Shown piece by piece: positions 1-64,000 of a stretch of DNA of 64,000 bases. Both the position numbers and the translations under genes were made by a program. This DNA comes from Piromyces finnis finn (taxonomy: Eukaryota; Fungi; Neocallimastigomycota), in assembly GCA_002104945.1 (NCBI GenBank), contig MCFH01000009.1, positions 1-64,000 on the forward strand. Direction: 5' to 3'. The notes beneath the pieces were generated by a model. The model worked only from the letters and a program-made list of their open reading frames with translations. It ran no database searches and was not told the origin of the DNA. Position 1 is the first letter of the stretch; the number at the start of each line of letters is the position of its first letter.

Positions 1-973
1 AAAAGTAATGATGAAAGGAAAAGACAAAGGGCAGATAGTGAAAATGATGCTTTCAGAAAATCAATTAAGACTGAACCAGACGAATATGTGGCAAATCCTA
101 GAATTAGTAATAATAGTTTGTCTAAAATTAATTTAATATAATGCTTATTTAGTTAATTAAAGCAATTAAAATTTTTACAGTATTAGTTTAATAATAAAAA
201 ACGATTATAGTATAAAATAGTTTAAAGTATTCATTAATAGTAATAATTGAAGTAGTATATATATACATTAATAATTAACAAAAAAGAAAAAAAAAAACTA
301 AATACTAAAAAAAATAAAGTTTATATATATAAGAATTAAGATATTATAATTTCTATTTAATATTAACATGATTAAATTTATGAATAATTATAAATGACAT
401 TAGACATTTAATATTAATTATTATGACTATTATTAATTAAATGAAATTGATTATGAAAGAAATTAACAATAAGATTTTTTTTAATATAATTATTTGTGAA
501 ATTTTTAATGATAAAAATTATTAATGATTTATTACTTTTTTTTTTTTTATTTTATAAACATTTTAGATAATAATAACAATAATATAAATAACACAGCAAC
601 AACAATTAAACATCCAAATGACAATCCAATAAATATAACAAAATATATGGATTTAGAACCACGGCCAATGAGTGCACCAGCTAATTTAGAAAGATCATGT
701 ATTAATGATTCCGATTCAGAAAATGCAAATGAAGCTAATGAAAAAGGAAAGAAAGGACTGGGAAAATTTTCAAATTTAGAGAAATCACTTTCTCAAAGTA
801 ATTCACCAACATTTAAAAATTCTAAAAATTCAATAAAGTCAAGAAGAAAGAGCAAAGCAAAATTTTTAGATAATAACAAAATGGGAAAGCATGAGGAGAT
901 TGAAAAAGATGATTTAACAAATGACAATAACAATTTTGAAAAGACAAATAATGAATCAATAAAGAATTGTTAA
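1..973 (+). CDS. 3' end of an unidentified, probably nuclear protein (gene starts before the window; exons about 1-106/115 and 567-973)
   Basis: Frame 1 is open from base 1 (KSNDERKRQRADSENDAFRKSIKTEPDEY). A phase-1 GT donor near 107/116 is compatible with the TTTTAG acceptor at 565-566, which leads into ORF 524-973. Contains basic RKRQR and a psi-K-x-E (IKTE) motif; no recognisable domain. Confidence 0.5.
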
Positions 974-1908
974 TGAATACTATAATATATATTATTAAAG
1001 AATATTATATGAATTAAACATATAATGATAATGAAAACTAAAAGATTAGTATAATAGTTTTAGATTATTAACTATTTTTATTAATATACATAATACTATT
1101 TCATATTTAATATATTTATTATTTTATGGTGGTTAGAATAAAGTATAAAAATAAATAATAAAAAAATGAAAATAATCAAAATAGCAAGAATTAACATTAC
1201 ACTTATAAATATAAAAATTATTATATATTAGTTATAATATTTAGACATTTTATTGCATTTATTGAAAAATAATAATTATATTTATACCAAAAAAATTCAA
1301 TTTTTTAAATTGTTTTTAATGTTTTATTTAATCATTAATATTTATAATTTTTTAATGTTCAGCAATTTTTTTTTTTTTTTTCTAAGAACTTAATATAAAA
1401 AATCAAGATAAAGTGTTAAATAGATATTTTTATATTAATAACATTTTAATAATAATATATATTTATTATTAATATTATTATTAAATATAAAAACAATTAT
1501 TATATAAATAATATATTCTCTTTTAATTAAAATTGTGAATGTTAGTTTTTGAAACAATCTTAATAATAATTTTTAAGATTAATATTGAAAATTTAAAATT
1601 GTATAAAAATAAAATAAAACTAAAAATATAGATAATATAAATAAAATAATATTATATGTAACTATTATTTTTTATTTTTAATAAAAAAAAAAATACACCA
1701 AAATTTTAATTACAATGTAAATTCGTATAATCAAATTAAAAGATAAAGAATTAAAGAAACATAAAAGAGAAATATTAAATATTACTATCCTTTATATTAA
1801 TTGTTTAATAATATTTAATAATGAAATTTTAATTTAGATATTAAGTTTTCATTCATAATAAAATACATATCTTTTTTTTTTTTTAAAATCAAATAATAAA
1901 ATTTAGAA

Positions 1909-3880
1909 ATGATAAAAAATAATAAGTCATCAGATTGTTATAATAAAAATATAACAAACTCAATATTCGCTAATGATTTGAGACAACAATTTCCTTTTTT
2001 TTTTTCATATAAGAAATTAGAAGAAAATAATGATTTTGTAGATGTATTATCATTGAAAGATTATAATTCTGAGTATAAAACCATTATTTATGATTATAAT
2101 AATTCATGTGAAAGTTCAAAAGATAATTTTGATGAATTAAATAGAAATGGCAAAAGAATTAACAAAAATTCCATTTTAAAAAACAATTTATCAATAAATA
2201 GTATATTGGATAATAAAAATAAAAATAACAACGATAATAATATTAGATTTAATTATAATAATTTTGAAAGTAAAAAAGGATCAATTCTATTAAGAGACAA
2301 AGATGTTAGAACAATCATTGATTCACAAGAAAAGGAAAAACAGTTATATAATAATGGAGCCAGCTTAATTAATAGGATAATAAAAGATGATATGTCTATT
2401 GAAACATCTAAAAATGAAATAAAAAATATTTTTGATATAAAAAACCAGAAATATTTTCATAATGATAAATATAAGAATAAACATTATTATTATGAATATT
2501 TTAATAATCCTTTTATATATTATTTAACAAAGTTTAATTATTTATTATCTCAATGGAAAATGAATGGAAAAATAGATTCGAGATATGAAAATTTACTTGA
2601 TGAAATAATTAATGATATTAGAAATGGAAAATATAAAATCCCATTTAATATAGAAAAACGATATTTACTTGATTTTTCGAAAATTGAAGGTAGTGGAAGT
2701 AATGGAAGAGTTTTTTATGCTATTGATAATATAACTAAAAAAGAAGTAAATAATGATTAAAATATATTATTTGATATTTATCATTGTAAATATGATTTAG
2801 TAATTAATTATTAAAAATATAATTGTAGGTTGTGTTAAAAATTACATTGTCAGTATATGGCTCGAGTTATGAAGAGCAAATGTTAAAATATTGTAAAAGT
2901 AAATATACAGTGTCTTTAATTGAAAGTTATAATGATAATGTTATTTCAATAATTGTAATTGATTTATTTGGTACTATATGGTAATAAAAACAGTAATTTA
3001 AGATAAATTTCATTATATGGATGCAATTATAACTTATTAAAAAAAATATATATTATACTATCACTTTTAATAAAGGTCACCAGAAAATAAAATAATTAAT
3101 TCATTAACTCACGAAGGATTGGATTATGAATTTTATAGAGAGAATAATAAAAATGAAAAACGAGTTAATATAAGAGATTTATATGCATGTGTAAAAATTC
3201 ATAAATATTTCCCGGAAAATATTATAAAGAAAATAATGAAACAATTAATATTATTAATATATCATTTTCATTTAAATCTTGGAGTTACTCATGGTGATAT
3301 AAAAGTATACTAAAATTTTTTTCAATAAAGATAAAAATATATTTATGAATATACTCTAATTTTTTTTAATAACAGCTACAAAATATTTTAATAGACCAAA
3401 ATTATGAAATTAAGATCATTGATTTTAGTGCAATGAGATTTATAAAAAATGGAAAAATAAAAAATTTCTCTGGAGCTAGAATGTTTGCAGCACCCGAGGC
3501 ATTAAAAGGTGATTTTGATGGAAGATTGAATGATATTTGGTATGTTATATTAATATTTTAACTAATATAACTTAAAAGTGTATTTTTAATAATAATATAT
3601 TTTCATATAGGGCAATTGGTATTATATTTTATAAATTGTTATATGGAGTAAATAAAAATACAGATTTTGATAAAGAAAATAATTTGATATTGGTTGAAAG
3701 TAACAATATAAATGAAGGTACATAAATATATCAATAAACAACATTTAATTGTTAATATTATACTAATATTTTTATTATTACTTTTAAGATGCTATTGATT
3801 TATTACATTTATTACTAACATATGACTATTCAAAAAGGCCGTTTATTGAAAATATTGTTACACATCCATATATATTATAA
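1909..3880 (+). CDS. Ser/Thr protein kinase, PAS-kinase/CAMK-like, with long Asn-rich N-terminus (6 exons)
   Basis: Spliced reading gives GSGSNGRVF (G-loop), VVLK, YEEQML, DLFGTIW, DLYACV, HGDIK|LQNILID, IKIIDFS, GARMFAAPE, NDIW|AIGII and KRPFIENIVTHPYIL*. The introns are GT-AG and phase-consistent. The LxGTxW and DLxxC motifs resemble fungal PASK-like kinases. Confidence 0.8.
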
Positions 3881-4234
3881 AAACATTATTTAAACATAAA
3901 TAACAGCAATATCTTTAAATATTTATTATCATTATATTATTATATTTATATATAGTTTACGTTTAAAAGTGTATTTCTTTTTTAAATAAATATCTATTAA
4001 ATTGAATTAACTAAGATTTATAATATTTAATAAATAAATTATTAAATAAATAAATAATAGTATGAATATAAGTTAAAAAAATAAAAGAAAATTAAAGTAT
4101 TTATTTATATTTTTATATTTTAATATTTAATATTAGTTATTTATTTATGTAATATTGTTTATAATATATAAGAATTGTTAATATACTATATTAATGATTT
4201 CTATAGTAAATAAATGAAGATATCATATATAATA

Positions 4235-5058
4235 TTAATTTAGATATGGATATTTTGTATTAATATTTGAAATTGAGTTATATGATTCACTGTAAATATT
4301 ATTTTTCGAATTAATGAATGATATTTTATAACTTGGGTATATATACTTTTTATATTTTGTAGTTGGATTTTTAATATATATATTTTTTGATAGTATAGTA
4401 TTTTCAATTATATCATTTCCATTTTCATTAGAATATATATTTGAAGTTAAATAATTAGAATTATTTTTATCAATATGTAAGTTGATTTTAGAAGGAATGT
4501 ATTTTTTACGGTTTGATAATTTTGGGAATAAATTACCTAAAAAAAAAAAGAAAAAAGAATTAAAGAAGTATTATATATATAATTTAATATTAATTTATTA
4601 TAAGTATTAATAAAAAATGTTTACCTTCGAATTGATTGTTATTTATATTATGCTTATTATCGTTATATTCATTTTTTTTAAGCTTCTGTTTGGTAACATT
4701 AACATGATTTTTTGATTCATTTTCAATTTTTTTTTCTATATTATAATTATTATTGTGTAGATATTTAATTTCTAATATTTTTTTGATAGCATTTTCAATT
4801 TTCTGATTGTATAATTTTTCTCTGTCTAATAAAGTTTCTGATTTAATAAAATCGATATTATTATTAACAACATTGGTATCTTTATCTTTTTCACTACTAT
4901 TACTATTACTATTACTATTACTATTACTATTACTATTACTATTACTATTACTATTACTATTACTATTACTATTACTATTACTATTACTATTACTATTACT
5001 ATTACTATTACTATTACTATTACTATTACTATTACTATTACTATTACTACTACTACTC

Positions 5059-5093
<35 letters not shown>

Positions 5094-5726
5094 GTAAATA
5101 TTATTAAATTTTAAAATATTGTTATTATTACTGTTACTAATATTATATGAATTATTTTTTAACAAAATATGTTCTTTTTTTTTATTACTACTTTTTAATG
5201 AATCATTATTAATAGAAATTTCATTTAATTTTGGTATATGTCCTTTATTACTGTAGCTTTTTGAAAATGAATTACTTTTTTTAAAATTCTCTTTACTATT
5301 ATTATTACTTTTTAGAAAGGTATTTATATTATTTATACTATTATTACAATTCATATTTATGAGTTGTTTTTGTGTCATTCCAATTTTTTTGTAACTTTTT
5401 TTTTGATTAGATTTTTTTTCCCATAAGATAGTCATATTTTGGGATTGCCTTATACTGTCAACTTTATTCATATATTTATCATTATTAATAATAATCCTAT
5501 TAGAACTTCAATGTAATAAAAATATGAATTTTATAATTTTAGTTAAAATAAAATAACTCTGAATATTTAATTATTTAATTAATTATTACTTCGGATAATT
5601 AAGGAGGTTGAACTCTTTGTTATTTTTGAATTTTATATCATTTAATTTTAAATTTGCATTATTTATTTCATTCTTGAAATTATTATTTTTTTTATAATAT
5701 ATTTGTATATTATTATCAACTAACAT
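4235..5726 (-). CDS. Hypothetical low-complexity Asn/Lys/Ser-rich protein with (Ser-Asn)n tract (3 exons)
   Basis: ORF 4590-5471 is extended by an upstream ATG exon (5726-5590, phase 2) and a downstream exon after the poly-T AG acceptor at about 4538, ending at TAA 4235-4237. No domain recognised. Confidence 0.5.
4895..5058. repeat. Hexanucleotide microsatellite (TTACTA)n, encoding (Ser-Asn)n on the minus strand
   Basis: Directly visible near-perfect tandem array of about 27 units, followed by an (ATT)n tract. Confidence 0.95.
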
Positions 5727-6620
5727 TTTATAGGTATAATATATATTTTAATCGTTTATTCATATATTTAGAATTTCCTAATATTCAAAATAGGAAAATA
5801 ACAAATTTTGAGAGTTAAGTTTTAATGAAATACACGTGACAACTTTTAAAAGATATAAATAAATGTTATTTCTAAAGTAATTTAATATATTTACAAATTT
5901 TTAACTTTCTGGAAGATATATTTTTTAAAGAAAAGATTTATCTTTTTTAATTTAGTTAAAAACTTTAAAAATTATAATTTTACTTTAAAAAAAATAAAAA
6001 TTTTATAAATATATATTATATATAATATTAAAATTTACTACCACTATTATTATTGTTATTATTATTGCTACTTTTTCAATGATTATTATCATGATTCATA
6101 CTAATAAATAATAAATTATAATAAATTATATAAAAATGTAAAGTTTTATATAATTTATGAAAATTTGACATATAGAAATTAAACTTTTTTCAATATAAAA
6201 TAACTTCAAATATTCTTTAGTTCTTATTAGGAAAAAAAAAAAAAAAAAAAAAAAAAACATGTATAAATAAAATGTTTATAAATAATAATATTAAATACAG
6301 AAGTGTTATTATTTTAATTCAAAAACAAAAATAATGGTGATAATAGTAATAACATAAAATAATAAATAATAATACAATACAATAAATAAATAAATAAATA
6401 AATAAAAAAGCTTAATTTTTTTTTTTTTTTTTTTTTATGAATAATTTATTAAAAAAAAAACAAAAATTTTCTGTTTTTTTTATTTATTTTTATTTTGAAA
6501 AAGTATATATAAAATATTAATATTTAATCTTAATATTATAAATAAAAATATGAAACAATTTTTATCAATATGAATGTAATAGTTTTATTAAAATAGTATG
6601 TAAAATGATTAGTTTTTAAG

Positions 6621-12928
<6,308 letters not shown>

Positions 12929-14661
12929 TTTAGTTAAATAATTCAATGCTATTATATATCATTTACAAAATCTTCAATAATAATTTAAAATCATTAATAT
13001 TGTAAGTAGTTATTTGCTTTTTAAGAAATCTATATATATTGGTGGCAAATTCAATAAAATGAACGATAAAAATATATTTCTTATAAAAGAATTAAAAATG
13101 TATTTTCGGAAAATGAAAATTTTACAAAATGAATAAACCATACAATTAATGTACAAAGAATTATTAAATTAAATTATTTATGTAATAATTTTTTAACATT
13201 ATATTTGTAATAAAAATTACATAATTTATATCATAGAGAAGTTATGGCTAACAAATTTAAATGTAACAATAATATATCTTTTTTTTTCTAATCCTTCAAA
13301 TGTTTCCATATTTATAATATGTAAATTAAGGAATAAATTCTTAAAAACAAATTATTTTATCTTTTTTATTGAATAAAATGCTGATTAATTTAATATAAAT
13401 TATTTATTGAAATAATAATAATAATAAAATATGAAAAAAAGTATTACTATTACCCAAAATGTAATAATTATAATACTATTTATTATTGGAAATTAAAAAA
13501 AAAAAAAAAAGAGGGAATTTGGTAATAACTTGATTTAACTTTGAATATATACTGTTTTTAATTATTATAAATAATATAAATAAACTTGTTTACACAAAAT
13601 TGTATATATTAATATGTATAGATTGATCAAGTATTAAATATATATATTTTTCTAAATTATTTATATACTTTGCTATATTATTAATTACTAAATCTAAACA
13701 AATAATTAGATTTCATTTTTATTAAAGTTTAATATTTCATTAATTAATATATAATTATTTCATTTTGTTTATACATCATCTAATTAAGTTATTTATTTCA
13801 TCTGATGTAAATTATTCAACAATTGTAATTGATAATTTGTTTTTAATAATTATATAGTTAATATAACTATATAATTATATTCAAAACTTAATAATTCAAT
13901 CATTTTTTATTACTTCTTTTAGTTTTGCCTTTTTTTTTTAATAATTAATTGAGCATATTAGTTACTTTTAGTTTTGAATCTGAAATACAATAACATTTAG
14001 TTAATTTTCTACAAACTTACATATGGAAGAAAATGACAATATTCAAAGTCATTTTTAATTATTTGTTTTTATTCTTACAACATATTGTGGCTTACTAATT
14101 TAAACATAAAATAAATTTTATATTAATAAGACTTTTTTTATTATTAATTAAAGTAAGATTTAAATTTTGTATCATATGGTAGACATTTATTTAAATATAA
14201 TTTTATCCGCCAAACAGTAGTATAATTATTGTAAAATTAATCTAATGATTTAAAGTTTTCCTTAGTTATTATTAATTGAAATTTTTAAATTTAAAGAATT
14301 AATTTTGATCATCAATGATTGAATATATTAATAATTTAAACCACTGAAGCAAATTAATGAATTATCTAAATGGAATTTGATATTTATTATTGTAATATTC
14401 ATTTTAAAAATTAATTATCAAAATAAAATTTTAAAATAAATATTTATAAAATAAAAAAAAAATAATAAATAATTCTTTTATTATGATTTATAATATAGCA
14501 CATAAATAATAATCTAATTTTGATTAATTTATACTTAGTGTTATTATATATTTTTCATTTATAATAAAAAAAATAAGAAAAGTAAAATTTTTTTATTAGC
14601 AATAAAAGAAATAAGAAAGTAAAAAACCAAATAAACAAAGAAATAGATAAATAAAAAAAAA

Positions 14662-16296
14662 ATGGAAAAAAAAGAAGGTGTCATTCGTTTATTAAATAGT
14701 TCGGGAACTACTGTCATGGACTCTGTTTCCGTAGAGTATGAAGATTCATTTTGTCTTGATACATTTGGAGAATTAATTGAACAACATCAAAATTCCGAAC
14801 CAAAAGGAACAAAAAATTTTATTATTGCAAGAGTTCAAACATGGGATCATAAACAACCAGATAAAGCATATTATTCATATTATGATGCTTTTCAATTAAA
14901 TAAAATTTTATTTCAAACTCAAATATATTTAGGAAAAAAATTAATACATCGTTTAAGAGTTCTTAATCCATTAACAAATACTGATATTATTGGTAATGTT
15001 AATTATTTTATTGTTAAAGGAAAAACTTCAGAATTAAAAAATGAAAATAATGATGTAAAAATTAATGTCGGAATGTCAGATATTAATGATGGAAAAACAG
15101 CTGATATGGGTCATGATAAAGAAGAATGCTTAAAAACAGTAAGCTTAAAAGAAAGCGAAGAAAAAGAACAAGAAAAAGTGAAGGAAATGCGAATACCTGA
15201 ATTAACTATTGAACTTGCAAAAGATATGGAAAATGGTAATTCTTTAAAATCAGAGCCTATTTCTCCAAGAAAAAAGAAGGCATTACCAAAAATCAACACT
15301 ACATTAGCAAGTGCTTCAAATGATGCTATTATCCCACCATCACCATCAGTGTTAGCAGTAGAATCTGGTGGAGTTGGTTCTTGGACAATTGCATCACCTG
15401 CAATTTATGAATGCAAGGATGAAAATCTTCCAAAAAAAGTTTGGATAAAAAGAAAGCTTTCAATGTTAACACCATCAACAAAAACAACATTTAATAGAAA
15501 GAGTATACCATTAGGTGAAATTCCAGAAACAAATAATAACTATGAATCAACATCGGCAATGATTCAACCTAATGAAAAAAAAATTGATACTGCTGTTTCT
15601 GATCAACCAACTTTAGAACATACTGCGATTACAACTATTCCAGTTGGTACTGTTACTCAATTTGCTAAACCAGTTCCACAAGATCAAGTGCTAAAGATTG
15701 TTCCCCCAACAATTAAAGGTAGACGTCGTTCTCTTTCTTACTTAAATACTCTATCAGCAACCCCTAAAAGTAATTGCAGTTTAAGAGAATGGCTTGTATA
15801 TATGAAAAAAGAATCAATGAAACTTGATGAAGATAGTGAAAATGAAAAGAAAGATTATGATTCAGTCGACATTGGAAAAAATAAACCAAAAGAAGTTGAT
15901 ATTGCTAGTGCTCCACCGATAATTGATGAAATGGAAGAAGTTAAGAAAGACAATTCAAGCGATGTATCGGATATTGATTTAGATATGTATGATGCTGTCT
16001 TATTTGCAACTGATGACGATTTCTTAGAAAAATCTAAAATTAGAGCTATATTCAAAAAGAATGCTGTAACAGCAGATGATGCAAAATTATTCGAAATGCC
16101 AGAATATAAAGGTGCAACTAACTATGATGATGGTCAATTATTGTTATATGATGATGCAACATTATGTGATATATGTTTCCCTGAACCACCACCAAATGTT
16201 ACTGGTTTCAAAGCTATTATTTTCCAATATAGATATATATTGATATCACTAATTATTATTGGCATTTTTATTCCAATTTTCTTAATTAAAACATAA
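14662..16296 (+). CDS. Intronless hypothetical protein, probable DUF5092 family, with C-terminal transmembrane helix
   Basis: 544-aa ORF. The N-terminal FIIARVQTWD...YSYYDAFQLNKILF...NPLTNTDIIGNVNYF and the later LFATDDDFLE resemble DUF5092 of microsporidia and early-diverging fungi (from memory). Hydrophobic C-terminus YILISLIIIGIFIPIFLI. Confidence 0.6.
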   Translation: MEKKEGVIRLLNSSGTTVMDSVSVEYEDSFCLDTFGELIEQHQNSEPKGTKNFIIARVQTWDHKQPDKAYYSYYDAFQLNKILFQTQIYLGKKLIHRLRVLNPLTNTDIIGNVNYFIVKGKTSELKNENNDVKINVGMSDINDGKTADMGHDKEECLKTVSLKESEEKEQEKVKEMRIPELTIELAKDMENGNSLKSEPISPRKKKALPKINTTLASASNDAIIPPSPSVLAVESGGVGSWTIASPAIYECKDENLPKKVWIKRKLSMLTPSTKTTFNRKSIPLGEIPETNNNYESTSAMIQPNEKKIDTAVSDQPTLEHTAITTIPVGTVTQFAKPVPQDQVLKIVPPTIKGRRRSLSYLNTLSATPKSNCSLREWLVYMKKESMKLDEDSENEKKDYDSVDIGKNKPKEVDIASAPPIIDEMEEVKKDNSSDVSDIDLDMYDAVLFATDDDFLEKSKIRAIFKKNAVTADDAKLFEMPEYKGATNYDDGQLLLYDDATLCDICFPEPPPNVTGFKAIIFQYRYILISLIIIGIFIPIFLIKT

Positions 16297-16795
16297 TATT
16301 AAAAAATTTAAGCATAGAAGTATTCTTATTAAAATTAAAATATTAAATTTATTTATAAAAATAATTTTTTTCTTGATTGAATATATAAAAAATATTAAAA
16401 TTACTTTAATATTTAAAATTTATTAGAAACTATTTAATTGGATTATATTAAGAGACTTAAATTTAAAATATAAAAGTTATAGTTTTTATGTAGAATTCAT
16501 TTTAAAATAAATAAAATTAAATTGAAATTATAAATCAATATTGATTTATAATTTTTGTTTTTTAAATTTTTTTAAAAAAAAGAAAAAATAATAATATTAA
16601 CATTTGCAGTTATAATAAATTATTAAATTTATATTATTATTTTTTTCTTTAATTAATATAATAAAAAGATTTAAATTAGTACTAATAAAAAAGATTCTTT
16701 TTTTTTCTTTTTTTCTTTTTTTTTCTTTTCCTTTTCTTATATATATTATTTTATTGATCTTAAAATATACCAAATAAACGATAATTAAAATCAAA

Positions 16796-19700
16796 ATGAG
16801 TTCTAAAAAAGAAACAATAAAACCAAAACAAGATATTGGTTTTTTTAATTCAGAAGATATATCAGATAATGAAATGGATGTTGATGAAATTGAAGTTCAG
16901 AATATAAATAATGAAGTCAAACCAGAACAGAAAACAGAGAAAGAACCAAAAATTCAAAATAAAAAACCTTTTAAGATTGCCCATACGGCAGCACCAACAT
17001 TAAGTGAAATAGAATCTGATGTATTAACAAAATTAGCAAATATTAATTGGAATAAAGATGATGTAAAATTTGATCCAAAAGTTATAAATGTAATATGGAA
17101 TGATTTAAAAATTTCAGATTTTTCATTAAAGAAAATCATGCTTTTGGAATTTAATCAATATTTAGAAAAGGTAATTTTAATTATATTTATTTTATATATT
17201 TTTAAAATTTATATATATACATCTTATATATTAACTATTTTTTCTTTTTGTAAAAAGTACTTATTACCTTTTTATACAGATGAAGCGGACGAAATTTATA
17301 TTCTTTCAATTGCTATTGTAATAAATGAAAAGTTTAGACAAAAATTATCAAATATATGGGATATTTTTAACAATGAAGAAGAAAAATTTAAATCTATATT
17401 TAAAAAAATATTAAATTTATTAATTAGTCCGTTAGATTTAAATAATGATGAATCATTAATAAATTTAAAAATGAGAAGAAATTTATTAGTTTTTTTAATT
17501 AATTGTTTCCAAAGTCTTGAAAATGCTGTTGTTCGTGTAGAATGCATGAAAATTGTAAGTTTACCAATATGGCAGAATTTAACACCTTCAGTTAGAAATG
17601 AAAAATTTAAATCATACCCTCAATTTAAAAAATTATGGGATCGTATTGAAAAAAAGTATAAAAAAAGTAGTATGTATTAATTATATTTTCTAAATAATAA
17701 TGATAAAATAAACCATTAATATATTAATTATAATTATATAATTATATTATAAATTATTAACATGTAATTAATTAATTCAGATTCCGAGGCCAAAGAAACA
17801 ATTAATTTTCAAAGAAATTTCTTTTTGAACTTATTTAAAATATTTATTACTATATTAAACTCAATCCCAATTCAAGGAGAAGCCCCACTTTATTCAATAT
17901 CATTTTGTGAAAGATTTTTAGAATTACTGATTGATTTAGAAACACAATTACCAACAAGAAGATTCTTTAATTTATTATTAAACGATTTACATATTATTCC
18001 ATTATGTTATAATAGTAATCTAGCTAAACGTGGATTGTTAGTCCAACAAAATATTTCAGTTATGACTGAAGATACAGAAAATTTAATTTTATTCATTCAA
18101 TTATTAGATATATTAAAATTCTATTCTCAATTCGAAATTAATGACTTTACCGGTTATTCCTTGAGTGATGGAGATATGACAAAAATGCATTATTCAAATA
18201 TAAAAAGATTACAATTAATTGCGTTTTCAAAATTTAGCGATGAATTAAAAGAATTAGCTTTATCTAATGTTGGAAAAATTGAAAATCGTAATATATTAAA
18301 GAAATATATTGATGATCTTGATGAAGAAACACTTCATGAACTTTGTGAAGAAGTTGGTATAAGAGTAAATTCATTTATGGATGAGAAACAACCATTCCCT
18401 ATGGATTTATTAAAAGAAGTATTTATATCTAAATACGAAAAGAGACCAAGTCAAATAGAAAGAATAAATGAAATGCCTTTATATCCAGATGAAAACACTA
18501 TTTTTGATGAATCATTAGTACCATCAACCCCAAATTTCCAAAATATCCATTGTCTTGCTATACCAAAATTAAATTTACAATTTTTAACTCTTCATGATTA
18601 TTTATTACGAAATTTCAATCTTTTTAGATTAGAAAGTGCCTTTGAAATTAGACAAGATATTGAAGATGTTATTAAAAGATTAGGTGCTTCATATGACGCA
18701 GATCAACAGAGAACTGTATTTTCAGGTTGGTCTAGAATGGCAGTAGAAATAATATCATTTAATATTGTTGAAATTGGTCCACCAAAGTTAGGTGAAAATA
18801 AACCAAGCTATATTAAAGCTGATATAGAAATAGATACAAAGAGATTTACTGATTCTATAAGAAAAGAATGGGATTCATTAAGACCTCATGATATTTTGTT
18901 TTTATTAGATGTCCATGCCAAAGAACAATTACCTGGATGGGTAGAATATCAAAAACAAAAAGAAAACAAATTAAATATAACAAATAGTCAAAAGATTAAA
19001 GAAGAATATGGTTTAGGATTTGTAAGAGGATGTGAAATTATGGCATTATTAGGTGAAGATGGTAATCCAATTGATGATTCGGTTCCATATACAACACCAA
19101 TGAAAAGTATTGGTGAACCAAAAACCATTAGATCTATAAGAGTTTTATTAGATCCAAATCAATATAAAATGGATATTGACAACTTAAATTCTAAACAAAT
19201 AAATAATGATGTATATAGTAGCTTTACAATCTTAATGAGAAGAAAGCCAAAAGAAAATAATTTTAAAGCAGTTCTTGAAACTATTAGAGATTTAATGCAA
19301 ACAGAATTAGTAGTTCCAAATTGGCTTCATGAAATTTTCCTTGGATATGGCAATCCAAATGGAGCAGAATATACGAAAATTTCAAACCCAATACGTACAA
19401 TTGATTTCTGTGATACTTTCTTAGATTGGGAACATTTAACTGAAAGTTTTCCAGATAAAAAGATTTTGTCTTTTAAGGATGATAAATTGCAAAATAATGC
19501 TATTCCACCACCATATGTCATTACTTACCCAAAAGAATCGTTTGAGGCAAATGCCGATTTTAAAATCTCAAAGCAATTGAAAAATAAAAGAAAGTTACCA
19601 GTTGAATTTATAGAATCAGAAGTTGAACAAGATAATGATACTATAATTGTAGAAACATATAAAGAAGAAAATAAGGGTCCATATCTTGAAGATAAAACAA

Positions 19701-21794
19701 AAACAAATTCAATTAAATTTACCCCTACTCAAGTAGAAGCTATTCATTCTGGTACTTCACCAGGTTTAACCATGATTGTAGGTCCTCCTGGTACTGGTAA
19801 AACTGATGTTGCGGTTCAAATAATATCAAATATATATCATAATTACCCTGAACAGCATACTTTGTTAGTTACGCATAGTAATCAAGCTTTAAATCAGCTT
19901 TTTGAAAAAATCGTTGAATTAGATATTAATCCATGTCATTTATTACGTCTTGGTCATGGTGAAGAAGAATTAAATATAGAAGGTGATGGTTCATGGGGAA
20001 AATATGGTCGTGTTAATTCTTATCTCGAAAAGCGTATTGAATTATTAGCAAAGGTTGATAAATTAGCAAAAAGTTTAGATATTCCTGGAGAACATGGCTA
20101 TACCTGTGAAACTGCTAGTTATTTCTATCAATACCATATAATGAATATTTGGGAAAATTATCATCATCCTTTGATTCAAAGTATAAAACAAAATACTGCT
20201 ACAAGAGAAGATATCATTGATGATTTCCCATTTAAAAAATTCTTTGAAGATGCTCCACAACCCTTATTACCAGAAAAGGCATCTATAAATGAGATTTTAG
20301 AAATTGTAGAAGGATGCTTCTATCATATTCGAAAAGTTTTTGAACAGTTAGATGAAATTAGAGCTTTTGAACTTCTTAGAACAAATTCTGATCGTGCTAA
20401 CTATTTATTAGTTAAAGAAGCTAAGATAGTTACTATGACTTGTACCCATGCTGCATTAAAAAGAAGGGAATTAGTTGCTTTAGGATTTAAGTATGATAAC
20501 GTTATTATGGAAGAATCTGCTCAAATTTTGGAAGTTGAAACCTTTATTCCATTATTATTACAATCCGATGAAGGTGAAAGTCGTTTAAAAAGAGTAATTT
20601 TAATTGGTGATCATAATCAATTACCACCTGTAGTTAAAAGTATGGCTTTCCAAAAATACGGAAATATGGAACAAAGTTTATTCACACGTTTCATTCGTTT
20701 AGGTGTTCCATATATTGAATTAGATAAGCAAGCTCGTGCTAGATCAAGTATAGCTGAATTATATAGATGGAAATATCGTCAACTTGGTGATTTAGAAGCT
20801 GTATTAAAACAACCAGAATATACATTTGCTAATCCTGGTTTTGCATATGATTATCAATTTATTGATGTTAATGATGGGAAAGAAAGTGAACCAATTCCAT
20901 ATTTCTATCAAAACATTAATGAAGCTGAAATGATAGTAGCAACATTCCAATATATGAGAATTTTAGGTTATCCAGCTGATAAAATTACTATTCTTACAAC
21001 TTATAATGGTCAAAAGCAATTAATTAGAGATGTATTAAGAAGAAGATGTTCATGGAATCCAATATTTGGAAAACCTCATAAAGTAACTACTGTCGATAAG
21101 TATCAAGGTCAACAAAACGACTTTGTCTTACTTTCATTAGTAAGAACAAAGAATGTTGGTCATTTACGTGATCCAAGACGTCTTATAGTAGCAATGTCAC
21201 GTGCTCGTTTAGGTCTTTATGTCTTTGGTTGCTTGAAACTTTTCTCTAATTGTTATGAATTAAAACCAACCTTTGAACAATTCTTAAAAAGACCTACTTC
21301 TCTTATTGTTCATGCCGATGAAACTTATGCTTTATTAGAATCTGCAATTACTGAATCTAAAGATGCATTAAATAAAATGGATATTGATAACAATACAAAA
21401 TTGAAAAAACAATCTTCTACTTTCCGTAAAGTTGACTGTTATGATATGACAAAGAAGGGAAATGAAGTAATAAAAGATAAAACATTTATCATTGAGAATA
21501 TGGAACATATGGGACAATATGTTTATCAAGTAAGTTTTTATTATTCTTTTTTTTTTTTTTTTTTAAAAAAATTAATATTAATTTAATTAATTTTTATAAT
21601 TATATATATAATAGTTAACTCAAGATGTATTAGAATTTATGAAGAAAGAAAAATTAAAAGAAGAAGCCGAAAAAAAGGAAGCTGAAGAAACAGCTAAAAA
21701 TGAAGATATTGAGACCTCTGAAATAGATGAAAATAATGAAGAAATTAATGAAAAAATTAAAGATAATGAAATGATGGCAGAAGACAATGAATAA
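16796..21794 (+). CDS. AQR: Aquarius/IBP160/Cwf11 intron-binding spliceosomal SF1 (Upf1-like) helicase (4 exons)
   Basis: Motifs include [57 protein letters not shown], Walker A GPPGTGKTD, HSNQALNQLFEK, MEESAQILE, LIGDHNQLPP and TTVDKYQGQQND. Exons are about 16796-17169, 17258-17671, 17782-21529 and 21615-21794. Confidence 0.95.
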
Positions 21795-22676
21795 AACAAA
21801 TTAATATCAGTTTTAAATTTATAATCCATTTAATTATTTATTATTATTTTTATTTTTTTTTTATTTTTTTTTTTTTTTGTAATTTTATTTTATTTTATTT
21901 TTTTAAATTTTTCGAATTTATTTTTACTTCCATTTTATTAATTTAATAATTCTATTAAATAAAAATAATAAAGAATATTAATTATCATTTAATTTATTTA
22001 TTGCCTTTCTTTTATATATATATAATATATCTTAAATAATAATAAAATAAAATTTTATTAATGTAAAAATTATAATTAATTAATTACACATTGTATAATT
22101 TATAATTTATTATTATTTATTAATAATTCTATGCAATCAATCACAGGTTAATAAAGCCTTAATTATCCAATCAAATAATAAAATCTAAAATATAAGTAAA
22201 AAAAAAAAAAAAGTTTTTTTTAGGTCTGTCTTTATAAAAAAAAGTTTTATGATTGTCAGTTTATTAATAAAGGAAAGTAATGTTGAAATGTTTTATAAAT
22301 AAATGAATTGTAAAACAATTTAATATTTATAATGAAATATATATTCTTGAAAAAAACGTAATGATTTTTTTTTTCGCATTCACTTAAGCTTCTATTCTGT
22401 AAAAGTGAATAGTAAACTCATTCAAATGCGATATAATAAAAAGATTTAAAATATATTTTTTTTGTTGATTAAAAAATCGTGATATTTCTATCTTAATTAT
22501 ATCGAAGTAAATTTATTTATAAAAATACTTATAATTTACTTTGATTTAATAGGAGTATCTAACATTTTAAAATTTAATAAATATAACTATTTTGAGATAG
22601 TTAAAAGGTTGATATATTAATTGAAATAAAATAAGATTTTTATTATAAAAAAAAAGTGCTTATTATTTATGAATGC

Positions 22677-22707
<31 letters not shown>

Positions 22708-23731
22708 TAACAATATTTAAAATATTTATCATATTAATAATAATGAATAATATTTGTTTTTATAAGTATTTATAGTAAATTTATATAATTTTATTATAAA
22801 TTAATGTCTTTTTATTTTTATTGTTTAAATATTTCAAATTTCAAAATTAGTTATTTTAATTTATTATTAATTTGTATAAGGAAAAGGTTTAATAACGAAA
22901 AAATAATATTATTAAATATTTAAAAAAAAGATGTTAACCTTCTAAAGTAACCTTAATGATATTAACAAATTATTTAGAGTTATTTATAAATAATGTTAGA
23001 ATTAACAAACTTATTTAATTAATAAGATATATTTAGTAAAATTGGTGTTATTAGGACTAGTTTGAAAATTAACTTTTAATCAGAGTACATTTTTAATTTT
23101 ATATATTAATAATTATTTCCTTTCTTTTATAAATGTATATTAATAAAATATATTTTTTAACAAAAATTAAAGTAAAAATATAAGAAATTATAAATAGTTA
23201 AAATATTAGAACACCATAAATATAAGAAAATTTTAGGAAACTTACTATTTCATATTTTTATAATATATGTGAAATATTATAAAAAAGTTATTCAGAAGAA
23301 GTTATAACCTGATAAGTTTATGTTTAGAAAAATAAGCCATATAAGTGAATAAATTAAATAATTTTATGATTTTTGTTATAAACTTTATATATTTATGGTA
23401 TCCTTTGTCATATTTAACCAATAACATTTTTTTTAATATAATATATAAATATAAAAATGAAATATGGAATTTAAAGAATAATTTAACATTCTTTATTACT
23501 TTTATTTTATTATTATTTTTGGTTTATTAAACTCTTAGCTTTATGAAAAATAAGTACCAAAATGCAAATATCTATCTCTCTTTTTTTTTTTTTTTTAATA
23601 GTTTTTATTTATTTATTTATTTTTAATAAAATATAATAATTTATATGATAAAAAATTTACAATTTACTAGTCTATGATTCAATAATAAAATAGTATATTA
23701 AAATATAAACATTGACATTGTTTTATTCTTT

Positions 23732-25960
23732 TTAACATGAATAGCTAATGGAGCACCAGGCATTGTTTTCAACACCCCATCTACCATTTTTATCAGTGGT
23801 GACTACTATACATCCTTGACAGCATGGGTATTTTCCTGTAGTAGCACCATAGCATTGTCCTGAAGCTGAATTTGCTTGACAAATACTTTGTTTAATACCA
23901 CACCATTGACCATGTTCAACACCCCATTTTCCATCTTTGTCAGTGTAAACAACGGAACAACCATTACAACAACTATATCCTAATACATCAGACCAACAAT
24001 CAGAAGCATCATTCCATAGATTGTTTTGGTTGTTATTATTATTCCATTGATTGTTGTTGTTATTCCATTGGTTGTTATTGTTGTTCCATTGATTGTTATT
24101 GTTATTATTATTGTTGTCCCATTGATTGTTATTGTTATTATTATTCCATTGATTGTTGTTGTTATTCCATTGGTTGTTATTGTTGTTCCATTGATTGTTA
24201 TTGTTATTATTATTGTTGTCCCATTGATTGTTATTGTTATTATTATTGTTGTTCCATTGGTTGTTATTGTTATTACCTTCACTATTATTGCTATTAGTAT
24301 TGTTATTGTTAGTATTCCATTGATTATTGTTATTATTGCTGCTACCACTACTATAGTTGAAACTCTTTGGTGTATACTTTAATGATTCACTTAGAATTTC
24401 ACTTTGGTCAAAGTTATATTGTTTACATGCAACTTCAAATTTACCTTTAATCCATGACTTTACACCTTCGGTACCATTGGAATTTCCTTCAATATTACGT
24501 TCAAATTCACTGACAGATGAGTTATGTGGATTACCTCTCTTGTTTACTCTTCCTGGAAGTCTTCCATCTTTGCCTGGAGTAGTATCTTCTTTAACATATG
24601 GTAAAAGGAATTGTTTAATTTGATCAATATGATCACCAAGAATTGTTGGGTTAAAAGCAGAAATTAAAACTTCACGAACAATTCCCTTAAATCTATCTGG
24701 ATTGTCAAGAACAAGAGTTTTAATAATTGGGATATCTAATTCCCATTCAGCAAATGAATAATTAATAACATTATTTTGATTTCCTCCCCAATTATTCCAT
24801 CCTTGATTATTTTGATTATTGTTTTGACTGCTAGCACCTGTTCTCTTACCAGTCCAGTATACTGGGAAAGAAACACCATTACCAAAAGTATTATCATAAT
24901 CGTATTCAATAATAACCCATTTATTATCACTTTCTCTCTTATAGAAATAGAAATTATGACCTAAAACTAAAAAGTGATCAAAAGATCCAATTAACCATTC
25001 CATAGCCATGAATTTTAAGAATACATCAACATCCATAATTTTTTCAAGTTCTTCTATAGTAGTTGCAGAACTTACTTGTCTTACAAATTCATTAAAGGAT
25101 GTCATATCTGGGTAATCTTCATTAGCATTCATACATAAAGATTCTGATCCTGGCTTTAAAGTCATACCATCATATTTACATTGAATAAGATTGGTTACTT
25201 CTTCAGCAGCTGGTTTGAAAGTTTGTTTAACCCATGATGTTTTAATAGTATCCATTACAGTATATAATCCCCAATATTCATTATTAATATAAAGTCTTGC
25301 GTAAGCAGATTGAATGGATGGTAAACCAATTCTGTTAGCAATATCACATGAAATTTTTGAACGCATGTAAGCCATATCATTTGGATCTGGTCTAATTCTA
25401 ATTTGTTTTCTACCCAAAAATTTTTCATTTAATTTAATATTATAACCAACTTTATCATTTGAACGAGCATACATTCCACCAGTCTTAAAAGTTACATTTT
25501 CAAAAAGAGTTTCTTGTCTATTTAATATTCATTTTTTTAAATATATACATTTATACAATTAGCAAAAATATTCATTTTAATTTTATTAAAAATCCTGTTA
25601 TTTTAAAGCTTTTTTATATATACCCATTCATTTTGATAGCTAAGGAAGCTTCCTTATATATAAAATCTTGAAGATTTTTTGCCTGTCCGTTTGCAACTTG
25701 ATTTTCAGCAATTTGAACAATTTGTAATAATTTATCAACCTCAGTTGTTGGAATAGTGAAGTAAAGATCAATCATTTTGAAATCAGCTTCAGCAAATGAT
25801 CTCTCCAATCCACTTAAATATGAACATAATACAGTGGATACTATTTTATTTAATAAAAATAAAAGTAAAAATATTTAATTACATATATCTTTTTAAATAA
25901 TAATTTATAAAAATATTTATCAATTATACCTAATAGTGATAAAACAAAAAAGAACTTCAT
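23732..25960 (-). CDS. cotH: Secreted CotH-family kinase with Asn/Gln/Trp linker and two fungal dockerins (3 exons)
   Basis: Signal peptide [10 protein letters not shown]|VSTVLC (exon 25930-25960). CotH core: [65 protein letters not shown]. Two C-terminal CC-x-C...DGKWGVE-x-x-x-WC dockerins. Confidence 0.92.
24012..24345 (-). repeat. Coding repeat of QW(N)5-9 units with a 102-bp (34-aa) higher-order duplication
   Basis: ATTCCATTGATTGTTGTTGTTATTCCATTGG occurs at 24041 and 24143. The protein unit is QWDN8-QWN5-QWN5-QWN7. Confidence 0.95.
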
Positions 25961-28014
25961 TTTTTAATATTATATATTATCAAAATATACAATCTTTTTT
26001 TTTTTTTTAAATAATTATATAATCAATATATAATTTTATCTGGTAAAAACTTTATATAAATCCTTAAATTAATTACACTTTTTCTATTTTAAAAATTATC
26101 TTTTATTTACAAAATAAAAAGTGTTCCTAAAAAAAAATAATCATACAAAACCTTCTTTTTTATAAGAAAAAAAAAAGCATTTTTAAGATTTGCAAATAAT
26201 AAATTTTAATAATTATTATTTTTTTTTTTCCTCCATCAATAAATTTATTAATAAATTAAATAATAAAACATGTTTAATATAATTTTAATTTATTTGGATG
26301 TATTAAAATATATCATAATATATACTCGATTATATAATTTATATATATAAAACTTTAATTCATATATGATTTTTTAAAATAATATAAGATAGAGTTTTTT
26401 AAAATTTGATGAAAAGAATGTTAATAATTAAGTATTATATAAAGTGATCAACTTTTATATAAATTAATTTAATATAATTAATATATAACATTTTTTTTTC
26501 CAAAGAAAAAAACTCTTTAAAAATTTGAAAAAAGTTTAGAAATATGATTTGTTCATTATTATTATTATTATTATAATTATTATTATATTTTTAAAATAAA
26601 AAAAAAAAAAAGTAATATATGATATGATAATAATTAAAAAACCAACTATACATTAATATCTTTATTGAAAATAGCATTGATAATATTAGATATTTCATTA
26701 TCCCACCATTTAAAAAATATCCCATTCATTAAAAAAAAAAATATCCCATAAATGGTATAACACCATAATATTTTTTTTAATAAACTTAAATTTCTTGACA
26801 GTATGGTAACTATTGGTTTGTACATTAATTTGTGTAATAATTTAAATTAAAATAATTACTATTAAATTTTTATCTTAAATGCTTTTTTTAACGGCTTCTC
26901 AAAGAAAAACAAATGTTAAAAAGTATATTATTATTTAAACTGAAAAAAGAAAACCATTTTATATATAATATTTAATATTATGCATTTTTAAATATATTAT
27001 GATATATTGTATAAAACTAGTTTTTTAATTTATTTATTATTTCTTTTTAAAGTTTTATCATAACCAAAAATTTGATTTTATTAGAAAATCTATAAAAAAC
27101 TTTTATAATAAATTTTCTGATATTTTGAAATGTACAATATAGTTTTTATTTTTTATTTTTAACCTATAATGTACAATAATTATATGAATTTTTATTGAGC
27201 AATATACAAAGCAACTATATAATTATTTGAAATGATTGATTATATAAGAACTTAAATTGTTCAAGAAAAAAAAATAGTTTTTTTTTCATATAAAAGAAAT
27301 GTTAATTTGATAAACTTTTATTTTCATGTTTTTTTCTTTATAAAATTAAAGATTTAAATAAATTTATAAAACGAAATTATTATAATGAACATGTATTAAA
27401 TAATACAAGTCGAAATGCATTTTTTAATATGCAAACTTTATAATTATCTATACAATTTTTTACAAAAGATAATAAATAATATATAGCTTGAATAGACTTT
27501 TAATAGTTATTTAAAAATATATAATAGATAATATAAAACTGTAAAATAGTCTATCAATACAACTCTTAATAAAGGTTATTTTAAAATTGATATTTTTCTT
27601 TCTTGTTTTTATTAAATATAATTTTTTCATTAAAATATTAAGTAGAGTCAAAAATATAATTAAATTGAATCATTTGTGTCATTTTAATTTTTATTCTAGA
27701 AATCTATGGTAAAATCTATATCAGCTGACCTGTCACTTTTTTAATAAAACATCAATTTTATACTATGCTTTTATTATTTAATTTAAATTTTTAAATAAAT
27801 AATTCAATGATGATAATTAAAATTTTAATTTAAATTATAAAAAAAATATTGTTTTTTTTTTTTTTATAATTTAATACTAAATTATAAATTCGAAATGTTA
27901 AAAGTAAAATTTAAAATCACAATTATATAATAAATAAATAAATATACATTATTAAAATTTTAAAATAAAATAACTTATCAATAAAATTAATATACTAAAA
28001 GTAAATTAAAAAAA

Positions 28015-31000
28015 ATGGATGAAAATTATCTTCATAAAGAGTCATTACTTAATAAAAAAAGAAAACTTGATAAAGGTAAAGAAGAAGAAAGTTATTCAGA
28101 TGTAATAAAAAAAAGTCATATTCATAAATCTCCCTCATCAATACTTTCACGTAAAAGGTTATCTGATAGTAATTTTAATTTTAATATTAGTTCCTCAGAC
28201 GCATTATACCAATCTTTAGATTCAAATTGGGAACTTCCAGAGAATAAAAATGATGCAACTTTTTCACAAAGTAATTTAAATTTTATTTCTAATGAAGAAA
28301 TTAATGAAATCGGAAGCACAAAAATAACAATTAATGAGCCACCAGACATTCCCATTATTGAAGAATTTGATGAACAAAACGAACCTTTTTCCTTTTTTAA
28401 TAGTAAAACATTACAATATGAATATACTACTGAAGGAATAGTTAATAATAATAATGTTTCAAATAAATATAATTATAATATTATCCCAGCTTATTCAAAC
28501 ACAACAAGCAATAAGCATGAATTTCACAGACAGGAATCTTCACTCGTTCCGTTCAAACAAGGTTCACAAGTTATATTATATAATAATAATAATACTGGTC
28601 AAATTGTATTATATAATAAAGCAAATAAAAGTTTATCCATCCATAAAGTCAGACAACTATCAAAAGTATGGATTACATAATATATTTTTTATAAAAATAT
28701 TTAAATTTTTATAATTCATTTATATTTACCATTCTAATTAACTTGCCATTTTATCATAAATTATCTAATAGGAGATAATATCAAGAAATAAACGTTGCAT
28801 TTTATGTAATCAATTATTACCGCCAGAGAGAGAAAACATTAATAACAATATATTTAAAGATAGTCACACTTATACAGATACAAACTATTTTAAATTATTG
28901 GCTCGTTCATTAACATATAATAAAAATCCAACATTAACTGATATCAGTAATAGTGATAATGAAATAGACTCATCACCTATTCATAGTGTTAATAGTGCAG
29001 AGAATATTATCAATTTACTAAACGATAATTCTAATACAAATTATGAGCACATATATACAAATCCTACTATTACAATTATAAATTCAAGTAAAGAAGGATC
29101 TAAAAATGAAGATGAAGGTGGAAATTTAGAAGAGAAAAATATTACTAATAATGAAAATAATAATAGAAATAATGAAGTAACTGATTCAGAAGGAGCAACA
29201 ACATATCTTTCCGACTCAAGTTTTAATAATGGATACTATGAGAGATTTTTTATTGAACGTAAAAAATTAGGTAGAGGTTATCGAGGAAGTGTATTTTTAT
29301 GTCACCATGTATTGGATCAAGTATTTTTAGGAGAATATGCAATTAAAAAAGTAGCAGTTGGTAAATATTAGTTTTATTTTTTATTATATAATAAAAGAAA
29401 TACTTTCTATATATAAATTTTTTTTAATTTAATTTTTTTGTGAATATTACTCAATTTATATAATACTATTAGGTAATAATCATCAATGGTTAGTTAGAAT
29501 GCTAAAAGAAGTTATGTTATTAGAAAAATTAAGAAATCAAAATGTAAACAAAGCATATATATTTCATTTAAAAATATATTTCCTCACAAAAAAAAAAAAA
29601 TAAAAATAAAATTTTTATGAATAAAAGTTATTTTTATAGTTTTCTATTTTATAATACTAATATTATAATTAAATACAAATGAAAATATATTAGATTATTG
29701 AATATAAACATGCATGGTTAGAAGAACATAAATTTAGTACATTTGGTCCTAAAGTCCCTTGTTTATTTATTCTCATGGAAAGAGCAAATGGTGGTAATTT
29801 AGAAGAATACATTCAACTACAATGGAATCCAGACGAAAAATTAGAAAATGCATTATCTGTTAAAGAAAAAATCAAAAGAAAAAGATTACAAATGAAGGCG
29901 GCCCAAAATCAAGCAAGAGATAATAGAGCTCAATATTTTGGTGGAATAGGATATGACTTTTTAGGTAAAAGAGTACGTTATTTAACAACAGAAGCTATTT
30001 GGAAAATATTTTTAGATATTTGTTATGGATTAAATCATTTACATGAAGTAAGAGTTATAAAAAAAAATTTTTTTTTTCATAAAAATACCAATTATTCATA
30101 ATAATTACTTTCTTTTATTTTTAATAATGAATTCACTAAAATCAATTTTTTTTTCTTCTTTATTTAGTTAGGTATTATTCATAGAGACCTCAAGCCTCCA
30201 AATTTATTATTACAATATAAAGATCCAAATAATCAAGAAGAAATTCCAAAAGTTTTAATTTCCGATTTTGGTGAATGTGAAATTCTTTCTCATTTAGAAA
30301 AACGTCAAAGAACAGGTGCTACTGGTACTTTAGAATTTATGGCTGTAAGTATGACTTATATATATAAAATAAAAGTATTATATACAATAAGATAAATTAA
30401 TCTTTTTTTTTTTTTTTATTTTTCATTTCTAATGAATAATGAATTTAATAAATTATATTTTTTAATAATAAAAAAAAATAATTATATAGCCGGTAAGTGT
30501 TAGATTTAAATAATTAAAACATTAAAATTAATTACATTTAATTAACTAGATTATAATTATATAATTATTTTTTACCATTGTTTTTTTTAAAAATATATAT
30601 ATAAACATATAAAATCTATTTTATATAGGAATTATTAATATCAGATGAAAATGGACATTACTATGATGATTATTCATCAAATTCTGATTTATGGAGTTTA
30701 GGAGTAGTATTATATTATATTTGCTTTTCTGAAATGCCATATAGTCAAGTAGATGATATTGATATTTTAAAAAATGAGATTTTAAATTTAACAACTGTTC
30801 ATTTTAAAAATGATAATAATTCTAATCGTGTTCCAAAAGAATTAAAATCTTTGATCAAAAAATTAATGGTGAAAGAACCAACTAAAAGGCCAAAAGCAAG
30901 AGAAATTTTAAACTTATATGGAGGTTATAAAGACGTAATATATAAAAATTCATAAAATATATTTTAAATATTTATTTATTTGATATTATACTATTATTAT

Positions 31001-31172
31001 TACATATGATATATAAAATGAATATATATATATATATAATTATTATACTATTGCTCTTATTATATAGTAGTATAAATATTATGTATTAGAAATATGCAAA
31101 ACTAATAATAATAATAGATAATAATATATAAATATAATATAAAAAAGAATAAGACTATAAATTTTTCTAGTA

Positions 31173-31209
<37 letters not shown>

Positions 31210-33039
31210 TTGAAAATATTAATATTTTAAATAATATTTATATAAATATATAAATATTTTATTGATCATCATTAGGGTACTGGAATAAAAATATCTTCAA
31301 GTGTTGATAATTTATCAAAATTTTCATTAAATTCAAATTCAGCATCAACATCAACCAAGAATCTAAATGAAATGGATTCAGTATCAATAAAAAAAGAAAA
31401 TAATAAAAATAATAATAATTATGATAGTAATTATTTAACACCCCTTCAAAATACAAAAATTTCAAAAAGTAAAATAAAAAAAAACGAAAATGAAACTTAT
31501 ATTATAAATAGAAATGAAAAAGGAAAAGGAAAAGATAATGACAATGAAAATGAGAATGAAAACATTTATAAAGAAAATGAAGATGATAAAATAAAAATAG
31601 AAATCAAAGAAAAATTAGAAAAAGATGTAATTATTGAAAATAAAAAAAATAATAAAGAAATAATAGACGAGCCTTTGTCTTTTCATGCTGAAAAAAGAAT
31701 TGTACCCTTTAATCATAATCGATCAAAATCCCTTCCTCAACAATTCAATAATCAAATCTATGCAACTTATAAAAACAAGCAACAATCAAATAATATTATA
31801 AAAGAAGGAAATGAAACTTTTGATATATTAGAAACACATAAATCCGAAAAAAGTTTAGTACAATACCGTAAATTTGAACATCCTGAACGATTATTACCTA
31901 CTCAAACTTATCCACCTATCAAACATAATGATAAAGAGTATTCATCATCTAGATCGACAAATCTCATTGAAAAACATCAAAAGAAAGAAAAATGGATAAA
32001 CGAAAATGACTACACAAAAGAAATTATAAAGAAAAAATCAAGAGAAATCATAAATGATCGAAAAAGAAAAAAGAAATTTATTGGTAAATATTTATATATA
32101 TATATATTTTTTTTTTTACAAATAAAATAGTTAATTTTAAATAAAATATTATAAAAAAAATTATTTTTTTATAGATACTATAAAATTTTATATACTTATT
32201 CCTTTTTTTTTTTTTTTTTTCCTCTGTAATATTAATAAATTTAGACTCATTAAGATTATTGATTTATGAATACTTTTCAATATCCAATCTTCAAGAAATC
32301 ATAGATATTTTAAAGAAAAATATATTAAATAAAGAGTTAATGAATAGTTTTCAAAATTGGCTTGATTATAATTTAGATATTGGAAAAGAATTAAAAAACC
32401 ATAAAAAGAAAAAACATTCAAAAAGAAAGCATACGCATCATCATATTCATTATAATTCAAAATTCTATTTTCTACGTTTTAATCATACCAAAATTCAACC
32501 ATCAGCATCAAAAAAAAAAATTGTAAAAAAAGAAGATCAAATTATTAAATATAATTCTCATGCCCATATTCTAAAAAAGAATAATAAAAATTATATAAAT
32601 ATAGCAACACAATTTAATAAAGTTCTTCATCAAAATTTCGTTATTATTAATATTCTTTTATTTATTCTAAAGGTAAAATAAAATAAAATGAATAAATAAA
32701 AAAAGGAATAATAACAATAATAATTTGATAATAATTTATTTCTTTTATTTTAATATAACCATATTAACTTCATTACTTATAGGCAAGTCTAATGTATCAA
32801 ATTTTATACCCAAATAAATTATATTTTACTCTAATATTATTTTTTACCCTTTATAAATCAAATTTATTAAGGTATGTTTTAAAATAATAAATTTAAAAAT
32901 AAATAAATAAATAAAGTTCTAAAAGTATTATTACTATTTTATATAATATAGGATAAATTTAATATCTATAATTATATATTCTATTATCGATTTATCATGT
33001 TTTTATTTCATTAAAAAAAATGATTTCATAAATTTTATA

Positions 33040-33045
<6 letters not shown>
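28015..33045 (+). CDS. IKS1: IKS1-family Ser/Thr kinase with long C-terminal extension and predicted C-terminal membrane segments (multi-exon, includes a 3-nt micro-exon)
   Basis: GQIVLYN, CILCNQL, NYFKLL, FFIERKKLGRGYRGSVFLCHHVLDQVFLGEYAIKKVAVG, HAWLEEHKFSTFGPKVPCLFILMERANGGNL, HRDLKPPNLLL, ISDFGEC, GATGTLEFMA|P|ELL and DLWSLG. The phase-0 join GGYKD|GTGIK links ORF 31372-32130, then ORF 32259-32681 and two hydrophobic exons up to TAA 33043-33045. The kinase core is firm; the 3' exons are less certain. Confidence 0.85.
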
Positions 33046-33078
<33 letters not shown>

Positions 33079-33549
33079 TAATAAAAATTTAAAATTTTAT
33101 TTTGAAGAAAAAAAAAAAATTAATAGAAATTAAAAATTCAAAAATTATAATTGTAATAACCTTTTTTGTAACTAGAAAATATTTTACTACCATATTATTT
33201 TTGTAAAATTAATAAAATTTCATTTAAAACACAAAGGAATATTTTAAAATATAACTTATTATATAAAAAATTTTCTTTTATTTTTTTTTTTTTTTTCATT
33301 TACTTTGATAGAAAAAAAATAAATAAATTAATGATAATTGCGTTTTTATAAAAGATTAAATTATTTTTTAAAATAAATATTTAATGATAATTAAAATAAA
33401 TGTATTATGATTATAATCTAAAATTTACAATTTGATAAAGGTGTATTAAATAAATTGATATATATATTATATATATTTATTTATTCTATTACTAAAAATA
33501 GAAATTATATATATTTTTCCATTTTTAATATTGATGATGAGTTTTCGAC

Positions 33550-35399
33550 TTATGAACAATTGAATGGGATATTACACCATTGACCATTTTCATAACCATA
33601 TCTACCAGAGCCATCAATCAATGCAATTTCACATGTTGAACAGCATGGTAAATTATTCTTGTTTTTGGCACACTCATTGCCTTCATATTTACATTTACTT
33701 GGATTAATACCACACCAGTAACCATCTTCGACACTCCATTTACCTTGTTCATCAACAAAGAGTACATTACATTTATCACAACATACAAAACCAATAGCAC
33801 GAGACCAACATAAACTTTCTTTGGCTTCTTTTTCTTGCTTAATAGCACTACTTGCAGTGAAGAATGATGTTGGTTGTTTTGACAATGTTAAACTTTCAAT
33901 TTCTTGCTTATTAAACTTATATTCGTTAATAATAGAATCATATCTCTTTTGAATATAACTTTCAAGGTCATTACTTTTTTGGAAATCATTAGCTGTAACT
34001 CTTGAACTATAACCTTTTTTGTTAACTCTTCCTGGAAGTTCTCCATTAATTGGTGTAAGATCTTCATTAACGTATGGTGATAAGAAAGCCTTTAATTCCT
34101 TAATATGTTGACCTAAAATAGTTGGATTAAAAGCTGAAACTAAAACATCCTTAAGAAGAGACTTGAATCTAGTATCATCTTGATAAATTAAATATTGAAA
34201 GATCTTGTGATTAACCTTTGAGTTGAAATCCTTAAATGATAATGTATTATAATCGACATTATTAGCACCAAAACCTTGGAAACCCCAACCTAAATTTCTA
34301 TTTTTGTTTTTTAAGTTAAATGAACCAGCACCTAAATTGTATCCAAAAGTATTATCAAAATCGTAAAGAATAATACACCATTTATTGTCTGTTGGTCTTT
34401 TGTAAAAGTTAAAATTGTGACCTAAAATTAAAAAGTGATCAAAAGAACCAATAAGCCATTCAACAATAACAGATTTTAGGAATAAATCAACATCTAAAAA
34501 TTCTTCGAATTGAGCTAATGAAGTAGCAGAATTTACTTTAGAAATAAATTCTTGTAATTCACCTAAATTAGTATTATCTTCGGTAACTGCATTAATACAA
34601 TGGGATTCACTTCCTACTTTTAAATCCATACCATCGTATTTACATTGATAAAGAGACATTGCATTAGTTTCATCATCAAGTTTGAAAATCTTTTTTACCA
34701 TAAATGGTTTAACAGAATCAAGAATAGTATATAAACCGAAAAATTCGTTATTGATATAAAGTCTAGCATATGAAGCTTGAACAGATGGTAAACCTGCTCT
34801 ATTTAAGATATCTGAAGAAAGTTTTTCACGCATATAACTCTTATCATTTGGATCTGGTCTTAATCTTAAACTTTTTCTTCCAAACAATTTTTCTTCAAAT
34901 TTCATATTATAACCAACTTTACTGTTAGAACGAGCATACATACCACCAGTTTTAAATTTGGTTAAATCACGAACTTCTTCTTTATCACCATATCTAATTG
35001 TACAATTAACAGTAGCTTCAAAATCCTCCATATTTCTTGCATTACCATTTTGAACTTGTTCTCCGTTAATTTGTGTAAGTTGGATTAATTTTTGAAAGTC
35101 TGTTTCGGATAAAGGTATAAATACATCTAAAATTTTCTCTTCAATTTTATCAAAAGATCTGTCTAAATTATCTAAATATTTAGCATAACCACTGACACCT
35201 TTTATTGTCAATTATTATAATATATATAAATTATTCAAAATATAATGAAATATTAATGTCAATATTTTTTATTTTTACATTTAAATTTACTTTTTGCATT
35301 TCTTTTATATACATATTAATATTAGAATTTTTAGTAAAATACTATTGTTTTTCTCTACTTACATAGTGTCAATAAAAAAGTAAATAATATTAATTTCAT
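33550..35399 (-). CDS. cotH: Second secreted CotH-family kinase with two divergent fungal dockerins (2 exons)
   Basis: Signal exon 35363-35399 (MKLILFTFLLTL|CVSG, GTAAGT donor) is spliced to the long [43 protein letters not shown] and WCIILYDFDNTFG are present, with two C-terminal dockerin repeats. Confidence 0.92.
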
Positions 35400-38114
35400 T
35401 TTGATATTATTTGTATTTTATTATTTTATCTTATTCTATTTTCAATTATTTACTCTGTACAATTATTTAATTTAAATTTTATGATAATTAAATAAGCTTC
35501 TAATAAAATGGCAATTTTATTATATTTACAAAATAAAAATAATAAAAATATATAATACAATAAGCTTTCTAAAATTTTTACTCTCGATAAAAAAAATAAC
35601 TTTTTAAAAAAATAAATATAAGAAAATTTTCTTTTATAAATGGAACATTTCAATCAATTTTTTTTTTATTTTACATATATTAAATAGGTCAATTTTAAAT
35701 AATATTAATTTAAATATAATATTCTTTTAATATATAATTAATGTATATTTAAGAAAGATCCTATATTAATACTCTTATTTATTTAGTATTATATAATATG
35801 AAAAAAGAATGAAAAATTAATAAATTTTAATTATTATATTATATTAATAGAATTAAAATTAATTTATAATTAATATATTAAACCTTCTATCAAATCATTA
35901 TTTTTTTATCAAAATAAGAAATATAAATTAAAATAAATATTACATATATCAAATATATTGAAGAATTATATCGGGTATAAATTGAATATATGTAATTAAT
36001 ACTATTTTAATATTCAACTTAAATTAATAAATATAAATAGAAAAATTTTTGTGCGGTCATCGTTTTTTTGTATTACAAAATTTTAATTTTTAAAATTAAA
36101 AGATCTTCTCAAAAAATATTAATTATTAAAGTTTTCTTTGTAAAAATTTAAAAAATATTCAACCGTTTATATATATATACTATATAATATTTTATATTTT
36201 ATTTATTTATATATTATAATAATTGAATAATTTATTAAATATAAATTTTATTGTTAAGCAAAAAAAATAGCAATATGAATATAATGAAAAGGGTTTTATC
36301 CTTTTATTTGAAAATATAATGAAGTTTAAAAAATTAAAGATGATATTTAATATTTTATTAATATTAAATTGCAATAGATAGAATTCCCCTCTATTAATAA
36401 TGATTTTTTATTGCTATTTATTATTTTAATAATGAAGAAGATTTTATTGACAGCTGAAAATTAATGATATAAAAATGGTATTTTTCATTTAAAATTTTTT
36501 TTCTGTATATAAGTAAATAATATATTTAATTTAATTAAGATCTACCTAGATACATTTTTATAAAAATTATAAGTATAATAATTATAAGACTTTTCTTTCC
36601 TTTTTTTAATATTAAAACACTTATTCTAATATACATTTTAAAAATTATTAAAAAGTTAATGTTGTCATTATGAAAAAGAAATTTGATACTTTTTTTATTT
36701 ATTATATTCAAATATGGATTTAAAATTAATTTATTTGAAATATAATTAATGTGGATAACAAACTTCAAACTTTATTTTATATATTATTTTTTAATTAAAT
36801 TAAAACTTATTTAAATTATTTCTTAAAAAAATGACCGTAGATGATTTTTGCGGTTACACAATAAATTGTTATTATTGTATTATAAGTTTTACAAAAATAA
36901 TTTTATTGTATTATAGTATTGTATACATTATTATTGATATGTATTTAGTCAGTATTTTATGTATAATTTCCATTGTTTTATTATATTTGTGAATTAAAAA
37001 TTATATATATTTATCTATCTATTTATTTATTTATTTACTTATTTACTTATTTATTTATTTATTTATTTATTTTTTTTTAGTAATGAACATTTTAAATAAA
37101 TTAAACACATATTATACATTATGTTTTTATTTATATATTAAATAATAAATATATTATATAATTATATGATTATATATATATATATTTTTTTTTGATAAAA
37201 GAACATTTTAAAAATAGAAAAAAGTTTATAAATTTATAAAATATTAGAAATAACTGATCTTTTTTTTTACTATATATGCTTATTACTTTTTACCTTTTGG
37301 GCATAAAATGTTTTAATAAATTATTTCTGATTCCAAATAAATTTTTAGGATAAATTTTAATTAAAAATAAAAAAAAAATTAAAAATTTAATTAATAAATT
37401 TAATTAGAGGTTTTTTTCATGACCATTTTTTTTTCTACTATTTTTTAAAAAAAAAGACATAAGATATAAAATAATAGTTTTTTTGTTTTTAGATATGCCT
37501 ATTGTATAAATAAAATTAATTTTATAAAATGTATTTAAAAGTTCTTTAGCTTTTTCTTTTTTTTTTTTTTACTTTTTTTTCCTTTGATAATTTTATTTCT
37601 TTTTAGCAAAATTAATATAAAAAAAAATCAATATAAAAAATATAAAAATATTAATATAAAAAAATTAATATAAAAAACTTTAAAAGATTTTAAATTTAAT
37701 AATTAATTAATATTTTAAAATGAGAAATAATTAAAAATTTAATTATTTTACAATTTTAATAAAAAGATTTTTAAACTAATTTTTTTAAAAAAAAAAGTGT
37801 CATATTTTTATAAAATTACTTATAACAACATAGTATATAATTTCTTTACATCTATAAAAAGTAAAAGAATAAAGAAAAGCTATATAATAGTAAATATTTT
37901 TAATATTGTTGGTAAAAATAAAGTATTTTTAAAATTTAATGAAAATAAAACAATTAAAGAATGAAAAATAATTATTAATATATTTATTATTTCTCTTGCT
38001 ATAAAAAAAAAAAAAAAAAAATAGTTTATATTCATACCATATTTTTATTTTCTAAAATAACATAATACCTAGTTTTATTGCAAGAAATCATTTTTATAAA
38101 TTAATAAATAAAAC

Positions 38115-39697
38115 ATGCTCCAAAATCTTGAATCAGAAATTCAAAATAAATGGAATGTTCCAACAAATACTAATACTGTTAGTCCTTCAGTAGTCGATAA
38201 TTTAAAACAAAATAATAAGGTTACCCAAAAAAATGAAACAAACATATCTGATGCTCAAAATAATAAAATTCAAGACTTTACTTCAAATATACCAGTATTA
38301 TCAAATGAAACTAATAATAATGTAATGAACCCAACTTTACCAAATGAATTATATAACCAACAACAGCAACAAAAACAACAACAAATGCAAATGCTATATC
38401 ATGATATAATTTATGATCATTTATTCCAATGTTTCACTCATAGTATATATACAGACCTTAAATTAAGATTCCAAGGAAGTAATATTCAAGAAGCAACTTT
38501 TTTCCTTCATAAAATTATATGCATTAGATCACCTTTCTTAGCTCAATTAATTAGTGAAAATGAGTAAGTAAATTAATAATTATTATAAAAAAAAAAAAGG
38601 ATGAATAAATTTTATATTATGACATAAAATAGAATTTTTTTACATGTTTTTTTAATAATGAAATAAGAATATAAATTAAAAAAGATAAAAAAGAGAAAAA
38701 TAAAATAATTCTTAAATCATTTAATTTGCTTATAATTGTTAATAATAATAATAATAATAATAAAAGGGGAAATAGACAAAATTAATTAAAATTTAATTTT
38801 ATTGTAATTATTATTTTATTACTATCATTATTCTCTTACTTTTCAAAAAAAAAAAAATAAACAAATAAAATTAGAGCAAGACAAATAAATTTAAGAATAC
38901 AAAATCCAGAAATTGTTGTACCCATCAATGATGTAAATATAACAGCTAAAGGTTTATCTATTGCTTTAGGACATTTATATTCATCATATGCTCATCATCA
39001 TCTCTTAAATGCTGAAAATTGTAGTATATCTGAACATTCAAAATTATTACGTTCCGTCTTAGCTTCATCTCACTTCCTTCATCTCCCAGATTTATGTAAT
39101 ATTGCTACAAGATTAATATGCTTAGACATCAATAAAAATACAGTAATAAATTATTGTCATTTTGTTAATCAACCAAACTTCATCACTTGCTATGATGAAT
39201 TTTCAAAGACTATCTATGATTGTGTCTACAATTGTTTATGCAAAAATGTAATTAAAGAATTATCGGAATTAAATAGACAAGATATATGGCAAGATAGAGA
39301 AGGACAAGGTTATAAGCAACTTATTGAAGTATTTTCTGAATTACCATTTGAATGGATGAAGAAGGTTGTTGAAAGTAAAGAATTTATCACACCAGGTGAA
39401 ATTGATAGGTAATAAATAAAAGAAATTAATATATATAGAATATATTAAAAATTATTTATTCAGTCATTAATTAATTAAAAAATTTAATTTAAAATATATA
39501 TAAATAGATATTATTTTGCCAAAGAATTAATTTCTTTACGTGCACATAAACAATCACCAGTAGTTATTGGTGAAGAAAATGTTGTTCTTGCATTCGGTAT
39601 ATCAAAGAATTCTAATATTTCTATTGTTAGAAAATCACCGAAATATCCAACTGGTTCTCAAGAAAGAAAAGTTTTAAAATATATGGAAACTAAATAA
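38115..39697 (+). CDS. BTB/POZ-domain protein (3 exons)
   Basis: YTDLKLRF...FFLHKIICIRSPFLAQL...ITAKGLSIALGHLYSS...VLASSHFLHLPDLC is a BTB signature, followed by VFSELPFEWMKKVVES. Exons are about 38115-38563, 38877-39408 and 39508-39697. Confidence 0.8.
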
Positions 39698-40472
39698 ACA
39701 TAATTATTTATATCTATATATATATATTAATTTACTGTTTTCATATTTTACACATATATATAAAATATATTTCCCCCTTCAGCTCTATTTAAAAAAACAT
39801 TTATTTTTTTTTATTACTCTTTCATTTTTCATTATTTATGAGTATTTATTCTCTTATTTTTAATTTCTAATTTTATTTTTTATTAATATTTTCTATTTTC
39901 CATACTTTTTATTGACTTTTATTTTAAAAATTGCGTTTTTAATATAAAATCAAAGTATTTTTTCTATATATTAATCCATGGTTTAATGATATTTCATTAT
40001 CATAACATTTTTATACTTTGTTTTTATAATATTCTTTTTTTTTTTTTTTAACTATTATTATTACATATGATTATTAACTTAAAATGTATAAATCTAATTC
40101 TTTCATATTATTAAAATACTTAATAAAGTTTGAAAATGATATTACATTTCTATAAAGTAAGAAAAAAAAAAAAAGAAATGCCTTTTATAATATAAATAAT
40201 ATTATTTAAAATTTTTCTTTATTATATATCATTTCTGCATTAATTTATTAATTTATTTTACAGAAAAAATATTAAAACAAATTAAATTAAATCAAAATTT
40301 TTACATTTAAAGCTATTCTTTCTATCTTTCATATACACATTTAATTTATATATAAAATAATTTAAGTTCCTTTAAAAGATTATAATTAAATAAAATATAT
40401 ATTTATATTATTTACCATTGAATAAATAAAAGTGTATTTTTAAAATAATAATAATAATAATAATAGCAAAAA

Positions 40473-41918
40473 ATGTCAAGTGATTCAGAATCTAGTCACT
40501 CTAAGAGTAGGAGAAGTTACAGCGGAGAAAGAGATAAAAATAGATCTAGAAGAAATAGAAGTAAGGATAGAGAAAGTAAAAGAAATAGAGATAGTAATGA
40601 CAGAAAAAGACATAGAAGCAGAAGCAGAGAAAGAAATAGAGACTATAGAGACAGAGATAGAGACGAAGATAGAGAAAGAGAAAGAGAAAGAGAAAGTACA
40701 AGAAATAAAGATAAAGAAGAAGGAAAGAAGAAAAAGGAGATTGACATTAAAGAAAATGAAAATGATTACAAAAATAAAAAACAGAGAATAGAAAATACAG
40801 GAAATGAAAAACAAGGTGCGTATAATTTAATATTGTATTAATTAAAAATAAACATTTTATATAGAAATTCAATTAAATTATCTTGATGATAATTTTGGTG
40901 TTGTTTTTTTTTTTTTTTTTTTTTAGAAAAAAAAAAAACTTTATATTAATCATTATATATTTTATATATTTGTCTACGAATTTAATTTCATTAACAATAT
41001 AATAAATTAAAGATAATAAATCTAAAGAGTATGTATTACAAACTTTTAAATTAAAATATTCTTTTTTTTTTTTTAATGGAAAAGATTAGTAAGAATAATA
41101 AATAAATATAAATTAATAATTTAATAATTTATGTATAATAACAGTGAAGAAGGGGAAGAAAAGAAAAAGATTGAAAAAGAAAAGCCAAATTTTAAACTTA
41201 CAGGAAAATTAGCAGCTGAAGCAAATACATATAATGGTGTTGTATTAAAGTATAGTGAACCACCTGAAGCTAGAAAAACGACTGTAAAATGGAGATTTCA
41301 TATATTTAAAGGAGACAAGCAACTAGGTAATTTTTTTTTTTTTCTTTAGATATTTGATATCTATATTATACATATTATTGACTTTTAATATATATATAAT
41401 AACAATTAATATAATATTTAAAAAGAGCCATTACCTGTATATCATCAAAGTGGCTATCTTCTTGGAAGAGATAGACTTGTTGCTGATATACCAATAGATC
41501 ATCCATCATGCTCTAAACAGCATGCAGTATTACAATATAGACAAGTCCAAGGTACAGATAAAAATGGTGATCCTGCCATGGTAATAAAGTAAGTTGTATA
41601 TATTAATAATAAGTATTAAATAATCATTGTTAATACCATAACAAAATTAATATAAAAATTAAATTTAAATAAATACTAATTTAAATCCCCTATATTTTTA
41701 AACATATATATTTCATTACCTTCATCATCCATTATAAATAATAATTCCATTGCCATAAATATAGACCTTATCTTATCGATTTAAATTCAAGTAACGGTAC
41801 ATTTATTAATGGTGAAAAGATTGAACCATCAAGATATTATGAATTAAAACAAGCCGATGTTATTAAATTTGGTTTCAGTACCAGAGATTATATTTTCATT
41901 GATGAAAATTCTGCTTAA
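40473..41918 (+). CDS. SNIP1: SNIP1/Pml1 (RES complex) FHA protein with RS/RD-rich N-terminus
   Basis: KEKPNFKLTGKLAAEANTYNGVVLKYSEPPEARK...WRFHIFKG, YLLGRDRLVADIPIDHPSCSKQHAVLQYR, PYLIDLNSSNGTFING...YYEL...IKFGFSTRDY. Confidence 0.93.
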
Positions 41919-42640
41919 TTCATCATAATTTCTTTATTTTATAATATTTTGAATTTGTATTATCTAAATATAAAAATTAATAGCGATTTAAAAATAAAAA
42001 TAAAAGTATATATATAATACAAGATTATAAAAAGTAAATAATATATTAAGTATGAAAATTAATGATAATAGTTTATAAATATTCAACAATAAAAATGTCT
42101 TTTTTTTTTTATTTTATTTATTTTAATTAAAAAAAAATATACTACGTTGAGTTTATTTGTTTATATTGTATTGTCTTATTTTTGTTATTATTATTTTATT
42201 TATATGTTTTACATAAAAGTAATAATTTAAAAATATTTTTACATGCTTCTATGATTTTTAAAATTATTTTTAGATTGGTCATTATTATAAATACTATCAC
42301 ATAATTTTATTATATCTACTATAAAGTTTTGAATAATTGCTAATTGCTTAAAGAATTTTATTACAACTATTTTACTACATTTACATTCTATAAATAAATT
42401 AAAGTGACTGATATTAAAAGTGCTTATTAAAGCAATTAGAATCGATATTTTGAGAGAGAATTTTTAATATTTTATATAGCTTTATTATACTATAACTAAT
42501 ATATCATGATACCAATAATTCTTCATGGTTTACTTTTTTTTTACTGTATAAAATATATAACTTTAAAAAAAGAAATAAAAACTAATAGTTATTTTTATAT
42601 ATTACAAATTCATTCATAATTAATACTTGAAATTATTTAT

Positions 42641-44605
42641 TTAATGGCATAAGCAGTTATTCATGGTGTTTATAAGTATCCAATCATCATTATCACCATC
42701 TAACTCCCACATCATTACTCCAGCATATCCATTTTCTTGAATATAATTCATTTTTATTTTTAAAGATTGAGGATCATCATATGAAATGAAATTATTAAAT
42801 TTAGTGTTAAAAAGATAAGGAGCTTGAGCTATGGAATCCCAAACTCTCAACCAACAATCATATTGAATAATGCCATTACTTTCATGAAGAGAATAATTAA
42901 ATGGATCATCATTCTCTTCTCTTTCTCCACGATCTTCTCTTAGAGAAAGAATATACTTGTAAATATATTTGTATCTCCAAGTAGAAGAATGATCTAATTT
43001 ATCTTGTTGACAATAATTAAACCATTTTGGGTGATAGTCATCTTCTCTATCATAAACTGTATTATCGAAGGTTTGGAATAATCCAAGGTTCATTTTAGTA
43101 TTAGAAATCCATGATCTTTTCAAAAAAATTATATTAAAAATACAATAATTATTCATATAAGCATTAACTTTTTTTTTTTTGGTTTTTTTTAACAGAGCTT
43201 TAATTCTATGTTCTATTAAAATATACCTTCCATAAGCACCAACACCTATAACAAGTTTTTCTGGTGGAAAACCACGTTGAACCCAATTTTCAACAGATGA
43301 TTTAAAAGAAAAATCATGACCCTTTTCAGGTTTTTCAAAAGATTCATGATGAGATATTATTGAAGACCATGATCCACTAAACTATAAATAGATTAATTTA
43401 GAAAAATTAATATTGCCTAATATTTTTAATATTTAACTAATATAAATACAAAAATGTTTTTTTATTCTTATTTTTATTAATAAAATTAATAATAAGCTTA
43501 CATCATATGCCATAATATTAACAAAATCAAAATACTCAGCAAATTCAGATAAATCATTTAAAACCCTACCATTTTTTTCGAATGGTGTTATACTTACAGC
43601 AGCGGTAATTAATATACTATCGCCAAGAGCTGAACGAAGTTTCTTAAGAAGTATTAAATAATTTGGGGTATCATTGGCATAATCAGGACTATTATAAAAG
43701 TAATAATAATTATAAATATTATTATTTATCATTTGTTTTTAATACATCAATATAATAATACATAATATATATTATTATACTATTATTAAATATTAAAATA
43801 ATTCTTTCATGGTTTTATATTATTTATACTTACTTATTATTATTACTATATCTTCCAGGATATTCCCAATCAATATCAATACCATCAAGTTCTAAATTAA
43901 AAATAGTAGAACGAACACTTTCTACAAAAGCATCCATATTTTCTTCAGTAGAAGTCATTTTAGTAAAATATTCACTTCCACTCCAACCTCCAACAGATAA
44001 AAGAACTTTAACATTTTGTTGATGAGCATATGTGATAACATTTGATAAAATTCTTGAATTATATCCGACTACTTCAAATGATTTAGAATCAATAACACCA
44101 AATGCTTTTAAAAATAAAATATAATTAATATATATAAATATTAATATAACATGAAAAAAAGGATAAATAATAGCACAAATAAATATAAAATGAACTATTT
44201 TAAAAATAAAAAAGTACCATAATTTATATGGGTAAGTTTATCATAAGGTAATTGAGATGGAAGAATTTCTGCTGCTCTCCATTCAGTATAATATGCTATA
44301 ATATTTTTTGAACATGGATTTGAAGTATCAAATAAAATTTCATCATAATCTTCTTTGTAATCATTTTCCTCTTCTAAACCGTCTGTTTTTTGGATATCAT
44401 CCATAACAACTTCTGTTGGGTGTTGATTATCACTTAATGAAATAATTTGTTGATTTTTATTTAAAATAGTATTTTCAATTGGAACTGCCCATACTTCATT
44501 AATTCCATTATTATTTACAATATTTTTACCCCAAAAACTATAAATATCATTAGATAAATACAAAAGTGTTAAACTATACACTAAGTTTAAAAAAAATATA
44601 TTCAT
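42641..44605 (-). CDS. Secreted GH18 chitinase without dockerin or CBM (5 exons)
   Basis: Signal peptide, IIAYYTEW, KLTHINY|AF, KVLLSVGGW, intact catalytic DGIDIDWEYP, DFVNIMAYD, KLVIGVGAYG|RSW, FISYDDPQS and GYAGVMMWELDGD. Confidence 0.93.
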
Positions 44606-44712
44606 TATTTTTATTTTTTCCTTTTATATAAATGTACAATTTCTTTATTTTTTTAATCAAATTTTATTTTCATAAATATAAAATAAAATGGATATTTGAA
44701 AAAAAAAAAAAA

Positions 44713-44743
<31 letters not shown>

Positions 44744-45379
44744 GTAATTGTAATTGTAATAGTAGTAATAGTAATAGTAATAATAAAATAGAAAATATAT
44801 AATTCTATATATATATATGTATGTATTAAGATATTGCTATTTCTTTTTACTACTTTGTTTAATTTTTTTGTTTTAACAATTTTTTTATAAAATATTATAT
44901 TTTTACCATAAACCAAAACAATTTTAAAATCTGATTACTATAGTTTAAAAATTAAATTAAAAAAAATATAAAACTTTAATTACTAATATATATATATATG
45001 TTTTATCAAATATTTAAAAGTATATTTAAAGTAGTTATTACATTTCTTTTTTATTGTTATTGTTGTTATCTTTTTATTTATTTATTTATTTATTTATTCA
45101 TTCATTTATTCATTTATTCATTTATTCTTTTTGTTTTGTTTATATTTTATTATATTATTAACTGAAAAGTATAATAAAAAAAAACTAGTTTGGCAATAAG
45201 ATAGAAATTGTTAATTTTTTTTTTTTTTATTTTATTATTATTAGTAGTAGTAGTAATACTTGACATTAAAAAAAAAAAAAAAGTTGATTTTTGTACATGA
45301 TATTATTATTTTTTTAAATAATAAATATGAAATGAAATTTTTTTTTTAAGTAAAAAAAAAAATAAAATATTAATCATAT

Positions 45380-47198
45380 TTAGCAAGAACTCTTGATGAT
45401 GCACCTAATTTTTTTAAATACGTTTTAATTTATATATTAATAACACTAAATTAATAGTAATTTAAAATATATATTAATTTTTATTAAAAAAAAAACTTAC
45501 CAATTATTATTTTCAACACCCCACTTAAGACCATCAGATTGGTCAACAACATTACATCCATTACAGCATTCGTATTCAGATGTTGGGCAATTTGGATCTT
45601 CGGTGGCATTTGAGTTTGAAGAACAAGTATCAGAAATAGCACACCATTCATTATTGGCAATACCCCATTTACCTGTTTCATCAGTGTAAACTACATTACA
45701 ATCCTTACAGCATGGGTAACCAGAAGTAGTGCATGAATCAACTGAAGTTGAAGACTTGCATGAAGTTGGGATACCTATTATTTGCAATAAAATTTTTAAT
45801 ATTTTTTTTTAATTACAAATAAATATATTTTTTTATATTATACATTTTAATTATTATCCACACTTACCACACCAGTCACTTTCATAACCCCAATCACCAT
45901 CACTATCAGTATAAGAAACATCACAACCCTTACAGCATTTGTAACTACATTAAATAAATTTCATTAAAATTAGCAAATTAATATAATTTAATAATATATA
46001 GCAAGAAAATTTATTTACTCAATCATCTTAAATATTATCATTACCCTAATTTAGTTGACCAGCAAGAATCTGTAGTAGATCCACTAGATTTAGTGGTGGT
46101 AGTGGTAGTGGTAGTTTTAGTGCTAGAACTAGAGCTAGAACCATCAAGCCATGGGAAATCAGTTGGCTTAACTCTGGCACCTTCACTTGGTGGAGCACCT
46201 TCTGGACTCTTTGGACTACCACACATAGTTTTCTTATTTTCAAGAAGACCTGGGTTAACTGGACAACAACCCCAGTATGGAGTCTACATAATATTAAAAA
46301 ATAATATATATATTTATTTTATTATACTATTATAATCAACTATTAAAAAAAAAGTTAATGTTTAATAAAAACTTTAAACTTACATTAGTACCAGAGAATG
46401 ATTTAACATCATCTGACCAACCTGGCCATTCTTCACAAGAAACTAATTCAAAGTTAGCTTGCATGTGACCACCTTGGAACCAGTCTCTTAATTTACCACC
46501 CCAACTATCAATGTTAACCTTTTAATAATAAAATAAATTTTAAATTATTAATATTATAAATATATTATAAATATAAAAGGAATGATAATTAATCTATTTA
46601 TTATATAATAGTTTCTATTATAGCATACATCAAAGTGATTTGCAAAACCATGATCGTTTAAGCCACCTTCTGGACCTGGACACCATTCCATATTAGATTG
46701 ATGTGGACATTCATCTTTTATATACATATTATTTAGTTTTATATAATTTATGATTATTATTTAATAATATTATCATCTAAATATTTTAAATTACCAGTAA
46801 CTCTGAAAACAATTGGTTCTGGAATTGGAGAAAGAGGTTTACCATCAGCAGTAGCAAATGGGGATAAACGATAACCTTTTCATATTAATTAATTTTATTT
46901 AATATATAATCAATTATATTACTATAATTTAAAAAAAAAAAAAAAGAATAGAAAAAAAATATTTACATAAACCACAAGCTGGACCACTACCAAAGTGGTC
47001 AAAAGCACCATAAGCAACTTCAGCTAAAGCAACAGTAGGACCTACAACCATAGCATTTGGAACACAATTACAAGCTAAATTTTCGTGAGAGTAATCAGTA
47101 TACCAAGTCATACTAGCAATACCTTCCTTAGCCCATGTCCAAGCAAGAGCTGAGGAGAAAAGAGAAGAAGTTGCAACAAGAATTGATTCTAAACGCAT
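45380..47198 (-). CDS. Secreted double-psi beta-barrel (GH45/expansin-like) endoglucanase with Ser/Thr linker and three fungal dockerins (8 exons)
   Basis: Spliced reading: signal peptide, [24 protein letters not shown]...GSGPACGL|CYRL, IVFRVT|[23 protein letters not shown]|VNIDSWGG...[24 protein letters not shown], a T/S linker and three CC-x-C...WG-x-E...WC repeats. There are seven phase-consistent GT-AG introns. Confidence 0.88.
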
Positions 47199-47480
47199 TT
47201 TTTATACTATTCAAAATAAAATTATATAGAATCATTTTAAATTAATTCTCAATAAGATTTTTATTTTATTTTAATACTTTTATTATAAACTTCTTAAAAA
47301 AAAAAAAAATTGAGTTTTGAGTTCTGAGTAGATTCATTTGTATTTTTTGTAACTATATTTTATAGATTATCATATCTACTCATGATTCTTAAAATAAATC
47401 CAATTAAATTTTATTAATTTCTTAATTATTTAAAAACATTAAATATAATTTATAGCATAATCTTAATTTACTAATAATTA

Positions 47481-47556
47481 TCCTGATTTTATATATATAT
47501 TTATATATTTATAAAAATCTTTTTTCTCTTCCTTGACAATTCCTGATTTTATATAT
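47481..47556 (-). promoter_or_regulatory. Duplicated 16-bp TATA-containing element upstream of the GH45-type gene
   Basis: TCCTGATTTTATATAT occurs at 47481 and 47541 (60-bp spacing). It reads ATATATAAAATCAGGA on the gene strand, about 280 and 340 bp before the ATG at 47198. Function is inferred. Confidence 0.35.
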
Positions 47557-50500
47557 TACAAATTTTATTTGGAAATAACTTTTTTACTTTTTTTTTTTTT
47601 TTTTTTGCTCCCTTTTTTCAAATTATAAATTTAAATCAAAATTATTTTATGGAATATTCAATTCAAAATTTCATAATTTTATACTTAAATTTTGATTTAT
47701 ATTAATATTTTTTTAAAAAAAAAAATGTTTGAATATATTTTTAATTTTCTTTAACATTTCCTTCTTTCTTTACTTTCTTATTTAAATTTATTTTATTTTA
47801 CTTTTATGTAAATCACTACTTTGCGCTTTGATTATTTTTAGTAATTAAATAATATTTTAGAAATTTTCTTGACATTCATTTTTTATAGTATTTTTAAACA
47901 AACTTTTTAATTTTATTTGAATAAAACATTTCATAATATTTACATTTGTTTAAATTGTTTTATTTGTTTAGTAATTGGGTTTCCTGAACTCCAAATTTAT
48001 TTTTATTTTTTGATTAAAATTATTAAAAAAAAAATAATAAAATAATTTAATTTTTTTCTTTCCCTTAAAGTTTATTTACAAAAAAATATACAGAAAAATT
48101 AACATATAATATGGTAAATAATAATAATAAATTTTAAAAATTATAATAAAAAAATTGAATAAAATACAATATCTAATATATTAAAATAGGTTGTAAAATT
48201 TTGTGATTTAAAATTATATATATTATATTTATTTATTATTAGTATTATTAAATAGTAAAAATAATGAATAATAAATACAAACAATATATAATTATGACAA
48301 TAATAATAATGTGGAATTAATCAATATAAAAATTTTATTTTTTATTATTTATTAAAGTCTAACATTAATTATGACTCTTTTCCTTTTTTATAATAATATT
48401 AATTTATTTAATGAATATTATATATAACAATATAATATGTACTATATGTGCTATATTATTTTATATTTATACTATTCATCTTTGTTTTTATTTAATATAA
48501 ATTTTTAATTTATAATAATTGAATTTTTATTAATTTTAAATTATTTTTATTAAATAATAAAGTTTGGAAAAAAGATGGTTAATAAATTTAAGTTGCTCAC
48601 CACCACAATTGAACTTATAAATTAATTTTACCTGAATACAATGAATACAATGCATTAATATAATGAATAAAGTTAATAAATATCCCAGTGGTTAACAACT
48701 ATCATTACATATAAAGAAAAATAATAAGATTTATAAGACCTTTTATTAAACAATATAAAGTATGTATTAAATAATGTTAATTTATATAAATATTAATGGA
48801 TTTACATTAAATATATTTTACATAAACATATGTTTATAAAATATCATGTGAAAATAGTATATGATATACAAAACGTAATATTTTTTGTATTTTCGTACTA
48901 TACATTATGATACAAAAATTAATTGTAAAAGGTTATGTTATGAAATTACAATAATATTGATAACTTATTCTACTATAATTTTATTTTTTTCTAAATGAAA
49001 CTATAACAATTTTCATAAATGTTAATTATTTTACTTTGATGTATTTTCTTCAAAAAATCTTGCTAAAATTAAAACTAACATAAAATTATCATTTTGAATA
49101 AATATCAATTTCATTACAGGTATAATTTGAATTTAAAAAAAAACTTTTCTACTCTTCATTCTATATTCCTTAGTTTTTTTTTATTTATTTTAAAATTTAA
49201 ATTACAAAAAGGATAAAAAGAATTTGTCTAATATTTTCTTATCGTTGTTACTTGTATAAATATTTTAATTTAACTTCTTAAGAATTACAAATATATAAAT
49301 ACAAATTAATAATTTTAAATTTAACATTTATTTTTTTTATATTCTTGAAAGCTTAAAAGCCTATATATATTATAATAATATGATAACACTTTAAATGTTA
49401 ATATTTAATTATAAAGAATTAATGATAAATACTTTTATTTAAGAGTATTTATATAAACCCCTTTTGTTTTTTACTCTAAATCATTATTAACTTTTAAGAT
49501 TAAGAAAAAAAAACTATAAAAAAATAATAAATTATTAAATATCTAAAATTAATTTTTTTATTAATAAAATTTTTTCTAATTATTATAACAATATATTAAT
49601 TAAATCATAACTAGAAATATATAAATTGTGATTTTTATTTATAATTGTCAGTGAACCAACAATATAATAATTAAATATTAACCCACTTTCTTATAAACTA
49701 ATAGGAAAGATAGAAAAGGATTTATAAAAAATTTAAGTAAAAAAAGGTTATATTAAAATTAAAACTTTTATTATATTAAATAGGAATTATTCGATCTAAT
49801 TAATAATAATGACTAATTAAAAATGAAAAAATTAATTTTTTTTTAAAAAAATCCTTTATCCAATTAAAATAACTGAATTTAAATGAATGTGTAATAATGA
49901 TAAAACTTTATAAAAATGACAAATAATTTACTAAAATTATATCTATAAAATGGTAATATTATAATTATAGTTTAATAAAATATATATATATTTATACTAA
50001 TATGTAAATTAAAATAATTAAAAAAGATATAATGAATTTCTTGATAATAAATAAAAAATTAATGGCAATAAATCAAATTTCTAAAGGCTTAATTCTTGTG
50101 AAGGGTAAATTTTATTCTTTTTTCGTTTAGAGTTTTAATCAATTTAAAATGTTTTGGGTTAAAATATATTAGAGAATAATATATTAAAAGATTTTCGTTA
50201 TCACATTATTTTAATATAAAATTTTATTAATCTTTTTTCAAAATATTTTCCTTAAATTAAAAAATGAATAGAAGGAACAAAAAAACTTTAATAAATAGAA
50301 AAACTAAATTATATAATAAAGTTATATATTATATACATATTTAATATATATGACAAAAGTTAAATACATAATATTTTTTAACAATAAGAATTGAATGAAA
50401 GTAATTTATATAAAATACCTATTACTATATAAGATATTGTGCTACATTAAAAATATATAATATAATAGCCGCATAACTATAATTTATAAAAAAAAAAAAA

Positions 50501-51074
50501 AGTTTCTAGCTTTTAATTTCCATTACTTATTTATTAATTAATGATATTTATTTATTAAAAATTATTTTTTTAAATTTGTTTTTATTCTTTAAACTTTTAA
50601 GGAAAAAATAATAATAAAAAAAAGTTAAAATCAATAATAAAATAAAAAAACATGAATTTAACTAAAAAAGGTTTTCTTTTATAAATTGTTTAATACATTT
50701 GAGATCAAATATATACTTTTAATATAAAAAACTAAACAAATAAATTTATAATAAAACTATTTATGAATTTATGGAAGTTTTAAGTAATACTATTAAATTT
50801 AATAGCTAAATTAATTAAAACTTTGATATATAAATAGTAATACTTTATGATTATTTTGAATATGAATAAAACTATTATAAATAATATTATTTAATATAAA
50901 AATGATTAATTATTAAGTTTTTAATAAAAAAATCAATTGATAAAGTTGTATAGAAATTAATTACCATTTTTATTTTTTTTTTAATTTATAATTGACTCAT
51001 TTTGTGAGACAATAATATATTATATACTTTATTTGTATTAAAAAAAAAGGATTAAATTTAGAAAAAAAAATATA

Positions 51075-51082
51075 TATATAAA
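51075..51082 (+). promoter_or_regulatory. Candidate TATA box of the xylanase gene
   Basis: TATATAAA lies about 200 bp upstream of ATG 51280, followed by a GC-richer patch. The motif is common in AT-rich DNA, so support is weak. Confidence 0.3.
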
Positions 51083-51279
51083 GTCTTAGAGTTTCCTCAT
51101 TTTTAGAATTATCAATAAGTATTATTTTTTAATTTAAAAAAATAATAATTGTATATATTTAAATAAACCTTTAATAATTTATAAACTATTTATTTTTCAC
51201 TGGTTGAAAATAATTTATATATTACAAAACAAATATTAAAGAATAATATACAAATAAAAAATAAAATAATTAAATAAAA

Positions 51280-53418
51280 ATGAAATTTATTGAGCTTATT
51301 TCAATTGCTTTAGCAACTACTAGCGTTTATGCTCAAAGTTTTTGTAGTTCTGCTTCACACTCTGGTCAAAGTGTAAAGGAAACTAGTAACAAGGTCGGAT
51401 CCATTGGTGGTGTTGGTTACGAATTATGGGCTGATAGTGGTAATAACAGTGCTACTTTCTATTCTGATGGTTCTTTCTCTTGTTCTTTTAATAATGCTAA
51501 GGATTATTTATGTCGTTCTGGTCTTTCTTTTGATAGTACTAAGACCCACTCTCAAATTGGTCACATATACGCTGACTTCAAACTTGTAAAACAAAACATT
51601 CGTAATGTAGATTATTCATATGTTGGTATTTATGGTTGGACTAGAAACCCACTTGTTGAATTCTACGTTGTTGATAACTGGCTTAGTCAATATCGTCCAG
51701 GTGATTGGGTTGGTAATAAGAAACACGGTGATTTCACTATTGATGGTGCTAAATATACAGTTTATGAAAACACTCGTTATGGTCCAAGTATTGATGGTAA
51801 TACTCAATTTAAACAATACTTCAGTATTCGTCAACAAGCTCGTGATTGTGGTACTATTGATATTACTGCCCATTTCCAACAATGGGAAAAACTTGGTATG
51901 ACCATGGGTAAAATGCACGAAGCAAAGGTTTTAGGTGAAGCCGGTAGTAATGGATCTGGTACTAGTGGTACTGCTGATTTCCCATATGCCAAGGTTTACA
52001 TTGGTAATGGTAATGGTAACACTAATACTAACACTAACAATAACAACAACAATAATAATAACAACAACAATAATCAATGGGGCAATAATCCATGGGGTAA
52101 CAACCAATGGGGTAATAACCAATGGGGTAACACTGGTAACACTAACACCAACACTAACACCGGTAACGGTAAATTCGAACTTCTTAAGGACTATGCTAAA
52201 GACTTTAGAATTGGTGTTGCTGCTAACACAATGAGATTCAATAATCAAGCTTACAATGAAGCCTTAAAGGCTTTCAACTACATGGTTGCTGAAAATGGTT
52301 GTAAGTTATCTGGTATTCAACAAAGACAAGGTAACTACGATTTTAGTGATTGTGATAATCACTATAAGAAGGCTAAGGAATTAGGTATGGCTTTCCGTGG
52401 TCATGCTCTTATCTGGCACGCATACATGCCATCTTGGTTTGAAAATGCTAATGCTTCAACCTTAAAGAATGCCATTGTTGAACATGTTACCAAGGTTCTT
52501 CAACACTACGAAGGTAAAATTGATACTTGGGATGTTGTCAATGAAGCTATTGATGACAGTTCAAATGGTAACGGTTGGAAGATGCGTAACTCCTTCCTTT
52601 ATCAAAAGGTTCCAAACTTTGTTGATCTTGCTTTTGAAACTGCCCGTAAGGTTTCTCCAAATACTAAGCTCTTCTACAACGATTACAATACTGAAGGTAT
52701 TTACGGAAAAACTGAATCCGTTTTCCAATTCGTTAAGGACATGAAATCTCGTGGTATTCCAATTGATGGTGTTGGTATTCAATATCACGTTTCTGTTGAC
52801 AGTCAACCACAATACAACAAGATTGATGATTTAATTTCTCGTTACTGTGGTCTTGGTCTTGAAGTTCACATTACTGAACTTGATGTTAAGTGTGGTAGCC
52901 AATGTTCTTCATCTAATGTTGAATCCAAGCAAGCTACTGTCTTTACTAATGCTTTAAAGGCTTGTCTTAACAATTCTTGTTGTACTGGTTATCTTGTTTG
53001 GGGTGTTGGTGATAGCGATAGTTGGTTAGGTGCTAACGAAAAGGGTTTACTTTTCAACAGTAACTACCAACCAAAATCTCAATACACAGCTGTTCTTAAT
53101 GTCTTAAAGGAAACCAAGCCAAAGGCTACTACCACTACCAAAACTTCTCAACCAACCACTTCTGCCGGAAAGTGTTCTTCTAAGATTACTAGCCAAGGTT
53201 ACAAGTGCTGTGCTAGCAATTGTGACGTGGTTTACGTTGATAATGATGGTAACTGGGGTGTTGAAAACGATGAATGGTGTGGATGTGGAACTGAAGCTAA
53301 CGTTTGTGTTGGTCCAAAGGGTTACAAATGCTGTAAGACTACCTCCCAAGTTTATGAAGTTGATTCTGACGGTAAATGGGGTATTGAAAACAATGATTGG
53401 TGTTTCATTAAAAATTAA
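51280..53418 (+). CDS. Intronless bifunctional endo-xylanase: signal peptide, GH11, Asn/Gly/Trp linker, GH10, Thr linker, two fungal dockerins
   Basis: GH11: YVGIYGWTRNPLVEFYVVDNW...FKQYFSIRQ...HEAKVLGEAG, with both catalytic Glu present. GH10: AENGCK, FRGHALIWH, WDVVNEA, LFYNDYN, IDGVGIQYH and HITELD, with both catalytic Glu present. Two C-terminal dockerins. Confidence 0.96.
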   Translation: MKFIELISIALATTSVYAQSFCSSASHSGQSVKETSNKVGSIGGVGYELWADSGNNSATFYSDGSFSCSFNNAKDYLCRSGLSFDSTKTHSQIGHIYADFKLVKQNIRNVDYSYVGIYGWTRNPLVEFYVVDNWLSQYRPGDWVGNKKHGDFTIDGAKYTVYENTRYGPSIDGNTQFKQYFSIRQQARDCGTIDITAHFQQWEKLGMTMGKMHEAKVLGEAGSNGSGTSGTADFPYAKVYIGNGNGNTNTNTNNNNNNNNNNNNNQWGNNPWGNNQWGNNQWGNTGNTNTNTNTGNGKFELLKDYAKDFRIGVAANTMRFNNQAYNEALKAFNYMVAENGCKLSGIQQRQGNYDFSDCDNHYKKAKELGMAFRGHALIWHAYMPSWFENANASTLKNAIVEHVTKVLQHYEGKIDTWDVVNEAIDDSSNGNGWKMRNSFLYQKVPNFVDLAFETARKVSPNTKLFYNDYNTEGIYGKTESVFQFVKDMKSRGIPIDGVGIQYHVSVDSQPQYNKIDDLISRYCGLGLEVHITELDVKCGSQCSSSNVESKQATVFTNALKACLNNSCCTGYLVWGVGDSDSWLGANEKGLLFNSNYQPKSQYTAVLNVLKETKPKATTTTKTSQPTTSAGKCSSKITSQGYKCCASNCDVVYVDNDGNWGVENDEWCGCGTEANVCVGPKGYKCCKTTSQVYEVDSDGKWGIENNDWCFIKN

Positions 53419-56400
53419 TGACATATAAACCCTTGATTATTTTATTTTTTTTTATTTATCGCATTATGACAAATTTAAAGTACGTATTTTTATAAATGTT
53501 ATACCTTATTTTAATTTTTTTTACCTATCTTTAAAAATTTATCAATTTGGTATAAACAACCATTATATACAATTATAATTTTTTATATTTATTATTAAAT
53601 ATATAGAATATATTAGTTTAGTATGTAATATATATTTTTTAATATATGAAATAAAAATTAAAACTTAATTTATACAAAAAAAAAGTTAAATATTATGTAT
53701 ATATAAATTATTTATATTTTTTAGCTAGCTGTAAATATAATCAACACAATTTCTAAATCAACTTATATTTGTTTTGTAATAAGAAAATTAAAAAAAAAAA
53801 AAAAAAGTTTTAAATTATTAAAATGGGCCAAAGTAATTTAATTTGTCAAAATGCGGTAAATTAGAATTAAAACTTGAAGTTAAAATAGTAATAATTCAAT
53901 ACTCCGAGATGATAATGTTTCAAATTTTTTAAACTCGGTTACAAAAATAAATTAAATTTACAAAAATCATTTGTAAAAAAAAAAAAAAAACAATGAAATA
54001 AAAATAAATAAAAATTTTGTAAAAATAAAATAATTAAATGTAAAGTTTATTAAAGAAAAAATATATAAAACTTTTATAATAGCTAACATAAATTTATAAT
54101 TTTTATTGTATAATAAGGTTGTTGTAAAATTTATTTTATTAAATTATATAATTTTGAAAGAGAATAAAATAAAAAAAAAAAAAAATTAAAAAGTACATAA
54201 ATTCATATTATTATTATTAAAGTTGAAAGAATGTCGTATGGAATAATTGGCATACTTAATATCCCGACACATTTTTAAAAATTTCCGGATTCTATCTCAT
54301 TTAAAATTAATGCTTATATTAAAAAGATATTCAAACTAATATTATGAAAATAGAAAACCTTATATTTTAATTTACTTTAAATTATTCATTTTAAAAAAGA
54401 AAAAATCTTTTGTCTTAACTAAAAGAATAGATAGATTGACATATTTTAACCTTACCTGTTTATTTTTGCATTTATTATACAATTATAGGACAAAAAAAAA
54501 GAGGGGAAACTAATAAGTTTAAAATTCTATAAAAATAATAATTTATATTAAAATTGTATCTTTGTAATAAATAAATAAAAAAAAGTAATATTATCGGTCA
54601 GAAAAAACATTATATAAATATTCTAAGTTGATTCACATTTACATATTATTCTTGTAATTAATAGTATTAATCCTTCTATTAATATAGAACAATATATTCT
54701 TTAAGGAATTTTATTTTATATATATATAGCTAATTACATAATGTGATTGGGAAATTTTCCCACTTTATAATTTCTTCTTGTGGACCAGTGGTAATCAATC
54801 CTCAAACATTGAGATTATATTCTTGTAAGTTTTAAAATGATAAATCTTTTTGTAATCTAGTTCATTCATTATCCATATCTATATTAGGATAAATTCTAGT
54901 TCAATGTTTTCTAGATTTTTTTTAGAATATTTAAATAAATAAAGATTTACAAATTTTTGCTATTATTGTTATCAATATTATTAATTTTCTATATAACATT
55001 ATAAATATATTATAACAATTGGTTTTAAGAAGTAAAAAGATAAAAAAATACATTTCTAGTAAATGTTAAACATTAATGTCATTTTATAATAGAAAAATTA
55101 TTATTATTTACATGATATTATCTTTAAAAAAATAGATTACAAATTTTTCTATGTTATAAATTTAATGCATACCTTGATTTTATTAATAGATTTATTTAAC
55201 ATTAACTACACATATTAATTTATAAATTTTATAAATAAAAATAAGTAAGATTTTTTATTTAAGAATGTCTAGGCTAAAATTCAGTATAACAGACCAAAAG
55301 GGTCATCACTGATTAGCAACAGGAAATCGTCAACATCTCTTTTCTTTAAGAACCATTATTACAATTACTCTACTAGATAAAAGAGATGAACTCGATAGTA
55401 AAAAAAAAATATAGGTTACTGATAAATAAAATTTTAAAAATATAAAACAACTTTTGAAAAGAATGTATAGTAATTATAATGAGTAAAGACAAATTGTTAA
55501 TATTTAATATTTATTTTATTATAATATAGTATAAAAAAATTTTATATTTATTAAATATAGGCATATTTTGTGCTTCTGTAATCATCCATAAAATTCCACC
55601 ACAATAATATTTATTTGTGATTAAAAATCGTGAAATTCTAACCCTTGCTATAAGATTTATATATAAATAGAATACTAAAGAAATTTTTTTAATGTGTTGT
55701 AAACGTAATGTCTACGTGTTTAAAGGATAGCTATTTTTTTATTTATCTAATGATCACATGATTCATACACATTATATAACAGTAATATTTAAAACGTAAC
55801 TTTTTCCCCTCCTTGTTATCCTTGTTAATAAAATGATTAGTAATTAAATTTATTTCACAATTTTAGTATATATTTGTTATTATTAATTAAATGAAACTAT
55901 AATTTTTTTATTAATAATTCTATTTAATTAGAACTATAAAGAATGTGACTTTTACTAAAAATACTAAAACTATTTTACCTGTAACATAATAACATGGTTA
56001 ATTATGTCTTTGTTAAAACCCTTTTTTTTTTTTTATCTTAACATAAATTATTATAATATTATTTTTATTTATATTTATAAAATAATAATCTTTTAAATAT
56101 ATATTGTTATTATTAATCTTATTAGTGATTAACTTTAAGTGGTATGATAATGATGGAAAACAGAAAAATCTTTATAATTTAGATAAATAAATAATTTTAT
56201 ATTTAATAGGAATTACTATATAATAACTATGTTATTAAATTCCATCAATTATTTCTTTTTTATTCTGTATATTTATTAATAGTATTTTACTTTTTACTTT
56301 TATTACATTAAAATTATCTTTTTTTTTTTTTTTTTTATTTTGAGACTTTGTATTATTATTTAGTTTTTAATTTTGTCCTTTATAATACGGGAGTTTTTGA

Positions 56401-57361
56401 AAATCTTAAAGTTATAATATATTATATTATATGCATTTTATTATTAATAAATTAAATCAGTGTATTAAACATCAAATAAAAAAACAACAAAAAAAAAAAA
56501 AAACAACATTTAATTTAAAAAATATATTAAAATTTTAATTTTCATATATAAATATAAATATAAATATTTATTTTAATATTTAAATTTCTACTATTTCATT
56601 TTATTACACAAAAAAAGTAACAGTTAATAATTTTTATTTTGAAAGAGATTGTTTTAATTTTAAATAGCTATATTTAAATTAAATAATAGTATTATAAAAA
56701 ACTAAAAGTAAAAAAAGTTATACTATTAGTAAATTTAATTTAAAATATATTATGTATAAAAACAAAAACCAAAATAAAATTTATTAAGTAATAATAGCAA
56801 ATATTCTCTTTTTATTTAAAATAAAACAACAAAAACAAAGCAAAAATAAAAACAAAGCTAACTAAAAATAATAAAAAAAAAACACTATTTATTCTATTTT
56901 ATTTTTTTTTAACAAAATTTAATTTAATTTATTTATTGATTTTTTTTTAAAAAAGAATTAAGTTTAATAAATAATATAGTAAATATTTATTTTACCAATT
57001 TATTATAGAATTACATATTATTTATTATTTTTTTTTTTCAAAGAAACCAAGAAAACAAAATAAAAATAGTATAAAGTAAAAAGAAAGTAATAATATATTA
57101 ATAAAAACATAAAATAATAATAATACTAATAAAAAAAAATAGAAATATTTTTTATTTTATTTTATTCAAATAATTGTAATAAAATAAGTAATTGAAAAGT
57201 ATTTTTTTTTTGTAAAAAACAAAACAAAACAAAAACACAAATAAAGTAGGTATTCTTAAATATTAGAAATAGCTTATAATAAATAAATATTTTATTAAAA
57301 TTATATTAATATATTTATTTAATAACAATTTTATATATACTTTTAAAGAATATATAACAAT

Positions 57362-61664
<4,303 letters not shown>

Positions 61665-62296
61665 GTTATCAAATTTTATTTAGTGCAATTAAAAAAAGAA
61701 TAAAGTACTTTAATAATTTTTTTTTTTTTATATTTATTTATCTGAATTTTAATAATAAACAAAAAATGAATAATAATAATAATAATAATAAAAATAAAAA
61801 TAAAAATAATAAAAATAATAATAATACTAATAATAATAACGATAACGATAACAACAGTATTTAATAAAATTATATATAATACTTTTTAACATTTAATAAA
61901 ATATATATATATATATATAAAGAAAGTTAATCTTTTTGTGAAAATATCTATTTAAAAATAATTTTTTTTCATCCATTTATTTTTGCTGTGATTCTTATTG
62001 TTTGTTAAAAATAGAATTAATAGTATTTATTATTAAATATAATCTTTGAAAAGGAAAATAATTATTAATCGTTGATATATTAATTTAAAAATCCTGTTTA
62101 TATTGTAGTATTTAAACAATAAAATAATATACATAATAAAACCTATATTTACGTCAAATAAATTAATAATACATAAATCTTATTCAAAATCATTTTATTA
62201 TTAACTAAAATCAATAATATATAGCAAATAACAATAAAAGAAATTATACTTCTATATATAGTTTTATGTTAATAATGATATAACGGGGTAAAGAAA

Positions 62297-62329
<33 letters not shown>

Positions 62330-62551
62330 TTCTAATAACAAAATTTTATGAAAAATAAAGTCAAAATAGAAAAAAAAAAAAATTTAAATATAAAAAATGA
62401 ACAATTATTTTTTTTTATTTTATCTATTTTAATTATTGCTATCTTTATTGCAGAGTATTTAAAAATTAAGAATTTAAACTAAAGAAAATTAAAAAACAAC
62501 ATAAAAAATAGATGCTAAAGTGTGATTTTAAAGAATTTTAATGTATATGTA

Positions 62552-62584
<33 letters not shown>

Positions 62585-62671
62585 CACAGATAAATTTTAT
62601 GAATTTATCTTATTTGTATATTATTAATTAAATATTTATATATATATTTGATATAATTAAGAATGTTATAT

Positions 62672-63639
62672 CTAATCTTCATCCTCTTCATCATCATCAT
62701 TTCCACAATTTTTAACACTTAAACCAGATATCCATATTCTTTGAGAATTTTGATCATTCTTAATATTTTGCCACCAGATAATGTTGTTTTTACATGTACT
62801 TTCTTCTGATGGATTTAAGAAAATAGTGGTATCAGATGACTATATAATGTATTTAAATATTCATATATTTTATTATTATTATTATTTTTTTTAAAATTTA
62901 TTAGTTTTATTAGAATTAATAGAAAATTATATTACTATGCTTGGAAGAGAAAGAAATTAAACAATACTTACAATCGTAATTTCTGGGTATTCTTCAGCAA
63001 GATTCCATTCATGACAAATACTAACATCTTTAGTTTGTTCATTGTAAACTCCAACATAAACCATCCAATCAGCAGAATCACTCTATTATATAAATATATA
63101 ATATCATTATGATTAATATAATAATAAGTAAAAGACATAATTATAAACTATAATATATATGTATATAATGTTTATTAAATAAATTAATAGAGATTAACCT
63201 TCATCTTGAATGCAATAGAAAAATCATCGGTAAAGTAATTATTTCTTCCTCTATCATTATATTTTTTAAATTGTAATGCAAGTGTATTTAAATAGACAGT
63301 ATTATTAAGATTAATTATATCGTTACCGATATATTTTTCATTTAAGTGATCCCATGAAATATCTTTCCAAATTAATGTATTTTTAAAAGCTGTACATTCA
63401 TCCTCATCTCTCTTTATAAAAGTCTTTTATATATACATTGATTTTTTTATTTATATATTATCATTAACTTTAGATATATTTTTCTTTTTCAATTTATATG
63501 TTATAATATTATTAATTGTTTTATTGTTTCATAATATACCTTTTCAAGTTTAACATTAGCAATTTCACCAGCATTATTATTATTTGAAATCCATACAATT
63601 GCATTTATATTATTTGCATTTGTTAAGAGTTTATATTGC

Positions 63640-63687
<48 letters not shown>

Positions 63688-63863
63688 ATGATAATATAAA
63701 AATATTTAGATACTATAAATGTTTAATGGAGAATAATAAATATTAATGAAAAAAAAATTACATTATCTTTTTTAGTAATACTTGGCTTATTAGTAGAATC
63801 AATAGATAAACTTTGTTTGTTCCATTGACCTATAGAAATATCCCAATCTTCAATATTTGAGTT
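62672..63863 (-). CDS. Unrecognised protein, at least five exons, acidic C-terminal tail; start uncertain or outside the window
   Basis: Five phase-0 GT-AG-bounded exons translate without stops: NSNIEDWDISIGQW...|QYKLLTNANNINAIVW...|TFIKRDEDECTAF...FSIAFKMK|SDSADWMVYVGVY...|SSDTTIFLNP...RIWISGLSVKNCGNDDDEEDED*. Confidence 0.65.
63642..63686. repeat. (TAT)n microsatellite in an intron, abutting the acceptor of the minus-strand gene
   Basis: Directly visible run of about 15 units. Confidence 0.9.
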
Positions 63864-64000
63864 CTTATGAATATTAAATATTTTTTTAAAAATATTGTTT
63901 ATTATATAAATACAACTATTAGTATTTTCTGATTTTAAACAAATTTATTTTTGTTCAGATTAAATAGTGACTTTAAAAATTTAATTATTCTCATATGTAC

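Follow-up and report, generated by a model that had tools for sequence, protein, structure and literature searches.

A dockerin-bearing GH45-like protein of Piromyces finnis with a subfamily-C-like scaffold and an aspartate at the subfamily A/B base position

Gene structure and domain organization

The window analysed here is a 64,000-nt stretch of the Piromyces finnis finn genome (assembly GCA_002104945.1, contig MCFH01000009.1, positions 1 to 64,000). On its minus strand, at 47198..45380, lies a gene of eight exons and seven introns, with GT..AG borders at all introns (7/7). Joining the exons by coordinate yields a 1149-nt open coding sequence for a 382-residue precursor, in which a signal peptide is followed by one double-psi beta-barrel (DPBB) domain, a Ser/Thr linker and, at the C-terminal end, three fungal dockerins of the CBM10 type:

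45380..47198, minus strand: whole gene for a predicted AGF1-type cellulosomal GH45-like protein of Piromyces finnis, from reading and collinear transcript-derived orthologues
47198-46967, minus strand: exon 1, signal peptide and first part of the DPBB domain, to GSGPACGL plus base 1 of a Cys codon
47198-47142, minus strand: signal peptide, residues 1-19, a hydrophobic N terminus read directly
46875-46795, minus strand: exon 2, starting within the Cys codon and ending with base 1 of the Asp105 codon; the family profile matches this exon in the organism's own genome (L010)
46714-46629, minus strand: exon 3, the Cys107-Cys116 clamped loop with Asn112, together with Asn124, His126, His131 and Asp133
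46518-46384, minus strand: exon 4, VNIDSWGG... and the final strands of the barrel core; own-genome profile match L003
46283-46045, minus strand: exon 5, end of the catalytic domain, linker and start of dockerin 1
46149..46283, minus strand: Cys-rich C-terminal extension of the catalytic domain (...MCGSP...KPTDFPW), from translation and structural alignment
46068..46148, minus strand: Ser/Thr-rich linker, approximately residues 224-250, read directly from the translation
45868..46067, minus strand: dockerin 1 (CBM10), with intron 5 (46044-45945) inside it; Pfam CBM_10 E 6.4e-8 on exon 6
45944-45868, minus strand: exon 6, carrying one CBM_10 match
45774-45501, minus strand: exon 7, dockerins 2 and 3 (CBM10); Pfam CBM_10 E 5.7e-19, in two stretches
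45500-45405, minus strand: intron 7, between exons 7 and 8
45404-45380, minus strand: exon 8, last residues and stop codon

An intron-free, transcript-derived orthologue, P0006, is 94% identical to the spliced protein over the catalytic domain, and the alignment of the two is collinear and free of gaps at the exon junctions. Collinear intron-free orthologues of this kind support the splicing at the level of sequence comparison, and we take the eight-exon gene to be real. Orthologous sequences were found in Neocallimastix, Pecoramyces and Piromyces as well as in rumen metatranscriptomes, and the family is represented by intron-free contigs of 1.2-1.7 kb in metatranscriptomes and transcript assemblies. 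The span given in the original prediction, 46284-47198, holds exons 1-4 only; the gene extends to 45380 and the catalytic domain reaches into exon 5. Every peptide quoted in that prediction was found in the spliced translation. The tandem CBM_10 modules that mark cellulosome components are present as three modules in the exons of this gene, the first in exon 6 and the other two in exon 7, in agreement with the three dockerins originally proposed, and as three stretches in P0006.

The public model of this protein, ORX55235.1 ("expansin-like EG45", Piromyces finnis), is identical to the spliced protein over residues 1-134 and is truncated because it reads on into intron 3. Public records name members of the family "Expansin-like EG45", "RlpA-like DPBB" or hypothetical; the expectation that automatic annotation would see only an expansin- or barwin-like protein was in essence borne out.

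Relationship to GH45 subfamilies and expansins

Several comparisons rank GH45 subfamily C first among the relatives of the catalytic module. First, a family profile built from 10 members and run against PDB matched PcCel45A with an E-value of 4.2e-18 (residues 7-150) and GtCel45A with 1.5e-15. The subfamily B enzyme EG27II was matched with 3.9e-10 over part of the domain; neither an expansin nor a subfamily A chain was matched in this search, and the subfamily B structure 1WC2 was likewise missed. Shorter queries against PDB added little. Single exons, which are too short on their own, gave chance-level matches, save that exon 3 weakly matched EG27II (5xbu); a profile of the N-terminal 61 residues returned nothing useful from PDB, and gave no residue alignment of TWYTD to a subfamily B structure.

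Second, we compared an AF2 model of the orthologous domain, P0006:20-223 (94% identical to the domain in the window), with known structures. The model was built from a 129-sequence alignment and has a mean pLDDT of 73.7 and a pTM of 0.78, with residues 45-51 and 182-204 below pLDDT 50; it was taken in place of a model from a 10-sequence alignment, which at pLDDT 48.8 was unusable. Foldseek with the P0006 model gave E-values of 6e-11 to 1e-9 for subfamily C, 5e-8 to 4e-7 for subfamily B, about 6e-5 for expansins and above 6e-3 for subfamily A. With VIA-align, the same model reached Z 20.1-20.3 against subfamily C (168 residues, 2.6 Å, 30-32% identity), with model residues 1-185 superposing on PcCel45A 5-177, compared with Z 13.9-14.2 for subfamily B, 9-10 for expansins, 6.6-9 for subfamily A and 7.4 for the loosenin PcaLOOL12. 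A superposition on PcCel45A had been suggested as a check of the original prediction, and the Z-score of about 20 with the P0006 model agrees with it.

Third, a comparison of language-model features put the Basidiomycota cluster "Endoglucanase V-like protein" nearest, with a score of 0.95 against 0.91 for subfamily B. The subfamily-C-like scaffold that had been proposed is thus the first-ranked one by profile E-value, Foldseek, VIA-align Z and language-model features, and subfamily B ranks under C in every comparison (profile, VIA-align and language-model score), although the comparison with fungal subfamily B (TrCel45A type) draws only on PDB and Atlas data.

PcCel45A (3X2L/3X2M) and GtCel45A (8BZQ) are the best matches in both sequence and structure, with 168/180 residues aligned. 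Common to them and the P. finnis protein are the S-x-T-x-Y start, the VTD-x-CP...N...C clamped loop, N-x-HG, the HFD acid, VSC..W.G and a Cys-rich C-terminal extension, and the ten Cys residues in the domain equal the number required for the five disulfides described in GtCel45A. The P. finnis protein differs in its linker and three CBM10 dockerins, in the replacement of a subfamily C Gly (Gly20 in PcCel45A, Gly24 in GtCel45A) by Asp35, and in its origin: PcCel45A and GtCel45A are from Basidiomycota and the host here belongs to Neocallimastigomycota, which upholds the claim of a GH45-type DPBB protein outside Basidiomycota. Subfamily B enzymes are small DPBB proteins like this one but are more distant (E 4e-10, partial; Z about 14).

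Among the matches listed in word-based searches, the closest family outside the anaerobic fungi, at 30-35% identity, is an Agaricomycete group of "expansin-like EG45 / endoglucanase V-like" proteins of about 250 residues (P0019 from Thelephora, GLOTRDRAFT_58604). These proteins have LVSCEEW.GW and a GCCP.NP C-terminal extension like that of the P. finnis protein, and the Cys-rich extension as such is common to this basidiomycete family and all three anaerobic-fungal (AGF) clades described below. They read T-H-Y-x-(L/I/M) and N-F-D, have a variable residue at the loop Asn position, carry no dockerins and end in a hydrophobic tail resembling a GPI signal. The group is probably not a hydrolase of the AGF1 type.

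The only Pfam match to the catalytic module is EXPB1_D1, on residues 28-76 (E 2.5e-5). We rejected this match as evidence for an expansin: a canonical subfamily C sequence scores 179 bits with the same model, and the match carries little weight because the model also covers a true subfamily C enzyme. Pfam found no Expansin_C/CBM63 (D2) domain, the barrel being followed only by the Cys-rich extension of about 55 residues. Nor did PF02015 (Glyco_hydro_45) match the exons or the orthologues. PF02015 describes the classical anaerobic-fungal GH45 enzymes (subfamily A, Piromyces equi Cel45A type), which also bear dockerins and reach Z 7-9 against the model. Identity with these enzymes was rejected, as they are encoded by PF02015 genes at other loci of the genome: at least 12 such loci lie elsewhere, all with T-R-Y-W-D, and 12/13 PF02015 matches fall in stop-free open frames, compared with the seven introns of the gene described here.

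Predicted active-site residues and the probable origin of Asp35

The residues expected to form the active site lie in exons 1 and 3:

47094..47108, minus strand: T31-W32-Y33-T34-D35 (Asp35 at 47096-47094), aligned to PcCel45A T16-M17-Y18-S19
46694-46692, minus strand: Asn112, in C107-P-H-Q-S-N-M-E-W-C116, aligned to PcCel45A N92
46637-46629, minus strand: H-F-D with the putative catalytic-acid Asp133 (46631-46629), aligned to PcCel45A D114

T-W-Y-T-D, the loop Asn and H-F-D all lie where the original prediction had placed them. Residue equivalences were read from the profile alignment with the PcCel45A numbering of PMC5829257 and PMC10909974. In the profile alignment to PDB, the exon 3 residues align to PcCel45A C87..N92..C96, N105, H107, H112 and D114, and the PcCel45A strings quoted in the original prediction (GQASFTMYS, AAINQLAFG, GAGDACGRCFAL, IVVKVTDLCPVQGNQEFC, NQHGMPFHFD and FTEVSCSQWSG) are seen in the HMMER alignment to PDB 3x2l.

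The position two residues after the conserved Tyr holds the base Asp in GH45 subfamilies A and B and Gly in C (PMC10909974). Asp35 is Tyr33+2 and conforms to this rule, as had been claimed. Subfamily C is also defined by the lack of an acidic residue at this position, and the protein is kept out of plain subfamily C because Asp35 sits at the A/B base position. In subfamily C the acid Asp of H-F-D closes strand beta-5, and the base proposed there is the Asn of the disulfide-clamped loop in its imidic-acid form (Asn92 in PcCel45A, Asn95 in GtCel45A). The subfamily B enzymes EG27II/AcCel45A (5XBU) and MeCel45A (1WC2) have the same triad of an Asp at Tyr+2, a loop Asn and the acid Asp; for AcCel45A/EG27II, Asn112 with an assisting Asp is the published configuration (PMC10909974, PMC12846793). 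To call the protein a mechanistic intermediate between B and C was therefore an overstatement, as its Asp/Asn/Asp triad is that of subfamily B.

These residues are strongly conserved. TWYTD is kept in 44/45 orthologous sequences, and Asn112 and HFD show no variation in any orthologous sequence that spans them. Across paralogues, Asp133 is invariant in all clades compared and Asn112 is invariant in AGF1 and AGF2. The proton-relay and sugar-binding residues of PcCel45A are mostly kept (Ser29, Thr31, Tyr33, Asp105, Trp115, Cys116, Asn124, His126 and His131); relay residue Gln93 of PcCel45A is replaced by Met in the P. finnis protein and by Ala in orthologues.

A search of the organism's own genome with the family profile (56,455,805 bases, 232 contigs) revealed two dockerin-bearing paralogues. 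AGF2 (contig C113:682513-684184) has two dockerins and belongs to a sister clade with about 50% identity to AGF1; AGF3 (contig C155, locus L005) has three dockerins and a CBM1. Both have the scaffold, the Asn, the HFD and the dockerin targeting of AGF1, but neither has the Asp at Tyr+2: AGF2 has T-R-Y-G-S there and a loop shorter by two residues than that of AGF1, and AGF3 has T-H-Y-E-L. Their active sites appear to be of straightforward subfamily C type.

In maximum-likelihood trees, AGF1 is sister to the Asp-less AGF2 (support 97/90 and 96/92), and outside this pair lie AGF3, a canonical subfamily C sequence, the sequence L026 and the basidiomycete family, none of which has the Asp. The three AGF clades adjoin the canonical C sequence, L091 (match to 8BZQ with E 1.6e-29), with support of 93/92 in a tree that holds one C sequence, zero B sequences and long branches. 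Sampling for these comparisons was as follows: a metagenome scan yielded one canonical C sequence (L091), one partial C sequence (L067) and one A-like protist sequence (L092), and no subfamily B sequence; an exhaustive representative search with exon 1 returned three proteins only; and word-index searches had no PcCel45A-type or subfamily B proteins among the matches listed.

Because AGF1 nests among Asp-less clades in the maximum-likelihood trees, a secondary gain of the Asp is the more parsimonious history, with one gain against approximately five independent losses under the best topology. The length of the loop after the conserved Tyr also differs among clades, which speaks against simple retention. 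Judged from these sequences, Asp35 was probably acquired after duplication from an Asp-less sister paralogue, and the view that AGF1 "retains" an ancestral Asp has become doubtful. That view would make AGF1 a surviving intermediate with the ancestral A/B base Asp, which the other C-like lineages lost once. A tree of this kind, with all Asp-less sequences in one group and AGF1 next to the subfamily A outgroup, is not rejected by the AU test (delta lnL 5.97, p 0.186), and the Asp-bearing subfamily B is a structural neighbour of C (Foldseek and VIA-align; PMC5829257); we nonetheless regard retention as rather unlikely. Our tentative proposal is re-acquisition: once duplication had separated it from its Asp-less sister, AGF1 may have regained a carboxylate of the A/B type on its C scaffold. 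P. finnis and its relatives would then possess a plus-Asp AGF1 beside minus-Asp AGF2 and AGF3, all targeted alike by dockerins.

Proposed function and implications

Taken at its most general, the protein is, in our assessment, reasonably likely to be a secreted, CBM10-anchored cellulosome component with one GH45-type DPBB catalytic module of subfamily C fold. Its three CBM10 dockerins would anchor it to the anaerobic-fungal cellulosome, and with AGF2 and AGF3 it would make up a set of three subfamily-C-like paralogues in P. finnis, all of them dockerin-bearing. From its sequence, the catalytic module is predicted to be an active inverting endo-beta-1,4-glucanase in which Asp133 would act as the acid and, by analogy with subfamily B, where both residues matter, Asn112 and/or Asp35 would provide the base. 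Inside the cellulosome it would probably act on amorphous cellulose and on beta-glucans, those of mixed linkage among them.

An alternative that we consider unlikely is that the protein is a non-hydrolytic, loosenin- or expansin-like helper of the cellulosome, which loosens cellulose or hemicellulose and boosts cellulases and in which the GH45-like residues only bind. Such proteins have been described: the only published accounts of anaerobic-fungal DPBB plus CBM10 proteins, on NcaEXLX1 (PMC12954947) and on PFSWO1_1 and PFSWO2_1 (PMC12632131), class them as non-hydrolytic and expansin-like and assayed them as synergistic, non-lytic proteins, and the architecture of PFSWO2_1 (CBM10, CBM1, DPBB) is similar to that of AGF3. 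The NcaEXLX1 type, however, has a D2/CBM63 domain and no catalytic base, whereas the P. finnis protein lacks D2 and possesses the complete set of GH45 B/C residues. The public names and the EXPB1_D1 match point the same way as these precedents, as does the nearest large outside family, the Agaricomycete one, which has neither candidate base; against this, a bona fide subfamily C sequence also falls under EXPB1_D1. A single DPBB fits the loosenin pattern, yet both base candidates are present here, and the orthologue model reaches Z 20 with true C hydrolases but only 9-10 with expansins and 7.4 with PcaLOOL12. It also counts against a helper that the protein keeps the acid Asp, the loop Asn, the His and Asn of the relay and Asp105 of subsite -2, none of which varies between genera.

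Enzymes of subfamilies B and C act broadly on beta-glucans and glucomannan, which lends something to the idea of a hydrolase acting mainly on hemicellulose (xylan, xyloglucan, glucomannan) through a C-like scaffold with a repositioned carboxylate. The single-domain expansin-like GtEXPN_133317 of Gloeophyllum trabeum is reported to require Asp25, which lies near, not at, the A-type base position, for xylan cleavage (PMC12846793, bioRxiv 10.1101/2025.10.08.681111). The xylan activity of GtEXPN_133317 is, however, very low, and whether it bears on wall loosening by expansins is disputed (PMC13415893); the P. finnis protein, moreover, conserves the residues that line PcCel45A subsites -2, -1 and +1. 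We deem a hydrolase acting mainly on hemicellulose improbable.

On the favoured reading of a cellulosomal GH45-type enzyme, several implications follow. GH45 subfamily C is now described as basidiomycete, as lacking the classical base and as using an Asn-based proton relay, and where to draw the line between it and the non-hydrolytic expansins and loosenins is under active discussion. Anaerobic gut fungi have a conserved, expressed, dockerin-bearing C-like lineage that is labelled expansin-like in databases and recent papers, with an A/B-type Asp in one of three paralogous clades. Counts of GH45 enzymes in fungal cellulosomes probably miss such genes. Their practical value would be modest, as a small, possibly robust module with putative endoglucanase activity for designer cellulosomes. 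Which residue serves as general base in GH45 enzymes of the B/C type is still debated by authors on GH45 and expansins; if plus-Asp and minus-Asp versions both prove active, their comparison, together with a residue swap, could separate the contribution of the Asn relay from that of the Asp as general base.

Gene structure and public annotation

The AGF1 gene comprises eight exons on the minus strand of the window (19.9% G+C), running from 47198 to 45380. Joined by coordinate, the exons give an open coding sequence of 1149 nt (382 aa), and the introns are GT..AG in every case.

AGF1 exons (joined by coordinate) and order of domains in the protein
47198-46967, minus strand, exon 1
46875-46795, minus strand, exon 2
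46714-46629, minus strand, exon 3
46518-46384, minus strand, exon 4
46283-46045, minus strand, exon 5
45944-45868, minus strand, exon 6
45774-45501, minus strand, exon 7
45404-45380, minus strand, exon 8
Residues 1-19, hydrophobic signal peptide
After the signal peptide, domain of ~204 residues
Between this domain and the dockerins, Ser/Thr-rich linker
C-terminal to the linker, three CBM10 fungal dockerins (Pfam CBM_10)

In exon-by-exon searches, Pfam CBM_10 matched exon 6 (E = 6.4e-8) and two stretches of exon 7 (E = 5.7e-19), and EXPB1_D1 weakly matched exons 1 and 3. The peptides and coordinates of the original prediction were all correct (T-W-Y-T-D, 47108-47094; loop Asn, 46694-46692; H-F-D, 46637-46629); its span ended at the end of intron 4, and the catalytic domain and dockerins run on to 45380.

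The splicing was compared with orthologues. Exon 1, searched against a library of 1.84 billion proteins, returned P0002 (379 aa) and a relative, P0003 (341 aa), and word-index searches yielded a set of full-length orthologues encoded on transcript contigs of 1.2-1.7 kb that lack introns. These are collinear with the gene model and gap-free at the catalytic-domain junctions. The closest, P0006, is 94% identical to AGF1 over residues 20-223 and served as proxy for the AGF1 protein: AGF1 exons were searched singly, and profile and structure work was done on orthologues rather than on the joined protein itself.

The 90% cluster of P0006 includes ORX55235.1, "hypothetical protein BCR36DRAFT_182494 [Piromyces finnis]", with the UniRef name "Expansin-like EG45 domain-containing protein", much as the original prediction had guessed in expecting automatic annotation only as expansin or barwin-like. 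Names of these kinds are also given to the orthologues from Neocallimastix californiae, N. lanati and Pecoramyces ruminantium. ORX55235.1 (157 residues) is identical to the AGF1 model over residues 1-134 and then reads "VCYNRNYY...": it misses the donor after H-F-D and enters intron 3 (window 46519-46628), so the AGF1 gene is publicly recorded only as a truncated model, missing 248 residues, among them the final strands of the barrel, the C-terminal extension and all three dockerins. Intron 3 is likewise retained in L025, a rumen metatranscriptome contig of an AGF1 orthologue ("HFDVCFLR").

Immediately downstream of AGF1 lies a multi-exon gene (42641-44605, minus strand), in which Pfam aligns the ORF at 42641-43156 (minus) with the C-terminal region of GH18 chitinases (E = 1.2e-14); the first-exon ORF (44195-44605, minus), searched alone, had no Pfam match. 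About 4 kb from AGF1, at 51280-53418 (plus strand), an ORF of 712 aa without introns codes for a bifunctional cellulosomal xylanase (Pfam GH11, E = 1.5e-40; GH10, E = 5.3e-91; two CBM10 dockerins).

A subfamily-C-like scaffold

The subfamily-C-like scaffold of the original prediction is supported because four partly independent measures, based on sequence and on a predicted model, agree in ranking subfamily C first; subfamily B entered these comparisons through the PDB and Atlas only.

First, a profile built from ten AGF1 family members and run against all PDB sequences matched PcCel45A of subfamily C best (E = 4.2e-18, positions 7-150 aligned), with GtCel45A, also subfamily C, at 1.5e-15 and the subfamily B enzyme EG27II at 3.9e-10 over part of the domain only; expansins, subfamily A enzymes and MeCel45A (subfamily B) gave no match in this search. 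The PcCel45A strings quoted in the original prediction proved accurate in the alignment.

Second, an AF2 model of P0006 residues 20-223, made from a 129-sequence alignment, was of moderate confidence (mean pLDDT 73.7, pTM 0.78; low past residue 182), a ten-sequence alignment having given a pLDDT of only 48.8. Foldseek against the PDB placed subfamily C first (E = 6e-11 to 1e-9), subfamily B second (5e-8 to 4e-7), expansins at ~6e-5, then loosenin and cerato-platanin, and subfamily A last (>6e-3).

Third, VIA-align returned the same order. The superposition on PcCel45A proposed with the original prediction bore out the likeness, with Z of 20.1-20.3 for PcCel45A/GtCel45A (168 residues, 2.6 Å, 30-32% identity; model 1-185 on chain 5-177), against 13.9-14.2 for MeCel45A and EG27II, 9-10 for expansins and 6.6-9 for subfamily A.

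Fourth, by language-model features the nearest cluster was basidiomycete "Endoglucanase V-like protein" (0.95), with a mollusc endoglucanase cluster at 0.91.

The EXPB1_D1 match is ruled out as a sign of an expansin, because the same Pfam model covers L091, a genuine subfamily C sequence from the metagenome scan (E = 1.6e-29 to GtCel45A), which scores 179 bits with it.

Active-site residues

Residue equivalences were taken from the ten-member profile alignment, with PcCel45A numbering as in PMC5829257 and PMC10909974.

AGF1 residues and their PcCel45A equivalents
Ser29, Ser14
Thr31, Thr16
Tyr33, Tyr18
Asp105, Asp85 (subsite -2)
Cys107/Cys116, Cys87/Cys96
Asn112, Asn92
Trp115, Phe95 (Trp in GtCel45A)
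Asn124, Asn105
His126, His107
His131, His112
Asp133, Asp114

PcCel45A Gln93 is replaced by Met in AGF1 and by Ala in its orthologues, and the ten Cys of the domain would suffice for five disulfides, the number reported for GtCel45A. Asp35 occupies the A/B catalytic-base position, where an Asp had been predicted; this position, two residues after the conserved Tyr, is Gly in subfamily C (PMC10909974). In the P0006 model the motif runs from the end of strand 1 into the loop that follows (strand 6-14, domain numbering), as described for GtCel45A. TWYTD occurs in 44 of 45 AGF1-clade sequences and in eight further rumen metatranscriptome contigs, and the loop Asn and HFD are invariant in all clade sequences spanning those sites. 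The one TWYTN sequence, P0175 (cluster of P0008), may reflect either natural variation or a sequencing mistake.

AGF1 had also been described as a mechanistic INTERMEDIATE between subfamilies B and C. The C-like scaffold and the base-position Asp stand, but "intermediate" is doubtful: the Asp/Asn/Asp combination is already known from the literature, which describes it in subfamily B, so that the active-site inventory of AGF1 is that of subfamily B. For AcCel45A/EG27II, the base role is assigned to Asn112, with the Asp as a third residue of importance (bioRxiv 10.1101/2025.10.08.681111). The unusual point is that this inventory sits on a scaffold clearly closer to C; AGF1 lacks one defining feature of subfamily C and is not similar enough to subfamily B to be placed there.

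Relatives, origin of Asp35 and function

Three loci of the GH45-like AGF type were found in the P. finnis genome (56,455,805 bases, 232 contigs searched): AGF1 and the paralogues AGF2 and AGF3. Exon 1 of AGF2, on contig C113, reads ...ASVTRYGSMGILSCNC, and in its orthologues (P0003 and P0012-16), which carry two dockerins each, the Asn and HFD are preserved. AGF3, on contig C155, was assembled from locus L005 (C155:585077-588277, minus strand 2071-169); it joins a subfamily C-type domain (T-H-Y-E-L, CPYPDNKEWC, YHFD) to three CBM10 dockerins and, at the C terminus, a CBM1-like QCGGDGYFGPTECC module, resembling the "PFSWO2_1" type of PMC12632131, and has an additional intron immediately 3' of ...ASMTH. 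Classical PF02015 (subfamily A) GH45 occupies at least 12 loci, all with TRYWD; three such genes lie within 17 kb, on both strands, at C57:558299-574799.

Among the matches listed, the nearest family outside anaerobic fungi is a widespread Agaricomycete one (~250 aa, 30-35% identity) with T-H-Y-x-(L/I/M) and N-F-D, in which the loop Asn is not conserved. This family (P0019-P0132) is large and well conserved, and its members are named "expansin-like EG45", "RlpA-like DPBB" or "endoglucanase V-like"; it has a Cys-rich C-terminal extension in common with the anaerobic-fungal clades, and the majority have a hydrophobic C-terminal tail resembling a GPI-anchor signal. A marine metatranscriptome contig (L092, Ga0073972_11404594) carries an ORF that runs off the contig end after at least 620 aa, in which Cys-rich repeats at the N terminus precede a subfamily A-like GH45 domain starting TTTRYWDCSGGACGC; this start mixes A-type TRYWD with the GACGC string of subfamily B enzymes.

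In maximum-likelihood trees with a subfamily A outgroup, long branches and subfamily B absent, AGF1 is sister to AGF2 (support 97/90 and 96/92), followed outward by AGF3 (89/62), L091 (93/92), L026 and the basidiomycete family. AGF1 is thus nested among Asp-less clades, which makes it doubtful that the base Asp is "retained", as the original prediction put it. The best topology involves one gain in AGF1 versus ~5 losses under retention, and secondary gain appears the more likely history, a rating kept cautious because, on these long-branched trees, a topology that groups all Asp-less sequences together survived the AU test (ΔlnL 5.97, p 0.186).

From its conserved residues and fold, we infer that AGF1 is best read as a secreted cellulosome component and an active, inverting B/C-type β-1,4-endoglucanase, in which Asp133 would be the putative catalytic acid and Asn112 and/or Asp35 the putative source of the base function. 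A non-hydrolytic, expansin-like AGF1 is still appreciably probable, because recent papers file DPBB and CBM10 proteins of anaerobic fungi as non-hydrolytic and expansin-like (PMC12954947; PMC12632131); in that work, expression of one protein with AGF3-like architecture was unsuccessful. AGF1 offers a concrete correction to a public gene model and a clean mutational test, and is of relevance chiefly to specialists in GH45, expansins and cellulosomes.
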